Source: Sporopachydermia quercuum (lineage: Eukaryota). Taken from it: DNA of 64,000 nucleotides. The DNA is taken from contig BCGN01000007.1 of assembly GCA_001599295.1 (NCBI GenBank), positions 136,433 to 200,432 of the forward strand. The letters are read 5' to 3'. Below, piece after piece: positions 1 to 64,000 of the stretch (position 1 is its first letter; every line of letters starts with the position of its first letter). A program made the position numbers and the translations under genes. The notes beneath the pieces were generated by a model, which saw nothing but the letters and a program-made list of their open reading frames with translations, did no database searches and was not told the origin of the DNA.

Positions 1-372
1 TGAAGAGTCCATATTTATTAGACTGTCAGGATCAAACTCTGGGACACTATTTATATTTCCATTAGGAATTCCATTGGATAAGCTGCTGTGAATATCATTT
101 GATAGGCCATTGGCAATATCATTAGAAATACCATCAGAAAACCTAGTGACATTCGATTGTAGAGAATTCTGATCGGTGTTGGTATTATAAATAGATGACA
201 TATGTCTAAACCGGGGATTGTTGAGTTGATTCATATCATTGTTCATTAGACCGGACTGCAGAATATTGCTTAATTCTGAATCCTGGTTTTCAATTGCGTC
301 TGGNGCCAGGAATGGTTCCCAATCTTTAGGTGGTCGACCATCATTGGTAAATTCAGAAGCTTGAGGGTCCAT
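1..372 (-). CDS. 5' part of an unidentified gene with an Asn/Ser/Asp-rich low-complexity N-terminus; runs off the left edge
   Basis: ATG at 372 on the minus strand followed by 124 stop-free codons to position 1 (MDPQASEFTNDGRPPKDWEPFLAPDAIENQDSELSNILQ...). Absent from the ORF track because it has no stop in the window. Confidence 0.7.
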   Translation of the reverse strand, partial: MDPQASEFTNDGRPPKDWEPFLXPDAIENQDSELSNILQSGLMNNDMNQLNNPRFRHMSSIYNTNTDQNSLQSNVTRFSDGISNDIANGLSNDIHSSLSNGIPNGNINSVPEFDPDSLINMDSS

Positions 373-2392
373 AATTTCGGTGATCCTATAATACTATATA
401 GGCAATAATGCTATTTTTGTATATGGTAAATAAGTGTTGTCTTGGTGTTGTACTATATAATTTGATATGCTGTGAATCACTTATAAACTTCGTTGGCTGC
501 TCTATTTCGGTTCCAATGATGTAGTATGTTGTAAAGTTCTCGTTCTCTTCTGACTCGTATTTATAACATAATCGAGTTTTAACAAACAAAGGTCTGTTCA
601 ACCAACCGTTTACTAGTCTAACAGCCTATGAATGATTAAGAACAAGCAGGAGGTACAGAGGTAGTAAGTATCAAATAAAACCAAGTTGAATCGAAAACTG
701 TTTGAAAACTCGTTTTGAATGCTATACAGCATTAATAGTAAATACTCTTGATAACACTCTTAAAACAGAGTCAAAATGAGTTTCAAGTTTTACGACCTGT
801 TTCTTGCCGCTTTGCTTATATTGTCGTTGCAGTTGTCGTTTCTGTCAGTGGCTACAATATGATTGATTGATTGACGATTCAAATGAATACGTATCCATAC
901 AATAACATAGCCTTGGCAGCGTGTGAATTTTATATTATGAATCTTGTAAGAATCTGCATTTTCATTTACACGTATTGTTATTGAAATACAGTTATGTTTT
1001 CCATTGTCTTAATACAAATTAGTATCTTATTATCGGGTAGATGCTATCAATAATTGCACAACTTCAATTTTAAGGGAAATTTTTGTTTGGAACCAACAAA
1101 ATGAGTGGCATAGACCCTAAATTAGTGATCGCACTTGGAATATATTATGCGGAGGGTCTGAAGAGAGGGGTCTATTAGGAGGGGTATGCAAGTTATATTA
1201 CATGGCTAGGTGAGTTATATGCATATGTTGCAGATGGCGCAGATGGTTGTTCACAGTAAGCTTTTTGAAATGGTACGAGGGAGATGCTACGAGATAAAAT
1301 ATGGAAAAGTAATGGAATACATGCTGGAGGGTAGAGAGAAAAGAGTAGTATTGCATTTGGCCGTTGTGGTCTAATGCAGGCAATATGTACTCTTTTGATT
1401 GCTGTAGTTGACTGTCTAACAGGAAGTGCTCATGAATTATTAGCTTACATAATCACCTATTAATGAATGGATAAGGTAAAGGGTCTAGAGATCAATGCAA
1501 TTAAACCACCAGGACAATGAGGATTAAACCCGGCAGTCAAATATTGAAATNACAGGATGCCTTTAGTTAAAAATCAAAATTTCAACAGAGTTTCAACTAG
1601 ACCACAGTTTTGATGGAGTCTGAGCTTTCTTAGAGAAAAATGAACATCAGTCGAAAATGATGAGTCTTCTCAACAAACTTATCGCTATGCCTGTGGCGTT
1701 CAGTAGAATCAAGACCTTCATGCAAAATCTGCACTGATATTAGGTGTTTACTTTCAAATATACCGATCAGAATCTGAGGCTGAACTGTGGATAGCCCCGA
1801 TACAGCGTTAGCGATGTCTTCCCCGTAAGTTCAATTCAGTCTCCTTTTTAGACATGCTTTCTCTTACAATTGTTTCCTTATAATTTGATTACCCAACAAG
1901 ATTTTACACCCATCCCTATAGCCATCGGAGTTAATGATTACGTAATGAAACTTATATCAATACCATTCACATTCCAGTATAGAGCGTTCAGTAGATAACA
2001 TAGATAACAAACAGTTGGCACTCAGAAATGCCAGAAGGGTATCCAAACAATTGAGCCCAATAAATTCCAAACTTTCAAATCTGCTCTGCATTGCAGCTTC
2101 AATAAACTGTAAACAAACAACATCCCTAAAATACTAACCATCACATCATGTCCGTAATCAACTATGGATAGCACGTGACAAAATTCTATGATATATCGGA
2201 CATATCTAAACTGAAAATTATTATCGGACAAATATATATTATATATTAGTTCGCGAAACATTGTTGTTTTCTACGATAAGTTTCATCTCATCAACAAGGC
2301 ATCTAATTCTGATACCTTTGTCACAATTGAAGCTCAAATCGTTCATTCAAGCTGGAAATATCAGCTGAGAGTGTAATAGAAAAGTGTTCAAA

Positions 2393-3344
2393 ATGCCTCG
2401 AAACACTGTCTTTGTGAGTGGTAAGTATATGAAGACTTTCGAACTAGAGAGATAGCATTGTTAGAATGAATGAGGATCCGAGGATTCTCTGCTCGGTCGC
2501 CCTCATGAAAGGAAAAAGCCCATGAAACGACATCAATTTGCTATACTAACCAGTGAATATCAGGCTTTTCTGTAGGTGTCAGAGCCCGAGATATTGCACA
2601 CGAATTTGAAGAGTAAGTATAAAGGGTTTGAAAAGTATTATAGCTAGTTCGGTAGAGGAGCCATTGATATTGAATGGAATCGTGACTAACGAGCTTTTCA
2701 TTGTCAGATTTGGCCCTTTGATAAGATGCGATATCCCACCATGCAGAAATGGAAGACCTTACGCTTTCGTTGAGTTTGAAGATGAAAGAGACGCAGACGA
2801 AGCTATTTATCAAATGGATAGAAGAAGACTTCGTAACGGAGATCTAGTGAAATGTGAACTCGCCAAATCAGCACCATATTCTAAAGGTGATAGAAAAGAT
2901 AGGGGTTATAGAGAAAGAGATTCCGGAGGTAGAAATAAACGAGGACGAGATAGGGATCGAAAAAGGGATAGGGCCAGAGGTTCGAGAAAGGGAAGTAGAT
3001 CACCTGATAAGGAGAAGGATACAAACAGAAGCAGAAGCGGAAGCAGATCACGAGATAGAACTACAAGCAGAAGCAGAAGTCAAAGCCCCACAAGGAGTAG
3101 ATCTGGAAGTAGGAGCCGATCACCAGCTCAGAGCAATGGAGGTAACAATGATTCATCAGTTAATGAACACAAGGAAGGTTCTAATGATGATACTGCAAAT
3201 GGAGACAACCAAGATAACAGTGAGGAAACTAACGGTAAAAATGTTCCAGCTGAACAAGAATCTAATAACAATGTAGCTGGCGTGCCTGAAAATGCAGCTG
3301 ATGAGAAAAGAACTAAGGACTCATCAAAAGGACAATCGACATAA
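2393..3344 (+). CDS. SR-family pre-mRNA splicing factor (RRM + RS domain), S. pombe Srp1-like; exons 2393-2420, 2564-2612, 2708-3344 (237 aa)
   Basis: Splicing intron 2421-2563 (GTAAGT..TACTAAC..CAG) and intron 2613-2707 (GTAAGT..GACTAAC..CAG) gives [55 protein letters not shown], with RNP2 and RNP1 motifs, followed by RD/RS dipeptide runs. The exon lengths sum to 714 nt, in frame. Confidence 0.85.
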
Positions 3345-3565
3345 GAGAAATAGGAATGAAATTCTTTTATTACATTATGTCTAATGAACATAGAAATCAC
3401 TACTGAGATTATTGTCTTAGATTGACTAGATAAAGATAAAAATCAAGTAAGATATCAAAATGCTCATATTTATAACGTTAAACATCTGGAGCGATTATGA
3501 ACAAATATTCCAAACCTGCCTGTCGGTTCCAAACACTTTCTTCGCATTTAACTGCTCCTACTCAT

Positions 3566-4558
3566 TTATTCAATAACGCATACAATTTTACCCTTACTAA
3601 CGTTTGATGCCATATAATCATGTGCTTTCGAGATATCTTTCCAGTTGAACACTTTATCAATAGGTATGACAAATTCACCAGATTGGATTCTGGGCAAATA
3701 TCTTTGTTTAATAGTATCAAAAATCTTTGCTTGGTATTCAATACTTCTTGATCTCAATGTGGTTCCCTCTATTTTCAATTTTTTCCTTAATATTTCAAAT
3801 AAATCAACATTTTCTGCAACTGCACCACCCATAATAGCCAGCACTATTAGTTGGCCTTCTGGTCGAAGAATCTTCAGGTCTTTGTTAAAATAGCTACCTC
3901 CAACAGGATCAATTATAAGATCAACACCATCTTTATTTTGAATCACTTGTTCAAAATCTTCTTTCTTGTAGTTGATTGTTGTACATTTACCCTTAGATAT
4001 ATGATCCATTATTTCTTTAACAGCAGTACACTTTTCATCAGTTCCCATAGTTAGGAACACTTCTGAGCCTTCAGAAGTAGCGATTTGACCAGCTGCTATA
4101 CCTACACCGCTTGCGCCAGCATGAATTAACACTTTTTCGCTTTTGTTTATATTTCCAACTGCTGTAAGACATTGAGTTGCTGTTGCCCACACCTCGGGGA
4201 TGGCAGCTCCTTTTATCTCATCAATATCACCTAATGGCAAAAGCATTCGTTCGTCAGCAGCTACATATTCAGCATAAGCTCCTCCGTATACCAAGCCAAA
4301 TACACCGTCTCCATTTTTAAAGACCGTTGAGCCATTAATGTCAGCTATAGTCCCAGAGAACTCAACTCCCAATGTGTCTGGGGCATTTGGTGGCATAGGG
4401 TAAAAACCTTCTCTTTGAAGCAAATCCATACGATTTAAACCAAACGCTCTCACTTTGACAAGTACTTGGCCTTCGGTGAGCTTGGGAAGAGAAAAATCCA
4501 CTATTTCTAGTGCCGAAGAAGGACCCTTACCATTTTGCACTCTAACAGCTTTCATCAT
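3566..4558 (-). CDS. NAD(P)H:quinone oxidoreductase, MDR/zeta-crystallin (PIG3-like) family
   Basis: 330 aa; motifs VKVRAFGLNRMD, LGVEFSG, GGAYAEY, VLIHAGASGVG (nucleotide binding) and C-terminal GKIV. Confidence 0.9.
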   Translation of the reverse strand: MMKAVRVQNGKGPSSALEIVDFSLPKLTEGQVLVKVRAFGLNRMDLLQREGFYPMPPNAPDTLGVEFSGTIADINGSTVFKNGDGVFGLVYGGAYAEYVAADERMLLPLGDIDEIKGAAIPEVWATATQCLTAVGNINKSEKVLIHAGASGVGIAAGQIATSEGSEVFLTMGTDEKCTAVKEIMDHISKGKCTTINYKKEDFEQVIQNKDGVDLIIDPVGGSYFNKDLKILRPEGQLIVLAIMGGAVAENVDLFEILRKKLKIEGTTLRSRSIEYQAKIFDTIKQRYLPRIQSGEFVIPIDKVFNWKDISKAHDYMASNVSKGKIVCVIE

Positions 4559-7500
4559 TGTTACAGGAAAGAGAGATGAGTATGTGACTACTCTACAGTA
4601 CTTTAAGAGTAAAAGTGTTGATAAAACAAAAGCTTGAAGATTTTAAATACAATAACTAATCACAAAAATTTTTGACTAAATTAATTTCTGTATTTATTAT
4701 TGTTGAATAGGATACAAATAGGAAATAGTCAATAAAAATGTCCTTTCGCTGAGTAATCAATAATAACTATATTGACGAAAGAAGGAAGCAATTGTGTACA
4801 AATCCGGGGTNAAATGTTTGCCCTTAGAACAGGATGAGAAGTGATGTTAATTTGGGGTTTGATATGGGAGGCAGTTCACAAGACAGTATTTATTGATTAT
4901 GTGATCTAAATAGGGACGGCTATTAATAGGTGATTGACCATAAGTATGGAAGACGAGAAAGGAAAAACAGAGAGGAAAAACAGAAAGAAGAAACAGAAAA
5001 AGAAATCTTGAAACTGAGTAGAGGTAATTGAAAAGTTGATGACAATGGAAATTTAAGGAATATAATTGTTCAAGATTCAGGGATGAACGGGAAGTAAATT
5101 GAGCATGCAGTGAGGTATTATAGTGCGGTTGAAGTCGCCATTGGTAGCCGTTGGAGAAGTATGCGTGGTCCTTGAATATCAGCTTTGTTCCTAGAATATT
5201 TAAATGATTCAAAGTAAATCAAATNCAATCAGTAGTTTTTTTAAAATAAGATGTGGAGTGTTTCCCGAAAATTTGTAATTGAACATTGCGAATGATCTGA
5301 GAGCCTTGGTATAGTAAATGATTCAACACAATTCCCCAAAGATTGGTTGCAGATCAGGCCAAATATATCAATCAGTACACTGTCAACAGAAACAAGTAAA
5401 CAGGACTTGAAAATCATCTTCAGTATTTATTTAGAATCAATGACGGAATTATCGGGAGCTCAATTATAGTTATCATTCATCAGATCTTACGCTACTGCTT
5501 CTGCCTTATTTACACGGAGACAACATTGTTTCAGTCATGCAAATGCATTTTAATGCATTTTAACGACCATATAAAATCCTGAGAAATATACTGTAAAAAA
5601 TAAGCTACGTTGAAATATCATCAATTCACCTAAAATGATATGTTTTCAGGGAAATATATGAAGAAATCTCGGTTGGATTATTCGAATATNTTCTATGTAT
5701 CAATGAACTAAGAAAGAAAAACAGGAATTAGAGTTTACTCTTTGACAAAGTAATGTTTTCGACCGAAACAGAACCTAAAGTTCCAGACATCTCACCTCTG
5801 GAGTAAAGCTCATTTTGTCGGTTTGTTGATATCATTGGATCTCAACAGTACCACAACAGTTTCTATATATTCAACAGTTTTCGTTATAAATAAGCGCCGA
5901 CGGTCTCTATTATAGCTTGTACTTTGTCCTTGAAGAAAGCTGCTCCAACGGGTTAGACGAAGTCCAAAGATGATCTGTACTGCAACTTTACATCACATTC
6001 TCTGGCAGGATCTCACAGAGGTTCTTTATAGTTTGTGCTCTCAATGAAATATGATATAAGCCAGTACAATTAATATTGAACTCTAGCTTCATGGAACTAT
6101 AAAATCCTGGAAAATGCTCCCAGTCCCATCGTTGTTCNTTGATGGAGAAACGAGACCGAGAAACAGTTATTCCATTGAAAGACAAACCCTAAACAATAAA
6201 ACAAAAATAGGAAACTTACACTTATCCTTCCCAAAAAGTAATATGCAGATATACGGAATNGATTACAGTAGATGTACTTAAGTATATATCCAAGCATCGA
6301 TTTGGGAATTGTTCCTGAGAGTCGTATCTCATTGAATGATATAATAAAATACATACTATGGTACAAATGACTTAATATATTTAGTTCTTTTAATAGACCA
6401 AAGGAAGATCAAACATTGGTAGCCTTTAAGCTATAAGCTGTCCAAAATTGAAATCAAATGGAATCATTCATGTCCACATCGAAGCACTTGAAGATTGAGT
6501 AAAAGGACTTTCATGCTCAGTGATGGACAGACCACTAATAATAATAGCATGTATTGCATTGTCCATGTATTACATATAAGATGTAAACTCACAAGGAGAA
6601 AAAGTTTCAAAGATATGAGCCTCAACAAGAACAAACATATAACTATTTCAACTCTTGCTATTAAAATCTTATTACCCTTTCCGATCTGAGACCTTTAAGT
6701 GATTTTTACTGCATTTGTAACCACCTAATTAGAATCCTTGCAGTTGACGTTTGACTTCGGTTTTCAATAGAATTCTAAGCTGCTAATGATAATTTAACAG
6801 TAATAAGGGCGTTGTTAGAAAACATTCTCCAAGATCCGGGCTGTAATATTCTCATTGTTTCATCTGTAAAACTTGTGAAACTGATGATAGTATATTTGAA
6901 TGACCAAATTCACAGTGGCTGGTTCGGTCAATAGAGTTCAGATACTACTAAGAAGAAACAATATGTATAATCTTTCTCTTTGATAGCGGACCACATGAGG
7001 AATCAATTGATNTACTTACTTTCCGCACTTCAGGTAATATTTACCGCCTACGTAATTAGATTAGTTTGGCAAGATTCTATTGATTTAAACAAACAATACG
7101 CTTCAAGTAGCAGATTCAAATGGTCGAATCATATATGTATGCCACGCCACACACTTATCAGTCTAATAAATATTACAACATGCTAACAGAATATCATTAT
7201 AACTGACATCCTGAATACTCTAAAACACTTGACCATATTCTTTCCATTTCAAATTGTAAATTGAGATATAATTGATCTTCGCATATTTCAGATCATGTTT
7301 TTCATTAATTTCTTGTTCCTTCTTTTATTCACAGTCAACTGCAGTTTATAGGAGAATTGCATTAGTCTTTTCTATAGCTGAAATCATTTAGCAGTTGTAC
7401 TGAAGAACTTTATCTAAATATAAACAAAGTTAGTTGAAATAAGAGTTTTTATAATGCTTAACAGTTCAACCTTAAGCTTCAATCTTTTATCCAGGCACAG

Positions 7501-7651
7501 GCTATTGTAGGTACATGAGAAGAGGATCATACATTTCGCTCATAGTTATACTCATAATTAAATACAATTTCGTTCATAAAGTACAAGGAGAAGGGCAGAG
7601 AACACACTTAAGATAGTGAAAGTATCCTTTACAAATAGGAAAGTTTCAACT

Positions 7652-7661
7652 CTATATATAG
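7652..7661. promoter_or_regulatory. Putative Rlm1 (MADS-box) site upstream of the PIR gene
   Basis: CTATATATAG matches CTA(A/T)4TAG about 300 nt before the PIR ATG; PIR genes are known cell-wall-integrity targets. A TATA-like TATATATAAA lies near 7774. Confidence 0.45.
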
Positions 7662-7962
7662 CTTCGTATGTAAAATGGTTGAAATTGAATTCTAACTAAT
7701 CATTTTTCCATCATTTACTGACACTCTTATATATAACGTTGATTTGGGTAACCGTCATTAATATTTTCAGAAATATATATAAAGACAACTGGTCCCATTG
7801 ATTGATTACTTTCTCTTATAGAAATTGAGAGTTTTTCACATGAGCTCTAAAGAATCAAACTTGATCTTGTGATAAAAGTAATCTTCACAGTATTTATCAT
7901 CGAAACACATAATAAAAAACCGAGCTCAACCGAACTATTCGTGAAATCTCATATCCTCTAAA

Positions 7963-8925
7963 ATGTTACCCATCAAAACTCTAGGTGCTATTTTAATGGC
8001 TATAACAGCTGTTAAAGCAGCTTATGTTCCTTCTGAACCTTGGACTACCTTGACTCCAAAGGCCTCTGCACCATCTGGTGCCATCACAGACTATGATGGA
8101 AGCTTTGGTATTGCCATTAATCCAATTGCCTCATCCAAGGGCAAGAGAGATGCTGTGAGTCAAATTGATGATGGACAAGTCCAAGCCCCTACTACAACAA
8201 AAAGTACTGTTCCAGCTGTTGTTACCCAAATTACTGATGGTCAAATCCAAGCCCCTACTACAACCAAGAAGACCGCTCCTGCCGTTGTTACTCAAATTGG
8301 CGATGGTCAAATCCAAGCCCCTACTACAACCAAGAAGACCGCTCCTGCCGTTGTTACTCAAATTGGCGATGGTCAAATTCAAGCACCTACCTCAACTAAA
8401 ACTCATGCTTCAGTCGTTACCCAAATCACTGACGGCCAAATCCAAGCTCCAGCTAAGTCAACCGGTACTCCGGTGACCCAAATTAGCGATGGTCAAGTTC
8501 AAGCTGCTACAGAAAGTGAAACTAATACACCTGCTACTCAAATCAGCGATGGTCAAGTTCAATTGCCAACCCAATCAGTGATAACTCAGGAAGAAGACGG
8601 ACAAGCTGTTAGCATTGAACAAGTTGCTTGCGCCAGTGACGGTACTTTATCTATGAAATTAAATAAGGGTGTTCTCACAGATTCCCACGGAAGAATAGGT
8701 TCAATTGTCGCCAACAGGCAATTCCAATTTGATGGTCCACCACCACAAGCTGGTGCCATCTATGCTGCTGGATGGTCAGTTACTCCTGATGGACGTTTAG
8801 CTTTAGGTGATTCAGATGTTTTCTATCAATGTCTGTCTGGTAGCTTCTACAACTTATATGATGAATCTATTGGAGGACAGTGTCACAAGGTTTACTTAGA
8901 TGTTGTTGCTTTGATTGATTGTTAA
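7963..8925 (+). CDS. PIR-family cell wall protein (Pir1/Hsp150/Cis3-like)
   Basis: Signal peptide, [14 protein letters not shown]-terminus, Kex2 KR site, seven QI.DGQ.Q repeats plus one degenerate copy, and the four-Cys C-terminal domain ([30 protein letters not shown]...C). Confidence 0.95.
8236..8378 (+). repeat. Perfect 66-bp tandem duplication of a PIR repeat unit
   Basis: 8236-8301 is identical to 8302-8367 and the match continues to 8378. Confidence 0.9.
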
Positions 8926-10676
8926 ACTAATTGGAGTTCTACTTTGACTTTTCATTCGTTATTGCATTCAATCTCGGTATATCTAATTAGTTGAACCAAC
9001 TGATTTCTATCAGTAGGTTTGATTTCATTCTTACTATTTGAACTTCGACTTTCGCTTCGTTTTTCTATATTCTTTTCTTTATTATGAAGATTCGGTGAAT
9101 ACTTTCTTAATTGATTGGTATTTCATATAATCTATGATTTTGGGTTTCTTTACTACTAATTTGCTTTTAATGCATCGGTGACTAAACATTTCTATCAAGT
9201 GACATTTACAGCTGATTTACCGACTGTAGTTTTCACTTGAATATGAAATTATTGTTTGTATAGTTGGTTAATAAAAATAAATTTTCTGAACATGAATAAT
9301 TTAATGACCTTCTGGGATGATGAGTAGGAATAAGAAGAGACAAGGAGATGGATGAGCTAGGTGAGAGAAAGTAGTTAGGGTTTGAACACAAGTACTTGAT
9401 TTATGCAACTTGCAACTGCCAAGCATTTTTAGCGTATCGGCTTTAAACATTGCAGGCCTGTTTAAGAAACACCCTTGTCTGCAACAGATGAACAACTACA
9501 ATAATAAAGCTTAATGAGCTTTTGTATTGATGTGTATATATTGAAATCGAATAAACACCCTTTTGGTTTTTCTTTCTTTTTTTACATTCAACTTTCAGTA
9601 GTTTGTTCGGATCAATTCAAAACTGGAAGTACATGTTAATCTCAGGTAAATCTTTTTCTTGAACCTTAAAATTTAACTTTTAGTGGTTTCAAATGTATTA
9701 TTGGAGCTGTTTTCCATACTTTGAGACCATTGTGCAGTGCCCACCAAAGAGCAATAGAGTAGCTACGGAATTTCATAACTGGAGATCGTTTGCAGTATGT
9801 CAGTTGATGATTTGCAAAAATATATGTAAAATTGTATGCCTAATTTGGTCCTGGAGGNAAACATCCTCTACCAGCTCATCGCAGTCTCACTGCCTTCTTT
9901 AAGGAATGAAGTTCTTTATGATTCATTTCCTTCCTTTGACATGATGAGGAATGCTTCCTTAGCAAGAAACTATTTTCATAATCATTNAATCTGTTCGGTT
10001 ATTCCGATCAGAATCATAAAATGTGATATTTGATTGAGAGCAGACGAGAGCAACTATAATGCGCCCTAAACCATGAAAAGAGTGCCGGAATAGAAAAAGG
10101 TTACCAGAACTCATTTTGATTAGTCGAAAGACTAGTATGTTAGTGCTATCGAATTTTTGTCTATCCGTGTATTGCTTATTCTAATAAAGCTGATGAATTC
10201 AACAATCAAAGTCTACTCTACACTATTCAACCATCTCTTCTGAATATTTACTTCAGATGAAAACTAGCAATTCAGTCCTGTAATGTAAACGTTAGCCGCT
10301 GACGGCTCATCCTTACAGTTTGAAACTTCCCGTCTCATCATGCTACAACTTTTTCAGCCCGAGACCCGGCTATAGAAGGCATTCAGACTTTCAGCGTTAG
10401 CTTTTGAAACCCAAAATCATTCTCTTCTCCTTCTTTACCATTTTAGCACAACTGCCGTGAGCACCAATCCTCATTTTAACCTTAACAGTATCAATAAAAA
10501 AACATGTGTAGCCGTTATGCTAGCATTAAAGCTGCATATCTGCTGCAGCCTGTTAAGTGTCTGCAATGAATAAAATTTTCATCCCTTTTAGCGCAAACGT
10601 TAAAACTTTATATTCATTTCCGCCTTATTCACCAATTTTATCCAATCATTTAGTGCTTCTTCTAGCTCATTTCCAC

Positions 10677-10682
10677 CACGTT
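10677..10682. promoter_or_regulatory. Possible Pho4 low-affinity site (CACGTT) upstream of PHO84
   Basis: CACGTT about 420 nt upstream of the PHO84 ATG; a single short match. Confidence 0.35.
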
Positions 10683-10789
10683 TTCCATTAGTCTATGCAA
10701 GGGAATACAACTTAAATAGAAATGTCCCTTTTTGGTAAGTGAGGCAGTATTTTAGCCAAAAATTAATATATTCTTGACACAGTAACGCC

Positions 10790-10946
10790 TACCAAGGCAT
10801 ACCAAGGACGTCAAAAGGCTTATTTCCTAGATTAATAAATACCAAGACTTTTGCTAAGATCTTTATTTTGTTTCCAGTAAGTTGTCGTGTGACATATTTC
10901 GCTATTCGGCCATTGAACACCATAGTCTTATACCAAGAATACCAAG
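10790..10946 (+). promoter_or_regulatory. Cluster of five TACCAAG motifs in the PHO84 promoter
   Basis: Copies start at 10790, 10800, 10840, 10931 and 10940, all in the same orientation. Confidence 0.5.
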
Positions 10947-11099
10947 CTTTTGCTGTACTTTTAGGCTGTTCTAAACCGAAAGAGCTTCATTACATTTCTA
11001 TAAGGAGATATTAAGATCTCAAATTTCAGGCCAGTCAAAGCTAGTATTTAATATAATACACACGAAACTTCACAGGAACTCATATATTATAGATAAAAA

Positions 11100-12815
11100 A
11101 TGAGTACGGCGAATGTAAAAACTGCTGGTGGTAACGCAGCATTTCATAACTTTGTTAATGACTTTGCTCATATCGATGACCCTCTGGAAAGAAGAAGATT
11201 AGCACTGGAAAAAATTGACAATGCCAAATTCTCTTGGTATCATGTCCGAGCCATTATGGTTGGTGGTGTTGGTTTCTTAACCGATTCCTANGATATCTTT
11301 GCTGTTAATATTGCGACAGTTATGATGGGTTATGTCTTCTGGGGTAGCTCTATTGGTGGTAATGGTGTTATTCCTTCTTCTTCCAACTCTTTGATCAAAG
11401 TCTCGACGTCTGTTGGTACTGTTATTGGTCAATTGGGATTTGGTTTCCTTGCTGACGTTGTCGGTAGAAAGAAAATCTATGGTACTGAATTAATGATCAT
11501 TATTGCTGCCACTATTGGTCAATCTATTATTGGTGAATCTCCTGCTGTCAATTTCGTTGGAGTGTTGACCTTCTGGCGTATTATTATGGGTTTGGGTATT
11601 GGNGGTGACTACCCTTTATCATCTATTATTACATCTGAATTTGCTACAACCAAATGGAGAGGTGCTATTATGGGTGCAGTTTTTGCTAACCAAGGTTGGG
11701 GTCAATTGTTAGCTTGTATCGTTGGTGTTATCTGCGTTGCCGGCTGGAAAGATGATTTAGTCCATGCTACTGATGCTTCAGAATGTACTGGTAATTGCTT
11801 GGTTGCAGTCGATCAAATGTGGCGTGTTCTAGTTGGTTTCGGTTGTGTTCCTGCTGTTATTGCTTTATACTTCAGAATGACCATTCCCGAAACTCCTAGA
11901 TACACTTTTGACGTTTCTCGTGATATCGAAAAAGCTGCTGCTGATGCNGACAAGTTTGTCTCTGGTGAACACGGAGAAGCTTCTAAGGAAATTGTTGATA
12001 TGATCAAAGAGCAAAAGACTGAAGATGAAGAGAATGAAGTCGACACTGAGAAAGTGTTACCTCCTGAGGCTTCTTTTGGTGATTTCAGAAGACATTTCGG
12101 CCAATGGAAACATTTTAAGATTCTTGTGGCTACTGCTGGTTCCTGGTTCTTACTTGATATTGCTTTCTACGGTCTTGGATTGAACAACTCTGTCATTCTA
12201 GAAACTATTGGCTATGCTTCAAAGAATAATGTCTACGATCACTTATATAACGTCTGCGTTGGTAATATCATTTTAGTATGTGCCGGATCAATTCCTGGTT
12301 ACTGGTTCTCTGTTTTCACTATTGATACTATTGGAAGAAAACCAATCCAAGTTGGTGGATTCATTATCTTGACTGTTTTATTCTGCATCATTGGTTTTGC
12401 TTATCATAANCTTAGTTCTCATGGGTTGCTTGCTTTATACGTTTTGGCTCAATTTTTTATGAATTTTGGTCCTAACGTTACTACATTCATTGTNCCCGGA
12501 GAGTGCTATCCTACAAGATATAGATCAACAGCTCATGGTATGTCAGCAGCTTCCGGTAAAGTTGGAGCTATTGTTGCTCAATCAGTTTTGGGTCCTTTGA
12601 TTAACCATGGATGTGCTGCAGATAAGCCCAACTGCTGGTTGAATCATGTTATGGAAATCTTTGCATTATTCATGTTCTTAGGTATTTTCACTTCGTTATT
12701 AATGCCTGAAACAAAGAGGGAAACTCTTGAAGATTTAGCAGAGAGATTGCATGGTGAAGTCAATGTTGTGAAGAAACGGCCTGAGGCTGAGATTGAGAAT
12801 GGCGAAAGCGTGTAA
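11100..12815 (+). CDS. PHO84: High-affinity phosphate:H+ symporter (MFS)
   Basis: 571 aa; AGGNAAFHNF...ERRRLALE N-terminus, GGDYPLSSIITSEFATTKWRGA, IPETPRYT, QFFMNFGPNVTTF and RSTAHGMSAASGKVGA. Confidence 0.95.
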   Translation: MSTANVKTAGGNAAFHNFVNDFAHIDDPLERRRLALEKIDNAKFSWYHVRAIMVGGVGFLTDSXDIFAVNIATVMMGYVFWGSSIGGNGVIPSSSNSLIKVSTSVGTVIGQLGFGFLADVVGRKKIYGTELMIIIAATIGQSIIGESPAVNFVGVLTFWRIIMGLGIXGDYPLSSIITSEFATTKWRGAIMGAVFANQGWGQLLACIVGVICVAGWKDDLVHATDASECTGNCLVAVDQMWRVLVGFGCVPAVIALYFRMTIPETPRYTFDVSRDIEKAAADXDKFVSGEHGEASKEIVDMIKEQKTEDEENEVDTEKVLPPEASFGDFRRHFGQWKHFKILVATAGSWFLLDIAFYGLGLNNSVILETIGYASKNNVYDHLYNVCVGNIILVCAGSIPGYWFSVFTIDTIGRKPIQVGGFIILTVLFCIIGFAYHXLSSHGLLALYVLAQFFMNFGPNVTTFIXPGECYPTRYRSTAHGMSAASGKVGAIVAQSVLGPLINHGCAADKPNCWLNHVMEIFALFMFLGIFTSLLMPETKRETLEDLAERLHGEVNVVKKRPEAEIENGESV

Positions 12816-13980
12816 GTGGTTTCATTAATAATTATAACAAGATAAGAAAGGAGATGAAACAAAGATAATTTATCAAACCTTTTGGGCATTTTTGAATATA
12901 GAAAGAAAGAAAAAGTTGAAAACAAGGGGTAATAGATGGATGTGAGTAGTTTATTTGCATGATTTTCTAAAGAATTTAATGATACAGAAGAATAGAAGTA
13001 TGTAACTAAGTACGGGTATAAACCATGGGAACATGGGTTAATATAATATAATGGATTCTATAAATTATGAAGCTGGATTGAATGTAGACTTATTGTAGGT
13101 GAAGAAAATAAATATATATATTTGTTTCTGTGTGTTGGTGTATGTATATGCGTATGTGAGAATGGGGGTTGTAGTAGATGAGACAGTTGTAATGCTGGTT
13201 GATCCATTAATTCTAGGGATTGGTCTTGCCATTCATCAGTAGGGCCGATTTGATGTATCTCACTTCTTACTAAACTTGCATTGTAATTGTAATAATAATA
13301 ATTCGCTATAAATGTCAGTTTGTGGAGTTAGCACCGACTGATGATATTAATAATAGGACAAAAGAGATTGCAGGCATGAATCTTTGGTGCATAACTCGTA
13401 GGAAATACAGTAGTGAGTGTGATAGCCGGTGGATTAATAAAAGCTTGTATTATACTATTATAAATGGAAACAATAGGACAATCTACAGGTCTTCGAATTA
13501 AATGAAATATGAAGTAGCAGATGACGGATGGCTCAGACTTGGGCTCATAACTGATTATAAGAATCAACTGACTTTGATAGCTCTTTATAATTATTTAACA
13601 TGTATTCTTTTCTAGTCTTCTCTGAGTTCTTCTCTCCATTATCAGTTGTTTCCTATGGTAATGCGTGCATTCCCTTAGAACTTCCCTTTCTGAGATGCTT
13701 AAGTATTTTAACGACCTTAGCCCGGATGATTGGAAGTGAAAAGAACAGAGAAAGAATTCAGGAACTATCATTATATTTTGTATATTAAGCACGCAATATC
13801 ATATTATATGATCGATACGTTATTGAATGATAATTCGAAAGACTCATCTGTACCAATTTATTATCTTAGTCAAGCTATCATGTTCTCATCTTCATTTCAA
13901 CTTTCAACTTCTATATTTAAGTCCTAATCATTCCAGCCGAATAAAACCCTAAACTTTTCTATTTCCTCATTATTCATTTC

Positions 13981-14379
13981 TCATTTGGCTTCTTCGTCTA
14001 ATTCCTTTGACCATTCAGTAAACGATCCTTTATAATTTCCTCTACGTCTATATCCAGCCTCACCAGCTTTCTCTTCAGATAGCGTTGATCTATTACCACG
14101 AACACAATAAAACAGTAATTCTGTTTCGAGCCGAGGTTTGGGGAAGTTGAAGTGCTGTTGAAAATCTTCTTCGCCTAGTTCCCAAGCATCTGGATTGCTT
14201 CTTATTGGTACCGATATAGAATTGGGGATGGATCCTAATTTCCTTTCTTCAGGCTCACGTGCATCTATTAGTAGGAATCCCTTTTCCTGTTGTTGTTNTA
14301 ATGTGTTTTCGCTCAAGGCTTTTATCTCTGCATAAGTATAGATTTTAGCAGGAGCAATTGTAGAATTTGGTACTGTCAT
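13981..14379 (-). CDS. Single-domain rhodanese / thiosulfate sulfurtransferase (Rdl1-like)
   Basis: First ATG at 14379 (MTVPNS...; the track start at 14409 is TTG). Motifs LIDAREPEE, GSIPNS, active-site loop FYCVRGNRS and NYKGSFTEW. Confidence 0.88.
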   Translation of the reverse strand: MTVPNSTIAPAKIYTYAEIKALSENTLXQQQEKGFLLIDAREPEERKLGSIPNSISVPIRSNPDAWELGEEDFQQHFNFPKPRLETELLFYCVRGNRSTLSEEKAGEAGYRRRGNYKGSFTEWSKELDEEAK

Positions 14380-15686
14380 TTTGCATGATCTTCGCCTTGA
14401 GAAAAACAAGAATCAATAGATATGTAGCCTGATTGGCAAGCTGGTAGAGCCTTTTGGAGGATAGGGGATTGACTAATGAATCAGCTACTTATACAGAGAT
14501 AAGTATTGAAATATATCTTCTGATAGTGAGAAAACGACAATCGAAGTGTCAATTAATGAATTTGGACAATTTCAGCAATTTGGCGATAAAAGTACGTTGA
14601 CTAATATATAAAGCAGATGAAAAAAGGAAATGGATAGCAAGCGAGCCTGAATATTGAACCGAAAGTGCAAAGATTAAAACATAAAATTGGTGAAATAAAT
14701 ATTATTTATCTCTGGTGATTNAAAAGCCATTAAGCCAAATTTTTACTTATGATGTACTAACAGCAAAGGAAAGAATATAATTATTGGTGTTTTGATAAGG
14801 ATTAAAGCTATAAGGGATAGAAAAGAATGGTCAAATATTCAGTCAAAATGGTGAATTATTCACTATAGATTAGGTTAACATTTAGGTTGATATGCATAAA
14901 CTGTGCATATATGTGCACGAGACATGCATAAATAAAACGTATATAAACCGAGACCAAAGGAGGTGAATGAACTGAATTCAGTATTTCAAGCCTCACGTAT
15001 TGAGAGTTGATAATAATAATTTTAGTTTTTGAAATGATAGTTTAGTAGGTATATATGTGATTCATTTGTTTGGTTGATTCCCAGTGTGAAACAATACTGT
15101 TTGCTATGTATTGAATATCCNCATTTAAGGTTAAACTTCGTATAATTCTTGCATAACAGATACAGTGCTGTTGTAACGTAAAAGACTTAGCTTTATTTAT
15201 AACAACCAGGTATTGATTTGTATAAGGATATACAAAAACCGTCAAATAAAACGTTTATTGAAAATTAGATAAACACACTTATAATTGTTTTCAGTACACG
15301 CTTTATTCTATTAATTCGTTTGAAGTCTTCCGTTAATGAGTTTGGCGAGATGAAGTAAAGATGAAGTTTAAGGTTCAGATAGTGTAGATAAACTCTAAAC
15401 CTTAAGTGGGGTTGTCAATGGTCCTAGAGTTACAATGTTTCATATCATCCTTTACCATATACTTCTCAAGGCAATACAAATAATAGCATTCAAATTGCAA
15501 ATAATCTTTTTCCCAAAACTAGCTTTCAAAATCAAAGTCTGTTACATGACACTGATTTATAACAAGTGTATACATCTAAGTTCAATATAAAGCGAGAACG
15601 TTAACTTTATTTAATCTAAATATAATACATGTAAATATCAACTATTAAATATCAAAAAAGGCTTTCACTATCAAGCATATATCTGA

Positions 15687-17165
15687 TCAAAGAAGCGTTC
15701 TTTTCTTATTGAAGTCGAAAAGAGAAGTAACAAAACTGACAACAAGGGGCCTTAAATATATTCCCGATTCACCATTCAATAATTGCCATTGAGACTTGAT
15801 TATCATTTGAGTAGGTCCCCCTGCATTACCTCCAGAAAGACTACCAGTACTACTAGAATTTGTTCTGGCTCTTTTTCTCTCAGGAGTTGAGTCATCATTT
15901 TGATTAGTTGTTGCATTTGAGCTTCTGCCAATTCGTAGTAACAAATCTTTCCAAGTGATGCTTTCATCATCTACTATGACTGTAGTATCTGTCATTCGTA
16001 CTGGGAGGATCACAGTCTTCTCACAAGACACATTATACCGTTTATAACCATCAGGGAAGAATACTTGATTTGATGCCACATTAAGAATTCGTAAAACTTC
16101 CAGCAGTTTTGCTTTTGTTTTACCATCAATTAATGCAAACGTATCTTCAGGTGACTCGGGAACTGATGCTATTTCCAGCCTTATATCTAATAATGACACC
16201 TGGAAATCAAGTATGCGATGAAAAGTATCAACATAAGGCCTTTTATATGATACAATATAACTGGAACCACCAGAGGGATTCGAACTATCGGGAGCTCTAG
16301 ATATTTCTTTTGGCCGCACGTCGGAGAGATCCAGAGCAATTTCCTCCTGGCCATCAAAAGGATTGATAATTATTTCATGCTTTATTAATCTTTGCTCCAA
16401 TCCAAGAAACCTGTAATAGCGGGCTTCCTTTATTAGCCGTTTTCTATGATCTTCACATTCAATTTGAACAGCTGTGCCTTGTAGATAAGAAAGTAAATCT
16501 CGGAATAAATCAGGACTTCTATTAGGAACAATTGGCGGAGAAATCGGAGGAGGTCTTATTAATGCTGGTACTTTGGCCATTATTTTGTAAGGATCGGCGA
16601 AGAAAACTTCATACGAAATTGTGAAAAAGTTTGGCGAATCTCCAGGTGATTTCATAATGTCTCTGGAAAACCTGAATAGCTGTGAACCAACTCTAGCAAA
16701 TATATCAGACGAAAGCATTTGAGCTTTAAGCCTTGGTAATGCAAAGTAATTAGAGTCATGAAACAAACAAACAAATTCCATTTCATCTTTAGGGCTTATG
16801 TGATATCCTTGTAGATGTTTTGCAATAAGCTCGAACACATCAGGACTTCTATCTATGAGTAGTTTTTTACTGGCATTTTCAGCTCTTTGGAAGAACTCTG
16901 TAAAGTAAGAAGGTCCATCTGAAGACAATGAGGCACCACTTAATTGAAATACCTTGTTTCCAACTTGAATTGTGTATAGTTGTTCATGTGGTAGAAGTTC
17001 TGGAATTCTAGGATCAAATTCCTCATCCAACGCAACAGTGCGCGCGCGCATGAGATGTGGTTTGATACTCGACTTACTAGATTTATCTTGTGATTGAACA
17101 CGAGATTGAGGTTGAGACTGATACTGGGATTGAGATTGAGATTGTGGTACTGATTGCGAAGACAT
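15687..17165 (-). CDS. Tandem BTB/POZ-domain protein (YDR132C/YLR108C-like)
   Basis: LLPHEQLYTIQVG..FQLSGASLSSDGPSYFT, IDRSP..F..I..HLQGY, second repeat with PGDSPNFF and EARYYRFLGLEQ. The start may lie at 17234 (see findings). Confidence 0.85.
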   Translation of the reverse strand: MSSQSVPQSQSQSQYQSQPQSRVQSQDKSSKSSIKPHLMRARTVALDEEFDPRIPELLPHEQLYTIQVGNKVFQLSGASLSSDGPSYFTEFFQRAENASKKLLIDRSPDVFELIAKHLQGYHISPKDEMEFVCLFHDSNYFALPRLKAQMLSSDIFARVGSQLFRFSRDIMKSPGDSPNFFTISYEVFFADPYKIMAKVPALIRPPPISPPIVPNRSPDLFRDLLSYLQGTAVQIECEDHRKRLIKEARYYRFLGLEQRLIKHEIIINPFDGQEEIALDLSDVRPKEISRAPDSSNPSGGSSYIVSYKRPYVDTFHRILDFQVSLLDIRLEIASVPESPEDTFALIDGKTKAKLLEVLRILNVASNQVFFPDGYKRYNVSCEKTVILPVRMTDTTVIVDDESITWKDLLLRIGRSSNATTNQNDDSTPERKRARTNSSSTGSLSGGNAGGPTQMIIKSQWQLLNGESGIYLRPLVVSFVTSLFDFNKKRTLL

Positions 17166-17841
17166 GTCATTAGTTCTCTGACCTATATCAGTGTTGGAGC
17201 CGCTAGAACTTTCAGAAAATGTCCGTGATTCCANGATTTAAAATTTGGTGCTCTTTNGGTAATTTGTGGAGAAAATGATTNAATGGCTCTGTCTGAATAT
17301 CAAAAGAATGAATGTAGGAGCACTAACAATAGCAATAGTAGTATATCAACCAGTGTTCAGTCAATCAAGAGAATCAACCTATTGTTCCTTATTTGCAAGG
17401 AAATCAATTGGAGTAGCAATCAAGTATAAAACATCCTTACTTAAATCAGAGATATTACGTTTTTCAGTTGGTAGCTGTCCAACATCCTGTAAATAAATGC
17501 AATGAAAATGATGAATATTATTGAATATTCCATCCCAATTGATGCATTTACTCATCATAGGTATGGAATGCGGTTGTGCTTCTCCTGGTATAGCATATAA
17601 TTAAAACCTATTATGGGACAGCGTGATCATATTGAAATGGTAACATGTTGTAATATATACCCCCTGTTATGAGACAGTAAGGTTTCGTTCGCACACTGTT
17701 GAGCACAAACCTATTATTGGACGATTTATCTATAAGTCAAATGTTGGGATTCAGCAATAGTCGCTGGGATGGTAGGACTAATTATGGGAGATGTGATCAA
17801 TAAATAGCTTAAAATGAAAAAATTACTGGAAAACAAATCAG

Positions 17842-18545
17842 TTAATGGTCGGGGTTTATTGAAACAAATTGAATTCCTTCTTTTTCACGCTCGTCTCGTT
17901 TTGCTTTCTCTGCTGTATTGTTAGTAGTATTCACTGAAAAGCTGTAGGTATCTTTCTACCATGCGTAATTAATAGAATATTCAAAAGTTTCAACTTACGT
18001 ATCTCTCTCATATAACCTTCTCTAGGAAGGTCAATTGGATTAAGAACTCTAGATGAAGTTCCATATCCATTAAAGCTACAGTAGTCTAGAGAATACATCT
18101 TCCTTAGACCTAGAATTACTTCTGCATCCTCTAATGCACCTGAATTGATCAAAGTCTCATTGTAATGCTTTCCTTCTTGTTTCAATGATAAAAATGAGAT
18201 CAGCTTTTCATTTGTCAGCCCAGAAATACGTTTCACAGTGTTTGTATAATCTGGAAGGGAAGGCGTTGGCACCGGCAACGTGAGGCTTTTGAATGTGATC
18301 TCTGGTTTTGATTCTACTGATGATGGGTCAATTGTTGAGGACGTCTTAGTATTATCACTACTTGTTTCTTGGTCCACCTTGATTTCACTGGAGATGAGGG
18401 TTTCAGTATTCACTTTTAAACCGTCAGCTGCTGAATTATTTTCTTTATCAACAGCTGCATTTTCAGTCTTGTTTATATGATCATTTTCCCTGTCTTTATC
18501 ACTATCGCTCTCACTGTTACTGTCATAACCAACTAGTCCACTCAT
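17842..18545 (-). CDS. HCNGP/SAP30BP-like protein; exon 1 18545-17999, exon 2 17909 (or 17912)-17842
   Basis: N-terminal GLVGYDS..SD, core FLSLKQEGKHYNETLINS...YGTS. A minus-strand intron (GTAAGT at 17998, TACTAAC at 17926-17920, CAGCAG acceptor) restores the charged tail YMREIQKAKRDEREKEGIQFVSINPDH*. Confidence 0.7.
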
Positions 18546-19195
18546 TCTCAGTATCAGTCACTTCTCAAAACTTCGTACTATAAAGGAAAAGAAGCATTTT
18601 ATGTTCAAAAATGAACTCTTCTCAGAAATCCCACTTTAAAATCAAAATTATCTATACAAATAAATAGAATGAGATAGAATTTTGGAAGCAATGATATCCT
18701 ATTCCTTTGCTATATTAAGTAGTTATGGTGATGTGACTACGGATGGAGTAAGAATTGGTCACATGATATACAATATACTAATTCAGGGAAGCTTGAGTTG
18801 AACATTAATGAATCGTTCTTAGAACTAATATATAGCGAAGAAAAGATCCACTAAAAAAGCCATTATATATACAAATCTACAAATAATAAATCTACAGATA
18901 ATAATTCTCAGTAATATATCAAATTGTATATTAGTTAGTTCGTAACAATATGTTGAAACAACAATGCAAGACATAGCGGAACAAGTGTGATGGGAAAGGG
19001 TATTGAATTTTGTGTATAATGGAATCATTAAACAGGAAAAGGATGTAGGAGAATGATGTGAATATATGAAATACAAGACGCAATAAAAAACATAAAAAGA
19101 AAGATGGAGATGAATATCATAAAATTTTTTCTTTCAGAAAGTGCAATTGAACAGGGGAAAAGAATAGTGAAGGTAATTGAATAGCCATCTTAATC

Positions 19196-20245
19196 TTAAC
19201 GCAAGAAATTCTGTATACCATCCATAGAGAAACTCTTAAGTTTCCGTTCTTTCAGTAACTTAATTTGTTTCGATGATAATGCATTTAAGCTTCTTGAATG
19301 GGGAATTGATTTAGTTCTGACTGATTGGTCAATGATTGCTGACTTGGTAGTAGTTGCACCAGACTTCAATTTATTCTGTAGATATTTTCTTGGTGGAGTA
19401 ACAAATGATGGTAAAGAAAACTCTTCATTAGAGTTCTTCACAGTTGAAATAATATTGTTGAAAATATTCAATCGGGAGTTGAAAGTGTTTTCTAGTTTCA
19501 TAAAGGTGTGTAGTTGAATTGGTTCTCTTATAGGAGCTGATGTGATGGTATTATTAGTGTTGTTTGTATTATTATTATGGGATGAATTATCAGGTATGGT
19601 AATAAATCCTTTATAATCTTCAATGCTAAGGTCAGTCAATGGCTGATGTAGGTGAGGTGTGGGCGATCCTGCTGATACTTTGATGACATCTCCAGTACCA
19701 GGTTCAATGTTCTCCTTGATATCAGTAGTATCTGTGTTTACAGGGGTGAATAATGTTTCATTTCCATTATCAGATGCAATTTTAAGAGTATCCTGAAACA
19801 CATTGAACTTCAATTTGGGTTTTGCTCTTTGGATTCTTGCTTTCCATTTAGATGATGACTTGTTACTATTAGAACTTACGAATGGCGATCCAATACTAGC
19901 AGTAAACATTGAATCTTCCGTATTTGCTTTAGGTGTACCAGGGGCCAAATCCTTATTAGAATCTGCTCTTTTCATTGAGAATTTGAGAAGTCTCGCTGGT
20001 GATGAAATCTTTCCCCCTTCAGGACNAGGAGAGTTATTAGCAGAGTTAGAATCCAAGTGCTGGAGTGGGATTCTTGAAGGAGAGTGACTAGGGGAAGATT
20101 TTGTAGGAGACTTGCCCGTTTTTCCGGGGGAATCCAGCATTACTTTCAGTTTCAGTGATTCATTTTTATTTAGTTTTTTCAGTGGTGATTGTTTCTTGGG
20201 CGATTGGCTTGAAGACCGTTTCATTGTTTGAGAACCTCGTTCCAT
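19196..20245 (-). CDS. ACM1: APC/C-Cdh1 pseudosubstrate inhibitor
   Basis: First ATG at 20245. Ordered motifs as in Acm1: FNVFQD (A-motif-like), KEN, PLTDLSIEDYKGFI, LPSFVTPPRK; many SP/TP CDK sites. Confidence 0.8.
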   Translation of the reverse strand: MERGSQTMKRSSSQSPKKQSPLKKLNKNESLKLKVMLDSPGKTGKSPTKSSPSHSPSRIPLQHLDSNSANNSPXPEGGKISSPARLLKFSMKRADSNKDLAPGTPKANTEDSMFTASIGSPFVSSNSNKSSSKWKARIQRAKPKLKFNVFQDTLKIASDNGNETLFTPVNTDTTDIKENIEPGTGDVIKVSAGSPTPHLHQPLTDLSIEDYKGFITIPDNSSHNNNTNNTNNTITSAPIREPIQLHTFMKLENTFNSRLNIFNNIISTVKNSNEEFSLPSFVTPPRKYLQNKLKSGATTTKSAIIDQSVRTKSIPHSRSLNALSSKQIKLLKERKLKSFSMDGIQNFLR

Positions 20246-21557
20246 TGTAACACTTGAATTGGAATCGCTAGATCTCTCAAAATACAATAAAATGTTCAGT
20301 TAATAGTTCTCAACGATAGTTTCTGATTTTCAATGACTCAAATGTTCTCGTTCTTGTTGATACTATGATTAGTGGTTCTATAGTCTTCAGTAGATCATAG
20401 AATCAAGCACAAGCAGTCTATCTATTATAGCGATCGGCTTGTGGTTTTTCTCTCGATTCTACAGTTGCAAATTTGGTTCAGATATCAATTCACTTTCTAA
20501 ATCAATTCTAACTATTTTCAACCACTTCCTTTTAGTTTGAATCGTTGCTGGTAAGGAAAAGTAGACATCTATTCATCTTTGTGTAGGAAAGAAATCTCCC
20601 TACTTTAAAAGCTATAGGAAAGGCCTCTCTCTATTACACTGCGCGTTGTGTACGTGACTGAATTAACGTTTACATGTAGAAGATCTATATTTTGAACTTT
20701 AATTAAACTCAAAGCTATTATTGAAATAAATATATCACGAATTACCCCCTTCATTCAAAGGAGGTACTACGCAAATAGACTAAGAATCTTCTTGAAAGAA
20801 GCAGAAAGCAAGGCGTTTGTTTCTTATTTGAGCTTGATAAGAAACAGTAGGCTATCTAAAACCCTTTTCGAGATTTTCAGCTAAGGTCAAATCACTGGTA
20901 TGCAATTTGGTAATTCCTAAGGATTCACTCAATTCTACTCTCTATCTCATGTGACCCTTCATTCTTGCCATATCAGAAAATTGACTTACTGAGTTGGAAT
21001 TTTGACCTTCGCGTCTCCTCCCACTTACTTAGCTGGCAAGAAGTGAAAATTTTCAAATAAAGTTTCGAGGTAGGAATAAATTCCATTAAGCGGATAAGAG
21101 AAAGCAATGAATAGAAAGAAGAGAATAGAACAATCAAAGGGCATTTATTTCGATATTAGCTATGGAAGTTTGTTGATAATTTTGTTTAGAAGCTTTCAGC
21201 AAAAAAGTCAGCAATCCAGATAAAGTCTCATCTATGTTGAATGCTACCTGTTTTGTTGATAAATATTGCAAATGTGACTGGCAAGAAGCTTGACTGTAAA
21301 TAGAAAATGGACAAACCAATGAACAGTTGAACTACTCATCTAGAATTTTAGGAATACAGCCAAATTTTAAAGAGTATATTAGTCAATAAGAATATTTCAG
21401 GATTTAACTGTTTCTATTCAAAAACAAAATACATTGTGCCAACTGGTTAAAATAACAAATACTCAGTAGTATTAAAACTATATACAATGTAAATCAGAAG
21501 ACCATTGTCAATACTAATATCCAAGTAATCTAATACCTAAAATAGTAAGAAACATGT

Positions 21558-22784
21558 TTAATATTTCTTGGTAATCAATTCAGGATAGTTTTCACAGACG
21601 TAATCAATATCCTTATCACCTCTACCACTTAAGTTNATAAGAACCTTAGAACCCTTAAACTTATCAGCGTTGAAGATAGCATAGGCAACAGCATGCGATG
21701 ATTCTAAGGCAGGGATTATACCTTCATACTTACTCAACATAAAGAAAGCATCAACAGTCTCTTTATCAGTAGCACCAACGTTGGTTTCGGTACGACCAAC
21801 ATCTCTCCAGAAAGCATGCTCAGGTCCGATTGATGGATAATCTAAACCGGAAGCAATAGAGTGAACGGGAGCAGGTTCTCCGTTTTCATCCTTAAGCATA
21901 ACGGAATTGAAACCATGCATAATACCTTCGGAACCAACTGCTAAAGAAGCAGCATGATCACCAAGCTTCTCAATGCCTTTTCCTAATGGTTCAACACCGT
22001 AAAGCTTGACATTTTCATCATCAACGAAACCAGAAAAAATACCAGCAGCGTTAGAACCACCACCACAACAGGCAATAACATGATCAGGTAAAGAACCAGT
22101 AGCTTCCAAGAATTGTTCGCGAGCTTCAATTCCGACCACTGATTGGAAGTTTCTAACCATCTTTGGGAAAGGATGTGGTCCAACTGCTGAACCAATACAG
22201 TACATAGTTGAAACAGGATCCTTCATATACTCTTGGAAAGCTAAATCAACAGCTTCTTTCAAAGTCCTCAAACCAAAAGTAGCGGGAATGACTCTGGCAC
22301 CAAGAATTTCCATTCTCAAAACATTGGGGTGTTCCTTTGCCATATCAACTTCTCCCATATAAATATCACATTCAAGACCAAAGAATGCTGCAGCGGTTGC
22401 CAGTGCTACACCATGTTGTCCAGCGCCAGTTTCAGCAAGAATCTTCTTCTTACCGAGCTTTTTTGCTAACAATGCTTCAGCCATACAATGATTAAGCTTA
22501 TGAGCTCCCATGTGATTAAGATCCTCTCTTTTCAAGTAAAGATCAAATCCGAGCTTTTCACTCAATCTCTTGCAGTATGAGATCGGAGTTGGTCTGCCCT
22601 GGAAATTTTTACGGATATCCCTTAATTCTTTCAAATATTCAGGATCTTTCCATAATTTTTCGTACTCAGCAGCAATCAAATCCATCTCCTGTTGAATTTG
22701 AGGTGGAACAAATGATCCTCCATATTTACCAAAGTATCCCTTTTCATCGGGGTAGTTCTCCAAGTATGGCTTTTCGAAAGACAT
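21558..22784 (-). CDS. trpB: Stand-alone tryptophan synthase beta chain (TrpB, bacterial type), 408 aa
   Basis: First ATG at 22784 with an in-frame stop shortly upstream, so no alpha domain. Motifs [28 protein letters not shown] (PLP Lys), [44 protein letters not shown] and NLSGRGDKD. Confidence 0.95.
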
Positions 22785-23535
22785 GGTTAAAATAAACAAT
22801 CTTATACGTTAGTGATAGTTGTTTGACGTAGAACTCAACAACTGAGATAGTTAATAAGTTTCACCTGTGCTCCAAGCTTTTGAATACAAGTCAATTTTTT
22901 GTATTCAATGAGCTAATGATTCTGTGGGGTTTTCAGGCTCCTTCGTGCTGCCATTTGTTTTTCTCTCTTTTCCTCTTTTCTTCTTGGACAATTCACTCAT
23001 ACCTCTCCCTCGGACGAGGCCAAACAATTCTCCACTTCACCCTGTTATCAGACGAAATCTAACTTTTACTGAATGAAGAAGGTTCAATTTTCGCTGTAGT
23101 CTTTCCATTTTGATGATAAGATTAGAATACTAAAATGCTAAACAGGGAGATAAGAGACATTTGCTGTCCTCCCTAGTAAGTTTAGTTTACATCTAACTTA
23201 AAGTTTTAATGAACTCTAAAACCAACTTTAACCTTAAAATGCTTTCTTTCGTTGCTATAAGGTTCTCGTTCATCAAAGAATTATTGATCACATAATATTC
23301 TCTAAATTACGATTACATCATCTCTTTGTATGCAATTGATGCTTTCCGAAACATATTACTTAGATGTTTTCTCTTCTTCTTCTGTCTACTGGTACAGAGA
23401 AAGTGCAATAAAAGGCTTGTGAATGGTACATCTAGTTTNTTATTTGATATTTTCACTGTCTGAATTACCTGATTTATGCTGAACAAAAAATTGACTCCGC
23501 TGGCTGAATTTTAACCAGGTTTAATCCATTCTAGA

Positions 23536-24783
23536 ATGGCCGAATCCAATAGACGCTCAACGTCAAGCCTTGTGGGGTCAACGCCGAGATCGTCATTGGA
23601 ACGGCATTCGGAACGGCGATCAGAGTCCGAGGAACCATTACCGAGATCTGCGCCCTCTCCAGTTTCTAATGATACGTTTTATGAAGCTACAATGAAACTA
23701 GTCAGTTCGGCTCTAGCTTCTGTTAAGTATATCCTGCCGAAACTCATCCGGGCTTACTTATACATAGCAATTGGCTTATCAACGTTCGGCATATTACTTT
23801 TTTGGGCTGTTATATCCTATTTGTATATATACAATCGGTATATTCCTACAAATGTGACATCTTATCCATTGGAATTTGATTATTGGTCTCCAGGAATGTT
23901 TGGAAGAAGTTGGAATGAAGGATCAGCCTTTGACCGACACAACGTGATCGGAGTTCAACCGGTCAGTAAAGAGCCCTTTTTCGGTTCCAAATCCCAAACA
24001 GGGAATCAAAAACCTAAGTGTGGTTTTATTACCACTTCTAACTTAATTTCTGACTCGGATGCGCAGCTCAATCCCGCTTTTCTCCATTTACCCTCTGCTT
24101 CAATTCCAATCACCTTGCCTCTGAACGTAGCATATGATGTGCATCTACAACTTGAAATCCCATGCGATCAAGCGGAAACTGTTGCAACAATTCAAGCAAC
24201 TTTTCCCGAATGCTCTTATCCTATTCGAAAACTTATTTTTATTAGCGACCAATGTGAAACCAAATTTAAGCTACTGAAAGCGTTCTTCTACTGGTTTTTA
24301 TATTTAATCCGAGACCGAGTGTCTCCGGGATACAGTGAAGTAAGGTTAATCCAAGGATGGAAAGTTCCTTCCGCATGTGCCAAATCAGGTAATTCCGCCA
24401 GTTTAGGTTCCGATCCAGCAGCCCCATCAGGATGTATAATTAAGTTTTTGCTCGATAGGGATATTAAACTACTCTCAGGATCCAGAGTGGTGTTCATTGC
24501 TAAACTGAAAAGCCTGAGGTATTTAATGTATTATTATAGAATTCCGTCTTTTATAATTGGCGTCTTTGGTTTCTTTGTTGTTGAGTTGCTTGTATGTGGG
24601 ATTGTTGTTACTGTCGTTGTTTTCAATGGCAAGGGAAATAGGAATAATGGTATTAGGGATAGGGAAGGCAGTAGTAATAGCAATGATAGTATCAAAGGTA
24701 ATAATGATAGGCATGGTGATGGTCATAATAGCAGTAATAATAATAGTAATAATGATAATAATAGTAACGACAATTATGGCTGA
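23536..24783 (+). CDS. Seipin (lipid-droplet biogenesis protein, Sei1/Fld1 family)
   Basis: Two hydrophobic segments flanking a lumenal domain; Y..YIP and YDVHLQLEIP after TM1; LRYLMYYYRIPSFIIGV before TM2; Asn-rich tail. Confidence 0.75.
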   Translation: MAESNRRSTSSLVGSTPRSSLERHSERRSESEEPLPRSAPSPVSNDTFYEATMKLVSSALASVKYILPKLIRAYLYIAIGLSTFGILLFWAVISYLYIYNRYIPTNVTSYPLEFDYWSPGMFGRSWNEGSAFDRHNVIGVQPVSKEPFFGSKSQTGNQKPKCGFITTSNLISDSDAQLNPAFLHLPSASIPITLPLNVAYDVHLQLEIPCDQAETVATIQATFPECSYPIRKLIFISDQCETKFKLLKAFFYWFLYLIRDRVSPGYSEVRLIQGWKVPSACAKSGNSASLGSDPAAPSGCIIKFLLDRDIKLLSGSRVVFIAKLKSLRYLMYYYRIPSFIIGVFGFFVVELLVCGIVVTVVVFNGKGNRNNGIRDREGSSNSNDSIKGNNDRHGDGHNSSNNNSNNDNNSNDNYG

Positions 24784-24894
24784 TGATGAAAATGAATTTG
24801 ATAGTGGAAATTTAAATTGAGCTCTAGAACCGTTTTTAGAGTGCGTTTAATTTAGTATTCTTCTTCATAGTTGCTGGTAGTTTATGTATGTGCA

Positions 24895-24924
24895 ATTGAT
24901 TGTAATTGATTGTAATTGATTGAT
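24895..24924 (+). repeat. Short tandem repeat (AATTGATTGT), about 3 copies
   Basis: aattgattgt aattgattgt aattgattga read directly. Confidence 0.7.
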
Positions 24925-25521
24925 GTATCTTCTAGCACTTCCAGAAGATGAGAAATGAATGATGGAAAGGATGACAATGTAAATAGTTGCAAATTGGGAT
25001 CTAAATATGGACGTAAACTTCTAGTACTACTGCACTAAATTCTACGGTAAGTGCATTATATTGAGTGAGCAAAAAAAAAGAGTGTTCTATATGCCCTCAC
25101 TGAATTCATTTGCAATGAATCGAATAAAAAACTATATAACGATTGGCAATTCGTGATTCAATACGAATATTACATTACCTAATTGTTCCTCCTATTGTTC
25201 TTACTGTTGTTAATTTAACTATGGATATTCATTCTCTGGTGTGAATGGTGCCAGCTCTTCTGTCGATCATTACAATGTTCTCATTACTTGATTATATTTG
25301 CTCATTTCACTCAAGTCATCCAATTAATTCAATTAATTCTGTTCTATTTGACAGAGCAGATGCTAATAGCAAAGTAGCAGATATAAAATAAGCATTTCCA
25401 AGTACTTGAACCATCGGCATGCCCGACAAATGTCGCTCTTCTATCATACTATTATTTTCAGGCAACAAATCTTCCCAAAACCTATTGCCAATATTTATCA
25501 TCAATCTTCAATGACCAAAGG

Positions 25522-28500
25522 TCAAGAAGGGAAAACTCTTCCTGGATACTCCGGAATCATTCTTGGTAAAAGAATATGATGCAAATAGCAATTACTCCTA
25601 TTTCCAGGATCCCCGGAATTTCCTGAATTGTTCTTACTACCGCAATTATGCTTCTCCTCGTTATTAATAAACTCTTCAAACTCACTGACGGTACATGTCC
25701 ATTCGGCTAGCGATCTAAGAAAATACACGTTCAGTTTGCTGTTCAATTCATTCGCAGTGTTTCTGTCTATTGTCGAGGTAATTTCCATTCCAGATGTGAA
25801 TGGCAGTCGTATGATTGACATACTATGGGTATCAGATAAATGAGATGCCGATTTACTATGGTGATGACTATGAGGAATGATGTTGCTATTATGGCACTGA
25901 TTAATAGACTGTCCANTGTGTTTCCTGATAGTATTATTACTAAACTCTTTGGTTGAATTGATAGGAGAAGAGTTGTTTTCACCTGTTGAGTCTCTAACCG
26001 GAAATCTCTTAGTCCTATCTTCATTAATAGCACTGAAATGTGACTCGCCATCAATATTGTCAAGAGGATAAACTAAAGGATCGAAAGCGTGTTTGGTGCT
26101 GAACGTAGTATTGATATCAAACCCATCGTCAAGTTGGTTCATTTCGTTGATTATTTCACTTAAGAGGTTATCTCCTTTAGAATATATTGAGTCGTTGATA
26201 GTATTAGTAGGAGTATCATTAGCATCAAGACCATAAGCATGTTTCAGAATAGCCCCATCAGAAATTACCCTCCTATTAAAACCAGGATTAATTCTGTTAC
26301 CAACACTACCATTACCCATACTATGATTACCATTATCAGCAATCAATGGTGGTCCAATATTATTCCTCTTATCATAGGAATTGATATCACGGTTAGAACC
26401 ATTATTTTTGGAGTTGATTTCAGTACTATCTCCAATACTATCAATTCTATCACATTTCAACAGATTAGCGATTTGTTTTTCTGCTTGGAATGCAAATCTC
26501 AAAGCTGGTCTGGGAACTTCAGGAATTCGTTGTTTCAGTTCAATTGGAATAATAGTTTTGCCGTCATGTCCATAATCATTAGTACTAGCACTATTTATGC
26601 TAACTGTAGATGTAGATGTATAAGTCAGCGAGCTAACGTTTGAATGACAACGAGCATTGCTTGAACTAGGACTATTAAATATTGAAGAGTTCCGACTAAG
26701 AAGAGCATTGTTATCAGTACAGGACATTGCACGACTGATTCTATTCAGTTTCAAGATACTTTTCCTATGGTCAGGTGTATTTCTGGAAACAAGAGGACTG
26801 TTACCAATATTCTCATAGGGACCAGCAGTAGAGCCACTGCTAGAAACACCGGAGAACCTGTCAGAGTTTGCTAATTCTAGAGCTAGTTCATCCGGGCTCT
26901 TATTACTATTATTANCAGGGTCAATGATGTTAAATCTATTGGTGGCTTTACTGGCATCAGTAGTATAGTGACTTGCAGCATCAAACCAAAGTTCATCTTC
27001 ATCTTCAGTAGCACTGTTAGTGTTACTATCAGTAGTGATGTTTCTATTGCTATTCCCATTGTAGTTTCCAGATTCTTCAGCTTTTATTGCATCAACACTT
27101 TTATCTCCTGCTTCCTTTTCAAGGTTCTTCTCATTATTAGCAAAAGGCTTGAATATGTTCAGCTTCTTACTAAACAATGAGCTGAACGATGACATTAACC
27201 CAGAGTTGAGCTTTTCATGACTGCCTCTATTACTCCGGATGCTTTTATTGCTGTTTCTCTCAAAAAGAAAGTTCCTTTCATTAATATGAACAGTCTCTTT
27301 ACTTTTGTCATTAATACCAATTGAATACACACCATCATACACTCCAGATAACTGATTGGCTTCAGTACTATGATTTGACTCTCCTAACTGCATATATATA
27401 TTATCATCAAAAACATCATAAAAGTATATTTTATGAGAAAACTGAATCATGTTTCCTTTCATTCGCCTTNTAGAAGATAAATCAATCTGATTACCATGTT
27501 CCTCATTCTCTGAAATAGTATAATTGAATTTTCGAGAGCCCAGTCCCATATTGGGTGCTTCCTTCATAATCAGGTACCCAATTGGCGTTGTGATTAAGGT
27601 TTGGCCGTTAAGGTTCATATTCCTATTTGAGATATGAGCTTCATTATTCACTAACTCAATTGTCTGACTCAACCTTATTTCAACTTCTCCTCGTATTCTT
27701 TCATTATATTTTGCGTATAATGGAGGAATGATCAATCGATGGCTTTTGTGACTAAACTCATGCAGATTCTCGGTTCCTATTCCACCACCTGTTGATGTGA
27801 TTTTCCAGCAAACAAGTCGCAAATAATAGGATCTAATTGTTGGTTGCCAGTGGCCGAAAAATCGGTTCCAATTGGTCGGAGAAAGTAACCATTGGGTGAA
27901 CTTAAACCTTCTTGCGTAAAAGTCAATTTCCCAATTAGGAACCAGTTGTTCTGTTCCGCTAATAATACTAATCAGAGCTTCTTCGGTTAATGGGATATAT
28001 TCCCATAGATTATATAGGAATGATAACACCTGGCATTCTAATTGAAAGCTCTCGGTACGTAAAACCATTTTACAGATTCTTTCCCAGAAATCCCAATCTA
28101 TGTTTAAGCTAGAAAGAGAGTTATTGATCACCGGAGTTCGGATATATGTGCCAAACTGGTTAGCCGCTCTTTTTCTACCGGGTAGGTCTAAGATGTCAAA
28201 TGCCAAACCATCGGATGCACCGAAGTTATCGTAAGAGTTGCCCATTGCATTTAATGTACTTTTTGATGTTTCCAAGCTTGCAGGCAGCATTAAATTAAGC
28301 AGCATTTCTTCGCTTACTTGCAGATACATAGAAGCTAGGTCAATATTCTGTACTGAAACTTGTTTACCGACTGCATGCAAAAGAATTTCAAACTGACGAG
28401 CACATGCTAGAGATAGCAATTGTGAGGACGGATGAAGGATAGAATTAAGGTTGGAGCCAATTGAGTTCAAATCTAGCCCGCAAGAAAAANCGCTATTTTC

Positions 28501-31413
28501 AGAATAGTTAGAATCATATTCTAAATAGGAAGAGTTCCGGATATTACTATTTCTGGTATCGATTTCCGCTTTCTCCCGAGCCAAACTGTTACCAGTTCTG
28601 TTACTCTGGTGATCGTGTCCGAATTCAGCCGCACAATACCCAGGTTTGACAACAGTAGCATCCGACCGTTCAGATCCATCAGGATTTCCGTTTCCATCCA
28701 CTACACTTCCACTAAAGGCTCTAAAATTAATAGTCTCTGGTTCAAATTGAGTAACAAACTCCGGTTTCAAGATCTCATAATTACTTCTGTATAGAATCTC
28801 TCTTATAGAAGCAAATAATTTATGCGACTTGATCTGATTCAATCGTTTATTCTGGTTAGAAACGTTTCTAGGAGTAAAATCCAACGATACGTTGAATTCA
28901 CTGAACTGTTGTGAATGGCCGAAGTTGCTATTATTGATGGTTTTACTGTCATTAAGTGTTGTGCTTGAGAAATTCTTACTAAGCCTGTTGTTATTGTAGT
29001 TATTGTTGTTGTTACTATTGTAGCTTTCAATAGGTCTTCTTGGCGATCCAGTAGAAGTAGAAGCAGTAGTAGTGTTATTACTATTAGAAGGAGGTATTCT
29101 AATATTTGATCCTGTCTTAAATCTCCTTAGCTTATTACTGTTGCTATTGGCATCACCAGCTCCATTTCCAATCGCCATTGGAGTTTCAGTATTGAAACAA
29201 CATAATCCATTCAACAGTTTGATCAAATGTGCCTGTATGACTAATAACCCAGGGGCTAATGTATGCAAGTTGAAAGGAATACCACTGTGCGCAATTTCCC
29301 AATTGCTGTACCTAGTATTGCCATTATCTCTGTTGAATACTTTAGAAATAATAGTATAATAGTGAGTTAAAAATGCATAGAAAATGTTGGAATTAGACTT
29401 TGTCCATAGTTCCTTCCATTGAGAATTTAATTCTAAAGCGGAAGTTGAACCAATATTAAAGTTTGAGTTCGTAGAACGAGATAGGGAATCACCGGGGAAA
29501 TTTGCCCCGTTTGAATTCGGTGTGTTCCTGTTTACAGTAGCGAAGAACGCAAAATGATGCTGCCAAGACCGGATAGATGGCGGAAGCAAAACGTTGTTCC
29601 GTTTCAAGGGTCGTTTCTTCCGAGCTTTACGTTTGTTCTCTTGATAATAAAGTATGGGAAATGCGGTGAAATATGCCACCTGGGAAGGAAACTGACATCT
29701 AACTTTCGGTATGAATTCTTTGGCATTTTCAATTGTCGGGTTGACTGGATTAAGGTTTGAGTTCTCGGGGAAGTTTCCTGTTTTGGAGTAAGGCTCTTTG
29801 ATTCCGTTGTTCCCGCTGTTATCATTGTTTCCGGATTCACTCTTTCTTCTTGCAATTAACTCAATCACATTGCCATCTTTTTCGTTCTTCCCACACCCAT
29901 TAAACGTCTCCTCAATCACCTTGTTAACCAGATCCCAGCTCACATTTAGCGAGTACAGTAAAACATGTGCCATCCCCGGAATATGGAAAAACCCATACGC
30001 AAACAGTTTCCCTGTAAATGCCGAAATTGATATCGGTATGGTTTTCCGTTCAAGCTTAGGGATAATATACTCAACTGTCCTTATCAACAGCTGCTCATAC
30101 TCTCTATATTCTGTTTCCGTATACTGGGCATATCTACTAGGTTCATAGGGCCAAGTGATATACCATTCATCGCGAGAGAGTATACAGGAGATTACTTCTA
30201 AGTATGCCGAACGGTCAGTGTTGGTCACAGCTTGAGGTTTGATAAGCAATTCAAGCATCAAGTTCCACCATTTGGTGAATATTGACAATTTCTTGGTAGA
30301 AAACAATAGGAACTCGTCAAAAGGTATCGCGGAGTTACCCCCATCGATGATGTCGATATATCCATTGTTGGCCCTTAGAAACGGTAGTAAATGCAGCCTT
30401 AAAATGTTGCTTCTTGACGCGTTTGATTTGCTGCTGAATTTATGCAATTCTGTGTCTATTCGTTTGATTTCTGATAGTATTTTACTTAAAGTGGGGTGTT
30501 TAATTTTAGTAGTTGTCCGGCTGCCATTGATATTGTTGTTGCTGCTACTGCGGATGCTGCGGCTTTTGTTGAATAGGCTTGTAGATGACTTAGATTTGGA
30601 TCTCAACAGCTTGTTCTGTTGAGTATTTCCACGATGGGGACTTTCCTGAGGCACCGAGGGTAAAGGTTTTCTCTGCGGATGATGTGCGGATGATGCTGAT
30701 GCCGATGAGAATGATGATGATGAGTGTGATGCTAGTGACGAAGCCAAGGTCTGTTTGAACNCTGATGAGCTCAGAGTTGATGGCTGAGGCTGCGATGGAG
30801 GTTTCGGAATTGAGTTTGTTGGAGAAGACGATGAGACCGAAGATACAGAAGAGGAGGTGGACGCGGATGTGGAACGGGAAGCTGATCTTGACCAGAAAGG
30901 AGCGTTCGGGGCGGGTAACCCGAGATTCCGAATACTACGTTTGCCCAGGGAAGAACTAGAAGACGACACCGAGCTTTGTCGTAACGAATCTCGGCTCAAG
31001 ACCGGTAAAGGTTTCGGAAGATTGGGGATATCATGTCTGGGTTTATTTGAAGTTCCGAGCTCGGTTGGTGGCTGAAAAGTCCCAAAGTCGAAATCGGGAG
31101 AAGAGGGATCGGAGGATACATCTGATCCGATGTCCAATGAGGCAATACCATATCCGAAAAAAGGCTTGTTGCTAGTTAGGGTTTGCGGATCGGAACGTGA
31201 GTTTGAGCTTGAGCTTAACTCTATTCTCAATTCAGATGATCTTGTGTTTGTCCCCGGTTCAAATTTGTACAGTGAATTTGTGTAACCGGAGTCCATTTCT
31301 TCCGATAATCCAATTTCTGGCTCGGATGTATAGATCGAATTCGGGTAATTTGGATGGGGAAATATCCTTTCAGGCGGGACAATCGGCTCGGAGGTTGGAA
31401 TATTCATTCCCAT
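25522..31413 (-). CDS. DUF1765-family protein (Ahk1/YDL073W-like), 1963 aa with large Asn/Ser-rich insertions
   Basis: Blocks RSNILRLHLLPFLR, KWWNLML, TDRSAYLEVIS.ILSR.EW, FTGKLFAYGFFHIPG, DWDFW, FFGHWQPTIRSYYLRLVCWKI and RSLAEW..V.EFE.F. Confidence 0.75.
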   Translation of the reverse strand: MGMNIPTSEPIVPPERIFPHPNYPNSIYTSEPEIGLSEEMDSGYTNSLYKFEPGTNTRSSELRIELSSSSNSRSDPQTLTSNKPFFGYGIASLDIGSDVSSDPSSPDFDFGTFQPPTELGTSNKPRHDIPNLPKPLPVLSRDSLRQSSVSSSSSSLGKRSIRNLGLPAPNAPFWSRSASRSTSASTSSSVSSVSSSSPTNSIPKPPSQPQPSTLSSSXFKQTLASSLASHSSSSFSSASASSAHHPQRKPLPSVPQESPHRGNTQQNKLLRSKSKSSTSLFNKSRSIRSSSNNNINGSRTTTKIKHPTLSKILSEIKRIDTELHKFSSKSNASRSNILRLHLLPFLRANNGYIDIIDGGNSAIPFDEFLLFSTKKLSIFTKWWNLMLELLIKPQAVTNTDRSAYLEVISCILSRDEWYITWPYEPSRYAQYTETEYREYEQLLIRTVEYIIPKLERKTIPISISAFTGKLFAYGFFHIPGMAHVLLYSLNVSWDLVNKVIEETFNGCGKNEKDGNVIELIARRKSESGNNDNSGNNGIKEPYSKTGNFPENSNLNPVNPTIENAKEFIPKVRCQFPSQVAYFTAFPILYYQENKRKARKKRPLKRNNVLLPPSIRSWQHHFAFFATVNRNTPNSNGANFPGDSLSRSTNSNFNIGSTSALELNSQWKELWTKSNSNIFYAFLTHYYTIISKVFNRDNGNTRYSNWEIAHSGIPFNLHTLAPGLLVIQAHLIKLLNGLCCFNTETPMAIGNGAGDANSNSNKLRRFKTGSNIRIPPSNSNNTTTASTSTGSPRRPIESYNSNNNNNYNNNRLSKNFSSTTLNDSKTINNSNFGHSQQFSEFNVSLDFTPRNVSNQNKRLNQIKSHKLFASIREILYRSNYEILKPEFVTQFEPETINFRAFSGSVVDGNGNPDGSERSDATVVKPGYCAAEFGHDHQSNRTGNSLAREKAEIDTRNSNIRNSSYLEYDSNYSENSXFSCGLDLNSIGSNLNSILHPSSQLLSLACARQFEILLHAVGKQVSVQNIDLASMYLQVSEEMLLNLMLPASLETSKSTLNAMGNSYDNFGASDGLAFDILDLPGRKRAANQFGTYIRTPVINNSLSSLNIDWDFWERICKMVLRTESFQLECQVLSFLYNLWEYIPLTEEALISIISGTEQLVPNWEIDFYARRFKFTQWLLSPTNWNRFFGHWQPTIRSYYLRLVCWKITSTGGGIGTENLHEFSHKSHRLIIPPLYAKYNERIRGEVEIRLSQTIELVNNEAHISNRNMNLNGQTLITTPIGYLIMKEAPNMGLGSRKFNYTISENEEHGNQIDLSSXRRMKGNMIQFSHKIYFYDVFDDNIYMQLGESNHSTEANQLSGVYDGVYSIGINDKSKETVHINERNFLFERNSNKSIRSNRGSHEKLNSGLMSSFSSLFSKKLNIFKPFANNEKNLEKEAGDKSVDAIKAEESGNYNGNSNRNITTDSNTNSATEDEDELWFDAASHYTTDASKATNRFNIIDPXNNSNKSPDELALELANSDRFSGVSSSGSTAGPYENIGNSPLVSRNTPDHRKSILKLNRISRAMSCTDNNALLSRNSSIFNSPSSSNARCHSNVSSLTYTSTSTVSINSASTNDYGHDGKTIIPIELKQRIPEVPRPALRFAFQAEKQIANLLKCDRIDSIGDSTEINSKNNGSNRDINSYDKRNNIGPPLIADNGNHSMGNGSVGNRINPGFNRRVISDGAILKHAYGLDANDTPTNTINDSIYSKGDNLLSEIINEMNQLDDGFDINTTFSTKHAFDPLVYPLDNIDGESHFSAINEDRTKRFPVRDSTGENNSSPINSTKEFSNNTIRKHXGQSINQCHNSNIIPHSHHHSKSASHLSDTHSMSIIRLPFTSGMEITSTIDRNTANELNSKLNVYFLRSLAEWTCTVSEFEEFINNEEKHNCGSKNNSGNSGDPGNRSNCYLHHILLPRMIPEYPGRVFPS

Positions 31414-34400
31414 TTCAAGCTTGCTTTCATTGGCGATAGTTGCTGTGTATGGTTGTGATGTGCGTGTTCTGCATGCAGTTCCTCTGCATTTAGGGTGTAA
31501 GAAGGTGATATCTGAAGATCAGCTATCAATTACTATAATAAATCTCAAAACAAGCGGATCCAATGGCGAATTAGCACAGGAGTATATATTTTATCTGCCA
31601 GTTTGCCTGTTGATTTTGACGATTTTAGTAAAGTAGCACAACCAGCGCTTGCCCGTTTATGTATGTGTTCACCGAAATGCAGGTGAGCGTATTGATGGAT
31701 GCTTACTGAATGGTCTACCGAACTAGCTTCCAATTTGTTCAAAACAGCAAATGTCTCTTTAATGAATGTAACTGATTCTTGAAATTTGGCCTAGTTTCTG
31801 CTGTTCATTTGCTAATTTTGCTTGTAGTATCACGGTGTTGATGTGTACAACAGCCTTCTTTGTTCGATATGCTGTAATATGGTATGGTATGGAATGGAAT
31901 GTATGGTAGGAAGATACATGTATGGGTTGAGTTTGGTCCAGAAATTCAGGGCTGATGTTGTTGAAATCGTGATAAAAAGCNACTATTCAGTTCAATTAGC
32001 TGTATATAAAAGAAATAGCAGTATTCAGGGAGGAAGAACAACAAGCGTAGATTGGAAATGACGCAAGTGGATAATCAATGATAACTGTGAAGAGAAGAAA
32101 GAAACAATAGATGATGAAACAGTGAAGATGAGGAATAGGTGTACGTAAAGGAATGTGGAAGTGTAAACAGCAGGTTCAAATGGAAATGTGTACGGTGTTC
32201 CTAATTTGGCATCTGTGTGAGATGAGATTCTATTTATAGTGGGAACCTTAAACGAACATGAACTGCATACGGAAGGGAGGACAGCAAAAACGTAACTTAT
32301 AGGTGAAGTTATTGGGAAAGTACTGGGGATGAGAACGAAAGTATAAAATGAGGAAGAGGTAAAGGTAACGGTAAAGGAAAATGCGGCACGAGATGAGATT
32401 GGATTGTGGATTGTGGATGTAAGTTCATCAGAGTAGGAATGAGAGTATGTTTGAAGTGCAGCTTTACTGGCGAATAATAGAAAATAGAAATAGAAGTACT
32501 TGTTTGACAAAGGAGACACTGACAGTAATTACTGAGAGACCATCCGAACAATAGCGGTAATGTCAATCAAACGAATAGCTGTTACAGGAAGATCAAGAAA
32601 TTGAGAAGAAATTGACATTTCAATAGATAGAAATGTCAAATCGTTAACTAATTCACTTAGTGAGTTATTTTAAATATTGCTTGTATTTGTAGATATGTCT
32701 GTCCTGCTTGTTCACCTTGAAGCTGCAGGCATCCGGCAGCCCTTGCTCGAGGCCTCCAGTTATCAAGCATAATATACAAGCAAATGCCTCTATAGTAAAA
32801 AACTGAAAATCTTTGCTCAATCTATTTGAGCTAAATCTGGCAGACCTGTTAAAAAGTCAAGATTAAAGCCGATCCTTTTAGATGTCCTATTTAATGCCTT
32901 GGTATATATAACAAGCACGCTAGTCAATCCTTATTGGCAGAATTTCGGTTANTTAACAAAAAAAATAGTAGTGTATTCAATTAGAAATCAGGAATTAGCT
33001 GTTCTAGTGTCATTTAGGGACTCTTCCTAGCGGATTATTCAATTCTGCTCCTCTATTTAATAGCATCCTACTCATAGTAATCACTGCTCTCACTTCAAAT
33101 CTCCTGGCGATGTGAATATTGGTTCCTAGTTTTATCCTTGTTTCATCAAACGTTGTCATTATACATAAATGAAATCAATGATAAATTCAAATTAGATGTA
33201 ATAACTCTATTTATATTGAGTATAGTACTTTTTCCAATCATCTCTCTATGTGCTTTCTGTAGTTAATATAACAAGTCATACCATAAAGAAAAGTTTCATA
33301 TGGCAGAAAATTATCATCACTAGTGAAAGATTCCTTTCTGATAACTAGAGAAGAGGATATTACGGTATGGAATTAACGATTCGGTCATACTTTGAACTTA
33401 AAGATGAATATGCATGGTTAGGGAACCTTAATCGGTTTTCAGTAAGAGCTAAGTTTGATTTTCGCCCATATTGGCTGTTTATCAATGAGATTAGTGGCTG
33501 AAAGCAAAATAGTTTGAAGAATTTGAGCTCTGTGCTAACAGCTCATTGTCTTCTTTTATGATCGATTGGTTTTCGTGTAACAGATTATCATTGTTCTCAC
33601 GTTCTATATGCTTGTCAATTGAAAGCACAATAAACAGAACCGAGAGTTGATATTCTATTACTTTAGGTATTTCTAAATGCAGAACTTAAACTCATTAGTA
33701 TAACTTTGTTTCCTAGGCGAAACTAACTTACCAAAACAACGAAACTAGATTCTCCATGTCTAATAACAACTCAATAAATAATTGAATTCTTTTCAAAATC
33801 TGAAACAAATTTCTCGTAAAGTGATATTCTTCTCTACAATCTAACAATTCTGAGCGTTAATTACACACCGGTTGGTTCATTCGAAAGAAATATCTTATCT
33901 AACAAGAGAACCGAAGAACCTAATCTCCCTCAAGTTTTTCCGACCCAGCTTTTTTCTATGTAGAACCCCAAAATAGACACTCTGCGTATGTACAACTCGC
34001 CGCAATTTGTTCCAAGTTTTTCTTGATGACGTAAACCTTCTCTTATCATTACTTGGTCAAACAATGATGAGTTTATTAAATGTGTGAGTCAACTGCCAAT
34101 GGCTTCTCCGTCTTGGCTTTGTATAGTAAATGAGGGCCATAATAAAATAATGGAAGTAATTGTATGTAAAGTAAATTGAATGTTTGGCGAAATATGGGGT
34201 AATCAGCTGTCATTGTTTATTGTAATAAAATTAGTTCAAATTCGATAGCTAGTGTCAACATCAATGATGTAATTACCTAGCATTGAAGTTGGTTTGAGAG
34301 TCAAAAGAAAGAAAGAAAGAAATATGCTATATATAAAGTTAATTGTTGAGAGAAGTCAGAGACATTAGCATGTAATGAATCAATTAACGAGCTGCGGGCC

Positions 34401-34839
34401 TATTATACTGAACAGTGGTGCCAACGACATCACAAATTCTCATCAGTTTGCACCTACGCTTCCGAAGATACGTTGGTTATTCAATATATAAAATTACGGC
34501 TGTCAGCGCCTGAAGTTGAAGTTTGAAAGCTGTTATCAGGCTTTGTGTGTAATTGGTGTGTTGGAATGTTTTATTGATGAATTTGGAGGATAATGAAGAA
34601 GCATTGCTCCAATCGAAATTTATACCTCTCTCTAGCTAATTGAACCTGAACGTACTATCAAATATCCATAATTAATAAGAATGGATCAATATAAATGAGA
34701 ATTTATTTATTTGTAGAAACAAACGTGAAATGAAAAAAGTAATAAAATGAATACTGCCGCAAGTATCGCCTATTCCTTTGTATCTACCCTCTTTTCTTTT
34801 GATCGCATAATCAAATAAGCAAACAATCATGTGAATTTA

Positions 34840-35557
34840 TCACGTGCCACGTGAGTAGCTGAGCCTTCAAATCTGGTTTTTTTCAGCCGCAGTCAAGCCA
34901 TAGATAAATCTCCCCATATAGTCGTCACTGGACTTTCAAGTAATAAAAACCAGATCAATCTAGTTCATCATTGAATAATGTTCTGCACACAATCACCCTT
35001 CGATTCAGCGTGTACTCAACTTCCTTTGTTATCAATCGGGACTACTTAATCAACTATCTTCTACAATTCTANGCTTTACAAGAAGCTTGTTCAGACATTG
35101 AATATTTCTCTAGATTTTCAATTGGTACTAATAGGAATACTCTTAATATCTAATCAATAGGACTTCATAGAGCATTCTCTATATAACTACATGAACTTCA
35201 ATTAAACAAACTACCGTCTATACATCATCTCATCAGCAATTCTCTAACAAACAAGGTCTATTTGCAGTCTTCTCACCATTCGAACAATCAAATTTCATTA
35301 ATTCTCCAATCCATCCAACAATCTATATAATCCACATATAAACAATCTACCACTGCCAAGCATTTCTCAGTTATTTATGAATGTCAGGTTTTATATCGGG
35401 ATATTCTTCTATGTCCGACAAAATGTACCACTTATCNGAGCCAATTGTAAAGAAAGGACCTATTTGACGCACACTATGACACTATGACACTACATATCAG
35501 TCACGTGAGTATACATCTAAACTTGAGGTTTCTTCGAATCTGATCATATATCACGTG
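34840..35557. promoter_or_regulatory. Cluster of four Cbf1-type E-boxes (TCACGTG) upstream of the sulfonate dioxygenase
   Basis: TCACGTG 34840-34846, CACGTGA 34848-34854, GTCACGTGA 35500-35508, TCACGTG 35551-35557; Cbf1/Met4 control of sulfur-starvation genes is established in yeasts. Confidence 0.65.
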
Positions 35558-35903
35558 GAGATAGGACAATGTGCAAATATTGTCTTAATCTAAGAGGAAA
35601 AATTGTAATCTCTTAGCATTTTTACCACTCTATGAAATCATCGAAAGTTTTCTCTTCCACTTTGATTGATTTTGATGAAAACCAATGGCAATGAGGACTT
35701 TTGACCTTTGTAATTTCCCCTCTTCTGTATGGTTTACAGAAAGTATTTAATGCTACCCTCTTCCAGTTATTCAACATGATCATTTTACAGGAAACCAGAA
35801 CCTTTTATCAATTGGAAGACTANAATAGACTTGTATTACTCAGAACAGCGCTACAGTAGTATTTCATTGCCCTCCTTCTTGGTATAATTAATCTCTTTTC
35901 AAA

Positions 35904-37085
35904 ATGGCCCCTAGTGCTTCTGCAACTGTCACTGTTGTTGAACAAAACGACGATGCTCGTCTTCTGAAAGACAAGAAAGCTGAAGAATTAAGAGACTTGG
36001 TGAATCCCAAAGGTTTTTACGGCGGCTTCCCTTATAGAACTGTTGAGGATGAAAATGGAGATTTTATCATTCCTCCTGAGGATGCCAAGGAATCAGCTTA
36101 TCCTCAATTTTTGCCCTTTCATCATAGAGATTTAGTTTTTGATACACCTGAAAGTTATGAGGTTGAGGATGTTGCTAAAAGGGCTGATCCTTCTCTTAAA
36201 AATTTGTTTAACTCTGATGAGATCAAAACAAAAAACATTACCCCAAAGTTTGGAACTGAATTGAAAGGAATTCAGTTATCAAAGTTAAATAGTGCTCAGA
36301 GAGATGAACTCGCTCTTTATATTCAAAAGAGGAAACTAGTTGTTTTACGTGATCAAGATCTTAAAGATCAACCTTTAGAGGATATTTCTAATTTTGGAAA
36401 GCATTTCGGTCCACAACATATTCATCCTGCCGCTGGTGCAGCTAAAGGATTTCCTGAAATNCTTACTGTTTACAGACCAGGATATTCTACAGACTATGAA
36501 AAAGCCTTTAAAGAGAGATTAAACTCTATCAACTGGCACAGTGATATTTCTTTCGAAGAACAGCCAGCTGCTCTCTCTTTTTTAGCAATCTTAGAATTGC
36601 CTGATAGCGGTGGTGATACCTTATATGCTGATACAGTTGAGGCTTATAATCGNTTGTCCCCTGCGTTACAGAAATTCCTTGAAGGATTGACTGTTGTTCA
36701 TTCGGGATTGGATTTTGGAAAATTAACCAGTTCTAAGTTTGGCGATAAGGGTATCAAGCGTAAAATCTCTATTAGTGAGCATCCACTTGTTAGGACTCAT
36801 CCTGTTACTGGTGAAAAGGCTTTGTTTGTTAATCCAGGTTTCTCAAGAAGAGTTGTTCAATTGAAGAAGGAAGAATCTGATTGGTTGTTGAATTTTTTAT
36901 TTGAACATATTTCTAAAGGTCAAGATTTCCATGCTAGAGCTAAATGGGAACCTGGTACTATCGTTGCTTGGGATAACAGATTAACTTTACATAGTGCTTT
37001 ATTGGATTGGGATACTAATGAGACAAGACATGCTTTTAGATTAACTCCAATTGGAGAAAAGCCATATTTTGACGGATCAGCGTAG
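35904..37085 (+). CDS. Fe(II)/alpha-ketoglutarate-dependent sulfonate dioxygenase (TauD/Jlp1 family)
   Basis: 393 aa; WHSDISFE (HxD), GGDTLYADT, EHPLVRTHPVTGEKALFVN, WDNRLTLHSA and a distal Arg. Confidence 0.92.
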   Translation: MAPSASATVTVVEQNDDARLLKDKKAEELRDLVNPKGFYGGFPYRTVEDENGDFIIPPEDAKESAYPQFLPFHHRDLVFDTPESYEVEDVAKRADPSLKNLFNSDEIKTKNITPKFGTELKGIQLSKLNSAQRDELALYIQKRKLVVLRDQDLKDQPLEDISNFGKHFGPQHIHPAAGAAKGFPEXLTVYRPGYSTDYEKAFKERLNSINWHSDISFEEQPAALSFLAILELPDSGGDTLYADTVEAYNXLSPALQKFLEGLTVVHSGLDFGKLTSSKFGDKGIKRKISISEHPLVRTHPVTGEKALFVNPGFSRRVVQLKKEESDWLLNFLFEHISKGQDFHARAKWEPGTIVAWDNRLTLHSALLDWDTNETRHAFRLTPIGEKPYFDGSA

Positions 37086-38349
37086 TGGGTTTTTCGGCTT
37101 TAGATCGAACATAATGAAGCGTTTGATTCTTTCGTTTTTCTTTTTATTGTTGAGAGAGGATAAGTATAATGCTATTGATTAGCATCTTAGATTTTGGTTA
37201 GACTTTCAATCTTATAACCGTAAGAACAACTGTAGAATCAAGTAAATTAAGGACGATATAGTTTTCCCTAGCGATTCTCAAATCTAACAAATACAACAAC
37301 TGCAATTAAGGAACTGATTAGGAGATTACTAGTTCAAAGTGATGTTAATGAGCAGACTTAAAAATTGGGAGAAGATCTAGTTAATTTGCCTCTAAAGGGC
37401 AATAATTTTTAATTACTAGTAAATATGTAGAAAAAGAAATAATATTGAGTCTCCTTAGAAATACTTATGTTGTATGTCTCTACTTCAAATCCTTCCAATT
37501 GAAGTGGAGGTAAAGTAATTTCAATAGCTCGGTTTTAAATTTCAGGAGATAACAGAAAATAACTTAGCTTAATTGAATGGTCATAGCTGTTGGGAGGTNA
37601 GCGAATGATGAGAAGTTTGAGTTATTCTTTCTCCAAAAAGAAGATATTAAACATCCAAGCCTTCCACATCATATATTCCCAAATGGGAATAAATGCCAAG
37701 CGCTCTTGATCTGCATGATTGCGCAATTAGGTACTATTATTTCCAACCTTATTNCAGGCCCTCCGATTCTTGTTGCCCTATCTTTCTAACGCAAATAATT
37801 TCCCCTTTAATGCCAACAAAAGGAGTAATCCTACTAATCTTNCTATTATTTATGATTATGATATTAAGTAACGGATTTTGCCGTTATCTTATTATCTCCT
37901 TTGTTTGGTATACCTTGGTTCTTTATCAGGAATAACAGAAATAAAGTTTCTCTAGATTTACCCGATTAACTGTCGTAAGCAAAATCAACGATTAGATTAT
38001 TTCACTATTGGATTTATGACGACTTTTTTTCACTCTTCTCGTTCTATGTTTTTCATACACCGTAATGGTCAACTCCTTTCCATTTTTTTCTCTTGTCTTT
38101 TCTTTTGTTTTTTGTCCTTTTTTCTCCCTTCAATAAACAGGATTTTTGGGAGTTCGCAGAGAGCAACGTTACTGATTGGGCACTATAGCTTGGAATAAAA
38201 TAACGAGATTGAGGGATATCGCGTGCGAAGACAACACTAGAAAAGAGAACTGTGTAATCTTAGCATAACGAAGTACCGCAGGCANCCCGTCGAATGTATA
38301 TCAAAATTAAGATCTTAGAAGATAAAATTAAAGATATAAAATATTGGAA

Positions 38350-39168
38350 ATGAGTAAAAGTAATCACCCTACTTTGCTATCGAAGTACATTCATTTACTG
38401 GAGACACGACCATTATTGACGAAATCTGCTACTGCTGCAATTCTGTCAGGATCAAGTGAAGTGCTATCATCAGTGCTTGCTGGCGATAGCTCCAGGGAAT
38501 ATGAAATCTCAATACCTATCATCAATTTAAAGAAAACAGCATTCACAACGACTCATATGAAGCTGAATAAAAAGTCTGATGGTGGTGAAGAAGAAAACGA
38601 AGTTCAATATCAATATGATTTGTTTATCGATTATAAGAAGATCTCTTTTAAATCATACCTTTCCACCAAAGTACCTTTAATGGCATTATTTGGTTTCAGT
38701 ATTTCAGCACCTTTGTCACATTATGTTTACCAACTACTGTTTCAGTATTTTGGACCATCAACAAAATTGGCGAAGAGTTCACCAAAATTAACAAAAGTTC
38801 TCCATATAATAGCATCCAACTTAACTCTCTCACCTGCTATAAACATTGCATTCATCCTTTACATGACAATCATTTCAACTAAAGTTGGTTTAGAAAAGTA
38901 TAAGAATATCGGATCAAAATTAAAGTACCTTTTCCAATTATATGCATCTAAAGGTACTGAAGCATTAAAGAAGAATTTACTTCGAACATTAAAGGTCTCT
39001 TGGATCATGAATCCAGCCGTTTTATTGTTTGCTCAGAACTTCGTTCCTCCTACATTATGGGTTCCTTTCTTTTCATTGTTTGGATTCGTATTAGGAACGT
39101 ATAACAACTATACAGTGAAAAGGAAATTGTTGGATCAAAAGAAGAACGAGAAGGCAAAGAATGAGTAA
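38350..39168 (+). CDS. PXMP2/Mpv17/PMP22-family membrane protein
   Basis: First ATG at 38350; Y..LL..RPLLTKS.T, MALFGF.ISAPLSHY, LKVSW..NP....FAQNFVP..LWVPFF..FGFVLGTY.N. Confidence 0.85.
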   Translation: MSKSNHPTLLSKYIHLLETRPLLTKSATAAILSGSSEVLSSVLAGDSSREYEISIPIINLKKTAFTTTHMKLNKKSDGGEEENEVQYQYDLFIDYKKISFKSYLSTKVPLMALFGFSISAPLSHYVYQLLFQYFGPSTKLAKSSPKLTKVLHIIASNLTLSPAINIAFILYMTIISTKVGLEKYKNIGSKLKYLFQLYASKGTEALKKNLLRTLKVSWIMNPAVLLFAQNFVPPTLWVPFFSLFGFVLGTYNNYTVKRKLLDQKKNEKAKNE

Positions 39169-41252
39169 GAAAGAAAGAGGGTGGAATGTAGTGTTGAGTT
39201 GAAGATAGAGATGAAGATGCAGGTTAAACAATAGAACGTTTCTTGTTTTTCCTCTGTAGGAGTAAAAAATGTATTGCATATAATACCAAACTAAAATAAA
39301 GAGATAACTGGATTGTCAGGTTAATACAAGTTGAAATGTAGGAAATTTTATATATGTGAATGCCTGATATCTGATGCCTGGTGCCTTATAGACTAAAGTA
39401 TAGACCAATTGCTGATTGATCCAAAATCTTACGATTAAGCGAACTTCTTCTTGTTTACCTGATATTCAATCAAATTCCCGTTGTTCCGGTAACCTATACC
39501 ACCAAGAATAGTATGTGATATTTTACACAACGGAGNTCATAGGCCTTTTTTGAAAACAGTTCTCTGTTGTAACCTGCGTATTGGTTTTATGTAAATTGAA
39601 ATACTGCAAATTACTCACCAACCAATATGTATATAATTAAAGATTCTAGCTCACTCACCAGAGCATTTCGACGACGATCGGCATACTCTCTGTANATCTA
39701 TAGCTAAAATTATTATCACCATATGCTTTTTTGTCAGTCCCCACAATCAAATATAGTATAAATCCCTTCTGCTTCACAATTCTATTTGACATGCACGAAT
39801 TAGAACTCTGCATANGCGTACAGTATGCAAAGCCTAAAACAAGCATAAGCGACACGGCGACACGTTAAATTTCCTTAACTATGAAAGAATCAACATACAG
39901 ACAAGGTTTTTCTTAACAATCAAGATGATCTGAATAATAGTACTACTCGCATGAAAAAATTTCGTGTTTTTATTTAATATCCTGAATGGCTAAATCTCAA
40001 TCGTTTAACTCGACTATTATTTTAGTGAAATATCTAGGAAAAGCTGTTTCATTGGCATTCCCAACCCTTTTAGCAAGTTTCAGTAGAACCTAGTCTCTTC
40101 ATTGCGATACTTCGATTTAGCTGTTGAATAATGATATTTATGGGCTCTAAACGCATTTTAATACACCCGCAGATTTTCGTTCTCAACCTTGAATATCCTG
40201 TTATTTCCTCCATTGCGATTCATTTCTAATATCTCATTTCTAAAATAAAGGAAACACCAAAAATCCAATACAATCAAAATTTCAATCCTGCTTAAAGTTT
40301 TCTTAGGTTAGGCAATTCATATGATTATTATGTATGCACAGTTAGCTTGCTTTAATTACACACAGCTCACACTTTATTCCATTTTCAAACAGCAAGATGA
40401 GTAGTTATGGTAAATTGACATCAACAACTCTATCACTACCTAAGATTTCACCCTTCCAATCCATTCGTAATTAGATCAATAAGAACTTAACAAATCTAAA
40501 CAATCTCAATAGCATTCCCACTTTCTATTCTCCTTCCAGCTCACTTCCCNCTTGTTTCCCCTCGAAACCCTCCCTCATCCAAACGCCAAAAATGTATGCC
40601 CCTCTTGCATGTTCCTGCATTTCCTCTAACCTGTTCTCCTAATCGGGTATCCCAATTTCATCTACTTTAAATAGATTTTACTTTTCGTGTCTGCGGTCTA
40701 AATCATATAAGCATCTTTGTGTTTGGCGATGATGCACTAATACAATAAATTCATGAGCTTCAAGCTACGTTTATCTATTGTAGCTTATTCTATCCTCTTC
40801 CCTCTACGTTTAGATGTTGATTCAGTTGATGTTATATTGCTAATTAGCATCGGATAAATCAAGTGTAATATCAGAGAAGCAATCAGATAAACTGTAGCTT
40901 CTATCGTGGGTTAAACAGCATCTGTCGTCTATCGATTAGGAGTAGTAACTTTAACTATACTACTGTTGGTGATAAATAAAAGGTGGCATAATAACAGAGG
41001 AGAGAAGAGAGAACGGGAAACAAGACACAAGTCCATCAAGGAATGCTAGTAAACCAGGTTAACTATTGCTAGTGACAATCGTTGCATCTACAAGGAAGAT
41101 AGTGCCAATTGGTTTATCTACTGAACTGCTATTACACTATTACCAGATGACCAGTATCTCTGTTTTACGGGAAGAGAAAGAAACAAACCAGAATATACAG
41201 TAACATAACTTGCCATAAGCTGTACATTATTTTATAGTGAACTTTCACTAGT

Positions 41253-42833
41253 ATGACTTCTACAATACAAGAATCAAAGAATTATTTCGATTCGCGCGTG
41301 GCCATTACTGATAGCATCTCTGATACTGACGGACTCGCGACTGTCAATGAATCTACCAATACATTTGATACTGAAAACACGGATGATAGCATCACCAACA
41401 CTTATGATTTAAGTGTGCCGTTAACACCACCGACGGAACCAATCGATCCCCAATATGTTTATGCTATTTATGATTTCCTAGCAACAGATCCTTCCCATAT
41501 CACTATACATAAAAATGATGCTCTACAACTATTAAACGATGAGAATTCTTATTGGTGGTTAGTGAAAGCTGCCGATAAAGATGAAGTTGGATTNGTTCCT
41601 GCTGAAACACTTGAAATATACCCTGAGAGATTGGCAAGACTGAATAAATTCAAGAATGAAGAAATAGAGAGGTTAGGTGATATAGGACTAGGTATCGTTG
41701 GTATTGAGAATAATAATAATGATAGTAATGGAACGAGCGTTGGTTATTTTGATGTCGAAGCAAGAAATTGTGATTCAATTGGTATTAGAAATTTAGATGG
41801 GAGCATCAGTAAAAAAAGCGTCTGTACAATTAGTAGTAGCAACGTGGATTTGCCTATCGATGGTGGCAGTATCAACAATGGCAATGATCATATAATGCCA
41901 TTGAATATAGGCAAGAAAAGTGAAGGAGATAAATCAGTATCTTTCTCCACAATAACTTATGTTGATGATATGCTGAAACCAGCAATAGAATTGCCCTTGA
42001 ACTCTCCAAGCTGTTCGCCTGAGCCTGTAAGTGTGGCTGAGTTTGAATCAATGGCGCAACTTATAAATAACGCGGAAAAAGAAATCAATTGGAATGCAAC
42101 TGAGGAGCAGACTGAGGAGGAGGTTGAAATAGTCCAAGAGGAAGATACAGTGGCGCAACCAGTAGAAAAAGAGATTCNNACTAAGAGTAACTCCGTGCAA
42201 CGCCCTATTGGGCCCCTGTCATCAAGTCATCGAACAGAACCACAATCAGGGCATTCAAANCAAAGTAACCAACCCAAACAGCTTACTGGCTTGCCCAAAT
42301 CATCACCAGCAACTACAAGTACTATTCTCAATTCACCAGAAGCTGCTGTTTCGCCATCTTCTCCTGCATCACCAATATCACCATTTTCGCCTGCTCCTTC
42401 TTCATTGTCCTCGATATCATTAACGCCTATTGACCCCTTGATGTCACCATCAACAACTCTGGTTTCTTCCAAATTCCAGGAATTGGAACAATCAATGCAG
42501 GATATCCTATTACCAATAGAAGAAGAAACGCCTGATGATGATATTTCTAGAAATGGCGAATCAGGCTCTCCCAGTTCATCAAGAAGTTACAAGTCTTCGC
42601 CAAAGCCTCCATCATTACCTTTACAGTCACGTTCCAAACAGTCAACAGGAAATTCCTTTTTGTCTCCATCTCGTCAACAAGAGCAGCAAAACATCAGAGA
42701 AGGTACATATAATGGGCTATCCCTACAGTCACTCACCAGAATACTTAATCCTGAAATAAACACAATTTATCAACCATCATTTAAAAAGCTACAGAATCTC
42801 AAAGAACGATTAGATGCAATTCTAAACAGTTGA
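41253..42833 (+). CDS. BUD14: SH3-domain PP1 (Glc7) regulatory subunit, Bud14/Tea4 family
   Basis: SH3 domain YAIYDF...LLNDENSYWWLVK...G.VPAE followed by the family-typical ERLARLNK..N, then a KSVSF RVxF-type PP1 docking motif. Confidence 0.75.
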   Translation: MTSTIQESKNYFDSRVAITDSISDTDGLATVNESTNTFDTENTDDSITNTYDLSVPLTPPTEPIDPQYVYAIYDFLATDPSHITIHKNDALQLLNDENSYWWLVKAADKDEVGXVPAETLEIYPERLARLNKFKNEEIERLGDIGLGIVGIENNNNDSNGTSVGYFDVEARNCDSIGIRNLDGSISKKSVCTISSSNVDLPIDGGSINNGNDHIMPLNIGKKSEGDKSVSFSTITYVDDMLKPAIELPLNSPSCSPEPVSVAEFESMAQLINNAEKEINWNATEEQTEEEVEIVQEEDTVAQPVEKEIXTKSNSVQRPIGPLSSSHRTEPQSGHSXQSNQPKQLTGLPKSSPATTSTILNSPEAAVSPSSPASPISPFSPAPSSLSSISLTPIDPLMSPSTTLVSSKFQELEQSMQDILLPIEEETPDDDISRNGESGSPSSSRSYKSSPKPPSLPLQSRSKQSTGNSFLSPSRQQEQQNIREGTYNGLSLQSLTRILNPEINTIYQPSFKKLQNLKERLDAILNS

Positions 42834-44439
42834 TTAAGCAAGTCGCTTTATTGAATTGTATAGCATTCACGAGCTGTATTACATTCAATAATCATGATAG
42901 TTTCACAGTGTCTCACGCATGTATTACTTGAGTTTTGAATTAAAGTAAGGCCTAAGGTAGAATAAATGCTTCTGAAGCTTCAAGAAACCCTTCGAAGCTT
43001 CTATGAGTTGAGCTCATAATTGGNCCTAAGAAGCTGGTCGGCTGTAGTTAGGAAGAGTGTTGGCCTTTATCTGATTATTACGGTAGATATCAAAGGCAAG
43101 TCAGNTAATATACTAATTTAATATGTTTGGAGGGTGCTAGGAAGGTGATAAATGTTCTTGTAGTTATCTACCTGAACATAGTTTATCATGATAATTCGTT
43201 GACCTGTTTGGAATCCAACCATTTACCAGCAATCAATTGTTCAACTGTTGGTTATGTCATGATTTTCTGCCATATTCATTGTGATGGTGATTGCCATTCA
43301 TCCAGATGGCATCTAAACAACATAGAATATTAGAATATCACTAGTTGTTTTTCTGCTACCACCATTGACACTCGAACTGAATATGGGCTGAAGGGCCGTN
43401 CAATTAGTATTATTGGTTCTAATTCANAAGTACTTTCAGCTTATGAAAATCTGTGATTCCACGGGATTTCATTAAATCAGAAAAGAACCTATTATCAACG
43501 ATCTCTCATTCATTAGACTGATAAAATGGGATGTCTCGAGTTCATTGCTGGTATATGACGGAACCATAGTTAATTGATAACTAGTTCATACTTATTTTTG
43601 TGGTCTCAGCGTTCTCAGCGCTCTAGGTGTTCTCGGTGTACCGATGTTACTAATGATGTATCCCTGTATTAACAGTATGTTACTGTTACTATTAGTACAA
43701 GTCANTAATGCTCAATGTATTGTGTACTGATGTTATCGTTACAGTAATAGGTTTTGTATAGTCTAAACTCATAGAATAGCTTATAGGATAATATCATGTT
43801 ATTCAAATTTATATGATACGTTAATAAGACAATATAGTGATAAAATCAGGTGCTATTATGTTGATATGATTTATGATTTTGTTAGGCCTACGATGTTCGC
43901 TANTGTAAAAGCGATTGTACCAGTAAATTCTTATCTGTTATTACAGTAGGGATCTCTTGTAGTATCATCATTTCCACTTCTTACTGTCGCTCGATTTACA
44001 TTCGACCGAATAGACGAATAGGTACTATAAGCTTCTGTCTATTTTTATTTTATTCTTACTGTATTCACATAGCTATTAAACATACTCTACAAGAATAATG
44101 TGGGGAGTAATGCATTGTTTCCTATAATAGTAGAGTTTTTTTTGCTATTGTACCACTCATACATCAATCAGTAATAATCACATATATGTTTGTGTTGTAT
44201 CTGGATTAATTTAATTTATCACTATACTAGGAGATGTTCTGGCCTTCACCTTTACCTTTGAACAGCCATACGCTTTTTCATTCGCACTGTTCATCCACTT
44301 TAATCATTATAAAATTTACTTGCTTGCGCTGTTAGTGCCATAGTCACTACTATTCTTATGTTAATAATAATTCTTATCGTATTCTTATAATTATTACCAA
44401 TTATTTCCCTTATTTTCTACCAAGTGCTCCACTCCATTC

Positions 44440-47343
44440 TCATGCACCATAAACATTAACTAATGTACTACACAACTCCCCATCAACTACTTTCAATACT
44501 TTGCTCCATTCATCTTTCAGCATTTCTTTATATCCAGCTACTAAAGCTTGGAACATTTTAGCTAATTCATCGCTGGGATTACTATAACGAGCAATACAAT
44601 CTAGAAATAATGTCAAGGTAACCATTGATACCGCATTTGATCCCTTTGTCGGTTCAGCTAATAATGCTTGAGGATTATGAGATACTATATTGCAGAATCC
44701 TCTAAAGGCAGTCTCCTTTTCATCATTCTCTTCGACAAATCTCATTCGAAGTATCCATTTTCTACCGATCGACGCAATAGAGTCCGCAAATACTTCAGGA
44801 TTAGCCATACCGGTTCTTCCAATAGTAATAGCAACGTTTTCGAGAACAGTTGCTTGAAACATTCCATCAGATGTTCTTGGTGATTGTAGAATAGATAGTA
44901 ATAATGTAACGATCTCTGGAAGGAAAGGTCTAATACTTGTCCCTAGTCTCAGTGCCATTTCACCTAGAGCCCAAACAGCATTGTTGCATACTGCATCAGG
45001 ATAAGCAGCTTTCATATCATGTTCATTGATTATTGCTGTAATAAGTCGGTCACTATAAGGGAGAACCACTGGTTCAAATACATGAATAGATAAATCACCT
45101 AATAATGCATAAGCAGATTGTCGTACTTCGTTAACAGGGTCTTCAAAACAGTAGAGTAAGGCTTCCATTAAATCTCTGATACCGCTTGGCTCTTGCTTCA
45201 TTACTTCAGATAAGTCTTGGCCTTGGGCAGCTGCTGTTACGACGATTGCTCCATTGGCATTAATCAACTCAACGCTATGAGCGCTTAATCCCTGAATTAA
45301 ACCGTCAATAAGATCAATAGATGTAACGACAAAGTCCTTCTCAGGGATATCAACAGTCACATCTACCTGACTGGCTTGATCTTGTTGTATACATTCAATT
45401 AAAATCAAGAATGCCCTTCTATATACAGGAACTGCATAAGGAGCAAATCCTGTACCTAATACCGCAGAAACTGACGATAGACATTCTAATAAAGGCCATA
45501 AATCTTTATCTGTGTTTTCTATTTGATCCCATTTCTCAATCAACGGGTTCAATAGCAGAGGAATTAACTCTTTCTTGCTGCCAAGATCACTACCGACTTG
45601 CTCAACAAATGTTTGCACTGCAGCAAACAATAATGGTAAGTTCTTGGTTTTATATTTTTTGAAACATAAAGCAAAGTGCTGTAAAATAGGCTCCAAATGA
45701 GGAACAAGAAGCTCAGGGCTGCAGAATTCAATAAATGTAGAAAATGCTCCACATCCAGCCTCCTGGACTTTTTTATTATGATCCAATGAACATTCCATGA
45801 TCGCCTGTAATACAGGGAGAAAATAAGAAGCATGGGGACCATTTCCCATAGCTTGAGTAGTGATCCATTGAGAGTACCTTCCCAGAGTCCAACAGGCAAT
45901 TTGCCTAACAGCAAAATGACCATCTTTCATACTTTGAGCAAAGAAAGGAATCAATTGAGGTAAATCTGGGGTAGATAACTCAAGGCATCCCTCAGCAATT
46001 GCACCCAATGCTAATATAGCTGCTTCACGAATAATCCAATCAGGTGATAAAATTCTCTCTTTCAGTAAAGGAAGACTGATATTCACTACGGAATCAGATG
46101 CAATACTAGCAAATAAATCTAATGTGGCTGCTGAGCATTTTCTTAATGTCCATTGAGATAAATCAGCATCAAATAAATCATCATCATCATCGTCCTCTTC
46201 ATCGTCATCTTCATTCTCACCAAACTCATATTCTCCATTGCCATCATTAAATGATCTATCGTTACTATCGCCAGATTTACCCTTTTTGTTAGTTGTGTTG
46301 TATCTTCTTACCTCTTTCTTTTTAGCCATAACTGGTTTTATATCCTTCGTTTCATCTTCTTGATCAGCATCGTCTTCATCATTCATTTCTAATGCTAGTA
46401 TTTCCATGTCAGAATAAACCATCTTCTCAATAAGAACTGGGATGATGGATTCTAGATAGCTTTCAATGATCTCCAAAGGCATTTTGGAACTCGCCAAGCC
46501 AAACAAAAACTCACATGCTTCCAAAGCAACGGATTCGTCTTGATCTTTTACAGAATGCAAACAGTAGTTAACAACACCATTTAAGTGCGGTTGCAGCTTA
46601 TCAGGTCTTACTTCCAGAATTAAAACAAACGCTGTGCAGATGTTTTTACGTACTTCGCCATCAGGATAAGTTGCTAAGCTAAACAAACAGTTCAATAAAG
46701 CGTCTAGGTTAACGAAAATGCTCTGTGATTTGGCAATGATGAACTGGTTTAATGAATGTATGCTTAGGCTTTTCACTTTGCTTGATTGTGATTCAGCGGC
46801 AAATTGAATAAATTTAGGAACAATAAATGCAGTTGGGATAACTCCATTGTATGGAGTGTCTAGAGACTGAGAGCTGTCTTCACAGATCTTAGCTAGAGCA
46901 CCTAAAGCACCTTCTTGAGCAACAGTGTTACCATTTATTGCTAGTTCCATTAGTTTTTCTAAGGCTTGTGGCCATTGTTCGAATCCTAAAGCAGAGAATA
47001 AATTAGTTATAACATTACCTGTGATGTTTCTAATGATCTTCTCGGTATCTAAAAGACCATCGAAAATACCATTTTTGATGTATTCTTTCACAGCTGGTGG
47101 AAACAAAGAGCTATTTTTGCTCACTTCATTCTTTAGATAGATACCTGCTGATGCCCTTAATGCTGCAGGAGAGTCATGAGAGAATACTAGGATGTATAAT
47201 AAATAGTTATTGAACTCTGGTTGGAGTTTAGCTTGATCTAAAGTTTCCGAAGCAGCCCTTCTTTGGTTGGCATCTGGTGATAGAGCAGCAACCAGGATCG
47301 CTTTCAGCTCTTCAGCAGCTTTAGAATCAGGGGTCCAAGACAT
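44440..47343 (-). CDS. KAP104: Transportin / karyopherin beta-2
   Basis: 967 aa HEAT-repeat protein; MSWTP start, RASAGIYLKN, VALEACEF, acidic loop then WTLRKCSAATLD, CWTLGRY, KKVQEAGC, EVRQSAYALLGD, NNAVWALGE and ENVAITIGR. Confidence 0.92.
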   Translation of the reverse strand: MSWTPDSKAAEELKAILVAALSPDANQRRAASETLDQAKLQPEFNNYLLYILVFSHDSPAALRASAGIYLKNEVSKNSSLFPPAVKEYIKNGIFDGLLDTEKIIRNITGNVITNLFSALGFEQWPQALEKLMELAINGNTVAQEGALGALAKICEDSSQSLDTPYNGVIPTAFIVPKFIQFAAESQSSKVKSLSIHSLNQFIIAKSQSIFVNLDALLNCLFSLATYPDGEVRKNICTAFVLILEVRPDKLQPHLNGVVNYCLHSVKDQDESVALEACEFLFGLASSKMPLEIIESYLESIIPVLIEKMVYSDMEILALEMNDEDDADQEDETKDIKPVMAKKKEVRRYNTTNKKGKSGDSNDRSFNDGNGEYEFGENEDDDEEDDDDDDLFDADLSQWTLRKCSAATLDLFASIASDSVVNISLPLLKERILSPDWIIREAAILALGAIAEGCLELSTPDLPQLIPFFAQSMKDGHFAVRQIACWTLGRYSQWITTQAMGNGPHASYFLPVLQAIMECSLDHNKKVQEAGCGAFSTFIEFCSPELLVPHLEPILQHFALCFKKYKTKNLPLLFAAVQTFVEQVGSDLGSKKELIPLLLNPLIEKWDQIENTDKDLWPLLECLSSVSAVLGTGFAPYAVPVYRRAFLILIECIQQDQASQVDVTVDIPEKDFVVTSIDLIDGLIQGLSAHSVELINANGAIVVTAAAQGQDLSEVMKQEPSGIRDLMEALLYCFEDPVNEVRQSAYALLGDLSIHVFEPVVLPYSDRLITAIINEHDMKAAYPDAVCNNAVWALGEMALRLGTSIRPFLPEIVTLLLSILQSPRTSDGMFQATVLENVAITIGRTGMANPEVFADSIASIGRKWILRMRFVEENDEKETAFRGFCNIVSHNPQALLAEPTKGSNAVSMVTLTLFLDCIARYSNPSDELAKMFQALVAGYKEMLKDEWSKVLKVVDGELCSTLVNVYGA

Positions 47344-48066
47344 TGCTAAGACAGGTACTCTAATGTATGGGAAAAGCTAATAAAAGTTCTTTTTCAATAG
47401 AGTGCTAAGAAGTGTTCAAATTATATAAAAAACATCAGATATTCAGATTCTCTTTGAACAATACTTCCTTTACTTCCAGTGGATTGTAGCTTGAAGACTT
47501 CTGATTGGTATTAGAGTTATTCGAGGGCTATTCGTATCTACCCTTCAGAACAACACTAACAGGTCACTTGAGAGAACTGAAAAGCGGAAATTGAAATAAC
47601 TTTTTTTTTCTTTATTCTAAAAGCAGGCCTCTTTGAATAAACCTTCAAGAAAGTCTATCTACCAATATCTAATTCAGTGTTGTCGATAAAAGACGATAAG
47701 GCATATAATAAGAGCTGCCAATGATAAGTTCTGTCACACGCTGAATCTCCAGCAACCAGAATTCTGATGAAAAGACTGTTGATTCTCGCTTACTGAATAC
47801 CTTTTTTTAATTCAGAGTTTACTCTCTGTATGATCAAAACCCTTTCCAACTAGCCTTATATCCTGTTTCATATAATGTCGTATATAAGCAGACGTAATTG
47901 CTACACAATATGATGGTGATGATGTGTTAACACCAGCCAGTAGACCCATACAATCTAGAAATTTGAATTAAGATTTCTCTCACAAAATAAATTTTTTTTG
48001 TTTGTGTGTATGTTGTTTTCGATTTGTAGAATAATCACAAAATAGATTACAGACAAGAAAAGTACG

Positions 48067-48074
48067 TTACCCGG
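48067..48074. promoter_or_regulatory. Possible Reb1 site in the divergent KAP104/RPT2 promoter
   Basis: TTACCCGG matches the Reb1 consensus; another TTACCCG lies at 37958 upstream of the PXMP2-like gene. Confidence 0.35.
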
Positions 48075-48569
48075 TTGCAATATGAATAATTTGCATTTAG
48101 GCTTACGTGATCTAGGTTATTCCAAATATAATTGCAACTAAGAGCTGTAATCTATCAACCGCTAGTTATGAGACACCGCAATACACCCAATCACTTGAGC
48201 TAATCCAAATTGTCTTCAGAGAGCCCCTACTAACGGTGTCTCTTTTCGGGGCATAGGAACACTCTCTCTTATTTGCCTCTCATTTGTTTGTGAGGCAAAA
48301 TGAAAGAAGGAAAGGAAACACATTTGATATTTCAAACACCTGTTGTATTAGTTGATGATGATGATGTTTAGAAACTGTTTGAAATTTTGAATTTGATGCT
48401 GAAGCAGAACATGAGACTTTGAGGACAGTAAGCGGATAGATTGACCTTACTGAAAGTGTTGATATCAGGTAGCTAGTTGTTCGTACTGGTCAGTATTTGT
48501 ACTATCAATTGATTATTGGAACAATTGGCATCATTTGCATCTCACCAGAACAGTTCATAGTCAATCATA

Positions 48570-50435
48570 ATGGTATGTGAAAAAGATATCAGGCTAGAAT
48601 GACTATTTTTATGTCAAGCGTATTCTTTTGTCGTTTCAATAGTTTAGCTTTTTGGCTGTACGAGGGAATGGAATTGAATACTTCTGATAGTGAAATAACT
48701 CTAGAATGATTGGTTTGAGCACGAGACACAAGAGACTAGTAGATGCAATCAGTTGCGTCTTTGCCAATCATTTCCGTTGATTATTACGTTGATTGGGGTC
48801 ATCAAAACATTCTTTTATTCATGGTTCATCTAGTAATCTCATTCTACAAGTTCATCGCGCTCTATACTACTATTGTTGCATTATGTAAGAGGGTACATTT
48901 ATCTACGGATACTAACTATTGATACAGGGTCAAGGAGCTAGTGGAATGTCAGGAGCTCCTGGCGATAAAAAGAAAGACGATAAGGTATGTTGGTAATTTA
49001 TTCTTGTTGAAAATGGCTAAATTTCTTCCTGTTGTCTGACCTGATTACTAACTATGTCATTTAGAANAAAGACAGTACGTATTTTGTGGAAATGGATTAG
49101 AATTTACCAGAAGAAATCCAAGATCAACTACTCAAAAGCAAGTCGGCCCTAGTTTTTGTACTAACATTCATTTCTCTAGAACCAAAGTATGAACCACCGG
49201 TAGCAACAAGAGTTGGAAGAAAGAGGTCTAAGAAGGGACCAGATACAACTGATAAACTACCGACAGTCTTCCCAACAACTCGTTGTAAATTAAAACTTCT
49301 CAAGATGGAAAGAATCAAAGATCACTTATTATTAGAAGAAGAGTTCATTCAAAACGAAGAACGATTAAAACCAACAGATGCTAAAGTGATTGAAGAACGT
49401 GAAAAAGTCGATGAAATCAGAGGAACTCCAATGAGTGTTGGAACCCTTGAAGAAATCATCGATGATGATCATGCTATTGTTTCCTCAAGTACGGGACCCG
49501 AATACTATGTTTCCATTCTCAGTTTTGTTGATAAGGATCTACTTGAACCCGGAATGTCGGTTCTACTTCATCATAAAACTGTGTCCATAGTGGGAATTCT
49601 TCAAGATGATACGGATCCAATGGTTTCAGTAATGAAGTTAGACAAGTCACCAAAGGAATCGTATGCTGACATTGGTGGATTAGAAGCTCAAATCCAAGAA
49701 ATAAAGGAAGCTGTAGAATTACCTTTAACTCATCCTGAACTTTATGAAGAAATGGGTGTTAAACCCCCAAAGGGTGTCATTCTTTATGGGGCTCCCGGTA
49801 CTGGTAAGACGTTATTAGCAAAAGCAGTTGCCAATCAAACTTCTGCTACTTTCTTGAGAATTGTTGGTTCTGAATTAATTCAAAAGTATCTTGGTGATGG
49901 TCCAAGATTATGTCGTCAGATTTTCAAAGTGGCAGCAGAGAACGCCCCTTCAATTGTATTTATAGATGAGATTGATGCAATTGGTACCAAACGTTATGAG
50001 TCAACTTCAGGAGGCGAACGTGAAGTTCAAAGAACAATGTTGGAACTGTTGAATCAGCTGGATGGATTCGATGATCGAGGTGATGTTAAAGTGATCATGG
50101 CTACGAATAAGATTGAAACGCTAGACCCTGCTTTAATTCGACCAGGTAGAATCGACCGTAAGATTTTGTTTGAGAATCCTGATCCTTCAACTATAAGAAA
50201 GATTCTTCAGATTCACACTAGTAAGATGAGTTTGAATGAGGATGTTAATTTGGAAGAATTAGTTACTGCCAAAGATGATTTGTCTGGTGCTGATATTAAG
50301 GCAATATGTACTGAAGCAGGTTTGTTAGCATTAAGAGAAAGAAGAATGAGAGTCACAGCGGAAGATTTCAGAGCTGCAAAGGAAAGAGTGATGAAGAATA
50401 AAATTGAGGAGAATCTAGAAGGTCTTTATCTGTAA
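48570..50435 (+). CDS. RPT2: 26S proteasome AAA ATPase Rpt2; exons 48570-48572, 48928-48984, 49065-49074, 49180-50435 (441 aa)
   Basis: Introns 48573-48927, 48985-49064 and 49075-49179 have GTATGT/GTATGT/GTACGT donors, TACTAAC branch points and YAG acceptors. The spliced product reads [38 protein letters not shown]...[14 protein letters not shown], with Walker A GAPGTGKT, Walker B IDEID and C-terminal GLYL. Confidence 0.95.
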
Positions 50436-53409
50436 AGGAAATCTGGAATGTTAGAATACTATGGAGAATATATGCCATTGTTCTCCATACTATGTTCAGT
50501 TGAATGGAATGAACTAGTCACGATCATATATGTATCACATATGTATGTGGCTGATCAAAGGAATTCTATAAACAAATAGAATCATCAACTGTATAATCAT
50601 CCTATNGTTATTATTTATATTTATAATTCTGAGTTTTTTGTAGATTAGTCACTTATTCTACTTTGCTTGTTTAGTCGATGTGGGAGTCTTTCTGGTTCAC
50701 CGATAATATCAACAGCTTCCCTCTAGTCAGCATTTTATATTCTGATATATTATATATATATATTCTGATCCATTGCAGCTTGTCAATTAATAAGTAAGAA
50801 TCATCAATTTAATTCAAATATAGACAATCATTTGATCCAGTTCTTCCTTTCATGTTAATTGAATAGAAAATGTCTACTGTTCGCTATTTTCATTGTCTAA
50901 GAAATCTGACCTAAGCACTCTCATGGTGTGATAATGGATAAACTGTTGTCCATACACCATCTTAGCACAGCATCTTTTGATGATTATTTTTTAATCCTCT
51001 CTTCTTCTCTTCTCTTCTTTTCTCAAGCAAGCTGAGTATTCCTACATAATATTAAATATCGCCCTTGATAATTCAACTCTGCAGCGTTCTACCAGATTGC
51101 AAACAGCTGGCTGTCATTATCTACTGAAGGTTTAACAGCAGTAGTGTTACCTAGATCTGNTTCAAGCTTTCTTTTTCTTTTTATCACATTCCACTTAACA
51201 TCATCACAATCAGAACTGATGTTATTACAATATAAATTCCTTTTTATTAACTGTTTTCTGGTTTTTATTAAAAAAAATATATATATATAAATTCAATCAT
51301 AACATAACAAGACGGAATTGTTATTACTAATGGTATAGTATCATTCAATGGAGTATCTGTAGCTGTGAGGTTACAATTGTCGAACTAAATCATTCCTAGA
51401 ATGTTTTGAGAATCCAGTCAGATTCACCTGTTGATGTGCTATGTGTATNTTAACAGATATTCTTGAGTCTCCTGAAATAAAGCGATATATGTTCAATAAT
51501 GCTAGAACTGAGGAAATGGTTATCAACGGTTCCTAAAAAAGAATATGACAGATCAGCAGAGCAGTCATTTGATATAATGGGTATTAATTACTTAAAGTAA
51601 GCAATTTTACATAGTCTACGTCTGAACAGCATCTCCCGTTCACGCTATCAGCTTTTCAAGTTATTATTCACGAGTACATATTTCTCAGTATTTTAAGCAT
51701 CAACAATAGTCGCTCTCATTGTAGTCTTATCATATTCTCGTCATATTTGACAGTAAGACATCTAATACTTATGTATGAACGAAGTACGAACCTATCCTCG
51801 TTCGTAAACAACTATTGGAAGAATATATTGTTACTAATGTACAATTTGCTCCAAAAGCTATTTACTTTAGTATCAATGAATTGGTTTACCTTCCTTGTCT
51901 CCTTCCCATATTCTATATTGTTTCTATATCACCCATCGTCCCATAAGTGATCTTCGAGTTAAAGCAACCCTATTCAATCCTTCTGGCNCCAATGTTTTCG
52001 AATCCATTGTTGAGTAGAACAGCCGGAAACTGCCAGTATATAATCTCCTTCAGCTGCTTATAATTTATTCATTCATTATGCGTCAATCATTACTTGCTAA
52101 TCATGATTTACTTCCTTCTATGACATATAAACAATGACGAATTGCTCATATGAACAAAGTTGGATCATATGATATTAACGTTTGTGGTTCCATGCACGGC
52201 AACTGCGTTANTATGCACCTGGGATTCAAGTTTACTGTTTACCCCACCTTTCAAACCTTTATAGATTCAAAGTGGGCTCCAATTCTATTAATGGAAGTTT
52301 CAATGCTCATTGATACCAAGGGTAATTTCTAGCTGAAGAGATCAATTGAGTGCAAGAACCGGTAGACTAGCTCTTGCTCATGATCAACTAGAAACTAAAT
52401 GCATTTATCATGGAAGGAGCATATCGCTGTATTCTATTTGAATCTCGGTTAATTGCCAACCCTTAAGTGCGTTATCTGTTAATTCCGCAGACCCTCGTTG
52501 GCTCTCCTGTTCACCCCTAACATATTCATACATACTAGGAGTGAAACTACTGCAAGGTTGGGCGGTCTATTTGTAATAATAGCAGAAACGTTGAATTAGT
52601 TTCACTGAAAAAGTCGGAAGTTTCCACTACCTGGTTGAAAGAAAAATCCACTTCAAACTGGTGTAATCTTTATGTAATGTCAACTAAGGCAAAGCCAAGA
52701 CCCTTCTCAAATCCTTCATTGCAAACCTTCCCACATATTATAATTTGAAACTAGACACCATCATTTGTAACTATTCCTCTCCACTAACCATAAGTTTTAC
52801 TTTAAATCGTACAACTGAGCTTTTATCAGCCACAATTTATCTATCTCCTTATTTCTTTCCCAGTTAATTTCCCTTTGCTCAGAACTCCTTCAATCAATCA
52901 ATCGCATTCAGACCCTCTATTAAACCCTTCAGGCCCCCTTTGGCCTTCCATTTTCTTCTCTCTTTTAGGTAATCATCTCCCATTCAAGTAAAAAACCCTA
53001 GTGTTCTCCACTATTTCCTCAATCAAGGAATTCACACACAAACTCCAGACGAGCCACTTAAAATAAAAAAAATACTGGCAATTGTTATGTTATTAGCTTA
53101 TTAGTAACATCATTGTTGTTAAAGTTATGTCTCGCATTGATATCATCGAGCAACAACAATTGTATAAACTCAGTATATTATATTAAAGCATTGTTTGCAA
53201 GTTCGAAGTTGCAGTCGACCACACGTCATCTGGAAGGAACATTGAACAGATCAGGTATATTAGTTTCATCAAGGAAAAAGGAAATAAGTAGGTTACCCCA
53301 TCATTTGGCAAGTGAATTAATGAAGAAAGGACTTCATATTGGGAGAACGACACATAAATAAAATATATCAACAAGAGACACGAGTATTGGAAGGATTTAG
53401 TCTTCAGTT

Positions 53410-54927
53410 ATGTCAAAATTATTAAGAATTCCTTCAAGGAAACAATCAGAACGAATACTGGAACCAGAGAAAAACGGAGATACACTTCTATCAACAGTTG
53501 CGTCACCACCGTTAACATCAAGCAACAAAGAAACATCACCATCACCACCATCAAGCAGAAATAAAAGATTAGAATCAATTGCATCAAAAATGCTCAGTTC
53601 AGTTAAATCACGATTCAAAACTGGCGATCCTTTGTTGAACGAAAACTCTCTTTCAAGGAATACAAGAAGAACATCAGATTCATCCGCTAAATCCCCAAAT
53701 CCATTACCAATAGATGATGAATTCTTACAACAATTATCATACTCAGTAGGTGTTTCAGAAGAGAAAAATCAAAGATGCAGACCTACAATGGAAGATGTTC
53801 ATACGATAGTATATAATTTCATGGATCGAACGGATGCAGGTTATTTTGCTATATTTGATGGGCATGCTGGAAGGCAAACAGCTAAATGGTGTGGACATCA
53901 TTTGCACGAATATCTAGCTCGTGAAATAGAACGCATTGAGGGTTTACAAAGAGAGAAGGATGTTCCCTTGGCGTTAGATCGATCATTTAGAAGAGCTGAT
54001 GATGCTTTGAAAGATATATGTGGTAATTCTGGTACTACTGTTGCAGTAGCATTATTAAGATGGGAGAAAGAAGCTGGCTCTAATCAAAGATCAAGAATGT
54101 TATATGCCGCAAATGTTGGTGATGCCAGAGTAGTTCTCTGTAGATCTGGAGTTGCTCTAAGGCTTACTTATGATCATAAGGGTTCTGATGAGAAAGAAGC
54201 AGCTAGAGTAAGTGAATTAGGAGGTATAATGGTAGCTAATCGGGTTAATGGTGTCCTAGCAGTAACAAGAGCATTAGGCGATGCCTATTTAAAAAAACTA
54301 GTAACAGGAAGACCCTATACTACTACTACAAAACTAACAAGTGAAGATGAATTTTTAATTGTTGCCTGTGATGGATTATGGGATGTCTGTTCAGATCAAC
54401 AAGCAGTGAATTTGATAAGGCATGAACATGATCCTGACTTAGCATCCAAGAAACTTGTGGATTATGCAATGAAAAGGTTTTCAACTGATAATCTGACCTG
54501 TATGGTTGTCCGGTTGAAGAAACAAGTAGAGAAAAAAAANGAGGGAGATGATGAAAAAATTAGTGACAGAAGTGTACCAAATGATTCGAATGAACAGATA
54601 ANCCAAGAAGTCGAAGCTGAAATTCCATTTGATGTGGCAAACGAAAGAAAAGATGAAGAACAGTCAGAAACTGAAGAGAAACATACACCACCAACTTCAG
54701 AGAAGAATTTTCAACAGGAAGAAAAGGCTACCGATACTATTTCTCATATGGATGTAGAAGCACCTGTGAAGAAATCAGAGCTTGATCATCTTGCTGTACC
54801 ACATGAACCAAATGGAAAAGCGCAATCTGAAAGCAATAAACTACAAACAAGTGCATTAACAAGTGATACATCTAATGAACACTCTGTTGATATTCCTACT
54901 ACATCTCATATCAAAGATACACAGTAG
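53410..54927 (+). CDS. PTC1: Type 2C protein phosphatase
   Basis: [61 protein letters not shown]; acidic C-terminal extension. Confidence 0.88.
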
Positions 54928-55200
54928 TTTGTTAGCTGTTGTATCAAATCAAATGGTTTGCACTTATCAATTGCATCCCTTACCTACTACATGCTCACCT
55001 AGCAAATTATGTATTTACAATATTCACTTTTTCAGTATTAATATTATGATCCATAAAACATAGTATAATCATTCTCTGTTTTCCTTATACACATATGTTC
55101 ATATCATATCATATCTCGTATATACTTTTTAATAAGCTAATGAATCAATCAACCCAACCAAAACTGTCTAAACATATAATTATTCACAAAAAAAATACTA

Positions 55201-55785
55201 CTAACGCTGTATTTTATTATCACCAATTTTCAAATCTCGTGGCAGATTGGATTCACCTCCAATTTGATCATATGGTGGAGGATCTGAACTACTTTGACCT
55301 TCATTCAGACTACCATAGGCTGCTGCTGCTGCATTCTTTGGATCAGATAGCTGTTGTGAGCTTGGTGATCCATTAGATTGCGTAGGATTTATTCTAGTTT
55401 CTGTTACAGATCCTGTTGACGCTGGGGCACCTCTTGAAAAAGTTGTGTCTGCCACTGCTTCGACTTCTGCAGGCCTTGGTGTTACCGTGGCAGATCTCAA
55501 CGTTTCATAATCCCCCTGATGATCACTATCTGTGTATCTAACTCCTGTTTCAATATCAGTATATTCATAGACATATTCGTCAGGATTAATATAAATAATG
55601 TAGAATGAATGAAGGATTCCAGGCAATGCACCAAGCATGCACAAAGCTATATTGATCAAAGAATCAGCAGAAAGGAATCCTCTTTTGATCCATACTGGTA
55701 GAGGTGGGAAAAAAATAGCCAGTAGATAAAGTAGGAAGTTTCTTCCGCTGACTCGAGTGGGCCGTTCAAGAGGATCTCGCGACAT
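55201..55785 (-). CDS. Pmp3/SNA (UPF0057) small membrane protein with PY motif, Sna3/Sna4-like
   Basis: First ATG at 55785; LLAIFFPPLPVWIKRG...LINIALCMLGALPGILHSFYII, and DPPPYD near the C-terminus. Confidence 0.85.
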   Translation of the reverse strand: MSRDPLERPTRVSGRNFLLYLLAIFFPPLPVWIKRGFLSADSLINIALCMLGALPGILHSFYIIYINPDEYVYEYTDIETGVRYTDSDHQGDYETLRSATVTPRPAEVEAVADTTFSRGAPASTGSVTETRINPTQSNGSPSSQQLSDPKNAAAAAYGSLNEGQSSSDPPPYDQIGGESNLPRDLKIGDNKIQR

Positions 55786-55883
55786 TTGCAATTATGAGAG
55801 CAGGCTTCTTAGTGAATGCAAAAGAGAAAGAAAGAATGTGAGGTACAACAAGTGCAGTGTTAATAGTAGTGTACTGGTACTGT

Positions 55884-55914
55884 AGTATAGTATAGTACAG
55901 TATAGTATAGTATA
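55884..55914. repeat. (AGTAT)n microsatellite upstream of the SNA-like gene
   Basis: agtat agtat agtac agtat agtat agtat read directly. Confidence 0.7.
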
Positions 55915-57738
55915 TTCAATAGTACGTTCAATTATCCAAGATATCTTTAAGATTGGATTGTTTGTTGCTGATTAGCTGAATGATCTAATAGCAAGATATG
56001 TAAATTGCAGCTTTTAGATATCGTCAAACTAACCATTTAATAATCCTCTATTCATTTAATGGTGGAGAGGGGGGCTAATAGAAGACAAAGAGAAAAGGCA
56101 AAAAAGAGTTAACATTCCTGCCTTGGCATACTGCATGTTACGTGACTATTTTTCTCAGTTGCATATGAAAGTGTAAAAAAAGAATGGTAGAAGGATTTTT
56201 GATGGATATGAGTTAATGTTTGAGTGGAAAAGTAAGTGATCGTAGAGCTGATTTACTGTAACATTTCGGAAAATGGAAGCTATTCACTGATGATTTGTAC
56301 GAGAAATATCAGTTAGAATAGGTTTTATTGTTAATTGATATACGGTAGACAGAAGTTAGGGTAAGATTAATATGTACATGTGAATCGGAGAAAGGGATCA
56401 ATAGATTTTGCATAATGTTGCATATGTTGCACATGATACATATTGACGGTTAGGACGAAAGGTCTAATTACCCCTATATTCGAGCATTTGATATATTCGG
56501 TGAATTCAAAACGTATGGCACAGCTTCGTTTATTGAACAAGTAAGTATAGGATGTTTATTGGAAAATCTTACTCTATTTCTCTTCCTACATTTACTTATT
56601 CTCCCAAGTAAAGCCATACAAGCTTTTCTTTTCAGATTTACCCTTACGATGAAAGATCCCAAAGAATAGACCCTTCGTAGTAGGGAGAGGCTGTTCAGTG
56701 AGTGCATTTAGTTGCATTATCAATGTGAAACTAGAAGCTAACCATTTTTATGAGAATGAAGAAGCCTATACGTTTGTTTTATTCGCCAAAGATAATAACT
56801 AAATTTTTTTTTTTTGTATTTTAGCAAACTGTATGTAGATTAAGCTACGTTTTTCTCTTCATCTTTTATAATGGTCATATGTTTAGTTCATACTTCAACT
56901 GGAATTGAAATTCGACTTGACACTGACAAAATCAATGATAAAATAATAAAACCTCGTATGTTCATTCTTGACCAATACCTGCATAAATATGCAGCTGTAA
57001 AGATTAGGCATAAACTCAATCTATTATTTTTACATTCAAAACTCAGTTGTCATGTATAATCTTTGGTGTAATACTATTAATTTGAAGCAGCAAAACAAAT
57101 CAAAACAGTAATTCATCTACCAAAGCCACCCAACCACTTTTCCAGTTTTATTATCTAAGAATCCCTTGAACACCCATATTATCAACGCCATCTTTCCCCA
57201 ATATTCTTCCCTCTATTCTTCATCTCCAATCAGCATTTCCTGCACATTCCTACAATATTGCATACTTATGCATCAACCCTCGAATCTTATTTTCCTTCCC
57301 CAAATAAATGCACATGATAAAAGCACTGGTTCCTTCTGTTGTCCCAAGTCAAATATTCATTCATTGTGCACGTCTAGACCATTTATAGTATTTATGCTTC
57401 TGTTATAGTTGAAATAGCTCTAATGATCGATGATGATGATATAAGAAATAGGGTGAAAGAAATAGAATTATATTGAACGTTTATAGTAGTTATAAGTAAG
57501 AGAATACTTAGCGAAAGAACGGTAGGAAAGAAAGAAAAAAGTAAAGGAAAGATTCCGTCAGTCAAATCAAATAAACAAGTCCCGTATTCTCATATTTACT
57601 ACTATCATCCAGTATAAGGTTGTTTGATAGATTGCTTGATGCTCATTTCATGAGTATAATTGAAGTCAAACGCTCTTATTATTTGTTGCTGTTCGTTGTT
57701 TGCTACTGATTTGAAAAACTAATTGTACACCTACACCT

Positions 57739-59583
57739 ATGATTTCAAACCTTGAACCTTTAACTCATAGACCCAAAAATAACTCTTCAGATACTCACAA
57801 GAGATCTACTAGACGTTCTCATGATCAACCAAACCATAAATCACCATTTTCATGGGTCAAAAAATTAATTGTGGGTCCTTCAGGATTAGGATCTCAAACG
57901 AACTATCGTGACCAGAATCATGGAATGAGAAACCGAAATAAACAGTATGACGCTCAGAGCAATAGACATTATGTGGGGTTTATATCAGAATCAGAAGCAG
58001 AAGGAAAAGGAGGAGGGCAAGGAGAAAAAAGACAATTTCAGAATGGCGTTATGAGAAATGATCAAGAGAAAAGAATGAATAGCAGCTATAAAAGTGAAAG
58101 TGAAAGCGCCAGAACATCAAGGAACGGAAATACTGATACTGGCATTGCTACTACTACTACAAGTGCTGATATTAATAGTCTGAATAATATCCCTCAACAT
58201 AATTTAACTGGTATTAATACTAGTAGTATCACCATTGGCTCTATCCAGAGCAATAGCACCAGCAGTTATGATAGTAGTATTATTAGCAATACAACTAGTA
58301 ATACCAACAGTAATAATACTAATGTCAATAGTTGCGATTCCGAAGGAACTTTCAATTTGAACAACGACCTGACAAGAACAGCTCGTGATTATGAACCAAG
58401 TATTAGCTCAGTATTAGGTGTATTTGAAATACCCCATACTCCTAAAAGAATAGTGGGGCTGAACTCTGAAATGACCAGGGAAGATCAAATAATCAGAAAA
58501 GAACAACAGGAGGATTCAATTGGGGTTCGGGAAAGGAAATTAATATTACAACACCAGGAACTGGCTGATAATGAGCATAACATTACGAATAATAATAATA
58601 ACAATGGTGCTACCACCATTAGTGTTGGCACTGCTAATAATACCCTCACTAATAATACTACTGGTAACAACAACAAAGCTTATAGCAATGGTAAAGCTTC
58701 AAATGACATCGGAATAACTTACCCGAAATCTCTGCAGTCTAATTCGGATGCTGCAATTCAAGGTTTGGAAACTGATTCTATGACTGATCAAATATCATTC
58801 TTCTCTGCAAAGAGCTCTGAAAGTAAACCATCAAGCCCGCCGAATAATAGCAAGTTCTTTGATACAGGTATCAAGGGAACAGAGGTACCTAGTGATTTAG
58901 AATCAGCAAGAAGCAAACTCAGTAGAAACAGAAATATCCATAAAGACAATATAAGCATTACATCTAATTCAACACCTTCAATTACCCCAACTGTCATACT
59001 ATTAGAAGAGGCACAGCAAGAGGAAGAAGAAGAAGAAGAAGAACAAGAACAAGAACATTATCACCGCTTGACAGACCAGCAGAACCTTCAGCAGTTAACA
59101 TTAGAGGAGGCTGAAACACTCTCTTCTAATTTATCTAGCATACCTTCAATAGTTCGTCCTAGTCTTCCTAGCATCCAGTCGTTCAACATACCGAGATCAT
59201 TATCAAGATCCTCCTTGACATCTGGACAAACGTCAACGTCTCATTCAACGAAATCTGTTTCTGTTATATCATCGAACTCAGCGGATGAAATTGTTTCAGC
59301 CACTACAACTGTTATATCATCGTTTTTTTTACCACCAGGAAATGGTAATCAAGGTACAAATCAAAGTACTAACCAATCTTCAATCGGTGGATCAATATTC
59401 AATACAAGTCATCATTCATCAGGTATAACATCATTTGGGGAGAATGACTATGCTTCTATCATTACGATTGCATCGTCATCAAGGAGAAGAAGAAGAAGAA
59501 GTTTAGATACAAATGCTAGTACAATGGGAATAGCACCAAGCTCAGTTAGGAGTTTTGATCTAAGTGTTGATAGTTTTACATGA
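57739..59583 (+). CDS. Uncharacterised, largely disordered Ser/Asn/Thr-rich protein with a conserved-looking C-terminal motif
   Basis: 614-codon ORF with ATG start; low complexity except PFSWVKKL near the N-terminus and ASIITIASSSRRRRRRSLDTNASTMGIAPSS near the end. Confidence 0.75.
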   Translation: MISNLEPLTHRPKNNSSDTHKRSTRRSHDQPNHKSPFSWVKKLIVGPSGLGSQTNYRDQNHGMRNRNKQYDAQSNRHYVGFISESEAEGKGGGQGEKRQFQNGVMRNDQEKRMNSSYKSESESARTSRNGNTDTGIATTTTSADINSLNNIPQHNLTGINTSSITIGSIQSNSTSSYDSSIISNTTSNTNSNNTNVNSCDSEGTFNLNNDLTRTARDYEPSISSVLGVFEIPHTPKRIVGLNSEMTREDQIIRKEQQEDSIGVRERKLILQHQELADNEHNITNNNNNNGATTISVGTANNTLTNNTTGNNNKAYSNGKASNDIGITYPKSLQSNSDAAIQGLETDSMTDQISFFSAKSSESKPSSPPNNSKFFDTGIKGTEVPSDLESARSKLSRNRNIHKDNISITSNSTPSITPTVILLEEAQQEEEEEEEEQEQEHYHRLTDQQNLQQLTLEEAETLSSNLSSIPSIVRPSLPSIQSFNIPRSLSRSSLTSGQTSTSHSTKSVSVISSNSADEIVSATTTVISSFFLPPGNGNQGTNQSTNQSSIGGSIFNTSHHSSGITSFGENDYASIITIASSSRRRRRRSLDTNASTMGIAPSSVRSFDLSVDSFT

Positions 59584-62269
59584 CTGATCTTTAGATTCCT
59601 GGGAAAAGTGTGATTTAATGTATATCATTGCTNAGGAGACTTTGTTGCTGGTAGCACGTTGTGCTGGTAAAAGATTATTTCTGGTGATGGTGTATTCATT
59701 TTGTTTCATAGTTAATGGAAATGGGCTTGGAAATCATGAGGATAGAAATATGATAGTAAATATTGAATAAATAAGACAAAGAGGAATAGTGAGATTTACC
59801 GAATAATAGCGACTGTGTAACTGTGGAACTAGTACCAAGAATAGTACAAAAAAATAGGAGCAAAATTGGAAGAAAATGCTATCAAACTTGGACCCCCACT
59901 CTCCATTAAAACTAAGAACACCCATTGATCCTATCGTAATCACCACATCTCATCAACGCGATATGCTTAATCCACTTATGAACAAATCTTTTCAAATTAA
60001 AAGCTCTTCATAGGATTCATTCATCATATTTAATTACCCCTTCATCTTTAGTTTGTTTATTTTATAGCCAATTCCTCACTATTATTATCATCATTCTTTC
60101 ATCTCATTGTCTTCCAGAAACAAAAGAAGGAAAAACTAATTGTTGGAAAGGGAAATAAGGTTCTAAATGACTCAGATGACTATCTAGTTATTTCTTAAAA
60201 CAAAAAATGTCAATAAAATTTAAAACTTTATTTAGGAATTTGTTTACATTTTCGCCTCATTTTAGAAATTCCAGGCACAAACGTTAAATTATAGCTTGAA
60301 ACCTAAATCTCCAGGCTTTCTGCTTGAAAGGTTTTTCTTTCTCTGATTTCAGCGTGGACAATCATTTCGTGAATAAATATAAATGACAGAGAAGGAAAGA
60401 ATAGAATCAGTTCATTTAATATTATTAGACGAAACAAGAAGTTTATTTTGATACTCAGAAGGCTTTTCTTTCTTCTGTGACCAGAACCTGACATAATTAA
60501 GGTTGGGATTGCATAAAGAATGCATGAGGGTTTTTATGGTTTAATAAAATAGACGTTGGACGTTATACTACTAATAAAATAGCAGCATATNGCCATTATA
60601 TTGTTGGATGAATAACAGCATAATACCTGTACTAGATATTCATAGGGAAAGAAAAATCAAAAAATTTCTAATAAGGTATCCACTTATAATCATTGATAAA
60701 ATTAGTCCAAGGAACTGAATGAATGTTACTTCGCTGACATTTTCATATGCAATTGAACGCAAGAAAGCCTTGAAGCATAATTTTTCTTGTTACAAGTGGC
60801 TAACCCTCTTTTTAAAGTTTGGCTAGCCATTTCATGAAGAATGAAAGGTGAAAACCAGTACCTTATCATATTGATTACTTGCTAGTCCTACTACCCCCAT
60901 CTCTAATTCCTCAGCTCAATACCAAGGAAAAACCCAAATTAACCTTCTTCAATCTACGATTAACTACAACATGCAAGTCTTTCCATCATCTCTTAGCACC
61001 CATGTTATATGTTCGTGTACCGTCTATCACCCCAATTGCAGCCCATGCCTTTCTCGCTATTTTAACTCTTCAATATCCAAACCTAAAACCACATCTAAAC
61101 CTAAACTCAGTCATACCAACAACAAAAAATCCTCATTCTAAGAGTCAACTGGAAAGGTTGTTTACTTTTCTTCCTTATTGTGCCGGATCATTACATTACT
61201 ATTATATTCCCCATTAAATGCTAAACGAAGATCAACAGTTTTCATTAAAATTTCCATGGGTAAAACATGTTTTTCTACTAAATATCTTTTTTAAATAGTA
61301 GAGAAAACATTCACCCGATTGAACAGTTCCTAACTAGTTGTAGTTATAGTTCCAACAGGTGAGGAGATCGTTACTGTGTTACCTACCTACTTGCTTGCTT
61401 ATAGTAGCTAAAACAGTACTACAACACTACAGTAGCGTCAACAAAGAGCACTTAGCTGTAACAACCAGAACTACTTACAAAGAGTATATAAATAGTAGTT
61501 ATTATAAACTGCTGTTTAAATAATATATCAATAGATAATCCACAATAGGAAAGCAGTTAACCATCAATTAGTTGGTTATTGCACCAGGGTTGTTTGTTGT
61601 TTATATCAAGAGGAGTTGTCATTATTGTTGATAGATAGTTGGATCTTTAACAGAGACAGCTTGTTTGACTTTTTAACAATTTATACTGATTGCTTTGTCT
61701 TTGAGAAAGAAATAAAAGAGTAGCTATATACCAGAAGTTTCAGCATTCAATGCCTCATTGCTGGTATTATTCCTGTTGGATCAAGTATTAACTAAGACCA
61801 GTGATCATTTGAACGTACTTTGAAAGATACCTGAATCAGAATCGGCACAAGCAACAGTAGTAATAGCAATAATATCATTTGTCACCAAAAAAACTCATTA
61901 GCGAAGAAAGGCAAGGCACAGAAGTTTGAACGTGAATCACAGACTCTTTTCTAATAGAAAAANTATTTAGGAGACATATTTGTATACATTGATTTCAGAG
62001 CTGCAACGACCAAAATTTACTGATACTGCACTCATCTGTTAAATCAGGCATCACAAATTCACAAATTCACAACTCATCCATCAACTTGTTCTAATATCTG
62101 TTACTGCTATTTCTGCTGCATAAACTATCATTGATATCAGATCATATAACCGTTTGAATCAACCTCAACCTCAATTTCAATCTCAACTTTNACTCAATTG
62201 AATTTCAATTCATTATTCAGGTACTCAATTATTAATGAAAGACTTCCATTGCATTAATCAAGATTTAAA

Positions 62270-64000
62270 ATGTCTTCATCGTGTGATGGCGATGCCTATA
62301 TTCATAATCTAGCGGCATTTATAAGAACCAATGAACGTCAAGTAAGTATTTTACTGCTCTTGCTCTTGTTAATATTATCATTGTTAATATTGTTATTTTT
62401 ATTATTTTTAATATGTATTATCAACATATTTCAAGTAACTCATGGACTAACTATCATTCTAGCTTGCTAATGCTTTAATGGCATCCAGAAGAAACACTCA
62501 ATCCAATAATTCAAGGCTATCACGACAAATACCAATCAGCATAAAACCAGTTAGATTATCCTTATCCTTACACCATCTATTCTATCTTTTATCAAGATTT
62601 CAAGACCTACAAGACCTCAACATTTCATCAATTGGCCCTATGAACATAAGACTTGAAAACATTCATAATGACGATGCACCTCTAAACTACGTTTCGTTCT
62701 TATCTGATCATGCATACCATAAAAGCTTAGCTAGGAATAATAACTCTGATGTTGCTTCAATTCATTCTGTATCTTCCATACGTTCTGTCATGTCCTCGAT
62801 GTCTACATTATGGAACGGATTATCAGCAGCTACAGGTGGACTGGTTGGTAATGGTGATGAAAATGCCAAATACGAGAAAGAGATCAAACTGCTTGAAGAA
62901 GATATCAAATACATTTATTCTGCTTTCACCAAATTGCCTTGCTTAAGAATTGCTCCTGATTGGAAAGGCAAATTGATAGAAGGCTATGAGGAGTATCCAT
63001 TTGATACAGCTGTACCATTACTAGTGTTTAAGAATCTATCAGTGTTGGAATTAAATGATACAGATTTCAAAGAAGTGTTTGGATGGAATACATTAGCTGA
63101 ACAGCTGAAGTTTCTTATTATCAAACGGGGGAAACTAAGCGATGTGACGGATTTGATATTCCAAGTAATAATTGATGATGCGAATCACAGAACATCGTTT
63201 TCATCACCAATGGCATCAAATGGCCACGGGTCAGTTTCGGGCTGGCATCCTTTTCATAATTCAGGCTCATTTTCTTCCAATAGCCCAGCAATAGGAATGG
63301 GGGTTGGCCAAGGCCTTGATTCAGGCACTGGTTTGAGCTCGACACCGGGAACAGGGATCAGCTTACCTATTAGAAGAAGAACCCGCTCAGGATCTCGTTC
63401 AGGTTCAAAATCCCAGACAGGACTATCTCCTAGTGACAATCTAAACGTTCATTCTGCTTCTGGACATCATAATAACCTGTTATCCAGCAATAACCATCTG
63501 GGTATCAGTGCAAACAATCATTCAAGCTCCTATTTGCCAAATTCCTTGCCTTCCAACCCGGAAAGAAATTATTATAACTATACCAATCTTAATACCAGTA
63601 CGCCACTAATTCATTCCATCAATAACCACCAGGCAAACACTTCTGAAGAATACGATTCATTCAACCGTTCCAGCGTTGCAAATAGCAAATTCAATAAATC
63701 TCCCAGTGCTATTACTTTGTCTGGTTATTCTGCCCATAAGGTTAACTCTTCTATTGATCGGTCGGGGAGCCAGAAGTCAACACACTCAGGCAATTCGAAC
63801 CGCTCACATCGTTCAGGACGATCCACTCGTTCAGACTCTTGTTCGTCATTATCTTCTACCAATTCAAACACAATTCTTTCACAGCAACAGCAACAACAGA
63901 ATACGTCTAACGAGGAGCTGACTTCATACTTCACTGTTCCAAACCATTTACACTTATCGTCAACAAAATGGAGATTCCTGAAGCATTTATCTCTTGCAGA
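62270..64000 (+). CDS. Fungal leucine-rich-repeat protein (nischarin/STK11IP-like), 5' part; exon 1 62270-62341, exon 2 from 62463 off the right edge
   Basis: Intron 62342-62462 (GTAAGT..GACTAAC..TAG) joins MSSSCDGDAYIHNLAAFIRTNERQ to LANAL...LSLHHLFYLLSRF..IGPMNIRLENI..YIYSAFTKLPCLRIAPD..IEGYEEYPFDTAVPLLVFKNL..KWRFLKHLSLA. Confidence 0.8.

Follow-up and report, generated by a model that had tools for sequence, protein, structure and literature searches.

A stand-alone TrpB1-type tryptophan synthase beta chain encoded among the genes of the yeast Sporopachydermia quercuum

The trpB gene and its yeast surroundings

The stretch of DNA analyzed here, 64,000 nucleotides from contig BCGN01000007.1 of Sporopachydermia quercuum (hereafter, the window), carries on its minus strand, at positions 21558..22784, an intact, intronless coding sequence of 408 amino acids plus a stop codon. 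The encoded protein is, by PF00291, TIGR00263 and a predicted structural model, a stand-alone tryptophan synthase beta chain (TrpB) of the TrpB1 type, and we place it in an 'orphan' subfamily. An earlier, sequence-only reading of this DNA had put an intronless, beta-chain-only open reading frame (ORF) of 408 amino acids at exactly these positions, to which we add the strand, and the four motifs it had singled out, HKLN, AETGAGQHG, GGGSN and NLSGRGDKD, are all present in the translation and map to codons as follows. When aligned to E. coli TrpB, the segment HKLNHCM contains K96 (22497..22499, minus strand), the counterpart of E. coli K87, the lysine that forms the Schiff base with pyridoxal phosphate (PLP); AETGAGQHG contains E118 (22431..22433, minus strand), equivalent to E109, the catalytic glutamate; the GGGSN loop, residues 241-245 (22050..22064, minus strand; GGT GGT GGT TCT AAC), corresponds to E. 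coli 232-236 and binds the PLP phosphate; and D315 (21840..21842, minus strand) matches D305, the Asp characteristic of TrpB1. NLSGRGDKD, residues 384-392 (21609..21635, minus strand), covers the E. coli S377-D381 region. Altogether, 22 of the 22 catalytic and cofactor positions mapped in the alignment (in E. coli numbering, H82, H86, K87, N89, E109-H115, N145, G232-N236, G281, D305, E350, S377-R379 and D381) are identical in the two proteins. A characteristic catalytic Asp of TrpB1 is mentioned in PMC11917138.

The third position of codon 383 is an ambiguous base (N at 21636), so that this codon, ATN, reads as Ile or Met; relatives have V or I here. The A reported earlier at position -3 of the ATG is in place (TTAACCATGT), and the ATG context of the gene as a whole is yeast-style. 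The only CTG codon of the gene (L128) falls on a Leu that is conserved in 8 of the 8 aligned subfamily rows, which, from this one codon, gives a hint of standard CUG decoding.

The gene is surrounded by yeast genes throughout the window, including those for a PIR protein, a sugar transporter, seipin, an importin, a proteasome ATPase and a PP2C. The right-hand neighbor (23536..24783, plus strand) is a seipin homologue (PF06775, 2.5e-14), as the sequence-only reading had it, whereas the left-hand one, a low-complexity host ORF of 349 amino acids (19196..20245, minus strand) and the candidate ACM1 of that reading, drew no Pfam match, and the X-free piece of this ORF led to one weak Atlas cluster labeled 'hypothetical protein'. 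TrpB and the seipin gene diverge from a common intergenic region of 751 bp (22785..23535), the presumed TrpB promoter. A scan of these 751 bp for Gcn4 (TGACTC), TATA and Aro80-like motifs found only one TGACTC, a Gcn4 core at 23492, which is 44 bp away from the start codon of seipin and about 700 bp away from that of TrpB; because this sole copy adjoins the seipin start, a signal of amino acid control cannot be claimed for the TrpB gene.

As had been noted, there is no alpha subunit in the window: a TrpA HMM finds no TrpA-like ORF across the 64 kb, and a second TrpB is likewise absent from it. The suggested amelioration of the gene is borne out by its composition, with GC (0.403) and GC3 (0.311) inside the ranges of its neighbors (0.343-0.438 and 0.206-0.368, respectively), and the described preference for yeast codons is real in that the bias is toward the same codons as in the other genes of the window. 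Both junctions are linked to the flanking genes by 27-kb contigs from three DNA runs of two studies, which bridge positions 18500-25500 with 0 differences and may be source data. There are 66 Ns scattered within the window.

Family membership and predicted structure

The yeast protein matches the TrpB1 equivalog model TIGR00263 over positions 1-383 of 385, with 499.6 bits against a cut-off of 392.45, and PF00291 with 137 bits (1.1e-39); with E = 5.9e-150 for the former match, chance is excluded as the source of the TrpB identity. The classical 'second' TrpB that has been proposed to function in indole salvage is TrpB2 (TIGR01415/PRK12391), which, like the yeast protein, is a beta chain on its own with a supposed scavenging role. 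However, the yeast protein, with its TrpB1 Asp (D315), comes from a different family, and TrpB2 identity was rejected, because the score of 164.7 bits for TIGR01415 is far below the required 518.85 and that of 161.7 bits for PRK12391 is below the required 366.

An AlphaFold2 model built from a 70-sequence alignment (pLDDT 95.2, pTM 0.93) has the TrpB fold, with Foldseek TM scores of 0.91-0.97 to the TrpBs of P. furiosus (PfTrpB), T. maritima (TmTrpB) and the last bacterial common ancestor (LBCA), and an rmsd of 1.0-1.4 A from PfTrpB; this model was used instead of a poor one (pLDDT 56) obtained from an alternative alignment of 7 sequences. The best sequence match in the PDB is LBCA TrpB (5ey5; 456 bits). 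The PDB matches include no solved structure of any member of the orphan subfamily, and no enzyme assay of a member was found in the literature.

Comparison with the TrpBs of E. coli and Salmonella, which share with the yeast protein TIGR00263, the fold and the identical catalytic and PLP-binding residues, suggests that the same reaction is to be expected. In contrast to E. coli TrpB, to which it is 47% identical, the yeast protein falls on the opposite side of a split supported at 100/100, and its relatives lack an adjacent trpA (0 of 80 loci), as does the gene itself in the window. Like LBCA TrpB, plTrpB of Pelodictyon luteolum, and the engineered PfTrpB and TmTrpB, the yeast protein would be expected to function independently of TrpA. 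According to Kinateder et al. 2025 (PMC11917138), six residues ('Res6') confer stand-alone activity on LBCA TrpB and plTrpB; in a hand mapping to Res6 as given there, three of the six are present in the yeast TrpB (E49, T66 and S199), whereas R55, F292 and N293 are absent, and, unlike the yeast protein, those enzymes stem from systems with a TrpA partner.

In a careful tree, the 38 rows of the orphan subfamily are separated at 100/100 from the 15 canonical and Trp5 rows. The fungal tryptophan synthase Trp5 is an alpha-beta fusion and, by the textbook, the sole route to tryptophan in fungi. The yeast TrpB shares with Trp5 and TRP-3 a homologous beta domain and a fungal host, but its ORF begins at the beta-chain N-terminus, with no TrpA domain in frame, and is 48% identical to the Trp5 beta domain (that of Ophidiomyces). 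The AU test likewise upholds the earlier distinction between this protein and Trp5: a tree constrained to unite the lone TrpBs of ascomycetes with two Trp5 rows is worse by 149 lnL units (p-AU 1.5e-71), with Trp5 represented by these two sequences only, both from Pezizomycotina and neither from a yeast.

The orphan subfamily differs from canonical TrpB at 28 signature positions, among them HKLNHCM.E, K150/E151, Y186 and HGFNS, and the yeast protein has 27 of the 28. It also has its own cluster at 50% identity, the representative of which scores 665 bits against the yeast TrpB, compared with 446 for the next cluster. At the equivalents of E. coli R141, N171, R175 and S178, residues that belong to the alpha-beta interface or to the COMM (communication) domain, the alignment shows replacement or variation. 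With these interface positions changed, and with TrpA found neither in the 64-kb window nor within 3 kb of the gene in relatives, the yeast protein stands outside the canonical alpha2beta2 enzymes, and the 100/100 clade, the 27 signatures, the separate 50% cluster and the missing trpA of the window all place it in the orphan subfamily. The yeast gene, then, belongs to a discrete TrpB1 subfamily apart from both Trp5 and canonical TrpB; the 'orphan/auxiliary' subfamily is one that we delimited in the present analysis rather than a named family.

Relatives in fungi and bacteria

The named best matches of the yeast TrpB are lone TrpBs from Kuraishia capsulata (73% identity), Komagataella phaffii, Tortispora caseinolytica and Dipodascopsis tothii (71%), Ascoidea rubescens (68%) and Morchella (67%), orthologues of equal length that are annotated as 'tryptophan synthase' and, in the other yeasts, are located on contigs of 0.57-3.3 Mb. 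Among the matches listed, no protein is more than 73% identical to the query, and bacterial proteins reach 67-71%. The top match by score (P0002, 784 bits) was rejected as a closer relative; it is a metagenome protein with an internally duplicated N-terminal half. Searches of 5.8 billion proteins brought up at least 9 named fungal proteins among the best 120 matches by sequence and, in the 120 top matches by profile, one further relative, 120 being the number listed per search, such that this fungal distribution is a lower bound.

Public yeast genomes already carry annotations of the orthologues, and transfer of a bacterial TrpB into Neocallimastigomycota is published. Our literature searches found no paper on a TrpB of budding yeasts that is bacterial or stands alone, and none on any of the annotated orthologues, that of Morchella included; supplements may list the gene, for example, table S9 of the Kuraishia genome paper, which holds 13 genes of bacterial origin.

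The query and its counterparts in Kuraishia, Komagataella, Ascoidea, Tortispora and Dipodascopsis form a clade of six yeasts (100/96), to which Morchella together with P0390 is sister (99/86), nested among bacterial rows. Because this clade takes in five other yeasts and Morchella, the transfer appears to be old, as the sequence-only reading had proposed. Branch lengths within the yeast clade, 0.18-0.38, are similar to those of bacteria, with no burst of change. Inside it, Komagataella pairs with Ascoidea, not with Kuraishia (99/87), at odds with the species tree, and for this reason yeast-to-yeast transfer within the clade is possible. Basidiobolus groups in the free tree with Ereboglobus-like bacteria (100/98), and its TrpB is 79-81% identical to the Ereboglobus protein versus 63-72% to those of other fungi; a single clade of the ascomycetes and Basidiobolus is nonetheless not rejected by the AU test (p 0.261). 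Acquisition of a bacterial TrpB by the anaerobic gut fungi, Neocallimastigomycota, is described by Murphy et al. (bioRxiv 10.1101/487215). With the yeast gene, theirs has in common that a fungus carries a lone TrpB of bacterial type and that this TrpB falls on the orphan side of the main split, and the P0242 cluster is from Neocallimastix; unlike the yeast protein, P0242 is 593 amino acids long, with an N-terminal extension, is 54% identical to it and forms a long, separate branch outside the ascomycete clade. Still other relatives, in Fusarium, are 871 (P0122) and 1382 amino acids long (P0180), the latter with a fungal transcription factor domain (PF04082). The yeast gene has the hallmarks of a xenologue, namely, nesting among prokaryotes, patchy presence in fungi and integration in host DNA, with the direction of transfer resting on the nesting in an unrooted tree.

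The resemblance to orphan bacterial TrpBs, which the sequence-only reading had suggested, is confirmed by the position of the yeast protein inside a bacterial radiation of TrpBs unlinked to trpA (ALPHA-INDEPENDENCE in bacteria). We identified at least 592 confirmed subfamily stretches in species-representative prokaryote genomes, from Campylobacterota, Clostridia, Verrucomicrobia and others. A trpA gene was found within 3 kb on either side of the orphan trpB at 0 of the 80 loci searched, with an HMM that recovered TrpA at 5 of 5 control loci. Genome-wide, TrpA exceeded the cut-off in 15 of the 80 hosts (12/50 and 3/30) and did not in the other 65, numbers somewhat inflated toward absence by the incompleteness of metagenome-assembled genomes. 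The presence of TrpA divides by group: 11 of 11 Campylobacterota and 4 of 68 Clostridia. Three of the Campylobacterota genomes were checked for a canonical TrpB, and each of them encodes one as well; in G004 it is located beside trpA. In Clostridia, the gene is preceded on its own strand by a T-box leader (a match to RF00230 that exceeds the gathering score) at 14 of 40 loci, and all 14 leaders have UGG (Trp) at the specifier position. Because a T-box that senses tRNA-Trp governs the gene, its physiological product in Clostridia would be tryptophan, and the UGG specifier marks it as a putative indole-salvage enzyme induced by tryptophan starvation. A literature search on T-boxes, trpB, indole and auxotrophy turned up nothing specific to the orphan subfamily.

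Origin and likely role of the yeast enzyme

We consider it probable that the yeast gene encodes a working, alpha-independent TrpB of a distinct orphan branch, a bacterial gift to a yeast (or yeast and morel) ancestor that was kept by selection and became host-like. Under this scenario, a bacterial donor would have passed the gene to a forebear of the budding yeasts, or to one that yeasts and morels share, and it would have been retained under selection in a few lineages, including S. quercuum, while its composition turned host-like; the fully host-adapted GC and codon usage fits such an old transfer, and we infer both the timing and the number of transfers. Most likely, the yeast enzyme makes tryptophan from free indole and serine without an alpha partner. 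It would act in the cytosol, presumably as a beta2 dimer, with PLP held by K96; L-serine would be dehydrated to amino-acrylate, to which free indole, coming from the environment or from bacterial neighbors, would add with the assistance of E118 and D315, yielding L-tryptophan with no involvement of TrpA, an indole channel or alpha-beta allostery. Physiologically, the enzyme might serve in indole salvage or detoxification beside the normal Trp5 pathway, salvage being suggested by analogy with the bacterial relatives, most of which are without TrpA and some of which have Trp-specifier T-boxes. The gene could, alternatively, be the main beta activity of its host rather than an auxiliary one.

A different job for the same gene, of the same origin, seems unlikely. 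The enzyme would then catalyze another beta-replacement or elimination reaction, with another nucleophile, with O-phosphoserine as the donor as in TrpB2, in serine deamination or in the supply of Trp analogues, or else would replace the beta function of Trp5. TrpBs are promiscuous, and the closest structures include Tm and Pf TrpBs that were engineered to produce tyrosine or beta-branched analogues; the 28 subfamily-specific positions that differ from canonical TrpB, the lack of a Gcn4 site near the gene, and the long or fused gene models of the distant Fusarium relatives, a hint of other uses in fungi, all are compatible with such a change. Conversely, the mapped residues of indole and serine chemistry, E109 and D305 included, are all unchanged, the T-boxes of Clostridia uniformly specify Trp, and the yeast branches have bacteria-like lengths, speaking for the tryptophan-forming reaction. 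Quite improbable, in our estimate, is descent from an old paralogue of fungi or of eukaryotes that was passed on vertically and lost many times, in which case bacteria took the gene from eukaryotes or share it by descent. In its favor, the gene is found in deep yeast orders, a pezizomycete and Basidiobolus and, more distantly, in Neocallimastix and Fusarium, the trees are unrooted, and the union of ascomycetes and Basidiobolus passes the AU test. However, the fungal rows are nested within the larger and more diverse bacterial set, the Basidiobolus protein is closer to that of Ereboglobus than to those of other fungi, the matches listed from 5.8 billion proteins include just 9 fungal proteins and one relative, and in Clostridia the gene is integrated with the T-box, a bacterial-style mode of regulation.

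The two remaining possibilities are hardly credible. Fission or partial duplication of the host Trp5, with the alpha half lost, would account for an ORF that spans exactly a beta chain, homologous to the beta half of the fungal fusion, but the protein is much less similar to the Ophidiomyces Trp5 beta domain than to the lone fungal and bacterial TrpBs (48% against 67-73%), and the 100/100 split together with the AU test refutes this origin within the limits of the two-sequence sampling of Trp5. Nor do we give any real credence to bacterial contamination or a chimeric assembly, which might be brought to mind by the bacterial affinity of the nearest non-fungal relatives and by the scattered Ns. 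Against it, yeast genes surround the gene throughout the 64 kb, its GC, GC3 and codons are host-like and its ATG context yeast-style, the bridging contigs agree with the assembly without a difference (with the proviso given above), and the closest relatives are chromosomal genes of other yeasts.

More broadly, although here we are tentative and put the prospects at somewhat below even, the orphan TrpBs may constitute an undescribed TrpA-independent branch of TrpB1, which gut Clostridia without TrpA would use as an indole scavenger induced by tryptophan starvation and Campylobacterota would keep as an additional copy, with several jumps into fungi (ascomycete yeasts and morels, Basidiobolus, Neocallimastix and, perhaps, Fusarium) and retention in budding yeasts from a point close to the root of their subphylum. 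The case itself is ordinary in kind, a metabolic gene transferred into fungi. Free indole is a common signal and toxin of bacteria, and the persistence of an intact, bacterial-type beta chain in deep lineages of yeasts suggests that some of them can turn it into tryptophan. If so, tryptophan auxotrophy markers and selections with indole or fluoro-indole in Komagataella and its kin would be affected, cross-feeding between yeasts and bacteria would be indicated, and some yeasts might feed on, or defuse, the indole of neighboring bacteria, a metabolic link between the two. These proteins would then also provide natural stand-alone TrpB scaffolds for biocatalysis. The bacterial side of the subfamily, with its lone gene, TrpA-less genomes and Trp T-box, offers a natural experiment, and a clean one, in how TrpB functions without an alpha partner and should interest those who engineer stand-alone TrpBs.

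A stand-alone TrpB gene in a yeast chromosome

The TrpB gene occupies 21558-22784 on the minus strand as an ATG-to-stop frame of 408 codons, confirming the intact stand-alone beta chain observed in the sequence-only reading; an N at 21636 leaves codon 383 as ATN (Ile or Met). The motifs quoted in that reading are all present: in alignment with E. coli TrpB, K96 in HKLN corresponds to K87, E118 in AETGAGQHG to E109, GGGSN (residues 241-245) to residues 232-236, and D315 in SGLDYPS to D305, with NLSGRGDKD placed at residues 384-392. The roles of these elements are presumably those known from the Salmonella and E. coli enzymes. The A noted at position -3 of the ATG was also seen. The protein matches Pfam PALP (1.1e-39) and scores 499.6 bits against the NCBIfam trpB equivalog TIGR00263 (cut-off, 392.45) and far below the cut-offs of the NCBIfam TrpB2 models. 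Its AlphaFold2 model, built on a 70-sequence alignment (pLDDT 95.2), superposes on the TrpB of P. furiosus, T. maritima, M. tuberculosis, and the last bacterial common ancestor (LBCA) with TM 0.89-0.97, and, judged from sequence and predicted fold, membership in the TrpB family is clear. The sole CTG codon of the gene, codon 128 (22401-22403), aligns with a Leu conserved in 8 of 8 subfamily rows, a small hint that CUG might be read as Leu in S. quercuum.

The window is an ordinary stretch of yeast chromosome, with genes for a PIR cell-wall protein, a sugar transporter, a BTB protein, seipin, a giant DUF1765 protein, TauD, importin-beta, a proteasomal AAA ATPase, PP2C, and Pmp3. Seipin is indeed the right-hand neighbor of TrpB, and the left-hand ORF, ACM1 in the sequence-only reading, yielded no family match, so that this name is tentative. 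The reported lack of an alpha subunit holds as well: HMM searches, positive on control loci, found neither a TrpA-like ORF nor a second TrpB in the 64 kb. The composition of the gene is host-like, as expected of the old, ameliorated bacterial-type copy that had been proposed. Its GC (0.403) and GC3 (0.311) lie within the spans seen for the other 16 genes of the window (0.343-0.438 and 0.206-0.368, respectively), and the yeast-preferred codons run in the same direction as in those genes, more strongly so (GGT, GCT, AGA, GTT, ACT, and AAG). Single 27-kb Logan contigs, from three DNA runs, two samples, and two studies of one organism, span 18500-25500 with 0 differences and bridge both junctions; since they are perhaps the source data themselves, they demonstrate contiguity rather than independent confirmation. 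The window also contains 66 isolated single-base Ns, about one per kb in genes and spacers alike (for example, 304, 1551, 20026, 21636, and 23439, with one adjacent pair at 42178-42179), of which one falls inside the TrpB gene and several inside neighboring ORFs; they resemble heterozygous sites or ambiguity codes that were masked, rather than gaps. Directly past the seipin gene, 25522-31413 (minus strand) encodes a 1963-aa low-complexity protein in which DUF1765 (1.2e-22) is the only recognized part.

The TrpB subfamily and its fungal members

Among 5.8 billion proteins, the closest listed matches are lone TrpBs from other fungi, namely, Kuraishia capsulata (73% identity), Komagataella phaffii, Tortispora caseinolytica, and Dipodascopsis tothii (71% each), Basidiobolus (69-70%), Ascoidea rubescens (68%), and Morchella (67%). 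The nominal top match, P0002, was discounted: in this 561-aa metagenome protein of the same type, the first ~190 residues are tandemly duplicated, which inflates the bit score. Bacterial proteins among the matches listed, from Arcobacteraceae, Sulfuricurvum, Ereboglobus, and Clostridia, reach 67-71%; the Basidiobolus proteins P0017 and P0019 are 79-81% identical to one of Verrucomicrobia (P0102, Ereboglobus luteus). Longer or fused forms are much farther away (at most 54%), as are the Trp5 fusion of Ophidiomyces (48%) and E. coli TrpB (47%). In a library clustered at 50% identity, the protein scores 665 bits against its own cluster vs 446 against the next, and we therefore treat it as part of a discrete, orphan TrpB subfamily. 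Its signature comprises 28 alignment positions, conserved in at least 90% of 47 subfamily rows and shared by at most 10% of 21 canonical rows; the yeast protein carries 27.

Our careful tree (53 rows, 405 columns, LG+C20+F+G4 by PMSF) omits five very long and two other outgroup rows and eight bacterial rows of a quick 60-row tree and adds named loci. It separates 38 subfamily rows from 15 canonical TrpB, Trp5, diatom, and plant rows with paired support of 100/100. The six yeast proteins form one clade (100/96), without accelerated branches, that is sister to Morchella plus a further relative, P0390 (99/86); Basidiobolus groups with Ereboglobus and P0117 (100/98), and Neocallimastix and Fusarium beomiforme form long, unresolved branches at the subfamily base. 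Within the yeast clade, (Tortispora, Dipodascopsis) stands apart from (S. quercuum, (Kuraishia, (Komagataella, Ascoidea))), a deep split that agrees with the species tree as we take it to be, whereas the Komagataella-Ascoidea pairing (99/87) disagrees. Two distant Fusarium proteins on the subfamily side of the split, from F. beomiforme (P0122, 871 aa) and F. graminum (P0180, 1382 aa), show 52-54% identity; one of these unusually long gene models carries the fungal transcription-factor domain PF04082, and the two may result from merging of adjacent models or belong to gene clusters.

An origin inside the Trp5 clade, by which the gene would be a product of the native fusion, is ruled out by the AU test: a topology that unites the eight ascomycete rows with Trp5, represented by two Pezizomycotina rows, costs 149 lnL (p-AU 1.5e-71). 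The proposed contrast with Trp5 is borne out, and the interpretation of a bacterial-type gene is supported. Basidiobolus TrpB looks like a separate, more recent acquisition from bacteria, although a single clade with the ascomycetes is tolerated (delta lnL 12.7, p 0.261), so that one transfer or more may have occurred.

Bacterial members and their genomic setting

Species-representative prokaryote genomes yielded at least 592 confirmed relatives, the best 80 of which (64-70% identity) were sampled: 11 from Campylobacterota, one from Endozoicomonadaceae, and 68 from Clostridia and other Firmicutes, chiefly gut MAGs. With an HMM that detected TrpA in every control locus, trpA was found within 3 kb on either side of orphan trpB in none of the 80. 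TrpA exceeds the Pfam cut-off in 15 of the host genomes (12/50 and 3/30), comprising all 11 Campylobacterota and 4 of the 68 Firmicutes; two more of the 80 have sub-threshold matches alone. Incompleteness of MAGs cannot plausibly account for the missing TrpA in 64 of 68 Firmicutes. The two Clostridia genomes examined, each assembled as one contig (2.4 and 2.0 Mb), encode TrpB of the orphan type only. All three Campylobacterota genomes examined (Marinarcus, Helicobacter mesocricetorum, and Sulfuricurvum) have a second, canonical TrpB that scores 542-631 bits against TIGR00263, with the orphan type elsewhere at 527-534 bits; in H. mesocricetorum, the canonical gene directly adjoins trpA.

T-box leaders (above the Rfam gathering score, same strand) precede orphan trpB in 14 of 40 Clostridia loci (4/20 and 10/20) and in none of 12 non-Firmicutes loci. 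UGG occupies the specifier position, which we located from general T-box architecture, in all 14 (by cmscan alignment in four; the motif is present in every one). Three Clostridia loci have a plus-strand ECF S-component gene (PF07155, 1.7e-34 to 3.5e-37) immediately 5' of trpB (L030:2356-2880, L042:2431-2928, and L043:2401-2928), and at L042 and L043, the T-box precedes both genes. The product of this gene is a candidate for the uptake of tryptophan or indole under control shared with the salvage enzyme. Because induction by uncharged tRNA-Trp would occur in genomes without TrpA, the enzyme of these Clostridia could hardly have a function besides the synthesis of tryptophan from imported indole.

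Predicted activity and its significance

All mapped chemistry residues of the yeast protein are intact. Across the subfamily, positions with COMM-domain or alpha-beta interface roles in E. coli and Salmonella are altered (R141 to K, N171 to D, and S178 to M, L, or V) or, at R175, variable, as would be expected of an enzyme that never meets TrpA. Six residues, termed Res6, give LBCA TrpB and plTrpB stand-alone activity, according to PMC11917138; by hand mapping, the yeast protein holds three (E49, T66, and S199) and lacks the other three. Its N-terminus aligns with bacterial N-termini without an extension, and hence, a cytosolic enzyme is expected. It appears probable that this protein, without a partner, condenses free indole with serine to yield tryptophan. 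Its use, as salvage, as detoxification, or as the principal beta activity, would hinge on TRP5.

The gene exemplifies the domestication of bacterial metabolic genes by fungi, a kind of event already known: in 10.1101/487215, TrpB is among the genes transferred into Neocallimastigomycota. Full-text search found no paper that treats a TrpB of budding yeasts as a lone or bacterial one (the one likely listing, in table S9 of the genome paper on Kuraishia, lies outside the text searched) and no description of the orphan subfamily; nor does any member have a solved structure. We raise, tentatively and as somewhat less than an even prospect, the idea of an unrecognized TrpB1 branch, naturally independent of the alpha subunit, that would connect yeasts with indole from bacteria. 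The yeast orthologues carry the public annotation "tryptophan synthase".
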